64,000 nucleotides of DNA from Fimbriosthenelais zetlandica (taxonomy: Eukaryota). The notes beneath the pieces are model-generated. The model made no database searches, was not told where the DNA came from, and saw nothing but the letters and a program-made list of their open reading frames with translations. Shown piece after piece: positions 1 through 64,000 of the stretch. Position 1 is the stretch's first letter; every line of letters starts with the position of its first letter. The translations under genes were made by a program, and so were the position numbers. The stretch lies in the NCBI GenBank assembly GCA_977030845.1, contig OZ365110.1, positions 37,634,001-37,698,000 of the forward strand, in the 5' to 3' direction.

Positions 1-3000
1 ATTTGATGTGGGGAATGGTGATTAAATTGATTGGTTTTTTGGGTCCATCAGCCATTTTCATTAATCAACCAGATGAATGGTTCAGATCTGTTTTCCCCAT
101 CTCATGTAATGTCATTCTTTTATCATTCATTTCCCCATAATTACTATTTTTGATCGAAAATCTGATTGAAGGTCCAGCCACTCAAAGGTATATGGGCTGA
201 AAAAATAGCCAACTTGTATATAAAAGCAGAAGCATAGAATACAACCTGTGTGTGGCAACTGGCTATAAAAGAGCAGACTCTAACATTTCCCTCATGCCTA
301 TATATCACGATGTAAAATCCATTTTGCCGTCTCTTCATTGTAGCATATCCCCATACTATACTGCTGGTACTCCCTTCCACAGTAAGCCTATATTCACTCC
401 AGATTCTACATCTTATTCACAACAGGAAGCATACAATTTCAGAAGAGGAAATACAACCATATTGGGAGAGAGTCAAACCAATCAATCGTCTGCCCCACCT
501 CCCGGGGCATACGCCTGGGGAAGTAATTCAGCCGCGACAAATTCCAGACGACCTTCCAGCAAGCCCTCCCGCCTTGACAAAGTATTCCATGAAAGTTTCA
601 CCACCACCGCTTCATGACTTTTTGTCTGCGGAAATCATTGCTGGGCCCTCGTGTCTGACTCCTCTAAATAATTGAGGCGGATGGCTCCAACCATGCTCTG
701 CTGATTCTAATGTTTTTGCCCCGCCCCATGCACAACAACAATTATTTTATAGGACCTTGTTGGAAAGCCTGTATACACACCACCATTTTAGATCATTTCA
801 GGATAAAAGCAATGGATGGAGTTGGTATGTGGATTTGGAAAGCTGTAAAGTTTTGTTATTTATGAAGAGACATTGAGGTACATAATTACGTGTCTCATAA
901 TGGGATGCTGGAAACCATTTATAATGATAAACACACCGAAACATCATTCAAAATTCTATTGAAAGGAACAGTGCCGTTTTACTTTTGCGTGTCCAGCATC
1001 ATTCATAAAGAGCTCATTTGCCGCATTTATTTCCCATCGCATGACACAGTCCATAACCGAATGTCTCATTTCTTGCAATTTTAACATCAAATTACCACAT
1101 CCTATACAGTGAACATAATATCTGGTAAAATATCTCACTTTTCAGTTGTCTCGTTTTAAGCTACAAGGATCTCGACGTGGCTTCACTTCACGCAGATGGA
1201 TGAAGAGCAGAACAAGCATGAGTCACTTCAGTTCGTGTTGTCACATGAAGGCATATGTGATAAGCATTTGCGGAGATGTTTTCTACAGGTCTATATAAAC
1301 ATAAAGCAGGAAAGCACTATTCCAGGCACGTTTAAGATTTTTTGTCAATACCTCAGCGTATTAATTTGATCGAGATTATATGAGTGGAAACACACATAGA
1401 ACGTCTGTCATATAGTGATACTCACTTTGTATAGTTAGAGTGGCATACATTATTTTTTTCAATGCGTCCGAGACTTAAATCTTTGAAAAAATAACTAAAT
1501 ATTGCATTTCCATATATATATATTCCATACCGCTGATACAGCCAGCCACCAATGCCTGTCATGCCCCCATCAGTGCAATTTGCTTCTATAGTTTGAGAGG
1601 GTCATTTAGAGACATGCCAGAGATGGTCCTATCCGTTCCAGCGTCCGGTGACGGATGCAGCTCTTCTGACATGGGGCTCATTGGCCAGTATTTACCAATC
1701 ATGAAGGCTAGCCGTGATGGCTATTCGCTGGTCAGAGGTCTCCTCGGGGACTCATGACATCACTGGACTCCAGCCTTTTTAAACAAAACTATAGGAGGTA
1801 GAAAACGTCGTCGAACATATAGCTAATGTGTTTTACAATCCATTCCTGTCACTCCTATATTCCATGAAGAATGTAATGGACTTGATAGGATGCCAGTACA
1901 AATGTAGTTTCATTTGGGTGTCAGATTCTGATTTATATAGGCCTAATTATTTAGTGTGGTTATTTATATTTTAGTATTAGCTTCTTGATACGGGATACGA
2001 AAATCTCACATATTGGGATGGGACACAGGTGCATAATTATTATATGCACAATAATAAATGATCCTCAGATTCCCACTGGTCCTGAGAAAGAAGCATGATT
2101 TTTAATGTGTAATAACCGTCGACAGGCAAACTATTGGGATTTGAAATGGAAGAGAGGAAATAAAACTGTTCAATACGCGCAGCCTGATGCCATTTCTTTT
2201 TTAGTGCTGTGTGACCTCATGGTATGGTCAAAATTAAGAGAATGGAGGAAAGCTTCTTCCGTGAAGTGTATCCAGCCAGCTCAGCCAACATTGGTGCAGA
2301 TAACGGAAATTAGAAAGATAAAGTGATTATACCAGTTACCAGGCAATCACTATGTCTGCCTGGCCTGGTAATGGAAGCAAGAGGCTGGAGTATCTGCGGG
2401 TATTTCACTAATCTTCCCGGGATATAGCACTCTATAATAGGTCTCTGTTCTGAAAACAAGAATCTTCTTGTTAACGCGCACAGTTTAGATGAACTAATAA
2501 TTGTGCATGGGTTACGAAATCTTTCAAAGAATGAATGAATGAATCAATCAATCAATCATGGAATTTATGAATTCATATTTCGTCATCAAATTATAGGCCC
2601 AATCAAAGTTCATCTAGAAACATAAACGACTTATTATTCTACTACAAGACTTACAGTGTCTTAATTGTATCAGTGTATCATTGCTCGCAATGAGCACGAT
2701 CAAACATATAAGGCATATTGTACAGTGAAGATAAATGTAGCAGAAGCAGAGTACATGGAACAATGACTAACATGACTGGTATCATTATGGTAAAGGAACC
2801 ATTAGATTGCATCTGCTTATTCATGAAGGTTACATGGCCCAGATAAATAAGGCTATGGAATACTGGTATTTATTTGATTACTCTTTATCTAAACTTAAAA
2901 TCCCGATTTGTTTTTCCAAAGGAAATATCCCACCACAGGACACACAATGTTCTACAGTTTTATCGATGGAAGAGCAAAGGAGACATTGATTTTTGGAGTA

Positions 3001-3818
3001 TTGTTTCTAGATTATTTTCTGTGGTTCATTAAGTTATTTTGGGGTCCATCAAGGAAACCTTTTGTCATTTTAATCAACTAATGGACGTGCTTGTCTTTGG
3101 GCATCAGTAGGGAAGTGCTGAAACCAGAAACAGTGCACACAAAGTGATGACGTTTCAAACAAAATAACTTTAACCAAGGAGGTCCTCGATCTTTTCAAGG
3201 GAGCACTTGTGAACCTGACTTTTTGGTGCACTATTGATTGTTTTTACACATCGATCATCCAGCAACGTTCTGCAGGCACTTCAAGTCCAGCTATGCAGAA
3301 ATGTGTGAAATTAGGTTTTTATGTGTTCGGATGGAACAAACATAGACCTATACATGTATTGTGATAAATATTCCAGTGGAAGGCCAGGTCATTTCCAATT
3401 GGATTCTGCTTGCCAGGAGCAGATCGAGTGGACTGGTTCCTATACTTTTGTAAACACCTATAGATTTTGAACACTATCTCTGTGGTCCAGTGTTCCCATC
3501 TCCTATTGACCACTTGTCACCAAAAGTCTGCTTCTGGACATGGTCAACAATAACTAGTGGAAACTCAAGCCACTAATCTTTAACCTTTACGGTCAGCCCA
3601 CAATCTATAAGCCGCTCAAGTGGAAAGAAATCCACAGGAGAAAACTCGAGATCGGACTTCTATTTCCCATGTTTCCCTACCATGGCTACCATGCAAGTCC
3701 CAAAGTAAATATTATGCTGGAATGCATAATAATTATAGAGTAATCTATACAGTCCACCCTAATCGGCCAGCGATCACAGAAGAAAATAATCCAGCAACAG
3801 AATTATATATTTATAAAC

Positions 3819-4760
3819 ATCATTGCATACAGTGAAACAGGCCTTATCACTCTAAATGAAAAAGTCTGATGTGATTAGTATAATAGGATTTCCGTCACAG
3901 TAGCAAACGTATCAGATGAACAAAAGAAGGAATACAAGAAACAAATGATATATGGGATCATAATATTGATCATTATATTGGCGCTTTTAAGCGCTACGGT
4001 GACAAAGTCACATCATGGAGGCAAAAAATATACTATAGCCTGGATATATTATGGCTGTGGGTCGAATAGCAAACTATGGGCCAGAAAATATGACAAGCAA
4101 CTGATCAAGCTACAAACTTTTCACTTTACTCAACATGGAGGAGGCAACAGATATTAGAATTACCAACCTTCAGCTTGCAAAGTAAGATTACTTGGATGAG
4201 CAACTCAATATATTGTGTGAGCAATTGAATAATGTCCCCAACATCCATTTTTGTGGTCATTTGCTCTACTTTTAAATTGAAGTTTTTGAGTTCTCCATGC
4301 ATTGATTATCCCGACCAGGGAAAAGAAGACTCAACATATATATCGAAATACATGTAGTCTAAAGTGTTTCATACAAGGTTACGCAGTCAGTCCTTACGTT
4401 CAAAGATACAGATCTATAATATATGGGAATGAAAGTAACTGCCCTTGCCTGCATGAGAACATATCTGGTAGTTATTGCTATAGTGACCTATTGCTGCACC
4501 AACTATTCCATTAAGACTCGCAGCCTCATGCAAATATTTTATATTTTTGCTAGCAAACAGAATCTTATATTATTTCAATTTCAATGAATGAGGAAATAGA
4601 AACTCCTACGTGATATAGCTTTATATGGAATTTAATTATGTTGTGCAACTGTTGAATATAATGAGACTTATTATATAGGCAGATGCATCCTACAGAAAAT
4701 GTTCTCTTTGTGCAGAGAAAGACTTACTTGGCTAGGCAAGGGATAGTATTATCAAGCTTA
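3819..4760 (+). mobile_element. Decayed non-LTR retrotransposon (LINE) AP-endonuclease region
   Basis: Broken frames give IIAYSETGL (3819-3845; cf. xIIxLSETWL), DYLDEQLNILCEQLNNVPNIHFCG (from 4186; cf. ..xxGDFN), LIIPTRE (~4290) and TWLGKG (~4725; cf. PWxTxG), in the expected order. Many stops and frameshifts; boundaries approximate. Confidence 0.45.
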
Positions 4761-7125
4761 TGACAATGCATCATAATTCCAAATGTCTTCGACTTAGAAC
4801 TATAACCAATGCCCTTTAGTTTAGTGCTACATAGACCATCCAACATGTCTTTGTTCCAGGTCTCATATAGTCTATTTGAGTATAGGGCTTTACGTTTTAG
4901 GGTTTCGAGGTCTAAACCGTATAGTACGGTACAGTCCACAGTACAACTTAACTAAATAATGGTCTGTAAGAGCGTGCACTATGGGATTTGGTGAATTAGT
5001 AGATAACACAGAAAAGGGGTTGGAGAGTACTAAACGGACCTGCCTATTTACATTCAGTCCAAAAGTCTGCATCTCACAATGTGTATGCTAAGCCACACAC
5101 TCCATGAATCATACATATAGTCTAGAAACTAGCATAATCAGGACTGTACTCAGAAGGCACTAAAGATGTCAGAGCTAATCATTAAATACATACCCCACAG
5201 TCCTGACCTCATTCCCGAAAAAAAATGATGGCATCAAATGGGCATAAGAGCTATAGAGGGCCAGGGGTGGCGCTGGTCTTTCATCAAATTAGAATCTATT
5301 TGACCTAGCTGTACATATTTAATATGATGTTGGAGAGAAAGATATACAAGGGCTTTCTCGTGGTGTTATTAAATGAATATTGTGTTACATTCTAAGCTAA
5401 AATACTCTTAGGTTTCACTCACATGTGCTAGGGGACACGGAACGTGTAAATATCGGTTTTCCATACAAAGAGTGAAGGGGATATCTCACTCTCACTACTT
5501 GGGTCTGGGCCAAAGTAAAGCTTTTTCGTCTTTTCCCACCAGTAGCCTATTACACTCCAATAACCAATTTCGTGATATAAAATTAGAATAAATAAGTTAA
5601 AGTTAATACACCCAAAGGTTTTTATTTGCAAATAGAATAAAATAAATCAAGAAAAATAACACATGATCATGTGCCTATAATAATTACGTTTACTTCCATT
5701 TCTTTTGCAATCGTCATAATACAGACCTTTTCTAAATATAACCACATAAAATGTTTTTATGTTGTGCTTACTTCGGGAAAGAAGTGAACAACAGATGTTT
5801 TTCTGTTTTATGATACATTTTGTCATATGTACTTAACAGAAAAGAACACTGATAAAGTGCATTACAATGTCTACTGTATATAAAACACTAATGGATCTGA
5901 TCCTAACTAAATGCCTGCTGCAGGAATGTATGCATGGAGGTTCTAGAAATGCCCTGTGGTTAAACCTAAATTATGGCTTCCCACACGCTCGTAAAGGCAA
6001 AGTTGGCAGAGGTATATTCCCAGGAGAAGTATTCATTACATTTATGTATGATTCTGCCGCAGAACCGCCCATGTGAACCAAACATACCGAGTGTTAAGAA
6101 ATCGTTTTGCCCTTGGCATTTGAATCAGAAATATCAGGCGACAATTTGAAGGGCAAGAAGATAATTAACGAGGGAGAGATTATAACGCTTTTAATATGGA
6201 TTATTTTTATGGATGTCTGAATCTATTACATAATCAGTCAATATCAATCTTGATGGTTTTATCCCTCTCAGGGTTTGTCAAATGCAGTGAACCCCCAGTG
6301 AGGAAAGGAAAAACAAAAATGACATTTCCCCCGTGCAGTTTATCAAGACATTAACGTGCACAGGAAAATCATGGACATTAAGCAATGCCTTTAAGGTCAA
6401 TGATTTTTACAGATATTCTCCCATTCCACGAAGACAGATTCTCGTAAAAATATCTGATATTTGTATTCATACTGAGCAGTAGCATACCTTATTCATCTTT
6501 TTTGTTTGTGTAGTGTAAGGAAATGGGACATTTGCTCTGGGAACTTTTCATCTCCCGCAAAAGTCCCCTCTGCACTTTTCTGATAGGTGCATTTTTTAGG
6601 AAACAAAATATAAATATTCTTCATTGAAGTATCCTAGTATCGGTCGCATCATTAATGAAAAATGCCCTTTCTCCAACTTAGGAAAATCCCTTAAAAAGTA
6701 GTAGGTCAACTGAACAGCTCAAAGGTTTACCTTATTTAATAAAGGGGGTGAAATTTTCTTGAAGGGAATGTAAGGTAAATGCCTGTAGTTAGTATTAGTG
6801 TTCCTGTTTCAGCAGTTCATTACCTCGCCAATTTAAATCATTTAATGGCAGTGTCCTGTAACAGTCAATTTACTTTCATCCACCGAGGAAAGTTTTCAAT
6901 TGCACTTCCCAATGAACGAATAATCATTATGGATATGGACACTTCATAAAGTATTACCAAATGATTACGGCCAGAAATATATCTGTGGCAGGGCACACTT
7001 GTCAGTGTAGGTTAATTTCGGATTAGGCAATTTGGCATTTATAATATAAGTTATAATAGTTATTCTTTATCTCGGAGATGCTGTAACTATTTTTAATTAA
7101 TTTAAGAGAAAATAATCTGATTTAC

Positions 7126-7566
7126 CTCGGCATCTGAAGCTTCACGGAGCTGAGTTCCAGAGGAATGCAGAACGCCAGTCTCCTCAGTATCATTGAGAGT
7201 GGTGTACCGAACCCACACCTGAACACAGGGGAATGCCGAACGATAACAATCCATATGACTCCCATGTCCTACCGACAAGCATCTCTGACACTGATGATCG
7301 TCTTTAATCTTGACAGTGCTTGTCACCTGACATTGTGACTCCACAAAGTCCTTAGCTGAGAGGTGTTCTTTAAGTAGTATTTCCCACATTAGTACCCCAG
7401 CAACCACTGACAGAAAGGCTAGGATAGAAAGGAATGGACAGAGGAGGGTGTCCAGTCGGGTACTACACCGGGTTCCATCTTCCTCATCCCGGCTAGGGGT
7501 CCTACTCCGAACACCTGTGGGTTTCTGGTGACAGCAACAACACCTACACATATCACAACATGCCAT
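7126..7566 (-). CDS. First coding exon of a calcium-activated K+ channel beta-subunit-like (KCNMB/CaKB-domain) protein, paralog 1
   Basis: tcaacATG start; 147 codons: Cys-rich N-terminus, hydrophobic TM1 (LLCPFLSILAFLSVVAGVLMWEILL), loop with ESQCQVTS, C-x2-C, FPCVQVWVRY and GVLH; phase-0 donor GAG|gtaaat at 7126/7125. Second exon (CSY..., TM2) not found in the window. Confidence 0.8.
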
Positions 7567-7969
7567 GTTGATATAATGTATCTATTATCAATGTAATCAA
7601 TATGGAGTTAGCAATATTGCACCTTCCTTTATCTGCACTGAAGGTCCCTTTGTCTATGCTCTCTGAAGTATCTGCTGGTTAGGCGGCATGTCATACAATC
7701 GGATTCAAGAAATGTGTTCAATCTTTTCATCCAGATACACAAAGAGTGTGTTCTGATGTTATAAGATATATAGACATAGGGATCACATTAACGGCAGAAT
7801 GACATTAGTTCCAGGAAAACATCTTTCCATACAAGTCTTGCTGTCTTCGGGACCGGTAATTCACTCTAGGTTTTCCACCTTCAGACGTGATTAGGTTTGC
7901 AATGGATTTACTCTCACCTTACATCCAGGACAGGCTTTGGCAAAACTTATCATTCACCACAAAAAAAAA

Positions 7970-10060
7970 TATCTCATAAAACCATCTCACTGTCATTTGG
8001 CCTTCAGAATGGCATGGTCTAAGAGCTGGGATTATCCAATGTGAAAGAAGCAAAGAGTATTAATCACAAGACAGATGGTTTGTCACAAGCCACATGTCAG
8101 AACAACATATAGTCTTTGCTTATTTATTACAGACAGAGATGCTTATTTCCCCAGTTATTTATAATCCAAATTCGAAAACTCCATCACACTATGGTAGCCA
8201 GTTAGCAACTGTAACCTGCTTTTACTCATGCCCCACTCGCACCAGGACGGATATAAAAATATCGATTTTCTGTAGCGATAATATCCACTTACAAGATAGA
8301 TCTGGCCTTTGCATGAAGGATTATGACAAGTCCAAAGCTAGAGAGATTGTTCATTGGGCGAAAAGTGGTAGTTTGGAGTGGGATATAAGAGGTCGCGTGA
8401 AAAACATAAGGTCCTTGTGAATTCCTGATGGGAGTCAGTATTATCAGAGATGATTTTTCTCCTTCCGTGGCTCTCTCATATAGTGCCATCTGAGGGTCTC
8501 ACGGTAATTAAGCACAGAGCTATATCTGGTGTCTGATGGTCCAGATTAGGCTGATGTTAATAGCTTTTCCAGCATATCGTGTCTTCTTCCACAGAGCAAA
8601 GACTCGATCCCACATCCAGTAGGATTATATGTTGCTATATGTATGATAAAGCTCCAGTTCACAATGCCTAAATATTATACAGCCAACATAGATCAGTTAG
8701 GTAAAGAAATCTCCGATGAAAAGTGTAAGGAGAAGGCATTCAAAGTTAGTGACATAGATGGTTATATATAGCATGAGGTGGAAGCAAATTATGCCCAAAC
8801 TCAAGACCAGTCAAGTCTGCCATTCTTGGACCTCATAAAACTCTGCTCTTGTAAATCCTTTTAAACGGAATGCCAATCACGATCCAGTGCCTTACTATCC
8901 ACTGCCGACGGGCAACTAGAATAACATAAGAAAATACTCCACCGACGGAGAGCCCGCTAAGGCAAGTTGGCAAGTGCAGTCCCAGGTCTCAGGTTGTGCA
9001 TGTGTTAAACACTTCAAGCAATAGTGAATCTGTGATGTTCTTTGAGGCAAAGGCAGTGTGGAGCGGATCGAGGTAGAATGGTGCTGATCTAGGAGCTGTT
9101 GATGATAAAAGAGTTCTAATTATTAAGTTGTAAGGGAGTAATGGTTTTGGAAGATACTTTCAAGCAGCCCTCTGCCGATTCTCTCCTAATAGGTGCTTCC
9201 ATGTATGAATGCCCTCAATTAATGCTCCTAAATCTCGTTAGGGGCATAGGCGAATGGCATGTTAATGAGGAGCTTCTTTTGAGGCCCACCAGAAGACACT
9301 CTGCCTGTGTACTTCCTTCCCACTGGGAATGGAGAGAGAAAAACACACCTTACAAAATAAAAGGCGTTCTGATTTCCATGAGAGAGCTAGAAAAATATAT
9401 CCGCACAGGAATGAATTATGTAAAGTCAACTTTATGTCTTCTTAAATTCACAGAAGATTTGATTTTGACGTGACATGAGAGAAAGATGTGACATCTCCGA
9501 CAAATCTTTCCCAGAGTTATTGGAATGTTTTAATCAAGAATAAGTCAACCTTGAATCAAGAGGTCATCCAACCCGATTTACTTCTGGTAAAGGATATTTA
9601 AAGGACGAAGACATTCACTTCTTCATTAAAATTACTGTCGTTTCTCGAATACAATAATGCCAATCAGGACTAAAGACTTTCAGGCATTGAAGTCATTAAA
9701 TCTAATGGCTATAGTCAAAGAAGCATAACATCAGCCGCTGGGTAGGCCCTATGTAGGCAGGTGCAGCAAAGAATGCTTGAGAGATATAGCAAGTTGTAAG
9801 CAAAAGCACTGATTTGCTTTGTGCCCCGAGACATCGCAAAAGACTTAAAATTAAATTTTGGATTTCTGACATGGATAAATCTAATTTAGTTGGGAAGGAT
9901 GGATGGAAGCAGGTGCCTATTCAACTATCATCTGGGCTCAAAACATAAATGATGTAATTCCAGATGCTCCTCTGATATCTCATTTACAAGGCTGACTTTT
10001 CATAAGAAGCCACAGCTGAGGTAATAATGAATAAATTTAGATCAATAGGACGAAGACGTT
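7970..10060 (-). mobile_element. Decayed DIRS-like (tyrosine-recombinase) retrotransposon
   Basis: Minus-strand fragments in RT-then-YR order: RLRPIDLNLFII (10023-10058; cf. RPIxDLxxLN), SIHPS (9893-9907), LDDLLIQG (9548-9571; YLDD catalytic motif), WDVG (~8610), VTVANWL (~8200), ILKAK*Q*DGFMRY (7970-8026; YR C-terminus). Heavily frameshifted; true ends not located. Confidence 0.6.
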
Positions 10061-13000
10061 CCAGAGAAAACTCGTCAACCATCTGTGACTGAAATCACAT
10101 GGATTCCTAATTAGAGTGGAACAAAAAAAGTGCAGTAGCAAGGGAAATTCACAGATTATTCCATATGACTCGTGAACATCTTTACGTAGGAAGCAATCAA
10201 ATGTACGCCACTGACAAAGAATAATGCATTCGGGCTTTGAATAAATTATTCCTTGAGCAAATCAAAGAATCTTTCATTTCCTATTTGTGTCTGAGGCTGG
10301 GCCTACAGTGAATGCAAAATGCATCATTAGTGACAAGATTTAAAGGGCCAAAAGGGGCCTTTCTGGAGAGAGCTGGTTCACCCCACACTGAGCATTGAGA
10401 AGCTTATGAGGACTAACTTTGCCAATGACCTTGAGTGTCCTGCAGCGAATCCTCTGCTTTCCTACTGCTTTCCAGTATTGAACCAACACAAAGAATTGCA
10501 ATTAAAAGAGAATCCTCAGAGCAGGGAAGCTGAGTAATCCAGTGAGGGTATCATCTACAGTGAGCGTAGTAAGGAGAAGCCTGTGTATCGAGAGTTGTGT
10601 CCTAGAGGACAGTAAAGCACAGATCTTAGCCACAAAGACACGTTTATCTTCCCTGCCTGAGCAAGATTTACAGCTGGGGCATCTACTCTCACAATGTACA
10701 ATGCCTTCTTTACAACATTATTTGTTTCCAATTTTGTAACCAATGGATTTCCGATGTGTGCATAAATGAGTCCAATGGAGTTGAACCTAGAATACAATAT
10801 GGTCGAGTTGGAATTCAGAAAGATAGCCTGGGGTATCTTGGTGTTCATCACATGTCATAATTATGCTTAAAGTTAATGAGTGCATTTCCAGTATGAGTCA
10901 ATCATTATTTTCGTTCAGCTGGCACAAACACAAAGCTGTAATAAAAGCCTTGGATGTTTAAAGAACGGACAGTGTGTATAGTATCAGCCAACCACCGATA
11001 CAATATTTTTTCTTGTTACATGAACATTCTCCCCGCTTGATTGTAATATTGATTGACTTGTAAGAGTTGTGTTATGTGGTGTATGCTTGACGGGCGTTGC
11101 TTGGTGTCATTTCCTCCACCCAGGTGGCACTGGGAAAGAGAGAAAGGAAGTGTCCTCGAGTTACCCACTGATGAGTTGAGAGCTGAACATACAGTGATTG
11201 GATTTTCTGAGTGCCACTCACCAATGGTACACACACGACCATAATAATCCACTTTCCTTACCTTCCGCTGCCTCAGAGAACAAAGAAAATCTTACTTAGA
11301 AAATCTGCTTTCAACACATGCTCCTAGAAGTGTTTTAACATATGACATTCGTTAGTTGTTCATTTGGATCAGCGACAACTTATTATGTTCACAAGTGTCT
11401 GGAATGCCAATTTAACAATGCAAAGGATTACCAAGCATTGCCTGCTGAACTGAAGGCATTCTTTCAATGATGTGTCCAAAGCTAGCCAATTATTACATGG
11501 AAACGTAAATTATGTCGTAATGTAATTTCGTAATCGTAAATGTGATAGTTCTCTTTATCCAACTGGGATTATAATAGTGTCCATTGATAGAATAATTATA
11601 TGTAAATATTTCCCCTAGATGTCCAAAACCGAAGACTCCATCAGGTTTCTGTACCTAGGTAATCCAAAGGGAGTCCAAGGGGTGAATATCTCGCATTGTA
11701 GGTTTAGTAGATGACCGGATTATTTGAAAGCATTACAGTCACACACCTGAGACCCAACATCTTTAGTCTATGGTATGTTACCCTAGATGTATACACCTGA
11801 CCCCAAACACGATCCTTGAGGTCATTGGCGCGCGAAATTCATCTTGCCTAAACTTGTCCTGTCTTCATAAAACAATCCTGTCAGAATGATGCAGAGAAGT
11901 GATGAACACCAAAATATAAAAACAATCCTCAATTGATACTGATGAATTGAACTGTTTTTTCCTCAGTTAAATTGGATGGTAAAGCAATTGCTTGCCCTGT
12001 GTTTTGGTGTACTAAACTATACCACTCCACAATTGAAACATCAGTCTGGTAGCTGGGCTCCTGTAAAAGGGATTGGCTTTGCTCACTCACACATAAGCAC
12101 ACACACTGCACACTCTCTCCCTTCTCTCAGCGACTCCCCAGCAGTCAGGAGGGCACCAATGCAATGCTTGGTAATATCCTGCCAGCCATAGAGGCATTAA
12201 TATAAAAGCCTATAAAACCACGCTCCCCTGACTGCCCTTAGAGAACTTTAACCTCTATTGAGTTAAGCAAATCTGACTGCTTGTATTGCATGTGTGTGTT
12301 CACAGCCTAGCAATGGCCTGTCACGGGAGATGGCTAAATATTGCCTTTCCTAACAAGAGATGCCAGAGGTGATCCAAGCCCGCCTGTTCTGGTAGTGATC
12401 CAATCAATGAATGAACCTATCAACTCCCCATCTTCTTCTGGAGGTTGTTTTGGCTTTGCAAATGTTAGTAGCAATGGCTTAGAAGTTTTTCTGTGGTCAA
12501 TATATAAAATAAATAGATTTTCTGACCGATCCTGGATGGAGCTACAACTCCTGCATGTCTCTATCGTGCCTCTGGTGCATGTGTGTTGGGGAGTGGGATG
12601 GGAGATTCACAGAAGGAATCTAGGTGCCCTGCTTCTCTAACACCTTCCCCGCCCACATCTCTCTCTATCTCTCTCCCTCTCTCCTCTCTGTTGGTATCAC
12701 ACTGCATGAAGCAATGCATTTCCAAGCTCTGCCTGGACCAATAGTAGAGCACCAAAGAGCTATTGTAAAATGTGCTCGCCACGATCAACCGTAACAAAAC
12801 ATTTAGTGGGAGAACCCCAACCTACTCTTCTCACCCTTCATTCACCTGCCAGTCCCCATATAGATCTAAAAGCCCCGACCTATTTTAAGACCATGCAAAG
12901 AAAGTGTTTTCAAGGAATGCACTGAAATCCTGAAGTACACAGAAATTTGCGCTAAAGACTTACATGAGCAATTCATATTATATTAAATCATACTTAAAAT

Positions 13001-16000
13001 AAAGATTGAGGTCTTTAATTAAACATAGCCTCAACGATTGTCCAAGTGTAGGTTGGATCTTTATTGATAGAAGTAGGGGGTTGTTTTTATAAGCTTTGAT
13101 TAGGATGTTAATTAACCAAGCTTTCGGCCTAGGGTAGCCTTCATCAGGCTAAAATAATGATTGATCGAAGTAACAACAAAACGTATCTCAGAACACCTGT
13201 CGTCCATGGAATATAAAAGGAGCCCATACGGGCCATAGGATATATGTATTGGACATCGAACTGTCATATTTGATTCCAAGTTGTCTATAACCATTGAAAA
13301 GAAAATCACTATGCATTAGTATCGCTCTATTTCACCCTATACGGATAAAAGGTATTGGACGGGAATCGATTTTTTCTATATAGGGGCACATTCAGATATA
13401 CAACGTAATTCATGAAGTCATATAGTTTCCACAGATGTACATGCAGTGATGTACTGTTTTACATTTTATGTGACGATCCCCTGCTTTGAGTGACCAAGCT
13501 TTAAATACATTTAAGCTTCAGCAGGTGGTGGCCTATAATAGACCCCTGCAGGTTTTCCATGCATGACCATAGATTTACCATGGCAAACGCTTAAACGTCC
13601 CTATCCTAACAAAGTTCACCAATTATACAGCTTGCCCCTGGGCCCTCTATAGCGAGCAGTGTTAGTGAATTCCAGTCTAGACTGAGATTCGTGCAGGAGT
13701 CAACATATTGAGATCTAAATTAGAGGCTTGAGTACACTTGCAATGTGCACGCATGAATTATGAATGCCTTTTACCTGGGAAATTCAGGCGGTCATGACAA
13801 AACTTTCTATGGTATTCCTAATGTAATAATTTTGAGAAAATATTCTACTTTTCCAAATTTTACCATTCTGAATAATATCACAAGTTATTATTTTTATATA
13901 CATAACTTTTTGCGACTTGTATAATTATGACTTTTTTTCTCATGTCATACAAATAGATATGATAGATGTGATAAGTGGATGTGAATCATAAATTGTAATG
14001 AGTTCGATCTAATCAACTCGTGGCCACTTTATTCAGTCATTTGAGAAATTAAGTTATTTATTTTGGACTAAAAACACGGCCAAGACCCTCTCTGTCTTTA
14101 TTGTAACGACAACATCAGCCTATATGTTCTAGTAGTTACAGAAAAACAGCACTTAGTGAGGGGAACTTAATATAGGTGATGGGTTGGTTGGCTGTGTTGG
14201 CTGGAGCTTACTCTGTGTGATGGCCATAATAGGTAATAATGTTAATGTGTAGTAGAAACCCCTCCAACAAACCACACCAATTTATACGAGAAGACTGGAA
14301 ACATTTCCATTCTGCACATTGGTTCTCAAATAAAGTTCACTTCATCAGTGTGTTAGAGAGTTACTCACAATATGCTAGAATGCGCGCATCCCCGAGATCA
14401 CTGTGAAAAAAACTTTCAGGAGAGGCTACATAGGATATGATAAAGATGGACCTCATAACAATAGTATGAAGGGCATAAGAATAGCTCTAGCAAGGTCCTG
14501 AATTAAAAAATGCGACCGTGGTTCTTAAAACCAATTACCCCACTAAATGGGATCAAACAGTATTAGCCGTTAAATATTTTTACACGTAATTACTATATTT
14601 AATAAATATAATAAAAGAAATTTTAGAAATGATTAAGAATTACTTTAGTCATCTGAACGTCATAGATCTATAATGGATTATAGTGAAGTATCACTGCCCT
14701 GAAGCCATGAATTTTCTGCCACCAATGATTAAGCTGAAGCTATTTTACACAGTTCACTTGCTATAGAACATCAAGATGTGTAATCTCACATTTTTCCACT
14801 TTAATCTAACTTACAGGAAGAGGTTCTAGGGAGCGAATATTGGATGTGTGGAATAATTAAATTTTGAGGAAACTTTGTTTTCTTGCAGGCCTTTAAGACC
14901 ATGGAAAGGGGCCTGGGGCTGTGGAATAGAGTTGATGATTGGTTTTGTGGCTGGCACTGCCTGTCATAATCAACTCATTACACGAGGTAAATGACATCGC
15001 TAAACCAGGTTCCTCATATCAGTCCAGAATCCCAAGAAATACAAGCTTCACTGTTCGAAATAAGTGTAAAAATATCTGTATAGTCAGTCAGTATAGAATT
15101 ATTATTATCCAAAGTTCATGAAACTTTTTTTAGACTATACATTAGTTGTTTAACTTATATACGGTATATCTTCATACCAGTCTTCATAATCCAGGAGCCT
15201 ATTATAGTATTTCATCAATACAAACTAAACTACAAAACTGGATTAAAAGCGGACACATTAGCAAAGAACTCGCTCTGGACAAGTTTTCCGAAAAACAATC
15301 GGACCAAGAGAGACCTATTTTCATGTAAATAGACAGAGACATTCAGAATCCTTGTACATTAATTACTCACTGCAAATGGAAGCATTAATGAAAATCTTTC
15401 AAACTCAAATTTCTGCGAGATCTTCAATAATCAGCAATGCATACAGGGTGGCCTGAAGGTTGATCTGATACCTTGAGAATGTATTGCTTCATAACCGACC
15501 TTCATTATGCATGCTTAAGCGTCTATTAACGCGTCAATTCCAGCCCAGATATTAATAGACATTTAAGAGACAGACCTCTACTCAACCAGGCCATCAACCG
15601 GCTGCATTATATGGCAAGTGAGATCCTGGCAAATCCCAAGCATCGACTCAATATTAGTTTAATGCAGCATGGAAGGGGGCGCCACGCCACTGAAGACTTG
15701 TCCCGGAGCAAGGAGGACTTTATGGCAGTGGTGGATTGAAGCCTATGCAAGCGCCAAATTAGAGCCCATGGGTCCTCCATTAAATATCTACAGCTTGGAA
15801 ATATATATGGCCAAAGTCAAACCAAATACAGGCATAAAACTAACGTGTTTTTTTCTGTGGGCTGTTCCATTGAATAGTGGCACACTTACATTAACGAAGG
15901 CTGGTCCTATATGGGAAAAGTGTCACACATTTTCAAGAAGCACACACAATACTCTGCCAGCCCGTCCAGAGGTGTTCAACGGTGGATCAGCCGATGGTAT

Positions 16001-17878
16001 GAATCAGGGTCTTCATGATAATGCTAATAATGTTATAGGTGTAGACAAGGCCCATAATGGGATGAGAGAAAAGGCTCTTTTAAGTTTATATTCCTTCACG
16101 ACCCAAACCACAAATTTAGTCAAATCTCCTCTAAGAACACAGTGGAAATTTATCAGAATTTAGGAGATCAGTCAGTCGTTTGTTCTTTCTTGACCACAAA
16201 GATGGGATGGCTTTATTTGTAAAAGATTAAATGCCTTAGAAAATAACCTCACCAAAATGGCGCGCTTTGCTGTCCGTGTTTGGAAACATGTGGTGGTCGG
16301 TTTTCAATTTTAAATGAAACTCTCATGTTCCCGTGAAATGTGGTTCCATAATTGTCTGTTTCAGACTGACAAATTTACAATTACATGCCCCTGAGAATTA
16401 AATCAAATTGAAAACCCATTTCAAGAATGATCAGATCAGAAATGAATAGCTGTAATATGAAATCCCACAGAGATGTGTGCCGCAAGCCTGACTACTTTAT
16501 TGTATAAGAGTTTTTGGTCTGACTCACTAAAATCAAACAGATCACACTTGTTTTCCATGAATAGGAAATACATCGTCGGGGCAATAAAAACAAAATGAAG
16601 GAGAGAAATACATGCATGTCTGCAGAATAAATGAGCTTCATGGGGGCAATACGGCAAGCAGGAAAATTATAGGAAATAAAACAATGGTTTTATAAGAAAG
16701 AAGCTGTCTGTATTAAGCTTAGGCCCGGACTGAACACTTGGGAAGAAGCGAGTTAATTTCTAGAATTCGTATAGACCTACGTGAAATTCATTAATCACTT
16801 GTTTGAATTTCTGCAATCCTTTATTATATACATTATTTTTTGTTAGTTGTATCATTGAGACTCTTGCCATATCTCAGAAGATTTATAATAGTTCTAGCAG
16901 TTTCTATTTCCCATTGCCTCACTTCAAAGTATGTTTGCAGCTGGAGGAATGAAATAGATGGTTTGGATTAGGCTGCTTCCCTGGCCATCAATTTAATTGT
17001 CTGTGTATTCCAACAGCCTCCCAATGATACATCGCTGTTTAAAAAATGGGGGGAAACTAGCTCGAGAAAAAACCTGGCATCATTTCTTAAATTGCACATT
17101 ACATTGAGACCAGTGGGAAAAGTGGCGTTTCTCTCAAGGCAAAATAATTGGCAGAGCACATCAATATAATCATGCTTTGCCTTTTTATGTTCGTCCTCTG
17201 CCCTTCAAAGCTTCAGATCTGCTCTATTCCTCCACTAATTCCTGGCAACCTCAGCCCAGCTGACTGTCATTCGTAATGGGGGAAATGCCACACATTTCAT
17301 AGAAGATGAGAGTATTATGTCTGGAGGATTTAGCTCCCCATTCCGCTGTTCTAGATGTAATTACTAATGTGTGTAATCTGAAGTTAGCTTGGGTGAATAC
17401 CGTTATAAGACAGTCTGATTAAATGAATTTCTCCTGAGAAAACTTGCACGAAAACAACCAAGAAAACGTTGCCAATTAACAGGTGATTAAGAACAATTTA
17501 TATGCATGCCAGACAGCATTTATATCAAATGTGTGCTTATAGTTGGATCTCTAAATTCCTGCATGCGGTTCGCCAAGTTACATCGCTGGCGAAATATTTT
17601 AATAGAGAGATGGCTCAACATATATGCGAGGACAGTTACAGGGGTACTCGAGAAAATGAGTACCACAGCCAGCAGAGTACTGCCAAATAAAGCCTTCAAT
17701 GCTTCATTCAGGATGAAACTGAAAAGTTTTGGTGGGGTGGGGGTAACTATCTTTAAATTCTCTTTTTAATTTGTATATCGATCAGGAAGTTTTGATTACA
17801 AAGCACCTGTAGGCTACATGTAAGGTATTCTGAAAACACTCGTCACTTGGGATAAACCTGACAGCTGGTGAGCCTCTA

Positions 17879-17959
17879 GAGCAGGCAAGTTGGAGAAGGT
17901 CAGCGGAAGTCAGGGGCATTTAATATTACAGAGCTCTATTCGTAGCTGCTTTTCCTGCC
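17879..17959 (-). mobile_element. Possible tyrosine-recombinase C-terminal remnant (DIRS-like)
   Basis: AGKAATNRAL*...TSADLLQLACS resembles the HSxRxAATxxA...IL box of DIRS YRs. Short and degenerate. Confidence 0.3.
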
Positions 17960-20900
17960 TTCCTGAATATAAATCAACCAGACCGACTATATCCACTGGC
18001 AACCAATACACATGCAGCAAGTTTTCTCAAAGAGTCAGGAATACTATAGCACGACCTATTCAAATGCCTCTGGAGCTTTACGTTTAGAGAAGCTCTATAG
18101 ATCTCATTCATATTCAGCTGTTTTCTTATATGAACGATGTAACCTATTTGTGGTGTATAAAACTATATATACAACTTTTCTCATCTATCTAAGTAGTGGA
18201 AAGTGTATCCGGAAAGTTTTTCAGTGTTCTAAAGGTCTGGCGGGTTTTTTATTCAACAAATAGGAAAAGAACTAGGTATAGATAAATAATCAAACTCATT
18301 CCAACTTTCCTTCCCTATGGGATGAACAAGTCAAGGATTGAGGATTTACACAATTTCCTAATGGCATTTTTCAATAAGTGCTCATTACCAACCTCATTTT
18401 TCCCTCCCAGGGCTTTAATTTCCAGGGACCGAATGGTTGCTGCAATGTCTCATCCAAAGGAGGGAAATCCATGCAATTAATCATTAATAAATTGATTTAA
18501 AATCCGCAATTCATCAAATTAAATTTTGAGACTTAGTAAAGGCCTCTGATATTATTAATTTCAATGGGTTTTCTCAACACCCACAAGAAATAATGAGGAG
18601 CATGCTTAAAAATTAATTAATCATTTTAAGAAATATAAACTAAATTAATTCATAAATGCCTGATGTAGCCTATACAGAAAATCAATGATGATATCTGATA
18701 TCATCTTGCAGGCTTTCTCAGTCACAATAACGGGGGATTTCCATTCCGATTTTACGAAAAACATCCCACATAAGGTTTCTCCTTTTACGACTTTGAAATC
18801 CATACGTTACTAGTAGTCAATATTACTGGAAACCATGTCACGTCTGCCAGAGAACCAGGCCATGCCTCATAGGTATGACTGGTATCACAGGTGTCAAATG
18901 TCTTTGGGCAACGTTAGGAGCAGCTCACAGAGGTCTCACTCTTCGTGATGAAGAATGCTGATATCACTGACCATATATAGATATCATTATCATCCGCGGC
19001 CATATAAGAATAAATAATTCAGGGGCGTAGTCATATATGGCCTATATACCCCTCGTGCCCCCATGGGCCATATCCCCAACTAAGAAAGTTAAGGATCGTC
19101 GGTGTTCCTGCATGTTTGTACCCGATCCTCTTGTAGTGACATGAAGGGCAAGCTAGATTCATTTTAGACTATATGCATGGGGAGGGACGGACGCTCCGTC
19201 TAGATTCATTGATGGGTGGGGGCTGAAATTATCATGTTACAATATAATAAATTCCTTTAGCTGCATGCCAGTTTGTCAGATAAAAATCTTTTCAAGTTAA
19301 CTTGAAAAGATTTAACACTTTGCTGTTATCTAAAATGTAGTATTATGGAGGTAGTATATGGAAAGTGTGCTACATCACTGGGCTCATCTCATTTCAGACT
19401 GAAGCTATATAATATTCAGAGAGACGGGAAGATAATTGTATGTAAAGTATCCCTCCAAGAACAAAACTTCAAGTCAGAAGCCCAGAATTCCACCCCATGC
19501 ACCTCCATCCTCGACCACAAATTCTTGGGTATGATTTTGGGTATAATATTATGGAGAAATAAATGGATGAAAGTGTATTATAGTTATTATAGAGTTGTAA
19601 ACATGAGATAAATACATGGGACTTGTACGGATGCTAGTAATATCATGAGAACGCAAGGGTGGTAAGCGACTCAGAATCGTCCCTCGTCCTTCATTAATCT
19701 ACAATAATAAAACCTGTGACGGCTTCTCTCTTAGTCTATAGATCTATAGTTAGCTATATAGTGCATCCATATGTATGTGCCCTTGACTAATTAAGTTAGT
19801 CTGCCCTTCTGTTACCCTTCACATTATTCTGTTCCATCCGATTTTCCCCTGAGGGACCATTAGTAGTGACAACATTCTTGGAATTGACCTGCCTACAGAA
19901 CCGTGTACCCAGATGGCTGAACGATAATTGGGGTAGACATGACTTGTCCTAGAAGTATGTATTCACATGTAACTCGTCTCCAAGGTTGGTTGAGGAAAGA
20001 GATGCACGTTTTAACTCTGCCAGGATTTTTAAGCCACAAGAATCTAATTGTTTCATCGAAAGTAAGAGGATGCTAGCAGACAGTAGCATACATGATTATA
20101 GACATTGTGAAAGCTTGTCTCTGTAACTTATATCTGTCTCTTCAGCTTAATCGATTTTAATTTATTGATACCTATTAATATAACAGACCTGGAGGACCAT
20201 TTACCAGGAGGGTAGGCCTAGTATAGTAGAGCTCTATCCCAGATAGTGGACAGCAAGCATCCAGCCACTCATCGATGGATTGGTTCTTATCATCCAGGAG
20301 GAAGCCACTCAGCTTGGAGACCTGCATCTCAAATTCAAAGGTTCTCGGGCAAAATATTCGATTCAGAGAAAGAAAGTGAAGGAAATGAGAAAGGTCAAAT
20401 CCGAAACCACTCGAAAAGGTAAAACCACTAGTGAAGGAAAAGCAGCCTCCAGGGGAGCATAGATGGAAAAGATTATAGGTGGAAAAGATCTTAAAAGATT
20501 AATCACAGATTCTTCTTTTAGTAAGTGCGAGCAGGAAAATAAGGCACCGGGAGACATGTCTGTAGCCTACTACATATTTCTAACTTCAAATGAATACAGA
20601 GAAAGATGTTTTGAGACAACAAGTTTGGCGCCTGGGGCAGGGGCATTCGCCTTATTCCAGCCCCTGGCCTCAGCTGTCGCTACTTCCTTCCCTTGCATGA
20701 GAGTTCTAAGAGGACCTGGCCTGATTATGGATGGAGATGTTTATTCTGCCCGTCTCATAATGTGGCCTCGAACCTTTCCCAATGAGCCCTCCATGTAAGG
20801 CTATGCGCTCAGGACACAACTTCAGGAGACCTCCCAACACCCTCCACTACCGCCACCTAATGGTAAAGTCATGTACTGCCTGACAGAGGGGAGTCCGCCA

Positions 20901-21638
20901 TCCCTCTGGCCCAAGCCTTTCTCATGCTCTATTGTCGATCGCTTACAATCCTCTTACATGACCTCCTTGGACCTCAAAAGTCTACAGTGTTTAACATGCA
21001 CATGCCCTTAAGAACTTCACGCTGGAAACCTCTTAAATCTATTTCTATCTGCATTTTCCATTTTCAGTATGGAGAAGACATACGGTATGATAGCCCTACG
21101 CTGATCCATAATTATGGGATATCCAGTACATGACAAGATATCTAGGAAGTATAATTATGAGGGAAAGATACAATCCACTCCTGCCCCTTATTATCAGAAA
21201 CGTCTCAAGTATAAAATGAGTGGGGCGGGTAGTAGGCCTAACAGTTCTGGACATTTTAAAATATGATCTAACGAAGAATTTTCAAACAATTTGATTTAGC
21301 ATATCGAACATGTAGGTGGTTCCATTTCACAGATATTTCAAGTTATTTTAAGATGATATTTCGGGTTGCCTTTCAAAAAGTTATATAACGCCTTTCGGAT
21401 ACAAAATTCCCCCGACCCCCTATGTAAAAAAATGATGCAATGTTTACCTTGCCGAAAGCAATATAATAACTACAGTATAGGCCTAATTTTCACCATCCTA
21501 TATTACGTCATATTAATGGGCCCTTATATATACGTACATGTATATAGCGTAGGGAGCTTTACGGCTTGGATCATTTTAAGCAATACGTCTACTTTCACTT
21601 TCTGTCAAACTAATTATATATAAAAAGTGTTTACTTAC

Positions 21639-22022
21639 ATCGGGATATTCATCGAGCTGAGCAGCAGAAGTATGTAGTATACCTTCAGCATCTGATCCAT
21701 TAAGTTCCCTTACCCTGACAATGACTTGTGTACATGGGAATTTCGACAGGATATGACTACCATGACTGTAGCCATACCCACCAGAAGAAATGAACTTTTC
21801 ACATTTGATCAGTCCAAGTTTTATGTGGTCCGTAACTGTGCATTCACCAATGAGGAAATCTTTGGCACTAACATGTTCCTTTAATACCACCTCTGCAGCT
21901 AGAACTCCGGCAGCTACACTTGCAACTAGCACAAAACAAAGCAATGGAGTGGCTGCATTGTTCATGCACCGACAACACTTGTTATCTGGACACGAAGGAA
22001 GGAGTTGACAGCAACGTTGCAT
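21639..22022 (-). CDS. First coding exon of a KCNMB/CaKB-like protein, paralog 2
   Basis: tcaacATG start; 128 codons MQRCCQLL...LDEYPD; shares LKEHxSAKDF, CxVT, HGSH, FPCxQVxVR and GxLHxS with the 7126-7566 exon; phase-0 donor GAT|gtaagt at 21639/21638. Second exon not found. Confidence 0.8.
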
Positions 22023-25000
22023 GTTGATGACAGTTTTATTGAGTGGAAGTAGGAAAAACGTCCTCAAAATAATCTCCCCTCAGAGATGGAACCAGCAAAA
22101 ACTGACTAATTATGTTAAAGATGCTCAGGTAGAATTTGTCCTGGTAAAGCAACGGCCAATGTATTCCTGTAACAAAACCTGTGTTTTTGAGTCAGTTCTT
22201 TAAGTTTCAAAGATCCCCAATTTTTTATCGTCCTAGGTAGGTTCCATCCAGTACGATTGGGTTATCATAAATCAGGTCTCACTGATGTCCAGTACTTGGT
22301 TCTTTAGGCCATCCTTTACTGATATGTACCATGATATTGCAGCAAGTCCATGAGCATCTTATACCCGAGGGTCGAATCTGTCATCAGTTGATTGTTACCC
22401 GTATAGTCGTCAGAAGGTAATTAAAGTTTGTATTGATCGTAGTTCCAATATGGCTGAATTTGATGGGCCTGACAGCTTGAATCTGGGAACTAATACAATA
22501 CTCGCAAAAGCACCGCAGCCCTGAAAAAAATAATAAAATTCAATTTATTATCCATTATTATTCGATATATGAAGTTTGTTTATCCTCGTTGGAATAGCAA
22601 GTGTGTGTAAAATTCAATCTAACCATATTACTTGTTGGCTAATCAAAACAATTATCCATGGTAATTACCTTTAATTAGGATTATATGAATTTATTTTAAA
22701 AGGTTGCCCAATAAATCTATGATATAATTATAAAATTTCCAAATCTACTGCCTCTAAGTTTAACCGTAATCTCTAAGTTTTATTTTGGAACAAAATTCTT
22801 TGAGGGACCTTATTTTCTTAAATGAGTCCCTGTTTCTGGCATCCATGGATCCATGGGCCCCAATTTAGAAAATAACTCTGAATCATGGTATAGCTTGATC
22901 AGTGCTAGATTAATGTAGGCCTACAGCAGAAACGAATATATATGCACTTTTACCCGCATGTGAAAGATTGATGAAGTAGGCCTGGGAACAGGTTTTGTAT
23001 GAATTCATGTGAAATATATAGACAAGGCAACTATGGAACTACTGTATATATATGCCAATTGAAAAGCATATAATTTTGTGGGCCTATATATTATGTAGAT
23101 CTGTATAGGAATTGTCAAACCGTAAGGGTCATAATACGAGGGTGGTTTGAAGGTACACTATTGAGAAAACATTGAGTTTTTATAGCAAAATAGGAAGATA
23201 AATGTTATTAGATTCATTACAAAGAGAGAAATGATCGTTTTCTCAGTGTAAATCCCTACGGTTATGTATACAAGAAAATAATTGACCTAGATTGGAGGTT
23301 CTTAGGCAGGATTCATCCTGCTACGCTAGATATTTTAAAGTAGATCGAGGATTCCAGTAATTTCTGTTACCAACCTTCATCATACCTGAATGTGATTGTC
23401 CAGTCCAAGTCATGCACTAGACATCTATACTAAACATACATACAAAATAATACTGGACACACCCACATCCCAGCCAAGTATATATTAGAGATGACTTTGC
23501 AGAGGATTATTGTCTGATGGATGGCACAGTATTGGACCATAATGACATAATCCGCTCAAGGCAAGGATATGTCAACAGATACAAGGTATTCTCATAACAA
23601 GAATCAATAAATCGATCAGCACAACCAGATCGACCTGCTTCTGCAAACACTAAACCACCGTACAAGCAATAACAAAAATTTCGACAGTATTGTGCTTCTT
23701 ATGGTACTATAATTATTATACATAAACACAAGCTGAATGGTATGGGTGTAGAGGAATGGGTATTTTATGAGAAAATAGAATGATGGAATCGAATAAGCAG
23801 GCCCACAGAACAGTACTTACCTTTTCAAAACATACCTTTTCAGGTATGCTATCCAAACTAGCTCAGAACGGCGTCGTAAGTCTTTATGATCATATGAATT
23901 GCGTGAAACAATGTCAGGTGAAAAAGTTGTTTACCTGTGTTGTAGCCACACACGTGTGTTGTTGTCACTCGGGTAGGTTAATGAAGAAGCGATGTAATGG
24001 TAGAGTGCTGCTTTTTCCTCCTACCAGAAGTTATTTATGAAGTGTAGACGTGCCTAAGTAATGTCCACATACCTGAATATTGGGGAGAGTGAATGATGTG
24101 AATGATTCTGTGTATATGAGTGAGACTCTCACGACTCACCTATGATGACGTTCACTCAGCATGGCCTCGCTTTGGGAGAATATGACCTACATAAACATGA
24201 CCTGGTTTCACTTGACTTATTATCCAATCACATACCGTGACGACCTATTTATGGAAAGTCAACTGTAACTTTTTTTTAAATTCCAAATTCGAATACTTAT
24301 ATACTTATGTTAGATTATATGCTTGAGTACATTCTGAGGAAAATAAGGGATCATATGATTAGACAATTAAGTATGTAGGCCCAATTAATGACTTAGTAAG
24401 CTAGAACATTTTAGGCCACTTTTAGTTTTAAAGGCATTTTATTTGCATTATAGTAGGCTAACTCTGAAACAAAAAAAGATGCACTGTATGAAATATAGTT
24501 TATAGTACATCATTTTTACACAGAAAAACACTGGTTAGATTCTATATATATAAACATGTAAAAATATATTCTGTACCGGTACACTATATTATTATGGTTC
24601 TGTGGAGTCTAGGTAAAGCAAAACATGACTTATACCTAATATTAAGTTGGACAGATATGACTACAATGTATTTCATAATTAATAAATTCATACATGTAAA
24701 TTTTACTATACCGAATTACACTTCTTTTCTCCAAAGCCATATACGATATTTTTACTACCATTTTTAAGACATCATATGACCATTTTAGGACCATTTTCTT
24801 CATTATGGAAATCCAAAGCTACATATATATTCCAATGCAGTTTATACATGAATTATTGAAATCTCAAAGTTACAACATGGATTGATTCATCTACATGTCC
24901 TCAATAGGTCATAAATTCTGAACACATTCTTAATAAAAGTTTGCCTCTTGCATCACCGCTGATTCCTATCACAATCTTAAAATAATATAACTAAACCTCA

Positions 25001-25961
25001 GTATAAAAGAAGTGCTCGTTATAGTAGGCCTATTAAATACAGTCTCAGATCGCGTCCAAACTCTCAACCGAGGTGAGATATGGTGAGACCCTGTTCCACC
25101 GATCCGTGTTGTTCTGGACAGGTCATGTCAATGTCATATAGAGAAGAAGTCTCGTAGATATATTAAATCAACAATAAACAACTGTTAAATCGCCTTAATG
25201 TAATTAACACCGGTATATCTCTGTAAAGATTAACTACTTAATTATACTGTACAAACATTTTTATTTCAAAATAAACCTCTCGTCTCCGTATAATTATATT
25301 GTGCTGATGCATTCAAATATGATCATGTTATGCTTACTTAAAAGATGCTACTGCTGCCTCTAATATATAAAACTCAGTTGGGATATGTTGAGGAGAATTA
25401 CAAATGAATTCTGGGTCACATCATGAAATAGACATGATAGGCCTGCATAGCAATTATAATGCCTTGGTCATACATACTCTAGGCCTATTAAAATATTCGA
25501 ATAAAATGTAACAATATATGAAAATAGTCTCATTAACCTACAGCATCCATACTGATCGGCACAGAGGTATAATAATGGTAGGCACTTTAATACATATTGG
25601 CCTATAATAATGTTAATGTTGCGTTTGTGTGGGTTAATCTTGTGTAGTTGCCTTTAGGTATACATCAAGGGTAGAGCCTGTTTCATCAGATCGTCGATTC
25701 CACACCATCTATGACAAGACGTTCCCTCACTCCAGGTTCCCCCGTTTTGACACCCTTATTGTGTTTATTGGGTTTGTATATCTGAAGAATACCAGACATC
25801 TTTATGGCAGGTGACTGAGACATAAAAATGTTGATGATATTATATTAAAAATCACTATAGGCTAGCACAAGAAAGGCATGATAAATGGGGATGTGGTTCT
25901 GCTACGGGAAGATGAATATCCTGACGGAATGAAATATAGGAAACGCAAAAATTCTGCGTAC

Positions 25962-28900
25962 CAGGTTTTTGTTGGTGTCTGGATCATGTTTCAATTCATC
26001 ATAATATTCCATTTCTTCCTCCTCCACACCTTGACAGCGTCCAGCACATCTCCTGATACAGGGGAAGAGTAACCGACGTGGCACGGTCCTCTTCATCCTC
26101 AGATATGGTATGAACATGGTTAATATACCAGCGATTAAAACAGTAAGGATACCTATAGCTGGGTACCACAGGTATGAGACAGCATACATTTTCTCCAGCC
26201 CTACTCTGCAAGCATAAAGGGTCGTATTATTGACAAGATTTATCTATAAAGTCATGGATTTGGCCACAGTTGGAAAGATTTTTCAGATATTACTTACGGC
26301 CCTGTTTTCATGGCAGCTGTGGTCACGTTAACAATCATAGTAGTGGTTTCTGTGATGTTGGAGATGCCACTAATTGTGTTATTGGGTACAGGACATGAGG
26401 CCCTGGGTAGAGGTAAAGGCATCGTATGAAAACCATGATAATAGCCTCCTATAGCCATCCATCCTGACAAACACCATCCCAGTAATACACCAATAAGAGC
26501 GCCCTGAAACGTACCATCAATTATGATGAATAAATTAGTTTAAACTTTTTAAATTAAAAATACTACTAATGTAATAAAATTATGATTTACACAGAATGAT
26601 GAAGAATGATAATATAATTATTCTATTAATGTCATGACAATACGACACATTTACAGAAAGATCATGAAAAGAATATCATTTTTATTTCCTGGTATGATTA
26701 TCAAATGTATATATATACTTATTTATATAGCCTAATCATAATGTTGAAACCAAGTAATACCCATGGTCCAGCCCTGGGAAAAAGACCACCGAGGAAGAAA
26801 ACGCCAACAATGGGACCTATTGTCGTTCCTAGAATACTAAATACAATCTGCAAGAAAAGAGTTTTCACAGCTCCTTTATAATGAATACATGTACTCGACG
26901 ACCACCAGTCAAATTCTATATCCGATATCTTTCATAATTTTTAATGGCTCTCGTGAGATATGTTTTGCTGAAGGACTTACCTGTATAAATGTACCTCCTA
27001 GTAACCTTACGACAAAAGCCACACCAATACTTATGCCACCGTAGACAAACACTAAAATACAACGGAAATCAATATTATCATAAGGGTCTAGTTAGGAGTT
27101 ACACATCATCTACTTTTGGTTAATAGGTCCCATATACCTAAAAATCCAAAAAAGAAAGGACACAAATTTGCAGAGTTGTAGAATTCAAGAAAGCGTTTAA
27201 TACACTCTCTAACATCACATATTTTTTAGCAAAACTGATAATGCTGGCTTGGCTGACTTGTCATTAAATTGGTTCTGAAGCTATGCCCCCTTGCCCCCAC
27301 CCCCATTCCTCTGAACTGGCTTCGCCCCTGTCATTGCCATATGTCGACAAGTATATTTCCCACATTATCCTATAGTATAGCTTAAACATAATTATAATGA
27401 ATAAATTGTTATCTAACGGCATGTCAGCTGCTAAAGACGCATAATTATATAGGCTCTAATAGAAAATGATGTGTATTATTTGTCACCTATGATTTTGTTG
27501 AGGGTAGTCTGAGCTTTTGGAGAGAGATATCCAAACTTCCAACTCAGCAGGTCCTGCCATGTCACCGCAGCCATGGAATTTAACGACGAGGATATTGTAC
27601 TGAAAATGTTAATATTCGGCAAGATAATTTTTGAAGTATAGTAATTTACAATAGACTATACTAGAGCTTTAGTCAATTATACTAGAGCTATATAAATATT
27701 TATAAAGTTTTATGTGTTCTCACCTGACGGAACCACTGTAGAGACAAGCCACAAAAAGGCCAGGAATACCTGGATACCCAATTACATCCATAACAAAGTA
27801 GGGTAAAATCTGAAATCAATTATAATCAGGAACAACATTTATTTCGGCTCTGCTATGCAGAAGGATGACTAATTGTTATGAGTCTATGAGACGAATACCA
27901 TCTACAAGAAGGGTATAGACAATTCTTCTCATATTTCATTGTTTCACACCCAAACCACTAGAGGACACTAGCATCTTGGATATCTTCATACCACCGTCCA
28001 AGACCGACAATGGGTTAAACCAAGAGTTTTTACGAAATTGGCTGAAAATCACGAGGAAACCGCAGATTGCAGAAGGATGTAATGAAAGTACAACTTTTGA
28101 AAGATGTCCACACAGAAAAATTCTAACAGCATGAACCTACCTGATTAGGACTGGAAATATAGCCAGCACTCAGAGGATCACAGCCGATTTTAGCATAGTA
28201 TGCAAAGGCCACGATACCACACAAACAACAGAGGATCCCAATAATAACAAAACCAGGTATGTTTAACAGAACTGACCTGCACATTAAAAATAAATATTAA
28301 AGTATGAAGTATTAAAGTAAAAAGCATGCTATATTCGTTTTTTCTTGAAATTCATTGCTTTGATTCGATTCATTTTTTTGTGGGACCAGTTTCCAATTAA
28401 TTCTGACATCATGAAAGAACATTTTAATAAATGGACGTTGTTGCATCTTTCCATGTCAAGGTAAAGTGTAATATAGTTTATCACAAATAAATGACTCTTA
28501 CAGCTGCGCTTTCCTTAAGCTGGTAAGAGCACAGTAACGTTGGACAGCCTGCTGAGCAGCTGTCATACACATCCACAATATAGACATCAACACTACGATA
28601 GACCAGAAGGTCGTTCGCTTAGTCGGATCAGGATCAAAACTAAAAAAGATCCAAAATAATTTATGAAAAGTAACAATTTACAGACCTGCAGACCGAAGTT
28701 GAAATTTGGAGACTAACTTATAAAAAAACTATACCTAATATATGTCAAGGTAACTTAATTGAAAAACACACCTTTCAGTATAGAGACACTTGGACTAGAT
28801 TGTCCAATAATATGAACATTGTGATGTAAAAGCAGTGTAAAAAGGAAGATTAATAACTCACTCAAAGAACTCTATCCTTCCCCACTCCTTATTGAGCTCC

Positions 28901-30669
28901 CATACCACTCCCATTCCACCAACTTTTATTATGCCCTGAAACAAATGTGGTGTAAAGATAAGATACCATAAGCATCTGGCATCAAATTTGCTTTATATAA
29001 AGTATTATGAATATAAGTGTTCTTCAGAATACGATATTAATTTAAGCCCCACTGGTTTTGACAAATGGCTGGCTGTCACACAAGACTGATCTGAAGAATT
29101 TAAGTTGAATAAGATGAATTGGTAAGTGTAAATGGGATACTCCTATTTAAATGTCTTTTGAATTATGTTAATTCTGAAGTGAAAGGGGAAAGTATATAAA
29201 AGTGCATATAGTTTTCATTTCTTTTTAATTAAACTTACCACCACCACCACCACGATCAATCCCACTAAAATAACAACACTTTGGAAGACGTCTGTCCATA
29301 TCACAGCTTTCATTCCACCCTGGAATTGTTCACGAATTTATAAGTATAATTGAAATATTAAATAAACATAACTATGCCCAAATTAATTATAACAAAATCT
29401 GAATTACGCTTGCAATAAGTAAACATTAATCTGAGACATCATATCAATTCTGACACTTACTATTGCGGTATATATTGTTGTAGAAATGCCACACAAAACT
29501 ATGGAGGCCCAAACAGGGAATCCGGAAACTGGATGAGGAATAATTCACGAATTACATCTATGTCATTAAAATGTTCTAAAATTTCATAGTTATATTTATT
29601 TGTACTGTGAAAATGTCGAGGCTTTTTAGCCTCTGACCTTAACTTCCTGAATAAAATAAACTGAATCCCATTGAATACACATACCAGCCTCCAGGGCTGA
29701 CGACGGGGCGTACAAGCCTGTCGCATTGGAGAATATCTGAATAAAAAAATGATAATATATTGCACCTGTTAAATCTAAGACGAAACGAAGTTTATATTCT
29801 GCAAACTATAAGTTTAACATAAGGAATGAAGAGGACAGCTACTTACCATATTTAAAAGCATCATAATAGTACCTAATCTCCTGACTATATTGGAATCAAA
29901 CCTCATGAAAAAATACTGAAAAGGGGCACAAATTATAAATAAGGCAATTGCTATAAATTAATCAACAAGGTAATATTTGAATTCTCCAAAATGATGGTCT
30001 AATAAAAGGATCGAAATTATTGAATCTTCTCTGACTTACCTCAAAGGAACTAGTGAGTTTGAGAGGGTAAAACAAAGGTACAAATATAAGAGCACCAAAG
30101 ATGGAGCCTAACACAGCTGCTATGAGGTACAATGAGAACTGAGTACCAAATGCATACATCTCAGCTGGAGTACCCAGAATACCAATAGACGACACAAACG
30201 ACACCAGAATAGACAAAGCCACGGGTATAACCTATAATTGACAGGATAAGATTCAAAGTAATATATACCTATAACTTATTAAATACGATTATGACAAAAA
30301 TGAATTAATTTTAAAACAATTAGATTAGGCTGGGGATCACTATACAATAATAGTAGGTTTTCGTTGCTACAGCTTAAAATAAATTCAAATAATTTTATCA
30401 GTTAAATCATTAAAAAGTAGAAAAAGGAGATAAGAGTACTAGTAGGTAAAGCAAAAAATGTATCAAGACTTAAAATAAAATAAATTTAACCAAAACGTGT
30501 TATCTACTTTAAGATTCCTGTCTCCCATGAGGTATTCTTCATTAGTTTTCTGCTTTCCTCCAGAGAGGGCAAAATATAAACCAATGCCGAGTGAGACGGC
30601 GATGGTGGCCAGAAAAACGATATAATCCGCAACATGAAAATGCGGCTTTCCAGGCATTGACGTCGACAT
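25962..30669 (-). CDS. Sodium-coupled monocarboxylate transporter / sodium:solute symporter (SLC5A8/SLC5A12/NIS/SMVT group)
   Basis: 15 GT-AG exons in consistent phase: 30508-30669, 30040-30231, 29847-29915, 29685-29736, 29461-29528, 29239-29319, 28862-28935, 28502-28639, 28141-28276, 27724-27809, 27487-27599, 26981-27051, 26761-26847, 26298-26503, 25962-26205 (593 codons). Family motifs: [82 protein letters not shown]-terminus unresolved: read-through to stop at 25902, or one more exon near 25710-25820. Confidence 0.93.
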
Positions 30670-33600
30670 TTTGTCTGAAAAACATTGAATGAAAACAAAA
30701 AGTTTATTAAACATTTTAAGAAATATTATGTAGGCCTATAGGTGTAAATTTCGGAAATCTGTGGACTTTACACCAACTATATGGAAAGGAGGACGAGTGA
30801 AAAAGAAAATATCAATGGTTTATATATTTAGCGGGCCGTTTACGAGTTTTGGGCTATCAATGCATCATCAGTTGCAATTGTTTTGTCCATTGGGAAATGA
30901 TGAGATTTGTACACTTGAAAAAGCCAAATTACATGTACTCAACTATTGGCCTGGGGAGCACAACATTCACTACTTTATAAAAGTCCCGCTAGGTGGCGAA
31001 TCTTATAGAATGCCAAGTGAAATGTTAGCCTAGCTCACGGCTAAGAAATCTATAAGAATAAATTTGAAAGTTATCTGTTGGGCATCTGATTAATAAAAAG
31101 CTGGCATGTGGATAATTGCTTTGCTTTTAGGCTAACATCACACAATATCTCACAATGTCCCATATAGTAGGCCTACAAATCTCAGTTGTGGGAGAGTGTT
31201 TCAATATTCCTGCCCACAACCATAGCAATGACGTAAATTCACACCCAAATGTGGAAAGAAAAATATGCAGCGTCTTTCATTTCATTTCAGTGTGACATTT
31301 TTATGAATAGGTTCATCCAAGCGCGAGTTTGGAGGAACATCTCGCTTTCATCAACCATTGAGTTTACACATCAAGTCTCAAGTGACCGAACACAAAAGTA
31401 AAACCATTCAGTTGCTCGTTGACAAGGAATTTACAACAAACCAGACTTTCAGGTCAACATAACATGCATGTGGGGTTCATTCGTTCTTTCTACTTCCCGT
31501 ATTGCTATAGTTTATAGCAAAAATAAAATTCATTAACGTATTTGAGTTATGTGATTTTACTTCTTCAGCTTGCCTTATTATTTACATTGTCATCACATTG
31601 CATCTTTTATTAACTTAGTATGTCCCCATTTGTCCCCACTGGGGACATGATAATATAGGCCTGTATGGATGCTGTGAGTTTAACATATATTTTTCTTAGC
31701 CAGTTCCAAGGGGAGGAGAATCGATGTTAGTGGGTTATCCGATCCTCCTATATTCCTATCAGGTTTTGACTATATTACATGCAATAGGTTAGCCTATAGG
31801 CTATTAAAAACTTGAAATCAATCAAACAAGCTCGTAAATCAAATGAATGACGCAACAAATAAAGAACCAATTAAAGGTAAATAAGGGCAAATCAGTATTA
31901 ATAATATTCATAGGTATACATTTAGGTCTACAATAGATGTTAGACAAAATGTAGTATTATGATAATAAAAGGATGTGTGGTAAAATGATGGAGGAGGCCT
32001 AAAATCATCTGGTAACAGAATCAACCTGAATTGTTAACAAAAGTGACGTCACTACCGTATGACAGCTACTTCAGCAACGGAAACCATTTTATTTGAAGGG
32101 CCAAGATTATTCTAAAATGATAAGCAAACACATGCTAAAGGAACGAATCTTTTTCTTTGGCCTGAAGGTCAAAATTGTATTCATGTGGGATGATTCTTTC
32201 AGGTGTGCAGGTGAACTGTGAACAAGTGTATTGGCCTACATCAAATTGATGAAGGGCAACCGGAACCACTCACTCTCAGGTACAAAAAAACACTCCCACA
32301 TATTTAGGCTCCTTTACAGAAAAATAACAAAAAGTTACATGCACAGTAGAATCTTTTGACTGGGTAATGGGCCATGCCGTAGACTTACATGTACATGTAT
32401 GTGCAATTATTGCAAGAGATCAACGTGACTTTCGTGAAGTTGTGTGTAACTTATAGGCCTAGGCCTAATCAAAGGATTGCATTGAGGATTTATGTTCCTC
32501 TTTAGCCCGAAACCAGAGAAGATAATTAAGGTCAATACATGCTCTAATAATAATATTATTATATCTGGGACTAGTTGCTCTTTTCATTTCAAATTGAAAT
32601 CTATTGAAATTGCCTGTCCTTTTGAACGCAATTTTTATAAAGTGAAAGGAGAGAATGGTCCTTTAATGTTATAGATCTATATGTACACAGCCGGCAAAAG
32701 TAGGAGACGAACAGGATATGAAAGATGTTGGGTGGATTAATATTGATCCCTCTTGGGATGTTTCGGGATATAATGGAAAGAGACAATATTTATGCTTTGT
32801 TTGAATAATGATTAAACCGAGGGCCATGCTATATACATGTCCGTACCGGTACTTAAGCTTTAAGATGATAACGCTTGACAGAGTATACTTGTGTAGTATG
32901 TCTCTCTATATAATAATTAATTAAGCCTATAATATCGATTTTATTTCGACATGCCAGAACCATGTCCACAATTTTAAGGATTATTTGAGCAGATATATAC
33001 GTTCCATATTTATAAATCAATTTCAAATCCCGGCGAACTGGAACGAAGGAATGTAGATGTAAAGCCTTGTTGGGCCTCTAAAATGCCTTTTAGTAATGCT
33101 CTAAATATAAGGGAACCCATCCAATATAATTTTTATTCATGCCAGTTTCCAACTAGAGAAGTGGCTACATCATGTGTTTATGCTCTACTTCTCACTGTAA
33201 GTGTAACCCCCTTCTTGGACATAACACAGTTAAAAATAGACAAGGTCATTGTGGTCATTTTTGTGCGGGATTGGGACAGAAATTACATAGCATAGCCTAC
33301 TTTTTAGGAATGTGTTAGCGTGGGTTAACAATTACATGCGAGATGTAGGCCTAGTAAAGATGGAGAACAGAAGGGTTTGTATAAATCTATTGAAATATAT
33401 CATAGACTATTTCGTTAAAAGAAGTGCGAGTTTTCAGCACAAAAAACATCATGTTACAAACAAATGTGCAATGATAAGCAACGTTTGATCAAAAATAATG
33501 TTATCACCAGTTTTGATCCAGGTTAGTCAGACAAGTGATAACAACATGTACGCATACCGATAAGCACGCTATAAGTCATAATTATTATCAGACACCTAAA

Positions 33601-36260
33601 TGACGAAAAACAGTCTATAGTAATAACCATTAATATAATTTGAGCACTGCTTGTCTATTTTATTAAATTTGGTATCTACTATTTCACAGTAGTTTTACAA
33701 TATTTAGGAATTGTGGAAATAGCAATGTTAAAATATCCTCCCAGTATCAAACATAAACCAAAAAAAGACACTTTAAGAAGTGTGACAAGCTTCTCTGCCT
33801 GCATGGGAAAATCTAGATTGAATACCAAATGTGGTATGAGGGACATTTCCCCTGATTTCTCCCTGTGGGTTGTACATTGCTGGTGAGGGTGGCACTATAC
33901 AGCGTTTCACAATAAATAATTATCATTCCTCAAATCACGATGAAAATTAGCCAATATCCGTCCATAATGAATAGCAGTGGGAGTTAACATACACTTGCCA
34001 GTTTCATTTGAAGGCGAACAACAAAAAAAGTATTTTTTTCTTTGAACATGGTGCAGTGAGGTTTTCTTAGGCTAATCTTGACTGAATGGACCTAGCTTTG
34101 TATGTCAATATATTCGTCAAGTGCAAGATGTCAAAGCCCTTGAGTAAACGCTGAGAACCGAGTACTAGCCTACCTGTTTAGAGTCGCAGAGCTTGCCAGA
34201 TTTTCTTTACTTTCCCCAGGCACGTTTATGTACACCCGCTCTCCTACAAGAGCTGGACGGGTGATGAACAGGCTATACTCCAGTCACACGTGCTCTTTAA
34301 ATCACTACTGTGAGCTAGGACTTTTATGTAATCCACCATATAATATACAATGTCATGTATATTTTAATGTAACGTTATATATAGTTCCTAAGACAAGTCA
34401 GAACGTTCCCAAAATGACATGAATCGGCTATATCCATAGATGTGTATTATTTTAATTTCACACTGACTATTACTTTTTGTTATATCAAAGTTGGTGCATG
34501 GATGGATAGTGTAAATAAAGGTGCCTTCTACACACACATTGTACAGTGATTCCTTTATACATGTGAGTATTAACGTCTACTTTCCCTTGTCATGTCACCC
34601 TCTAGCTGCTCCTTATTCAACATGATCAATACGCCTTCCACCTCCTTCCCTATTTTTATGTCCCATGGGTGGTAGGCCTATATATTGGTTATCAGGAGGC
34701 TCTACAAAATGTATATCACAGAGGTCCTCTCTGGGCATTCCCCCAAGACAGTCTCATGAACTGGTATGTATACACATACTGTATATCAATGATCACATCC
34801 CACCAATCATCACGCCCTAAATCCTTGCTTCGATATCCATTATGCAAGGTATGTGTAGGCTATAATAATGGGAAGCAGGGAGAGGGTTGAGCAGTAGGTG
34901 GCCAAGACTGAGTTGTTAAGTTGTAAGTGTTTGGAGGCAGCAAAGCATATATCACCGCCTCTGGAATCACCTGTGACTATATCTCTACTGAGTCTAAGGT
35001 AACCCCATGTACGTGTACACAACAATTGAGAGCACCCATGTGTAGAAATCTATAGCATCTCACGGCCATTAGCCAGCATGGTTGGGCACTATCTTTTAAG
35101 AAGGGGTGAAGGTTAAAGCTCGGGGATTTAGAGGACATAATTATATCCCCCTCATTTTCTTTAATCTAGACCTGCATGTGTGGAATAAATTTTGCGGACT
35201 GTGATTTATTATCTATGTGAAATATACAATCCGCAGTTAAAAATGTAATAATTATGCCCTTTATAATGCCTGTATGCCTATACATGTATATAGGTCTAAT
35301 GTGGGGGAAATATAGAATGTGATAATGACCCAATTCTGTACATTTTTAGAATATATTGCTGAGTGAACTAGGCCTACATGTATAAATTTATCTAATAATG
35401 TGCCATAATCTTCCTGTGTCAGGCAACAATAAAAGAGAACAGAAAAGAAAATAGGAAGGGAAAAAAACACTTCAGGCGTTAATGACAATCTTCACATAGG
35501 CCTAATACATGCAGTGAACTCCAAATTATGGATTTTATTAGGATATAATTATGTAAATCAAAGAGTCCAACTTGCTATATGCTCACTAAGTCTAAGAAAT
35601 ATCGGTTTATCCGGATAACAGTCCAATATCGATGGCATGCAAACCTAACTTTATGAGTGGCCCTCAAAATGGGTTATGAGTGAATGCGAGCTACTTTGAG
35701 ATGGCGCTTGCGGCAGCGTTGACATTGTAGGGCCTATATCGGGCGAGATCACCCCCCTCCTTTTTTTGGTGGCCGGATAACCCTGTAAATTATCGTTAGC
35801 GTTATATATGACATTGCACCATATAGTTCACATTGCATGTGAACATTCATGAGTTCAGAAAATTCATGAAGAGCGGATATTATCCTACATGCTGGCTAAT
35901 TAGCCTACATGAAACCTCAAACACAAAATATAACCCAGACTAATGAAGTGATACGATCGACACACTTAAAAGTTAGCCTACTTTAGGCCTATAGCCTAGG
36001 CCCTATTTTGCCTGCCATGGTATCAGAACTCATAGGTAAATATTTAGTGTCGTAGCCTAGGCCTACCGGTAGGTCAATGCCCAAAGAGCCCCCAAATCGC
36101 TCCATAGCCTACAACAATCGCCCGCGCCTCCGCAACGTGGCGCCACCTCTGTCAATTTAATGCCCCGCTTCGCCAAAGCTAGGCCTATAGGTAGGCCTAG
36201 GGGGCAATTGTGATAGGCCTAGGCCTATGCTAATGTGCCCCCCCCCCCCCCCCCCCTTAC

Positions 36261-36276
36261 CTGTTGCTTTGGCCAT
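36261..36276 (-). CDS. Candidate distal first coding exon of the SLC5 gene (MAKAT-D-K...)
   Basis: attATGGCCAAAGCAACAG|gtaagg is a strong phase-1 donor. Splicing to the acceptor at 30675/30674 (cag|ACAAAATG) gives GAC AAA ATG, in frame with the SLC5 ORF. A chance frame match has about 1/3 probability. Confidence 0.5.
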
Positions 36277-36285
36277 AATATGTTC

Positions 36286-36340
36286 TGTGCTCACTGCTGG
36301 AATGCTACGGTCACGACGTACTTGGCCAATCGATGAACTA
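36286..36340 (+). repeat. 55-bp direct repeat, copy 1 (X1)
   Basis: TGTGCTCACTGCTGG...CGATGAACTA is identical to 36447-36501. Confidence 0.97.
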
Positions 36341-36354
36341 GGCCTATAGCCTAT

Positions 36355-36446
36355 CAATCTTATCAGCCATCTTGGTCCGTTGCAACTGGTTGCGGATAAC
36401 AACTTTCACTATTTTTATTAGTTTCCATTTTCGACAGTGGTGGCGC
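36355..36446 (+). repeat. 92-bp direct repeat, copy 1 (Y1; left target-site-duplication-like copy)
   Basis: CAATCTTaTCAGCCATCTTGG...GGTGGCGC matches 37808-37899 with one mismatch (36362 A vs 37815 G). Confidence 0.97.
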
Positions 36447-36501
36447 TGTGCTCACTGCTGGAATGCTACGGTCACGACGTACTTGGCCAATCGATGAACT
36501 A
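36447..36501 (+). repeat. 55-bp direct repeat, copy 2 (X2), at the LINE 5' junction
   Basis: Identical to 36286-36340; joins directly to the LINE coding sequence (...GAACTA|TACCAATGC). Confidence 0.97.
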
Positions 36502-37311
36502 TACCAATGCGAAGTATGGGGGTTTACAAAAGCGGACATAGTGGAGAGACTGCATCTGAAATTCCTTAAGTACATAACAGGGGTTAAAACCTCAACTTGC
36601 AACTCAATGGTCTATGGCGAGCTGGGAAGATTCCCTCTCGAAATCGCGATAAAAAAAAGGATGGTGGGCTTCTGGGCCCGAACAGTTTCAGGGAAAGCCC
36701 AGAAATTGAGCTGCGTCATGATAAATAACCTATACCAGCTCAGCGAACAGGTGGACGTCGCATCCCCATGGCTGGCGCATGTCAAGAGCATACTCGATAG
36801 TTGTGGGCTGAGCGTTGTCTGGCGCTCCCACAACTTCTCCAGTGTTGAATGGCTGAAAGCCTCAGTGGAACGTAGTCTCCAGGACCAGTTCATTCAAGCC
36901 TGGAGAGCGGATCTTGCGAACAAGTCCTCCTGTGACCTCTATGTAGAATTTAAACAAAAATTTGATCTCAAAAAATACCTACTAGTCAATAACAATAGGG
37001 TAAGCAGAGCAATCTGCCAATTCAGAACAAACAATTCTAGGCTCCCCAAAGTGACCGGCAGATACAGGAACATTCCCAGAGGGGAGAGGTTATGCACCTT
37101 GTGTAATTACAGACAAGTAGGCGACGAATACCATGTCATTGTCGAGTGTAAACACGAGACTGTAGTCGAAATGAGGGCTAAATTTGTTCCCCAATATCTG
37201 CTCACAAACCCTTCCGTTCACAAATGCACCTCGTGGATTGGGAGCCACTCTGACAGGGACTTAAACCGGCTCGGTAAATTTTTATGTGGGGTTCTGCCCC
37301 TGTTTAAATAG
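36463..37311 (+). CDS. Potential 282-aa chimeric ORF: host-derived start (MLRSRRTWPIDEL) fused in frame to the LINE ORF2 C-terminus
   Basis: ATG at 36463 lies in X2 (ggaATG) and is in frame with the stop-free LINE segment. Expression unproven. Confidence 0.35.
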   Translation: MLRSRRTWPIDELYQCEVWGFTKADIVERLHLKFLKYITGVKTSTCNSMVYGELGRFPLEIAIKKRMVGFWARTVSGKAQKLSCVMINNLYQLSEQVDVASPWLAHVKSILDSCGLSVVWRSHNFSSVEWLKASVERSLQDQFIQAWRADLANKSSCDLYVEFKQKFDLKKYLLVNNNRVSRAICQFRTNNSRLPKVTGRYRNIPRGERLCTLCNYRQVGDEYHVIVECKHETVVEMRAKFVPQYLLTNPSVHKCTSWIGSHSDRDLNRLGKFLCGVLPLFK

Positions 37312-37807
37312 TGTAACCAATAAGTCTAGCTGATTGCGATCTACTGTCATGTAATTTTCTAATAGGCCTATGCATAAGTGTAGTCTTGATACTTAAGTGA
37401 ATCGGGAGGTAAAAGTGATGGATGATTCTTGTCATAAAAGTGATTCTAGTCTTGAACGTACAAATTAACTCTCTATAGTCAACGGTCATGAAAACGTATT
37501 ACCTACTGGGTCTCTATGACTACCTAATTATGTTTTGTCTTAATTTGATTTTTTTTTTTTTTTTTTTTTTATTCGCTTAATCTGATACAAGTATAGTAAT
37601 ATAATTTGCTGACACTGTACTCTATTTGCTCCAACATAATTACTTCAATTCTGAAACTTTTCGATTGCCGTGTTTTCGCTGTGTGTAGGCCTATAATATA
37701 TTGTATTCATATTTCATATTTTGTATTCATATTTTTTTACGCTCCATACCTCTCTATGTGGTCAGAGCTTAATAAAAACCTTGAAACCTTAATAAAAACC
37801 TTGAAAC
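36502..37807 (+). mobile_element. Young 5'-truncated non-LTR retrotransposon (RTE/RTE-X-like LINE): ORF2 C-terminus, 3'UTR and repeated tail
   Basis: Open frame YQCEVWG...VYGELGRFPL...SPWLAHVKSIL...C-x2-C-x9-H-x4-C knuckle (CTLCNYRQVGDEYHVIVEC) to stop at 37311; 3'UTR with T-run (~37548-37570); tail AATAAAAACCTTGAAACCTT-AATAAAAACCTTGAAAC (37771-37807); flanked by the 92-bp duplication. Clade assignment is inference. Confidence 0.9.
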
Positions 37808-37899
37808 CAATCTTGTCAGCCATCTTGGTCCGTTGCAACTGGTTGCGGATAACAACTTTCACTATTTTTATTAGTTTCCATTTTCGACAGTGGTGGCGC
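37808..37899 (+). repeat. 92-bp direct repeat, copy 2 (Y2); presumed GADD45GIP1 core promoter/5'UTR
   Basis: Matches 36355-36446; ends 14 nt before the GADD45GIP1 ATG; contains a YY1-like GCCATCTT. Confidence 0.95.
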
Positions 37900-37913
37900 C
37901 TTCGTACCACAAC

Positions 37914-39514
37914 ATGGCGGCCAGAGTCATGCTGCTCGCTAGAAGAAGTCAGAAATTATTCTCTATCTCAGGACGTAATGATCCTGGTCAGTTTATACCA
38001 GTACAGAATCAAGCAGGAACTAATATCACGTCCAGTCGATACGCGTCTTGGTTTATAAGTAAAAAAGGGGTTCAAAAAACTGTGGAGACGGAGTCGGTGG
38101 CAGACCAGGAGGAGGCAGATCATGATGCTGAACTTGAAGTTGAAGTCAGGGCGGAGGAGCAGAAGGCCACTGATGCGAAGAGGGATGTGTCTCGTTTACC
38201 AGAGAAAATGAAACCCTTCTTGGAACATAATTTTAAAATGCCTGAGGTGCGTACGACTTGTTAAATGTTAAAAAATAATTATTGTGAGTAGACCACGGTT
38301 CGTTGACACAGTCCTGTCCGTGGATGTTGAGCGATAAAAGGTCAGTTTGCCATAGACTCTTTCCGAAACTACAGGTCTTGATGGTACCGGCATACAAGGG
38401 CACAAGTTTTGGTTGCCTAAAATTTAGCCTAAAAGTGCATTCTGAGAGCCCGCAGGTATATCCACCTTGGGATACTCATACTATTACCGGTCCTATGTCT
38501 TAATAAATATAGGCGAAGTGTCACGAATAATTCTTAATTCTTTTTTTTCAGAGGATTTTTGAACATGACTTTAAACCATCTCGGGAAAGAAAGTTTTATG
38601 CATACTTCGGAAGTGCCTCCAATATTGATCCACGGGTGGCGTGGCCAACGAAAGACGAATTAGTAGAAATGCAAGAATTTGAGAGTGAATGGGAACCATC
38701 CCTACAAGAAAGATGGGGAAAATTACGACAGGAGCAGGAGGAAGAAATGGCACAGCGCCAAGTACAGTGAGTGTTGTCTTTCTCTCTCGTTTGATTGTCA
38801 TCCGTTAAATTTTCTACAGTAACCTTCAGTTAAAAGGTTTACTATCAAAAGAGAATTAAACACATGTGTGAAAGAAATAGACCAATAGTTATGTCATTAT
38901 TAAACTGTACTAGTAGTTAATACATGTGGTACGAATTTTATTTATTTCAGTGAAGCTAATGTGGAAAAGGCTATGGCTCGAATGCCTGAATACATCGAAC
39001 AGTTTAGGAAGAAATTAGCCAAGCAAGAGCATGCTTTAGAAGCACAGGAAAAGAAACGGAAGGTTTGTATTTTTGTTTCTTGTTATTTTAACTCCAGTAA
39101 TCAAACGTGGGTGAGGACATGTGAAAAAAAGTGGCTCCAAACTACAAAATAAAATTAGACATCCGTTTCTAAGTATTGTCGTGCAACCACTTTGTAAATT
39201 ATACAAACGACTCCCACCCCAACTGTCGTTAATAATTGCATCTAATTCCGAATTCTAATTTGAATGTTGTTCTGAAATATCCTAAATTGTATCTATAGGG
39301 TCTCGTGGAGGAAGCCCGGGACTATTTTGGATATAATATCGACCCTCGTGATCCACGCTTCACGGAAATGCAAGAAAAGAAGGCAGAAGAGGAGGTAAAA
39401 TTAAAACGAAAACAGCGCAAGGAACAGAAGGAGATGAAAATGGAAGCTGCGCTAGAGAGAATAAAAGCTGAGAGTGAAAACTTTAAAAAAGCCCAAAGTA
39501 GCTCTCAGTCATAA
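37914..39514 (+). CDS. GADD45GIP1: GADD45G-interacting protein 1 / CRIF1 / mitoribosomal protein mL64
   Basis: Exons 37914-38246, 38552-38766, 38951-39062, 39299-39514; GT-AG, phases consistent, 291 aa. Arg-rich presequence-like N-terminus; motifs FGSASNIDPRVAWP, EWEPSL, MARMPEYIEQF, EARDYFGYNIDPRDPRFTEM. Confidence 0.9.
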
Positions 39515-39560
39515 CTAAACTTGTGTATACCGTAACCATTCACTGGCTATTGTTATGATA

Positions 39561-39566
39561 AATAAA
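39561..39566 (+). terminator. Putative polyadenylation signal of GADD45GIP1
   Basis: AATAAA 46 nt after the stop codon. Confidence 0.55.
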
Positions 39567-40662
39567 ATATACGAGAAGAATCCTGTATACATTATTGCAT
39601 CTATTGTTTATGGATTGGTAAATCATATTAGTCAAAAAATAATTATATGAAAACTCCGACGACAGTAACCAATATGAATGCAATGACTATAATTAGAGAG
39701 CAACAGAACTACTCAATACCAGTGTGAGAGGCGTACGTACCGTACTCAATTCCCAAATTATAACATCTTACTTCAGTTCAGTAAAGAATGCCCATGGCAA
39801 ATTAACGTACTCACAAGACAAAGAAATAGATTTACTGACACACACAACTCTTTATTCAGTGAACAAGTTTAAACCTTGCATACATTCCTAGAACTTCCAG
39901 CTTCGTGAACATAAAATTCTCTTCAGGTGTTGCTCACACAATTCACTTTAAAATCGACTTAGTTTCAATTATTCACAATTAAATAGACATTTTGTAATTT
40001 CTATATTGATCGGAGATAATATAATTTGTTGATTACACGAACGTTTACATGCTATAGCAATGTGCCCTCCATGTTTGTTTTACAACGGCGTCAAAAATCG
40101 ATAAGTAATAAATACTGTCAACTAAAGGCAAGGATTCGGGGAGCAGATACAAGATACCAAAAGCCTCTCTATCCTACCTAAAAATGAATGGAATGGTAGA
40201 TAAATAACAAATTCTGTCGGTGGGAGACCCTCAAAATGTAACGTTCATATACTTCAACTCCTCATCTGTAAAGGTGTGCCATGAATCACAGGGCTCTCAG
40301 ACAGGTTTGCGAGGTGATTTTTACTCCACAAAATACCGATCTATCAATATTTCTACTGTATGCAGACGTGGAGGGAGAGGCATTCAATACATTCTTCTAT
40401 ATAATATTGATTAAATCCAAAGTGACCGTTGGCCGATTAAAATAGCACTACATATACGCACATTAACATTCGCAGAGAATTAAAGAAGTCCCTCCATGCA
40501 CAATCTTTCACTTCATATCCAAGTTTTCTGCTGATATTAAATTAGTGAAACCCCCTTACAGATTTGATCACATACTGAGTTTATGTCCTATTTTGGGTAA
40601 AACTGACGTTTTAGATAACCTAGAATTTAATGCCAATAATGGCCAGGTATGTATTGGATCAC

Positions 40663-42602
40663 TTAATGTGAAGCACACTGTACTCTTGGTCCTTGTCCAT
40701 CATCTTCATTATCATCATCGTAAGCCTCCTGCCTGCGGCGGTGGCTTCGCTCTTCCGGGTCGTACTTTTCTAATGGACATTCCTCAGCCTCGTCTGGTAC
40801 GATCACCTCGGGTCGGTCGGGCAGGAGTTTCTCAAGCTTGGTCAACTTGGGTCCATCAATCCAGCCTTCTTCAGGGAATTTGACCGTGAAGAGAATGATG
40901 AGCTTGCCCTTAACGAACGGTTGGCGGTATGTGGGCATGCCTTCATTCATGATGCACTTGGCATCCTTGTGTTTGATTACCTCACCTGTTGGCAAATACA
41001 AAACTTTATTATTGAACAATTCTTCTATTCCTGGTAGGTCACAGGTGAACTCATTATTAATATGATTTGGAGAGATGCCTATGCCTTCCAGTTTTAGGCA
41101 TCGAGCCAAAATATGTTAAGAGGAATAACATTATACACAAATGAACTGTTCAACAGGTATACACGTACATACATCAATGGTCAGACACAGAATGTCTGCC
41201 GTTCATATTATTTTTTAATAAAGTTAAAACTAGTTCTATCTTCTATCTCTCAGAGTTTCATGTACCATAAAGGTATAGAAATTATTAGACTCACCGGGTT
41301 GTGTAGAGATGACTAGTTGACGGTTATCAAGTGTTTTGATAGTTCTTTTGAAGCCACAGAGAGCCTCAGTTAACCCTATTTCCATGGGCGTTACGAGATC
41401 GACGGTATGACGCTCAAAGCGTTCATGTGGTTTCTCATCTAAGACGATGATGATGTCTCCAGGTTCTAAACCAGGCTCCTGGTCTCCCTCTCCACCGAAA
41501 CGAATTTGCTGTCCATCCTTCATACCTAAAAGCAACGGCAGACAAATTAATGAAATTTTAAATGATCAAAAGACACTATGAAAATATCACCTTTATAATG
41601 CATATAACCAATATATGTATAGCAATGGGAGTGTAACTGATATTTACCTTTATCAATATTAACTTCCAGTATCTTCCGTTCTCGTACGGTCTTGCGGCCC
41701 TCGCATGCCTTGCATCGGTCACGTGGATTGATACATTCACCCTGGCCCTGGCAATCGGAGCACATGGAGTGGACCTGTTGGACCATTCCTGGACCTATCT
41801 GTTGGATGCGCACCTGCATGCCAGTGCCACGGCAAGTACCACAGGACTGAACGGCGCCTTGCTTGCCGCCACGACCTACACAAACAATAATTATTTATAG
41901 TCAAGCATCTATTCATGAACATCTCTAACTTAGCCTAGGAACACGTCAGAATAGCGAACATTTTTCCAGTGCCAATTTCTAGGGGAGATACATTATATTT
42001 CTAATGAACTAAGGTTAACTTTATACCAACCTTCACACTTGGAACAAATGACATTTTTCTGAAGTGCCAGTTTTCTGGAAGCGCCATTGTAGAGATCTTC
42101 TAGAGAGACTTTGAGTTGGTGAACAACATCTTTGCCTTTGTTTGGTCCTTCTCGACCGCTCCTTCCACCCATACCAAAGAACATATCAAAGATGTCCATG
42201 GGCGATCTGAAGCCACCGCCACTTCCTCCTTCTTTTAGGGCTTGTTCACCTCCGCGGTCATAGATTTCACGTTTCTTTTTGTCGGCAAGTACTTCATAGG
42301 CTTGTGATATATGTTTGAACTGAAATGGATAGAAAGAGATGATCATTAATTAACCATTTTTAACAGTAGAAAGTACTGTATAAATTCTGAATTAAACATC
42401 AATTAATTCTATAATATGCCTGATGGTAGGCCTACCACTGGTGTAGTGGTACTTCACTGCCAATACACACCTTTTCTGGGTCATCAGGATTTTTGTCAGG
42501 GTGATACTTCAAGGCTAGTTTTCTGTAGGCTTTCTTCAGTTCTTGTTCTGTAGCACTGGGCTTTACACCCAGCATATCGTAATAACCAGTTTCCTTCACC
42601 AT
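40663..42602 (-). CDS. DNAJA1: DnaJ homolog subfamily A (type I Hsp40; DNAJA1/DNAJA2-like)
   Basis: Exons 42471-42602, 42031-42319, 41648-41875, 41295-41525, 40663-40985 (400 aa). J domain with HPD, G/F region, four CxxCxGxG-type motifs ([32 protein letters not shown]), C-terminal CaaX (CASH). Vertebrate paralog cannot be resolved by eye. Confidence 0.97.
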
Positions 42603-43431
42603 GATGATTCTGAAGTTGAAAAGTAACACACAAACATTAATAGACTACCAATAGACAATTTAAAATGAATTAACCCGGAAATGCCCATGGTGTGTATGAT
42701 GGTATATGCCTAGTTAGTACATGTACTACTTATAATATAGCAGTGATAACTGATCATTGTCTACGGTTTATTTTTTTTTTAAATCTCATAAATTAATACT
42801 CTAGGCCTATAGACGTCTATTCTAGATCTAGAGATCTAAGGCCTAATCATGGCCTGCCAAAACCCAAGATCGAGATATTAAATTGTCTAGATGGCGACTA
42901 AGATGCGAGTACAAAGTTACATAAAAATAATAAAATATTAGATCTAGATCTAGTTGATAATGCCAGTAATATAATAATATGATGCATGATATTATGCTTG
43001 TACATTATACATAGAACAGCTAAATGGCTAAATACAATGCCAATGGCCATTGCCATTGCCAATACTTGGCAATAGCAATGCTGCAATAGAGATCAATACA
43101 CATGCCTGAGCGATTGGCAATGACAAAGAAGAAACAGAAAGGAGTCTGACTCTGAGAGAGAACACGTGAAAATAGCCGTCGCATGAAAAATATGCGCTCG
43201 ACTTTAAGTAACCACTGTTCACTATTTTATGTTAAAAGAAATATTGAAGGCTAACATTCCGAAGGCTTATATACGCAGACACAAAGTTAAGAGACGGGAT
43301 GGAATGAATAAATCAAATGAATGAGTATCGCAGCCATTGTGGTTGCTTGGCATTGCCGCTGGCAAAGAAATACAACGTGCTTACTACCGAACAGGAATCG
43401 TGAACTCCACACGAGGCCAAAGATCGCTTAC

Positions 43432-43510
43432 CTTTTCCTACTAGGACTCCCTCGAAAATGAGTGAGTATACACGTGAATATTTTCCTTTTACAGTACTGT
43501 CAGTTCGGCT
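43432..43510 (-). other. Probable non-coding first exon of the DNAJA gene
   Basis: Donor AAAAG|gtaagc at 43432/43431 pairs with the acceptor at 42610/42609, 7 nt before the ATG. TSS position is approximate. Confidence 0.55.
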
Positions 43511-44132
43511 CCGGCGTGACCCAGCACGTTCTAGAAATCGCTGACAGAAAACGCGACTCGCCCTTCGACACCTCCAACCTGTGGCCATATGGGGTACTGT
43601 AACCAAATGGGGTAGGCCCTGGTGGCCAGATACGGTATAAAATTAGGTCAGACTACGGTGGCCCAAAAGTAAAATATATAGGAGTAATAATTGGCTGAAA
43701 TAGTAGACTTCTATTATTGCCATAAGCCCTCTGCACGAGCTTAAAGCATTGCTCGCCGCGAAAGGGTCAAAGTTCATTTAGACAAGAAATGTATTATCTA
43801 TGAGTGTTTATTAAGAAATATATTTTTTTTACTGTTGAGTTCTTACATTTGGACCACCGTACCTAAAGTGGTGGCGGGCCTACCCCAGCTGGCCGCACTA
43901 TCAAGGTGCTGAAGTACCCGCGGCTCCTTGTCTGAGGAGCGTTCGATTAGATTTAGTGGGTCAGGCTGCAGCCAATCGCACATGCAGCGGAACCACCGGA
44001 AGTAGGCACTTGCACTCTGGGAAATCGAGAGAGCGCCATTTTGAAACATGTTCAATCTTTATTTACCTTTCCGAGTAGGCTTATTAGCGACTTTATAACT
44101 AGGAATTTACGTTGACTCACAATATAAACCAG
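43500..44132. promoter_or_regulatory. Bidirectional promoter between DNAJA (-) and CEP78 (+)
   Basis: Locally CpG/GC-rich; CCAAT 43972-43976, ETS CCGGAAGT 43996-44003, YY1-like CGCCATTTT 44034-44042; plus-strand donor CCAG|gtaaga at 44132/44133, probably ending a non-coding CEP78 exon. Confidence 0.6.
43523..43537. promoter_or_regulatory. Heat-shock element (imperfect three-unit nGAAn array)
   Basis: aGcAc-gTTCt-aGAAa directly upstream of the putative DNAJA first exon. HSF control of DNAJA genes is established knowledge. Confidence 0.5.
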
Positions 44133-45063
44133 GTAAGAGAAATCTAAGTCCTAGAGCTTAATCTGTTCGCGAGTATCTTTCTGTATCATCCGTAAATGTC
44201 CGAATATAAGCTGATGACAGATGTTGCAAGCTCAGCCTCAGCTCCCCCACGACACGACGGGTACTGCGGCTATCACACTTCACAGGTCCCTCCCGGCGCT
44301 GTATTCATGTTGCTACTTGTCTCTTCGGCAACTGCATTAAGACTCACCTCAGTCTATGACTGTTTCCCATACACTCAACGTAAACATTCTCTAGCGTAAA
44401 ATAACATTCCTTCTTGGAAATTTCACCTGATTTCGTCGACATTCGTGTGAGGTAGGGCTAGATGTGTCTATAAATTACCGTAGTATAATTAAATTATCAT
44501 TAAATTAATAATAATATCTGGTGAGTGTCAGTCTTCACCTGGAATCCTTAATTCACCCTTCAATTGCAGCCTGCTTCATGGGATTTAAATGTGCCTTTTG
44601 CCAGGCAGGCCTAAATATTATATCTCATTCTTGTTTTTATTTGATATGATCATATCAAATGATCATATTAAAATTAAATAAGTTTAATAAGTGCATTTTC
44701 ATGCCTAGGCCATTAGTTCTTTATTGCTTCACATCCAAGTACTCGTGTCTGACCGTTTTTTTTATTTTGTGTTGTATGTATAGTATAAGTTGTATGTATA
44801 TTATAACTACATTTCAAGTGAACTAGATATTGAAATATATTACCGGTATATATAATATAAATATTGTTAAAATATTATTTTCTAGCTAGTCGAATTGACC
44901 CCATAGAAAGGCTGTCCTTTTTAACCAAACTCAGAAGTTTTTTTTAGTTCATTCAAGTATCGCTAGACTCTTGACACCCTTTACTTTCAATATCTATATA
45001 ATTATCTTTATTGATATTTCTATATATAAAGTACTATATTAAGTTACTACACTTTCCAGGACA

Positions 45064-46493
45064 ATGATTGAAAGCGTGGCCGTCAGGCAACAGGGTGCCT
45101 ATGATTTTGAGACTCATTACAACAATCTTTGTGCCCTGCAAAATTCTTGTCCCAGTGCAGCTGTAAAAGCTCACCTTCAGGAGGGAGTTCTGGACATCAA
45201 TGGGGATCGAATCAGGTAGGGACACCAGTAATAATTCTTATACAGTAACAAAGTGTTTCTTAGCTATAACATCATCTAGGCACGATAGGAGTAAAAGGCA
45301 TGAAAGGCACGCTGGTGAGGTGATATTTACGAATTTAACTTTGGGGTACGGCCTTAATCGGTAGTGATGTCCATCCCTGTTCTTGGAATAGGGATGGATA
45401 CTCTATCTAGCTCGAGCCCTGATCACTTATATAGCTCCGAAGTTTTGGGCCAGTCGTTGGTCTAAGCATGAAATTAATACACATGATAAAGGGAATCCTT
45501 TTTTTCAGGGTGACAGATTGGGTGCCTATCTTGAACTCGATCAGGATTAACAAAAATTTGACATTCATTGCTTTGAGAAGTTTCTTCCAACAAAGTCCAG
45601 ACGATGAAGGTAAGTTGCAGAATTGAATTCTTTTCTTATACAGTCATTTTTCTAATTTTGATCATTTACATAATACATGTATCATGAAGACATGAACTTA
45701 TAATTATATTACGTTTAGTCTTTAGAATAAAAAACGGAGAAGTTCCTCTAGGTCCAGTAAAAAAATTGTTATTGGACTATATATATAGAGATAATGCCTG
45801 TGGGCTATAACGCACTGCTTCTTTGGCCTTATGATGAAAAGTTTTTTCCGCCAATAATTATCTTGCATTTGTTTAGATAAAAGAGTGGGAGTGAGGAAAA
45901 AGACTCCCTCCATCCGATCTAAGGAGATCACCTATCGTTTATGCAAGGCTCTCAAGGAATGTCTGAGTGTGACAGCCTCTCTAACATGTATAGAACTACA
46001 GGGTATGCCTCTGAGGGACCGTGATCTCGCCTCCCTGTCTAAGGTATGAAACAATTGGTAACCCGAGAAACTTACATTTTATTTTACTTGATTATTGACC
46101 TTGTGGTGTAAAGTCATCGCTTGTTGGCTTTAGAGAAAAGTTACAAATAAAATTACATCTGAATTTTTATATCTTTAGGGTCTGGCGTCTAATATGACAC
46201 TCACTCACCTCTCATTGGAGTACAGTTGCCTTGGTGACGATGGATTGGAAAGTGAGTATAAATAATTGCTAATAAAATGTCTTGTTTAATAGGTGTTTGA
46301 AATGTAATCACTAAAAACTAAAGCCTTTATTATAACGCTTACATTACAATGCTTTGATTGGTCATGTTTGGATGTGTTCCTTTTTTCAGTCGTCTGTAAA
46401 GGTGTGAGGAATTCACCCTCTGTGACCTCGCTCAACTTCACAGGATGTAATCTCTCATGGAAAGGAGCTGGCTCATTAGCTACTGTCATTAAG
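45064..46493 (+). CDS. CEP78: Centrosomal protein 78 kDa, N-terminal five coding exons (partial)
   Basis: Not in the ORF track. Exons 45064-45215, 45509-45609, 45877-46043, 46179-46251, 46390-46493 give 199 codons: [30 protein letters not shown]...[26 protein letters not shown]...[10 protein letters not shown]...[22 protein letters not shown]...[12 protein letters not shown]. This tracks human CEP78 as I recall it (MIDSVKLR...LCALQNSVP...NFTGCNLTWQGA). Ends at donor AAG|gtaagt. Confidence 0.92.
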
Positions 46494-48022
46494 GTAAGTA
46501 CCGTCTGAACATTACTATTATAAACAATGACATTTCTTTACATTTTTCTTCTCATGAACTGTTCCCTGGTAAAGGCGGTATTTGTTGAGAGAGATATAAA
46601 TCAATGAAAGGCCTCAGAATATTAGGACGGTGGGTGATATTCCTAAATATGCATGATTGATTTGAAAAGTGTCCTTTCAATTTAATTCCGATTTGTCGAT
46701 GAATAGATTGGCACTTCATTGTGTTAGATGAAGATGGGTGTCAATGTTCGTATGAAATACTCACTCACTCACCCATTGGTACATACGTTCCCATACGATC
46801 AAATGTTAGCGCCCACCAAAAATGAAAACGTTAAACTCTATTCAAGTTGATGCTATAAAACGAGTATTTTATTAAATCAATCCGACAGCCTCGGCCAATG
46901 TTCATGGAACATATCTCCATTTTTGTTGACATTAAATAATAACCTTCATCATCTGAAATCCCAAGTCATCTACATAATTCATCTTTTCCAAAACTACAAT
47001 TTACAAAGTTCTCGTTCAACATAGAATTTAAGAGGAAAAAGTCTTTGAATTTCAGCGGGACTTGGTTAAACTCTTAGACTGACCAGCAGTTTCTTTCTCA
47101 CAGCCTTTTTACAAAAGTGTACATAAATTAACACAATATGATGGATGATGATACAACATTAAAGATACTGCATCCACATTGAGAAAAGTTTATGATCCTT
47201 ACATAACTTTAAGGTACATTTACTCATAATAATTTAATTAAAAGTTTTTTTAAGGAGGAGCAAAAGTTACACCATATATTTCAATACATAGTCCTTTTCT
47301 GTTCGAAATATAATGACTTGCTCAAGTACATTTGTGCCCTTATAGCTCTAGATAAATTGTATTATTTATTGCAATTCTGTAGAAATCCCTTTTATCAAGC
47401 CATTTAAAAGCTTTTAGTCGTAACACACATTGACACGAAACATCAAATGCCTCACAGATAATATAATGGAAAAATCTTTAAAACTAGCACATAAAATCCA
47501 TAACCTCGTTGTAGTTAAAATGTATGGGGCACATCTGTTGAGAGATAATGTCTTTGGAAGTTGTCACTTGTGTTGAAAGATATTCATATGAATCCATTCA
47601 GCACTGTATGTTTTGTTCCTGTCTACAACTTAAAAGCATTGCTCTTCGCCTCTCTTTGAGGCACTATACCTCTGTTATGATTTTATAACTCTTATATCGA
47701 AACTCTTCCGTCGAAAATATCAAAATATTTGCCATTTCATAAAAATATGGGATCAATAATTTGGATACGCCCAGAGAATGTTGGATGGAAACGAAAATTT
47801 TACTAGGACAATCCGTCAAATTTCTACCAACAGTATTCCTGTATTTGAGAGTGAAAATTTAACTTTAAAGTGACTGTTGAATCTCCGGCAGACGGCCATA
47901 CACGACCCTTTTACTGGGTATTTTAGCTCCTGATTTAGTACTCGGTCTCTTGACTTATACCAATCTACTTCCACTCTAAAGTGTTGGAACTCTTGGCCTC
48001 ATCTTATTGATTAAATATTGCG

Positions 48023-49510
48023 TTAATCGGGTTTAATCTGCATGTCTGTTGTCAAGTCTTGGGTAGGTGATGTGAGTGGACTGGAAGTTTGGCTTTCAAA
48101 TTCCTGAGGATTGAACCTCCTCACAGGATAATAGGATGGCGGTGAATCCAACACCTCATCAATCTGCCCCATGCTGACCACGCCCATCATACTGAGAGCC
48201 ACGCCCATTACACCTCCGGTGGGTGTAGTGGGCGGAGCTAACGGGGTACTGGGTGTGACCTGGACAGGAAAGGCAGGTGGGCTGTCGGGTGTAGATGGTG
48301 CTGACGCCGGTGGTGAAGGAGAAAAACAGTCGGGCTTTGGTGGAAGATCCACAAACTCGACACTAGGCTCCTCTAGTGGGACTTTCTTGTCCTTCATAGG
48401 TGGAAGATTGACATAAACTACAGCAGACTCGGGGAAGGATTTATCAGTCTGAACTTGCATGTCTTGGCAAGGCAGGTTCTCATAATGTACAACTACCCTA
48501 CCGAGGGTCACTGCTGGACCTGGAAGGCCAGAGAACTTATGCTGGTAGTAAGCCTCTACATCAGTCTGTACATTACTGTGGGCTGGACGCTTCTCTTGGC
48601 TTGTATAATAATCTAAACTCTCATAGGCAGGGGGGTCATCTGCATAGGTGATATTGATAATGGGGGGTTTGGACATGGCTTCTTGATCACTTTCGATGTC
48701 GGAGGAAATTCCTGCATATCCTGGGCAATAATAACGGGGATTTAATTTCTGTACATACTGGGACTTTTGATCAGTTCCTGATTCATCATCGCTGAGTGGC
48801 ATTTGAGATGTCCTGTGGGGTTTCTCTAATATAGCAGTTACTACCATACGTTGGTATTGTCCTCTTGGATCAGCACCACAGCGACACGTGTGCTGCCTGA
48901 CTGGAGAATCCTCTATCTCACTCTCATGTTGAACATTATTAACTAATGGTCTACGGACCGGACTATTCTCATAATCACTCTCCACACTTACAGCTGTTTG
49001 ACTTAAAGATTTACGAGGTCTCATACTATCCGTCTCACTCTCAATCTCTGTCTCTGTGTATTCTACATCCGTGTTCATATCGTCCATTTCATAGTCTGCT
49101 TCATCGGTTTGCTCACTTTTCTGGAATGCGAAAACTGTGTTGCGCTTTCGACAGAATACCACAACAGCTGCTGTTATGGTCATGGTCAAGAATAGGAAGA
49201 TACTCGATATTACCACCACAGTTGTAAAAGATTGGGTTCGAACACTTGGGTTGGTTAAATCCGGCATGATTCTGGATTTCTTCAGGAACTGGTTCTCTGC
49301 GTAAAGAGCTGACTGGTTGCCTGTTCTGTTAGTGCTTATTATGACGTCGTTCCAGTAGTATTTTTGGGCGGTGAGTTTGTACTCTGTGTAGTTGTAGTGG
49401 TTGTAGATGGTGTAGTTCTGGGGTCGGTTTCTGATCTTCACCCACTTGTGTTCTAGTGTCTTGCCCCAGTGAAGATTCATGGCCCTCTCCAGGGCGTGCT
49501 TAAAGAACAT
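48023..49510 (-). CDS. Uncharacterised single-pass membrane protein, large terminal exon (short N-glycosylated ectodomain, TM, long acidic/Pro-rich tail)
   Basis: 495-codon stop-free frame; sequons NYT, NYT, NRT, NQS precede the TM VVVISSIFLFLTMTITAAVVVF, followed by CRKR; tail has PPAY and PPSY PY-like motifs. True N-terminus unresolved. Confidence 0.8.
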   Translation of the reverse strand: MFFKHALERAMNLHWGKTLEHKWVKIRNRPQNYTIYNHYNYTEYKLTAQKYYWNDVIISTNRTGNQSALYAENQFLKKSRIMPDLTNPSVRTQSFTTVVVISSIFLFLTMTITAAVVVFCRKRNTVFAFQKSEQTDEADYEMDDMNTDVEYTETEIESETDSMRPRKSLSQTAVSVESDYENSPVRRPLVNNVQHESEIEDSPVRQHTCRCGADPRGQYQRMVVTAILEKPHRTSQMPLSDDESGTDQKSQYVQKLNPRYYCPGYAGISSDIESDQEAMSKPPIINITYADDPPAYESLDYYTSQEKRPAHSNVQTDVEAYYQHKFSGLPGPAVTLGRVVVHYENLPCQDMQVQTDKSFPESAVVYVNLPPMKDKKVPLEEPSVEFVDLPPKPDCFSPSPPASAPSTPDSPPAFPVQVTPSTPLAPPTTPTGGVMGVALSMMGVVSMGQIDEVLDSPPSYYPVRRFNPQEFESQTSSPLTSPTQDLTTDMQIKPD

Positions 49511-50619
49511 ACTGGAACTGCTCCTCTTGTCCCGCTTTCCCCACTCTCTCTTCCAACTCTTACAGGGACTTCTAACGATCCTTCGGCTTCCTGGATTAGT
49601 TCTACAAAGAGCACCCGTTTCATATCAGAAGCACTTGTTCGAATGAATCTTGGCGGAGAAATTATTTTTCCGTGGCGGTGCATGTACCAGCTACCTGGAA
49701 GAGAAAAACAATCATAGTTGGAATTAGAATTGATCATTAGCATTTCTAGGTACATGCTTCAAGAGGTACTCCTTGAGGCATCTTATAATTATTTATTTAT
49801 TTATTTTATTTATTTTTAATTGTTGGGATTTTGCAGTCCCTTTGTGGCTATATCCTCTTATCTCATATTCTTATACCAGTTATACGCATTAAACATAAGA
49901 CCATACAGTCTCATGATTTTTGCCCAACAACGGCTACAACTATTTCTCTGCATTAAATTAAGTTAATGGCAAGGTAGTGATGCAGTAAAAGCAAGTAAAA
50001 AGGAAAAGAAGTTGAATGAGAGACAGTGCTATAGATCGTTTCGAAGCAGTCATATCAGCTATGATATAAAGATGGATATTCTGTCATAAGAATCTCTCTT
50101 AATGTCATCCTAGTTTAGTGGTGAGCCTAGATAAATGTGTCTTGGAGCGAGTCAGGTGATGTTTTATTCACCAGCCACATTCATAACTCATAGTCTCCCC
50201 GTTTTTTGTTGCTCACCTTATGAAAGCTGCTTTACTTGATAGTAGGCTTTCCCTTTAGATGCTCATATTAAAAGCTAGTCAGACGGATAATGTGGGATGG
50301 ACATTTTCAGCCTGATACCATGGATTCTCTGTCAAATATAGAAAATGACCGAAAGCCCAGCTGTCACAATTCGCTTTTGTCAAGAGTTATGTACGAAACC
50401 CCTTCAGCTTCTCTTACCAGATGAAGGGCAGAAACAGAATCTATTTTTATGTATGTAATGAAAGCCATTAAAATTTTATGAATGTAATTACTAATGCAAT
50501 TAATGGTTTGAAACCTTTCATTTGGCATTAACTCAAATGTCAGTGAGGTGCTGGTTTGAACTCGGGACTCTATGATCATTGATTTCGTTTTATATTCACT
50601 GAGGTTAGGCAGGGCATAC

Positions 50620-50790
50620 GTGTATTATTTATGTGTTTAAACGACTGGTTCTCTGGGATGACCGAGTTGCCTAACAGTGTGAACATGTCCCTTCTGGATC
50701 GTGTTCTCTTTTTGTGGGAGGAGGGAATCCAGATGTGCCCCACTGAGGCCGCCTTGTCGGTCGTGTTCAATGGCTTGAAAGCATGAGCTC
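50620..50790 (-). CDS. Candidate upstream exon of the orphan membrane-protein gene
   Basis: Frame ..PLNTTDKAASVGHIWIPSSHKKRTRSRRDMFTLLGNSVIPENQSFKHINNT has three sequons and a furin-like RTRSRR; phase-1 donor C|gtatgc matches the acceptor at 49695/49694. 5' boundary unclear. Confidence 0.4.
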
Positions 50791-53700
50791 ATGATACCAT
50801 GCACTCCATTCTCCACATCTCTATTTATTTGGGAATTAAACCACCACTTTCTGACCTTTCTTGGAAGCCTTACGTGGTATTTATCACTTCCATTGAAGTA
50901 AGTCTATAATTCCGTAGCCGATTACCCATCTCTCATTATTGTTAAGTCCTATCTTGCTCACCATGACCTGACTGCCGGATATTGCATATAATGTTGCATA
51001 TTTCAGAGGACAGAGATGGTTATATAGAGTTATATGTGAATGTTTGCAGCTATATTACCCTTCTGTATTACATGGCTGGTGACAAGAAGTTATTCCATCT
51101 CAGATCATGCCTAATTACATGCATTTAACTTAGTGAGAATTCCCAATATAGGATGGGAAGTATATATTAAAGCACTATTCTAGACGGGCTAGAAGATATG
51201 AGTGTCCTGATTGTAACATACATTTGACTGCAAACTCATAGCACACACTTATAGCTCTTAGACTTAGAGACTGCTATTATATATCATCCATATTATGATC
51301 GTCTATGCCATTAATCAGAAAACATGCAATGCTACACATGTTTTGTCACCATTTAGTTCTCAGGGTAGGAGATCCCATTAATACAGGTTATTTTCACTTG
51401 CCGTAATACATTATTCAGAATGACATAAGGAAATGAGCTGACTGATTAGCTTCATATCGCACAGGCTATTATTCCTACATCTCAGTATACTCCCACCCGA
51501 TCCTACTGGTGGGCCCAATTATCGCTCAATTGGTAGCCTCTTAAATGCATGACTGGGCCGGGGATTCTCCTGATTTTGCTTGCTTTGTGGTCCCTCGGGG
51601 CCTTTGTGAAGATCAAAAGTAAGAAGATTGCCAGTAAAAAGTAAGCAGAGCAATATTTTGAAAGCCAAACCCCCAGCGAAATAGAGGAGTAGAAAGTGTG
51701 AAGCCGGCAGAGTGGTTAGGAAATTAAGAGCAAGTCAGATGGAATGGGCAGAAAGAAAGCTGTGGTACAGAGACTGAAGAGTAGGGGAAGAAAATGAGAC
51801 TGAGAGAAGGGTAAAGAAAGAGAGGCACAGAGCAAGCAAGACAACCAGCTCTGTCAAGTCAAATTACCAAATCCCCGCGAATCTTCCTTTTAATCGTGCT
51901 AGGATCCTGGATTTTAGCGTTAATCTGATACATTCTTGACGAGATCTGACAAAAATCTGACTAGGTTAATAGGTTTCCAGGAAACGCTTGCCTCTGAAGT
52001 GAGGCTCGTGTAGGAGAATAACATAAAGGGCCTCAGTTGGGAAAATAGTAGAGGAGATACTATGTAGTATATGGAAATGTGGCAGTGGAGCAGGCGTACT
52101 GGCCGCAGTGGCGCCATTCCATTTCTACTGTATAGAGAAGGGTGTTACTGGAGGGCCTTTGGTAGTTCTCTATTTACACAACCATTATATACATGGATAC
52201 TGTTACGTCTTAACACATGTCGGTCATAACCATGATGATAGGTTTAAGCGCAACGTCCACAAAATATCTTTTCATGTCATTTCTCTACTGATTTGCCGTT
52301 GAGAAATCGGCGCCAACCCTCCGATTTTGACGTACATTTGCCCAATCATCTGAACGGATTTTTAATTTGCTCCCGATCACCCATGGTCGCAAAATCGGGA
52401 TGAAAATCTTGCAGTGGACGTTGGTCTTTTGCCACATGTTTTATATAAGTCAAAAGAGATGGTACTAAATGAGGAAATATGATACATCCGAATCTTATTA
52501 CGCTAGATAATTACCATGTCATTCCCCGTGTTGTAGCCAGATTCGGTTTCTCTTCACTTCTGACACGGAAAATGAACAATAACATGTTTCTATAATTATA
52601 GAGGTGTGTAATAAGGGGGTTCATATGACAGCTGTCATATGAACACTTTGAAAGGAAGAAAATGTAATATTTTGGACAAGGTTCAAGCAAAACCGTAATG
52701 CCACAGTGAACTCTTTTTTGGAACTCATCTTTCGAAAGCTTGTATATTTCTCTCCTTGGCTCCAGTTCCTATAGTATAAGACACGACTTAGCCCTAAAAG
52801 TTGCTTGCGTGGAAAAAAAACTGGTAGTAAAATGTCTACCGAGTCGCTTATGAAATTTTCACATCAAAGCCTCAGGTCACGGGGAAGGAAATATTACTGT
52901 CGATTTATATGCCAGTGATGGCCCACATTTTGTCTGTACGGCAGTCATAGTAAGACGCCCACCACTGTGAATGATGCTTTGCAAACTTTTCCTCATACAC
53001 TACTCTCCCTCCAGGGTTTTCCTCGGGCTCCATACATCTATCAAGTCAGAGCTAGTCCAGCTATTACGCCTACAGGAGCACAAACAAGTTTCTGATAGGG
53101 GCGTATCCACGGCGCGGCTCTTTGTCATGTCTGTGGGAGGGGATGACACACTAGTCGCATTAGGTTTCCCTGTGGGACGCCTGATAATTTGATATGGGAG
53201 GCTGGATCGGTGGTTGTGGGCCACCGTAGCTCCATCCTGGTCCTACTTTAGACTAAATGGTATGTTGGATGTATAGGCTTAATGACGGCTTGTCAAACTT
53301 AGGAAATCTCCAGGCAGTAGTGGGGAAAATGATGGTCTCTCACCCAGCCCCTCAATATAGATCAGCAAAAGGCCGTCTCCAATGAGAGTCTTTCATCAAT
53401 ATGCTTAATACTCCCATGACCTTCCTTGGAAATTTGGTATTGCCAGGCTTTTATTTGTGATTTTCAGATATTCAAATTTCCACACTCCACTATTAGCTTC
53501 CTATAACGAGATTTAGTTTCCAACAACAAATTCACAATCATTGCAGAAAGATAGTATTGTTATACCTTCTTACGAGTCACCTAATGACCACAAATCATTG
53601 AGATTCTATGTAAATTTTAGCTTATCTTGAAATTTATAGCTTGTCTAAGTACATGTAACCACCGGGGACTTTGGGTATACACCGTAACAGTACATGTGTC

Positions 53701-55769
53701 GTGAGAAAGCCACACCCATTCTTGCATGTTTCCAAACTGTTATGAAACATAACTCGTGCTATTAAAAGGAAACATATTATATCAATAAATAGCAAAACAT
53801 ATATGGCGAAGCTATGTATTAAGTATAGCAAAGAATTGCCTCTCTTTTTAAAGTGAGGGTTACACCTATGACAACAGGTGCAAACAATGAAGTATACACT
53901 ATAACATACTGTGAACTTACTTAAATTCTATGACACGCCTGTGTAGTTGGCGACATTCTTTTGTTATCTACACACTAATGCATATGCTACAAATAACTTG
54001 ATTCTGTATCTACTCAAAGATACATTGTATAAAACACTCTTGGGGGTTGAGGGGTGGGGTCTTTTGTCATCCTGTTATATGTCATTCGAACATCAGCAGT
54101 TCTGTAGAACTGTTTGTAGTTTGATAAAGTTTTTATTCTATGCTGTAATATATGAGTATCTATTACTACTCCAACTCTGGCTCAGTGTGATCGATGATGT
54201 CTTTCTGGAGAGCAATCCAGGTATGTCAACAATGGCAACCAGTATTCTGCTGTGTAATCAAGTCTCGCCCAAGGTTATCAATAAGTTCAGACGCAAGCTG
54301 CATCATATAACACAGAACTAATTTTACTTATAAAGAGCCCGCGAGAACCATAATTTTCATCACTGGTCCTTAGTTCTGATTGGTAATGATTTTCAGAACA
54401 GGAATGGACTCCAACTACAAACGTTGTCATTAGAAACAAAGAGATTGTCCTGAATACTTGCCTAATGAAGAGTTGATCATGCCTTTTGAGACACGTTGTA
54501 ATCCAACCCTTCTTGCATAAAATTCTGGGGTTTGGAACGGATGCTTTTTTGTGGGAATTTAAGAAGTTTCTCATTTGCTGTGCCTGACTTCAATGGCATT
54601 TATTAAAGAAATACTGACAATGGGGAACTTCATGGCCTTGGGCTGTGGGCTGAAATTTCAGTGCAGCCAGCCCGCAATTCAGAGGCCTTCCATCCTGTTT
54701 CACAATGTCTTGGATTTAGTCCAGGCCATTGAGACATTGAGATTTCATAAGTCTCCCTGCTGGGCAGGGCAGGACTTCCTCATGCCAATATGGAGAGGAA
54801 CTAAGACTGATAATGGATTGCAGCGGAGCAGATGTGAACTTTGCCCTCTGGGCTAGAATGTAGGAACTGTAGTGATGGGCTATTTCACGCTATTACATCC
54901 CGGCCTTGCTGTTATTAGTCAATAGAATGCTGCCTTCTATTAGTCAATCGATTAGCCTTTGTCAGAAGTCAATAGAATGACCTTTGACAGCCACAATCTC
55001 TGACAGGGACAATCGACCACTGACCAAAAATACATATTCTCTTCCGGAGACTGTTTCAGTCTTGCTCTTGAAAGCACCTGCCTATAGAACCTTGGCACTT
55101 TTGTCTATATTCATAGGTAGTCTAAGACAGAAGATGTTTGGCAGTGAGATTTGATCGTAATAATAATATCTATACTCTGTACATATAATTTACCTATTTC
55201 TTGCTACAATAATCATCTGTTAACTTCAATAATCATCCTGATATAATATTTATATAAATTTATACACATATTTAAGTTCGATACAAGCAAAAGCTGGGCA
55301 TTTTAATGTCCCTGCCATCTGACATATGGTTTGTCATGATTTGATCATCAGCACTTAGAAAGAAAGATTGCCTAATCCAGCCGTCCATTAATGCCTTTCT
55401 GAGCTAGTGCTTGAGAAGCAATATCAGTAGCTCATTGTTTCCCTGAGACATGACTATGAATTATGTACTGTGAGCCATTGTTTGAGTTTAGCAGTATTAG
55501 TGGCAGACAATGATGACCAAGTATTCACTTTGAGAAGACGGATAACCACTAGCTGCTGTGATAGATGACCTTAGTAATATTTCATGTATTGATACTGCTG
55601 CGAAGATAATTCTCCCAAAGATGAAAGATAGCGGGCCATTAGTTTGATTATATTATGGTATTAGTGTTAAAAACTCCCTATCAAATATATATAGTTATTG
55701 GCGGTAAAGATATTTTGTTCATCTCATCTCTAAACATAGGCAAAACTAGAGCTTTGCACCTACTCATTT

Positions 55770-55805
55770 AGTTGTTCGTTATTGAGCAGTTGTTCGTTAT
55801 TGAGC
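55770..55805 (+). repeat. 18-bp tandem duplication
   Basis: AGTTGTTCGTTATTGAGC x2, exact. Confidence 0.9.
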
Positions 55806-58800
55806 AGCTCATATTATGTAGTCTTTGGAATACATGAACAGACCAGTCACTTGGAAATAATCACTGTCAGCTTTGTGGTCCAGAAATTAATACAGTTTGA
55901 TAAGCTGAGATGTAGGCCCCTCCAGCTATTATGAGTATGGGGTGACAATCTCTGGTGAGTGTTACACTACCATGGCTGGAGGCCCTATTAATACCAACAG
56001 ATTTACATCGCTCCGGCTTCATGTAACATTGACCCATTCATTAATATAACCCACTCATACAGGTTGAAATCGTCAGTGTTTACCTTGTAACAAGAGTAAA
56101 GTCCTTCTCTTATTGCTGCTCAGTCTCAAGTGAGGTACAATCCCATTGCAGTGGTCCCAGTTGTTGAACAGGTTCCATCCTTGCCACACGTGAGTCACTC
56201 CCTCCTACTCTCTTCCTGCTCCTCCCACTCTTACAAGCGTCTCAATGAGAAAGACGCTCGGGTGGTGCTTGTGGTTGTTCTATATAGACTTCCCTGGCGC
56301 CCCATCCTTCTCTCATTCTCTCTCACTCTCCCTCCTCTCTCTCCTGTTACAGGCGCTTCTCTCCTCTCTCACACTTGCCTTTACTTATATCCAGGGCAAG
56401 TTGCTTGCAGCGCCACCAGTGGAGGTGGTGGAGGGGTAGGCGTCAGTGCACTGTTTATGTTCATATCGATGCCGGATGGCAGTGTTTGTCCAGGGACACA
56501 TTGTGCATCCTGGCTTGCCACTTGGAGTGTGGAAGCGTGTTTGGCCCCATCCAGCCTCCAACTGGCCAAAGCGGTTGGCCCGTGTTTTTCTGATGCTAGT
56601 TTAGTCTTTAAAAATCACAAGGAAATGTTATCCAAAAATTGAAATTTATAAGCCGTAGGAATGTTATAATTTCATAGGGCCAAATATGACAAGAGAATAG
56701 TTTGGCACTTGCTTTTAGGGCTATATTGCAATGTTTTAATAACGTAAAGGACTATGCAGGGTAATTATGGAATTACGGATAAATCAATTATAAAATCGGA
56801 TGGGTCCCTGTGCCAAGATGGAGCCTAATTAAATCAGCCAAGGCCCCTCTGAACCTCGCCCCTCTTTAATTTCACATCATTAAAACCTGGATTTTTAACC
56901 AATTGCGGCTGCTGCTTCCTCTCATTTTACCGTGTTTCCTGTCAAGACTCGATACACCCCCATAAACATTTATGTTGCCTTATATTTACATTTACGTCAT
57001 ACCCAACTTAATATCGCAATGAATGAAGAGGCAAATTGATCAAAAAATGCCAAGGCTTATCTTTGCAAAACTGAAGTTAAATATTGAAAGCATCATGCCT
57101 GTATTTTAGGAGGGCGGCCTTGGCACGTGCTCATGTTGATGTGGTTGAATTGACTCACTGATAGAGTTATGTATGTTCATATCTGTAATGTATTGCTCTG
57201 GAGTCAGAATGCCAAGTTCTGTGGGCCCAGTAGCAATGGGGTATCCTGAACGCTCTGTGTATCTTCCATCAATGTATACAAGCCCCAGTCTGCACTGACT
57301 GAGTACTTGTGGGGGAGGGGCAGGTTATATATGTGTGGCTAGTACATAACATTCCAGCTGGATGCATGCTGAATCTGTTTTGCCATTACATCAGTACCCT
57401 CCACCTCCCCTTGCTTTGCACCTGGGTAGAGGGCATGTACACATTCCATGAGTAATGACTGATGCTTAGAGTGGCAGCTGAAGGAACAAAGGACGCCGAG
57501 TCTTTGCCATGTATATGCACCTTTCATGCAGTTACTTGATGTGAACTTCCTGTGAGTCTTCTTCAATAGACCTGATTACCATAAATTTTTAAACTCATAT
57601 TCAAGTGAAATTCTGCTGTGTACATTAAAATATGCACTTCATAATTTGTTTTCAATAATGATGAACAGATCACTGAAAAAAATTATCAAGTCACATTCTG
57701 ATCGATGTCTGTTCAGAGCTGAGCTAATGGCCTTGTGAACAAAAAATCAAGAAGGAAATTCCATTGTTCTATCTGTTCTATTATCTTCTGATCTGTGCTT
57801 TTAAATTTATCTTTTAATGAAGCAATTTGGTAAGCGATTGAGGAAAATGTCATGTTTTGCAAATCCATTTGCACGCTCATTGATTTCTTCCCTTCGGTTT
57901 CTCAGATAGGAGGTGCGGCATCAACTGCTTGAAATAAATACTGTTCACCATGTCCCAACGAAATTTTATATTAATCCAAACCATAAACTATATTCAGAAT
58001 TAATGTAGGAAGCAGTATCAGTGGTAATGCTGGTGAGTGTCTTATCTCGCAATTTAAATTCAGAATTTCAATACCTCAATACATTCTGAATACCTGGAAA
58101 GTATTATTAGTCAGAAGTCTAGATATTCGGTATGTTTATAAATTTTCATATCTTTCCTCTTATTCTGCATCATCATTTTTGCTACCTTCAGCAGCTGCTA
58201 ACTTTTACCAGTTTCTAGAGGGCACTGCATTTGTTACCTTGGCTCACTCCGTGGTATATCCAATGGCCAAGTCCAACTAGGAACGCCAATCTACTATCTG
58301 CGTTCTCCTACAGGCAATATAATCCCCTGCCATTTCCATATATACCCTGCAATCCTGGACGATTGCCCTCCTCCCATGCATTAGCCCTGTGAGAAATTGG
58401 TCTCTAAACGACTACTCTAGAGTGCGGCTGTTTCATTCCCTACCATTTCTGACTGGTGAATTTTTTCACTGCATTCTGTGATGGCCCTTTGAGGGATCCT
58501 TTTCCATCATTTGCATAGTGGCAGTGTTAGTGATACTATATCTGCGGCTGCTTGTCACGTGCAATTGGGCAGGATGCCCTGGAGGTAAGGTGTCTAAGAG
58601 GCCTCGGTCAGTGGAAGACCTCATGCAGCGAACTCTGCCATAAGAGGATGGGATCAGGCAGAGTATTCCCTATAGGGACGCTGGGTGTAACTCAAGGGTC
58701 ACAAGCAAACCCTCCAGCCTGCCACCTCTAATTTTCACTAGCTAGGAAGGCAGCACAGCCCGGAAAGGCCAGGGGTATTGACATGAGTGGTTTGGAAGTG

Positions 58801-61547
58801 ATGCGTATTGTGAAGCCGGACGAACCTTTCCTGCCAGGTTGGGGGTGCATTGCCATGCCAGTCGTGTTGCAATCAATGGAGAGGATCCACTACTAAAACG
58901 AAGCCATCAGTGGAGAGCTTGGCTTTAGACGGGGCATGTATAGACCGATGGGTTCGAAGCTTCTGGGGACATAGTTCTCTATTGACTGCTATTTACTCCA
59001 AGATCAATGCCATCCACTGACCCCATCCTGACAGACAGAGGCCCTACTGTGCTTAGTTATCCACCGCCTCTACACCCCTCCGGCTGACATCAATAAATTC
59101 TCCACCCCATCCCACTTCTTCTTCACCCATCACCATCCCTTTCTTTGCCCCAGTAAGGAGGAGCAGTCCAAATAGACTGTGCAGACCCATCAAGCAAGCC
59201 TCCCTCGCCTCTTAAGCAACTCAGTGGCTAAATTTGCACGGAAATTGTGCCTCGCAATCCAAGCAGAGAGAGAGGAGGTGGCTGGTTGGACTCTTCTGGC
59301 AGTGACTGGTTAGCTGGGGAAATGGGATGATTTGACCAGCAATTCGTGCCTGTTAGTCGCTATGAAGCTCGAGCCCCAATGCTCAATACATTTTTTTGTC
59401 CCCAAAGACTTTCAAGGCTGTGCTCCTACCTAAATCAATCTCCAGTTCATAACTCGCTACTGTAGGGACATGTGAAGGCCCTTATATCTAAAGGCAGATT
59501 TGTCCATTTGATGTCCTTTCTTATAGTGCTTGCATGGTGAAGTAATAAAAAAGATTTCATCCAACGTAGTGTTAGGAACCTAAATTCGTCTGAAAGAAAA
59601 ATCTTTATCGTTATGATAGTTTTTGGTATTGCTAAATATCACCAGGCTTTCCTCTGATGTTGTACAATTTCGGTCATACCTATTAAAGATGAAAGGAACT
59701 AGGAAAAATTTTAGTTAAAGTTTAGCAAGTTTTCCTCACTCACAATGAATTGTGATATAATGGCATGCAGACATCAGCGTGCATTAGCCAAAGTTCTTTT
59801 TAATCATGGATCTCATCTGGGCTCTTTTATATAAAAGACACTTCCTCTTCATGTTTGTAAGGTTGTTCTTATTGTTGCCCCAGCGCCTCCGTACAAGCTT
59901 GTAAGCTATCAGTAGACACGACTGCCACGACCGGAAGCTTTTCCTCCAGATTTATTGTCCCGCTCTACACTGTGAATATCCCCCATCCAATCACGCCTTT
60001 GTGTAGGCTCCATTTCCTTGTCGACCAGTTCCCTAAAGAAATGATGGAGACATCCCAGCGTCTGTGGGATGGATGGGCGAAAAGCAGCATTGACAAGGCA
60101 CCAATTATCACTTCTTGCTGGACCAAAGGCATGGCAGTCCTGAGCCTGCTGATAGAGCATGCAATGGATTGATGGCCTCTCCGACAGTCTTCTAAGATTG
60201 GCGATATTGGACCCATTTGGAGGCCAATTACATTTCTTGCTCCCATCCTGGCTTACAATGGGCCTGTCTTGCACTTTAATATGTTGGATATTGGATTGGG
60301 TATTAGTTTTGCCCATCTAGAAGATTAATCTTCACCATTCCTGAAGTAAGAGATTAAAAAAGTTGGTGTTCATAGTAGTATGTGAGATATAATTCCTGGT
60401 CTATTCAAGGACCGCATGGACTAGGGTTATATTTAACAACTGACCATGTGAGAGGGCCTTATATATGCTAAAGGAGAAGGAGGAGTGAGACCTGCCCTCG
60501 TTGAACTGTTTCAAATATGACTTTTATACACTGCTTAATGGTATTTCTGCGTGTACGGCAACCAAAATGGTCTGATGTTTACCCTGTTTTAGAAGAGACA
60601 TAAATCCACGAGTTAATGCCTCATTTCAGTGATGGCCAGGGCTCATGTCACTTCCTCAGTTAGCACAAAATGAAGGCAGCAAACATCGCCCCCACTTCCA
60701 GGATGAGTGGCAAGATTTAATCAACTGATCCACCGACTGCTTGCCCCCATTCACATTAGTGCGGCTTAAACCAGACAGATTTGTTGGGAAGCCCTTTGCA
60801 TGGATACTGGGAATCACTGTTGCTATCACTTTTCCTGCATAAAAAGACCAACTGCTATGGAATTTCATACAATCAATTATGAAATCATGTCCGTGTTGTT
60901 TAATAATAATGACTGTCCTATAATTCATTCCTATTTCATATATTTGTGATTGCGCCATTAGTAATTAAACTGGTTGTGTTGAAGCAATAAAAGTGCAGGA
61001 AAATTGAAATTCACAGCTCCTGGAGGCCATGTATTAACTTTGAATCTGTCTGCAACAGAGGGGAAGGCATGGGAACCGACACATGGTGCAAAGTCCTTTG
61101 CATTTCTTGAGGACTCTGGCTCCGGTTTGAATGTGTTACAACATGCCATCTATGCCAGAGTTAGAAACAAGGAAATGCGATAAAAGAGGGCCGGGGGAGG
61201 AAGGTGGGACTGAAAGAGGGGGTCAAAGTGGGAGAGAGAAGATGGGAGAGCCTGCAGCCTGCAGAGAAGTCCTGCCGCCTGCAAAAATTCACATACTGGA
61301 AGTGTTGACCCATGCGACCACCTCATATCTTGAGGAGACCAAATTTGGCACCCTGGGTCTATACGGTTCTTGCATCCAAAATGCTAATTGGTGATCAATG
61401 CACAACTTTGCAATTTGTCTCTAAAATGTATAAAGTGTTTTCACAGGGATTCATTGATTTTCAGATGCATTCCCGCAAATTATACTTTATTGATACCAAC
61501 AATATCATTCTCTGATAGCTTCTGACTTCACATAGTATTTTGATTAT

Positions 61548-62000
61548 TTAATTGCCCATGACATTAGCGGCTATGAACATGTATACAGAATGGGAGGAAA
61601 ACGTATCGGTTTCTCCATCTGAGTTCATTAGAGAGCTATGAATCATTGCTCCGGCTATCTCAGTGTAGCTTTTTATGCTACAGACCGTCCTATCAAAGAT
61701 ATTATCACTATACTGCAGTCTGTCTCTAAGCCCTAGGCCATCGTATGTAACCAATCCCTGACTTGTCCCTTCATCAGAGGTTGTTTTTTTGTGTCTCAGC
61801 AGGCATGAGCCAGCCTAATACCTGAGGCAGGGTAAGGGAGTCACATAACTCCATATCAGTCTAGATATGCAGCATTATTTGCATTGGATTTCCTGTAATA
61901 TGCATTGAATCCCCCTCCAATCTTCCCCGCACTTTAGTTATAGTTTTAGACTTTGAGAAAGTTGTAGCTAGTGTACTTCGTGAACACGGTTCCAGTTTCA
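61548..62000 (-). mobile_element. Decayed tyrosine-recombinase retroelement fragment (DIRS/Ngaro-like)
   Basis: TTFSKSKT (~61950; cf. xxSKTD) followed by DTFSSHSV (~61590; cf. HSxR box) in YR order. The surrounding 57.8-63.4 kb is GC-richer and has broken frames consistent with old retroelement DNA. Confidence 0.35.
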
Positions 62001-64000
62001 GACCCTTCATTTGAATGTCTAGGGAAATTTTCCAACCATTTGGTCTTCCTTGGTATTCGTCCCTCCATGGATAATGCATGGGGTCACTTTGTCAGTGGCG
62101 GTCTTAATGAGAAGCAACATATATTTCCCAGGGGATCCATTCTTCCTGGGATCCAATGGATGGAGTAGTAACAAATAGAGTAATGCCAAGATAGCATTTG
62201 GGCTTGGGCGTTATTCCAATTCCAGGCTGGACCCAATTTCTCACAGCAGGTACCTATCAACCTCCACCATTGTTATTCGTAGAAAATAGATGAGGTTGCC
62301 AAATCCATCATGCTGCCAAAGATGCATTTCTAAGCTGTTTCTTAAAATGTGAGTTTCTATATTTCAGTAACTCATATTTATTTCAGATCCCCTTTTCTTA
62401 TCTTGGCAAAAAAACTTACGTCGTGTCTCTAATTAGAATTCCAACTTTGAGAACTGTGACAGATATTGCTCTCATTAATCAAATGAGGTCCGTATGGCAT
62501 GATCTAATCATAAGAATCGTTGCGAAAAAGGATTTTAAAAATGTTTACTGATACTTTGTGTGAACAATATTCTAACTTTTTGAAGTTATTTATTTTTATC
62601 TCCAATATAAAAATACCTTCCATTTCATTATCCTAGCAAGAGGTATATTGTAGACCTGAAAATGACCTGGTCAGACCCAGGGAGATGGATAGCACCGTAA
62701 GCCTTGCTTTTCATGGCTGCTGTGAAGCCTTCTACAGATGGCTTTCCCCAACTTTGATTGCCACCAACCCAATAAGGCCAACTGAAGGAAGCCGGCTTAA
62801 TGCCGGCTTGGAAACCGCGTCTCAGTGGAAAGCCACCATTCACAGCCCAGGCTCGCTTTCTAATTAGAAACCTGATTAGGACCGTCTTCCAATTGCTCCT
62901 GATTAAACAACAATGGAGAGTGTTTCTCGCAAGTGTTTGTGATGTGGTTGGTGTGTGGTGGATTGTAACAGTAATGCCACATGACAGCAGCTCTCCTCTC
63001 ACAGCAGTTCACTGACCAGAGTCGGCCGGCTAACTTCATTTTGGATCCTCCGATCGCTACAAATTCAAGCCCGCCCCGCCGTCCCTAGTTGTTGAATGCC
63101 ACGAGGGTCAGTTTGATTTCTCCGGGACTTATCAAATTGCGAGAAGCTGCTGAGGTCGACAAGATGGCCACCTCTGGGAGGAAATAGGGCAAGCAAGTTT
63201 GGAGCCTTGCAGATTGCTGGCTTCAGGCAGTGGGAGGTGAAACATGCTGTAAGGGGGGCCGATAGATTGGCACTGGTCAATACAAACTTCTATCCTGCTT
63301 AACTTGAGGGATTGCTCTGTGGCATAGCCCCAAGCAAGGCCTTGTAAGAATTACCTGACTCATAAAGTCTCCATAATATTTGTTCGGGAAGTGGAGGCTT
63401 GTTACAACTGGGTTAACAGACTCCTATGTGGGTGTACTGTTATGTTCGTTTGAAAATGAGGAAGAACATCGTGGCAACTTTGCCCAGATATATTTTACTG
63501 TTATATTCAGCTCTTGTTACCCCCTTTCATAAGCTCTACCCTGGCTAATGAGACACTCAGCACTTGGCACAACAATAGAAAGCCAGGTCAGAGCCACCTG
63601 TCCCATACCGCTTGTAGAAATTAACATGCCTGTCACTAAATATCCCCTATGTGAGGCTTGTTACTTAAATGTTGTTTGTACAGCAACTTAAACGAGTGCA
63701 CTTAAGTTCGATGTTCTTATACGGCTAGGATGTGAATGTAATTTAATCTTGATCAGGTTTTAGCTTACAGCACCATGGAGATATAAATACAGTCAGAATG
63801 GCAGAGCTCTAAGTAACCAATACAATGTGCACTTTATTAAGGAAGGATTTTTACATATGTTAGTTATGAAAACGTATCACTGTATGTCAACCTTTCGGGA
63901 ACTCCATACCATTCTTTTATACATGTACTTTCTAAAATCTAACATCAAACACGATGAATTGACAGGTGTGAAGGCATACCATGATGACATTTGAGTTATA

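What the first reader, a model, noticed from the sequence alone, without database searches (positions are those of the whole stretch)
36286..37914. Young LINE inserted into a bidirectional promoter and duplicated it (92 bp), leaving each divergent gene its own copy
Seen: order X1-14 nt-Y1-X2-LINE-tail-Y2-GADD45GIP1 ATG. Y1 and Y2 are 92 bp with one mismatch, and the LINE frame has no stops. Established: LINE target-site duplications are usually much shorter. Inference: the empty allele had X-Y directly before GADD45GIP1, with Y as the shared core promoter. The insertion separates the genes by about 1.45 kb but gives SLC5 Y1 and GADD45GIP1 Y2, which could explain tolerance of the insertion and could uncouple their regulation.
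Basis: partly seen in the sequence, partly recalled or inferred. Interest (0 to 1): 0.75.

Follow-up and report, generated by a model that had tools for sequence, protein, structure and literature searches.

The report
LINE insertion flanked by 92-base duplication
A young, cut-short jumping gene (a LINE) sits just upstream of the GADD45GIP1 gene between two near-identical 92-base copies of host DNA. That flanking duplication is unusually long but of a known kind, and the idea that it split a shared promoter so that each neighbouring gene keeps a copy could not be tested.

Summary
The order is X1 (56 nt), a 14-nt spacer, Y1 (92 nt), X2, a 5'-truncated LINE, Y2, then 14 nt and the GADD45GIP1 ATG. 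X1 and X2 match at 56/56 positions and Y1 and Y2 at 91/92.

- **The LINE is real and young.** It has an open C-terminal ORF2 remnant, a 3'UTR and a repeat tail, and is 97-98% identical to its nearest copies.
- **X and Y are host DNA.** Other copies of the LINE have unrelated flanks, so neither belongs to the element. X occurs nowhere else in the genome.
- **Best reading (about 0.55).** One target-primed reverse transcription event made a 92-nt target-site duplication. It also copied 56 nt of upstream target onto the 5' junction. This is the layout of Drosophila R1 "insertion site rearrangements".
- **Main rival (about 0.3).** A 161-bp tandem duplication came first. The LINE then replaced the 14-nt spacer of the second copy.
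- **New here.** Y is about 80% similar to a dispersed retroposon-like repeat with at least 142 signature hits.

The promoter story is untested. The SLC5-like coding sequence starts 5.6 kb away and only a putative 16-nt first exon abuts X1. No sequencing runs, transcripts or orthologous loci could be obtained. This is an ordinary mechanism with an unusual outcome. The scan has noted this feature only on this same stretch, not on other DNA.

The parts
30508..30674 (-). SLC5/SSF-family gene: first long coding exon (ATG at 30669-30667), with a strong splice acceptor (pyrimidine run plus CAG) 5 nt upstream of the ATG
   Evidence: sequence and translation. Downstream exons hit Pfam SSF PF00474: 29965-30231 at E 2.8e-4 and 29218-29337 at 26.5 bits, above the cut-off.
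36261..36276 (-). Putative first coding mini-exon of the SLC5-like gene. ATG at 36276-36274, five and one-third codons (MAKAT), donor GT at 36260-36259. It is in frame with the exon at 30674. Inferred, with no RNA evidence.
   Evidence: Read. An in-frame join has a 1-in-3 chance expectation.
36285..36340 (+). X1: unique 56-nt host segment containing a CCAAT pentamer at 36326-36330
   Evidence: only two copies in the genome, both here
36341..36354 (+). 14-nt spacer present only between X1 and Y1. At the equivalent place in the second copy sits the LINE.
36355..36446 (+). Y1: left copy of the 92-nt duplication (putative target-site duplication). Old fragment of a dispersed retroposon-like repeat.
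36446..36501 (+). X2: second copy of X at the LINE 5' junction (56/56 identical). It overlaps Y1 by 1 nt. Its last 4 nt (ACTA) also match the LINE.
36502..36507 (+). 6 nt of uncertain origin at the 5' junction: filler, or LINE sequence with 4 clustered mismatches
   Evidence: comparison with four other copies
36508..37311 (+). LINE ORF2 C-terminal remnant: 267 open codons plus a stop, lying downstream of the reverse-transcriptase domain
   Evidence: Relatives carry RVT_1 immediately upstream of this segment.
37312..37767 (+). LINE 3' untranslated region
   Evidence: shared by other copies
37768..37807 (+). LINE tail: the terminal 20 nt doubled, with two AATAAA signals (37771-37776 and 37791-37796). 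Other copies end in repeats of an 8-nt unit.
37808..37899 (+). Y2: right copy of the 92-nt duplication, directly after the LINE tail
37914..38249 (+). GADD45GIP1 (CR6_interact) exon 1: ATG at 37914, 112 codons, GT donor at 38250
   Evidence: Later exons hit PF10147 (39305-39511 at E 3.6e-10). Exon 1 itself has no Pfam hit.

Best explanation
A single retrotransposition event produced the whole structure.

1. The empty site read X - 14 nt - Y - 14 nt - ATG of GADD45GIP1.
2. A LINE endonuclease nicked the bottom strand at the left edge of Y, and reverse transcription was primed there. The doubled terminal 20 nt of the tail record slippage at initiation.
3. cDNA synthesis stopped inside ORF2, which gives the 5' truncation.
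4. The cDNA end then switched template to the upstream target, landing 14 nt left of the nick at a 4-nt match (ACTA). It copied 56 nt, which became X2.
5. The top strand broke 92 nt downstream of the first nick, at the right edge of Y. It joined the cDNA end through 1 nt of overlap.
6. Fill-in then produced Y1 and Y2 as a 92-nt target-site duplication.

Shown: the anatomy, the junctions, that X and Y are host DNA, and that the element is a LINE. Inferred: the order of steps and that it was one event. Whether the template for X2 was DNA or a plus-strand RNA is open.

Consequence, read from the sequence only: the upstream side keeps X1-14-Y1 intact. GADD45GIP1 keeps only Y2, shielded from upstream transcription by the two polyadenylation signals in the LINE tail.
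For: - **It is a LINE.** The segment is 95-96% identical in protein to copies whose frame continues upstream into RVT_1. A 36% relative is full-length with Exo_endo_phos and RVT_1.
- **Its 3' end is well defined.** Eight or more copies share the 3' end up to the tail, and their flanks beyond it bear no resemblance to Y.
- **It is 5'-truncated.** Other copies continue upstream of 36508 with LINE sequence, where the window has X2.
- **X2 is a local copy.** X is unique to this locus, so it is neither a transduced flank nor part of the element.
- **Y1 and Y2 are a recent pair.** They are 99% alike, against 82% or less to any other Y-like copy.
- **The junctions look like TPRT.** There is a 4-nt overlap at X2/LINE, a 1-nt overlap at Y1/X2 and possible filler. 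These are the microhomologies and extra nucleotides described for LINE 5' junctions (PMC2718515; PMC2666801).
- **The layout has a precedent.** The order TSD, duplicated upstream target, element, TSD is that of R1 insertion-site rearrangements, including the offset from the nick.
- **Long target-site duplications occur.** Examples are 126 bp in R9 (cited in PMC6895275) and 1228 bp in 1 of 25 ZfL2-2 insertions.
- **Template jumps onto upstream target DNA have been proposed.** They are in the current model of LINE integration.
- **Young tandem duplications are rare here.** Only one array with a period of 60 nt or more at 98% identity was found in 211 kb. A chance landing of a LINE from a family with about 20 detectable copies inside one is therefore unlikely.
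Against: - No empty allele, intermediate allele, sister-species locus or reads could be examined. The one-event claim rests on parsimony alone.
- My rough odds against the two-step rival are only about 1.5-7 to 1.
- Other copies of this LINE family show no long target-site duplication. Their boundaries are uncertain, however.
- A 56-nt locally templated upstream copy at the junction of a 5'-truncated APE-type LINE is not a documented routine outcome. In R1 the duplicated upstream sequence is thought to come from a tag carried on the element's RNA, which cannot apply here.
- Y-like units form tandem arrays elsewhere, so this sequence type may be prone to tandem duplication.
Confidence: 0.55

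Rival explanations
1. Two independent events. A 161-bp tandem duplication of X-14-Y arose first, with its junction at 1 nt of overlap. A LINE then inserted into the spacer of the second copy and deleted its 14 nt (a short target-site truncation, with no target-site duplication).
For: - The Y1-to-X2 junction is exactly what a head-to-tail duplication of the 161-bp unit gives.
- Short target-site truncations occur in about 20% of ZfL2-2 insertions.
- The ACTA overlap fits ordinary 5' microhomology joining.
- Y-like units are tandemly repeated at other loci.
- Other copies of this LINE family show no long target-site duplication.
Against: - It needs two rare, recent events within the same 161 bp. 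The copies differ at 1 of 148 positions, and the LINE family has only about 20 detectable copies.
- Only one young tandem duplication of comparable size was found in 211 kb.
- The tandem arrays elsewhere repeat the Y-like unit alone, never an X-Y unit. X is unique.
Confidence: 0.3
2. One retrotransposition event, but X2 was copied from an RNA and not from DNA. The reverse transcriptase switched from the LINE RNA to a plus-strand transcript that starts at the left edge of X, making a chimeric retrocopy. The left end of X (36285) would then mark a transcription start site. This is a sub-case of the best explanation.
For: - X2 has the same orientation as the LINE and lies between the left target-site duplication and the truncated LINE. 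That is the layout of template-switch chimeras; the U6-L1 type is recalled from memory and was not checked here.
- LINE reverse transcriptases jump between templates without homology (PMC6895275).
Against: - There is no transcript evidence of any kind.
- A plus-strand start 8 nt from the putative minus-strand ATG (36276) would make the two genes' 5' ends overlap, which is possible but unusual.
- The product is identical to that of the DNA-templated version, so the sequence cannot tell the two apart.
Confidence: 0.1
3. Assembly artefact: the duplicated X and Y segments are an error of the assembler around a real LINE insertion.
For: No reads could be laid on the region, so this is not formally excluded.
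Against: - The copies are not identical (one mismatch in Y).
- The junctions show typical retrotransposition signatures: the tail doubling and the microhomologies.
- The repeats are far shorter than reads of any modern platform, and there are no Ns nearby.
- Assemblers collapse short repeats much more often than they create them.
Confidence: 0.03

Closest known systems
R1 'insertion site rearrangement' (ISR) junctions in the Drosophila melanogaster group (Stage and Eickbush 2009, PMC2718515)
   Same: Same order of parts: upstream target, target-site duplication, then a second copy of sequence lying upstream of the nick and ending a few bases short of it (9 nt in R1, 14 nt here), then the element, then the second target-site duplication. 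Microhomology or extra bases lie at the junctions.
   Different: R1 is site-specific for 28S rDNA. Its ISRs are on full-length copies, with target-site duplications of 17 bp or less and duplications of 16-27 nt. The duplicated piece is thought to be a tag carried on the R1 RNA. Here the LINE is 5'-truncated and not site-specific, the duplications are 92 and 56 nt, and the copied piece must have been templated locally.
Long target-site duplications of LINEs: R9 of bdelloid rotifers (126 bp, cited in PMC6895275) and ZfL2-2 in DT40 cells (1 of 25 insertions, 1228 bp; PMC2666801)
   Same: The second-strand break lies far downstream of the first nick, giving a duplication of tens to hundreds of bases.
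   Different: In R9 the long duplication is the rule and is site-specific. Here it is a one-off in a family whose other copies show none. Neither precedent includes the extra upstream copy.
Template-jump and microhomology 5' junctions of 5'-truncated LINEs (ZfL2-2, L1, R2; PMC2666801, PMC6895275)
   Same: Short overlaps (4 nt and 1 nt) and possible filler bases at the 5' junction. A jump of the cDNA onto upstream target DNA is part of current models.
   Different: Extra sequence at such junctions is usually a few bases, not a faithful 56-nt copy of nearby DNA.
L1 template-switch chimeric retrocopies (U6-L1 and similar).
   Same: A 5' part copied from another template is fused to a 5'-truncated LINE, and the whole is flanked by one target-site duplication.
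   Different: There the 5' part comes from an abundant cellular RNA encoded elsewhere. Here it is a copy of the sequence 14 nt upstream of the insertion point itself.

Membership tests
Non-LTR retrotransposon (LINE) insertion made by target-primed reverse transcription | Element sequence belongs to a reverse-transcriptase-encoding family | tested here: met
   The window's 267-aa frame is 95-96% identical to copies on C1 and C13. The C1 copy's frame continues upstream into RVT_1 (E 1.9e-19).
Non-LTR retrotransposon (LINE) insertion made by target-primed reverse transcription | Common 3' end with a tail, variable 5' truncation, and flanks unrelated to this locus's host DNA | tested here: met
   All copies end at the same tail, start at different points, and have flanks with no similarity to X or Y.
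Non-LTR retrotransposon (LINE) insertion made by target-primed reverse transcription | Direct repeat of target DNA abutting both ends (target-site duplication) | tested here: met
   Y2 abuts the tail. Y1 is separated from the LINE 5' end by X2. The repeat is 92 nt and 91/92 identical. Its length is atypical.
Non-LTR retrotransposon (LINE) insertion made by target-primed reverse transcription | APE-type endonuclease in the family | tested here: inconclusive
   Exo_endo_phos was found only in a 36%-identical full-length relative (L052). No full-length copy of the close family was found.
CR1/L2-type LINE (Jockey superfamily) | 3' end made of short tandem repeats, not poly(A); esterase-type ORF1 | tested here: inconclusive
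   The tail is made of 8-nt repeats in the other copies. The GDSL-lipase ORF1 was seen only in the distant relative L052 and slightly below the Pfam cut-off (32.3 against 32.9 bits). No phylogeny was made.
R1-type insertion site rearrangement | Target-site duplication followed by a duplicated stretch of upstream target, then the element | tested here: met
   The order Y1 - X2 - LINE - Y2, compared with the description in PMC2718515.
R1-type insertion site rearrangement | The duplicated upstream stretch is carried as a 5' tag on a full-length element RNA | tested here: not met
   The element is truncated inside ORF2 and X is unique to this locus.
Bidirectional (shared) promoter | Two divergently transcribed genes with start sites less than about 1 kb apart | not testable with these tools
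   Divergent orientation is supported. No RNA run was listed. The SLC5-like start beside X1 rests on a hypothetical 16-nt exon.
Bidirectional (shared) promoter | The duplicated segment Y has promoter activity | not tested
   There are only motif resemblances recalled from memory: a YY1-like core at 36366-36375 and CCAAT in X. Y is about 80% similar to a dispersed repeat.

The most novel reading that the evidence does not exclude
One retrotransposition event by an APE-type LINE produced both an exceptionally long (92-nt) target-site duplication and a 56-nt locally templated 'insertion site rearrangement'. In doing so it split a compact head-to-head promoter of about 190 bp. The SLC5-like gene keeps X1-14-Y1, and the essential mitoribosomal gene GADD45GIP1 runs from Y2 alone. 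The duplication is what made the insertion tolerable, and the two genes are now regulated independently.
Probability: 0.2. Interest if true: 0.55.

Novelty: new member of a known kind. Interest (0 to 1): 0.3.

Why it matters
If it was a single event, this is a clean natural record of two poorly understood steps of LINE integration. One is where the second strand breaks. The other is a jump of the cDNA onto upstream target DNA. It occurs outside the rDNA-specific elements where such junctions were first described.

If the promoter reading is right, a long target-site duplication can rescue a gene from an insertion into its promoter and can physically uncouple two divergent genes.

Both points are modest. 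The mechanism is known in outline, this is a single locus, and none of the functional claims can be tested without reads or RNA data.

Tried and rejected
- **Y or X as part of the LINE's own ends: rejected.** The flanks of other copies have no similarity to X or Y, and X is unique.
- **X2 as a 5' transduction from the donor copy: rejected.** The LINE is truncated inside ORF2 and X exists only here.
- **Reads and RNA.** Two searches for sequencing runs listed none, so read laying could not be used.
- **Empty allele or orthologous locus, three attempts:**
  - An exact look-up of the exon-1 product found nothing on record.
  - A word-based homologue search with exon 1 was blank. Its length filter may have excluded full-length orthologues.
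  - An exhaustive HMMER search found only an unrelated repetitive 1952-aa protein.
- **Target-site duplications of other copies of the family.** No convincing ones were found and the boundaries are uncertain. This says little about typical length.
- **Rfam on Y-like loci.** No match, so there is no sign of a tRNA, 5S or 7SL head.
- **Pfam on the LINE remnant and on GADD45GIP1 exon 1.** No significant family. Identity rests on relatives and on the later exons.
- **Inverted or partial Y copies elsewhere in the window.** None.
- **A correction to my own working note.** The Y1/X2 overlap is 1 nt, not 2.
Full report
**Observation.**
- X1 is 36285-36340 and X2 is 36446-36501. They are identical at all 56 positions.
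- A 14-nt spacer (36341-36354) follows X1 only.
- Y1 is 36355-36446 and Y2 is 37808-37899. They are 92 nt long and differ once, at Y position 8 (36362 A, 37815 G).
- Y1 and X2 share one base (C at 36446), so the repeat unit X-14-Y is 161 nt.
- Y2 is followed by 14 nt and the ATG at 37914.
- In the 447-Mb assembly X occurs only at these two places. No other Y-like sequence exceeds 82% identity. The pair is therefore local and recent, not chance.

**The inserted element.** Between X2 and Y2 lies a 1.3-kb piece with these features.
- It is 97-98% identical to copies on C13 and C1, and less similar to about 20 further fragments.
- Its frame is open for 267 codons up to the stop at 37309-37311.
- The piece itself has no Pfam domain. 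The 96%-identical copy on C1 continues upstream into RVT_1. A 36% relative is a full-length element with Exo_endo_phos and RVT_1, preceded by an ORF with a GDSL-lipase fold.
- It is therefore the post-RT end of ORF2, the 3'UTR and the tail of an APE-type LINE, probably of the CR1/L2 kind. The clade was not determined.
- Other copies continue upstream of 36508 with LINE coding sequence where the window has X2, so this copy is 5'-truncated.
- All copies share the same 3' end and finish in repeats of an 8-nt unit. Beyond that, none of their flanks resembles Y.
- In the window the last 20 nt are doubled instead (37768-37807), a typical slip at the start of target-primed reverse transcription.

**Junctions.**
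- At the 5' side, X2 ends in ACTA, which the LINE also has at that point. Then come 6 nt (36502-36507) that match neither cleanly.
- At the Y1/X2 junction there is a 1-nt overlap.
- Such short overlaps and extra bases are the norm at LINE 5' junctions (PMC2718515; PMC2666801).

**How it most likely arose.** A plain target-site duplication explains Y1 and Y2 but not X2. The layout has a published precedent in the 'insertion site rearrangements' of Drosophila R1. That layout is a target-site duplication, then a second copy of sequence lying upstream of the nick and ending a few bases short of it, then the element. In R1 the copy ends 9 nt short of the nick; here it ends 14 nt short.

Long duplications are also known: 126 bp in R9 (cited in PMC6895275) and 1228 bp in 1 of 25 ZfL2-2 insertions. 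Current models include a jump of the cDNA onto the upstream target strand.

I therefore favour one event with these steps:
1. A nick at the left edge of Y.
2. Reverse transcription that stopped inside ORF2.
3. A switch to the upstream target at ACTA, followed by 56 nt of copying.
4. A top-strand break 92 nt downstream.
5. Joining and fill-in.

The R1 explanation for the extra copy, a tag carried on the element RNA, cannot hold here. The element is truncated and X is unique, so the copy was templated locally. The template was either DNA or a plus-strand RNA starting at 36285, and the sequence cannot tell which.

**The main rival.** A 161-bp tandem duplication of X-14-Y followed by a LINE insertion that removed the second spacer gives exactly the same sequence. 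The considerations are:
- Short target deletions occur in about 20% of ZfL2-2 insertions.
- Y-like units are tandemly repeated elsewhere.
- Against it, two rare young events would have to coincide within 161 bp.
- Only one young tandem duplication of comparable period was seen in 211 kb of fetched DNA.
- The LINE family is small.

My rough odds are 1.5-7 to 1 for the single event, so I give 0.55 against 0.30. An assembly artefact is unlikely because of the mismatch in Y, the biological junction signatures and the shortness of the repeats. It could not be excluded with reads.

**What Y is.**
- Y is about 75-82% similar to a module found at many places.
- A 23-nt signature with one mismatch allowed hits 142 sites, against 0 for the reversed control.
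- The module lies near the 3' end of an interspersed repeat of about 480 bp. That repeat's copies share a fixed 3' end but start at different points, which is the pattern of a retroposon. The module also forms short tandem arrays.
- The segment called the 'core promoter' is therefore an old repeat fragment.
- It does carry a YY1-like core (36366-36375, oriented towards the SLC5 side), and X carries a CCAAT pentamer. These are resemblances recalled from memory, not tests.

**The genes.**
- GADD45GIP1 is supported by PF10147 on the later exons, and exon 1 has the expected length.
- The upstream gene on the minus strand is an SSF/SLC5 member.
- Its long coding sequence starts at 30669, 5.6 kb from X1, just after a strong splice acceptor.
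- A 16-nt exon (36276..36261, ATG, good donor) would splice in frame to it. That would place the gene's start 8 nt from X1.
- This is plausible but unproven, so 'bidirectional promoter' remains an inference.

**The present arrangement is not symmetrical.**
- The SLC5 side keeps X1-14-Y1 whole, plus X2.
- GADD45GIP1 keeps Y2 only. The two AATAAA signals of the LINE tail lie just upstream, and a new CCAAT is formed at the tail/Y2 junction (37807-37811).
- Whether the insertion is fixed, or merely one haplotype of one animal, is unknown.

**What could not be done.** No sequencing run was listed. No gene with the exon-1 product is on record. No homologue of exon 1 was found by either protein search. 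The empty allele, the sister-species locus and transcription start sites are all out of reach here.

**Verdict.** The mechanism is a rare outcome of a known process. The functional story is open. Interest 0.3; a new member of a known kind.

Noticed in passing
window 36355-36446 and 37808-37899; loci L003-L010; G000:C1:61007468-61007963 (L005:1130-1625): Y belongs to a dispersed repeat family. A 23-nt signature hits 142 sites (control 0). The module sits near the 3' end of an interspersed element of about 480 bp. That element's copies share a 3' end but are truncated at various 5' points, which is retroposon-like. It has no Rfam head. The module also forms tandem arrays with periods of 71-100 nt.
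   Followed up: partly
window 36463-37311 (+): An ATG inside X2 (36463) is in frame with the LINE remnant, giving a 282-codon chimeric ORF. This is the subject of another first-stage note. In X1 the same ATG (36302) opens only a 15-codon ORF, closed by a TAG in the 14-nt spacer (36347-36349).
   Followed up: partly
L052 (G000:C10:15214000-15223999), minus strand 4302-9879: An apparently intact full-length LINE, 36% identical to the window's element in the C-terminal region. It has a 1228-aa ORF2 (Exo_endo_phos plus RVT_1), an ORF1 with a GDSL-lipase/esterase fold, and directly upstream a 363-aa ORF with a NADAR domain. That domain is not a usual LINE component.
   Followed up: no
window 37807-37811 and 37771-37796: The junction of the LINE tail and Y2 creates a new CCAAT pentamer about 100 nt upstream of the GADD45GIP1 ATG. 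The ancestral CCAAT (in X) is now 1.3 kb further away. Two AATAAA signals in the doubled tail lie just before Y2.
   Followed up: no
L014, L015 and window 3' junctions: Three of the youngest copies of this LINE have ACCAA(T/A) right after the tail. This may reflect a target preference or pairing between tail and target. There are too few cases to judge.
   Followed up: no
L016 (G000:C1:28904707-28905309) and L017 (G000:C10:54085495-54086077): Two 3' fragments of the same LINE, about 600 bp each, share both flanks. The fragment was therefore copied as part of a larger repeat or segmental duplication, not inserted twice.
   Followed up: no
window 36238-36256: A run of 19 C (G on the minus strand) lies immediately after the putative splice donor of the SLC5-like first exon. 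The palindromic motif TAGGCCTA recurs many times in 35900-36360.
   Followed up: no
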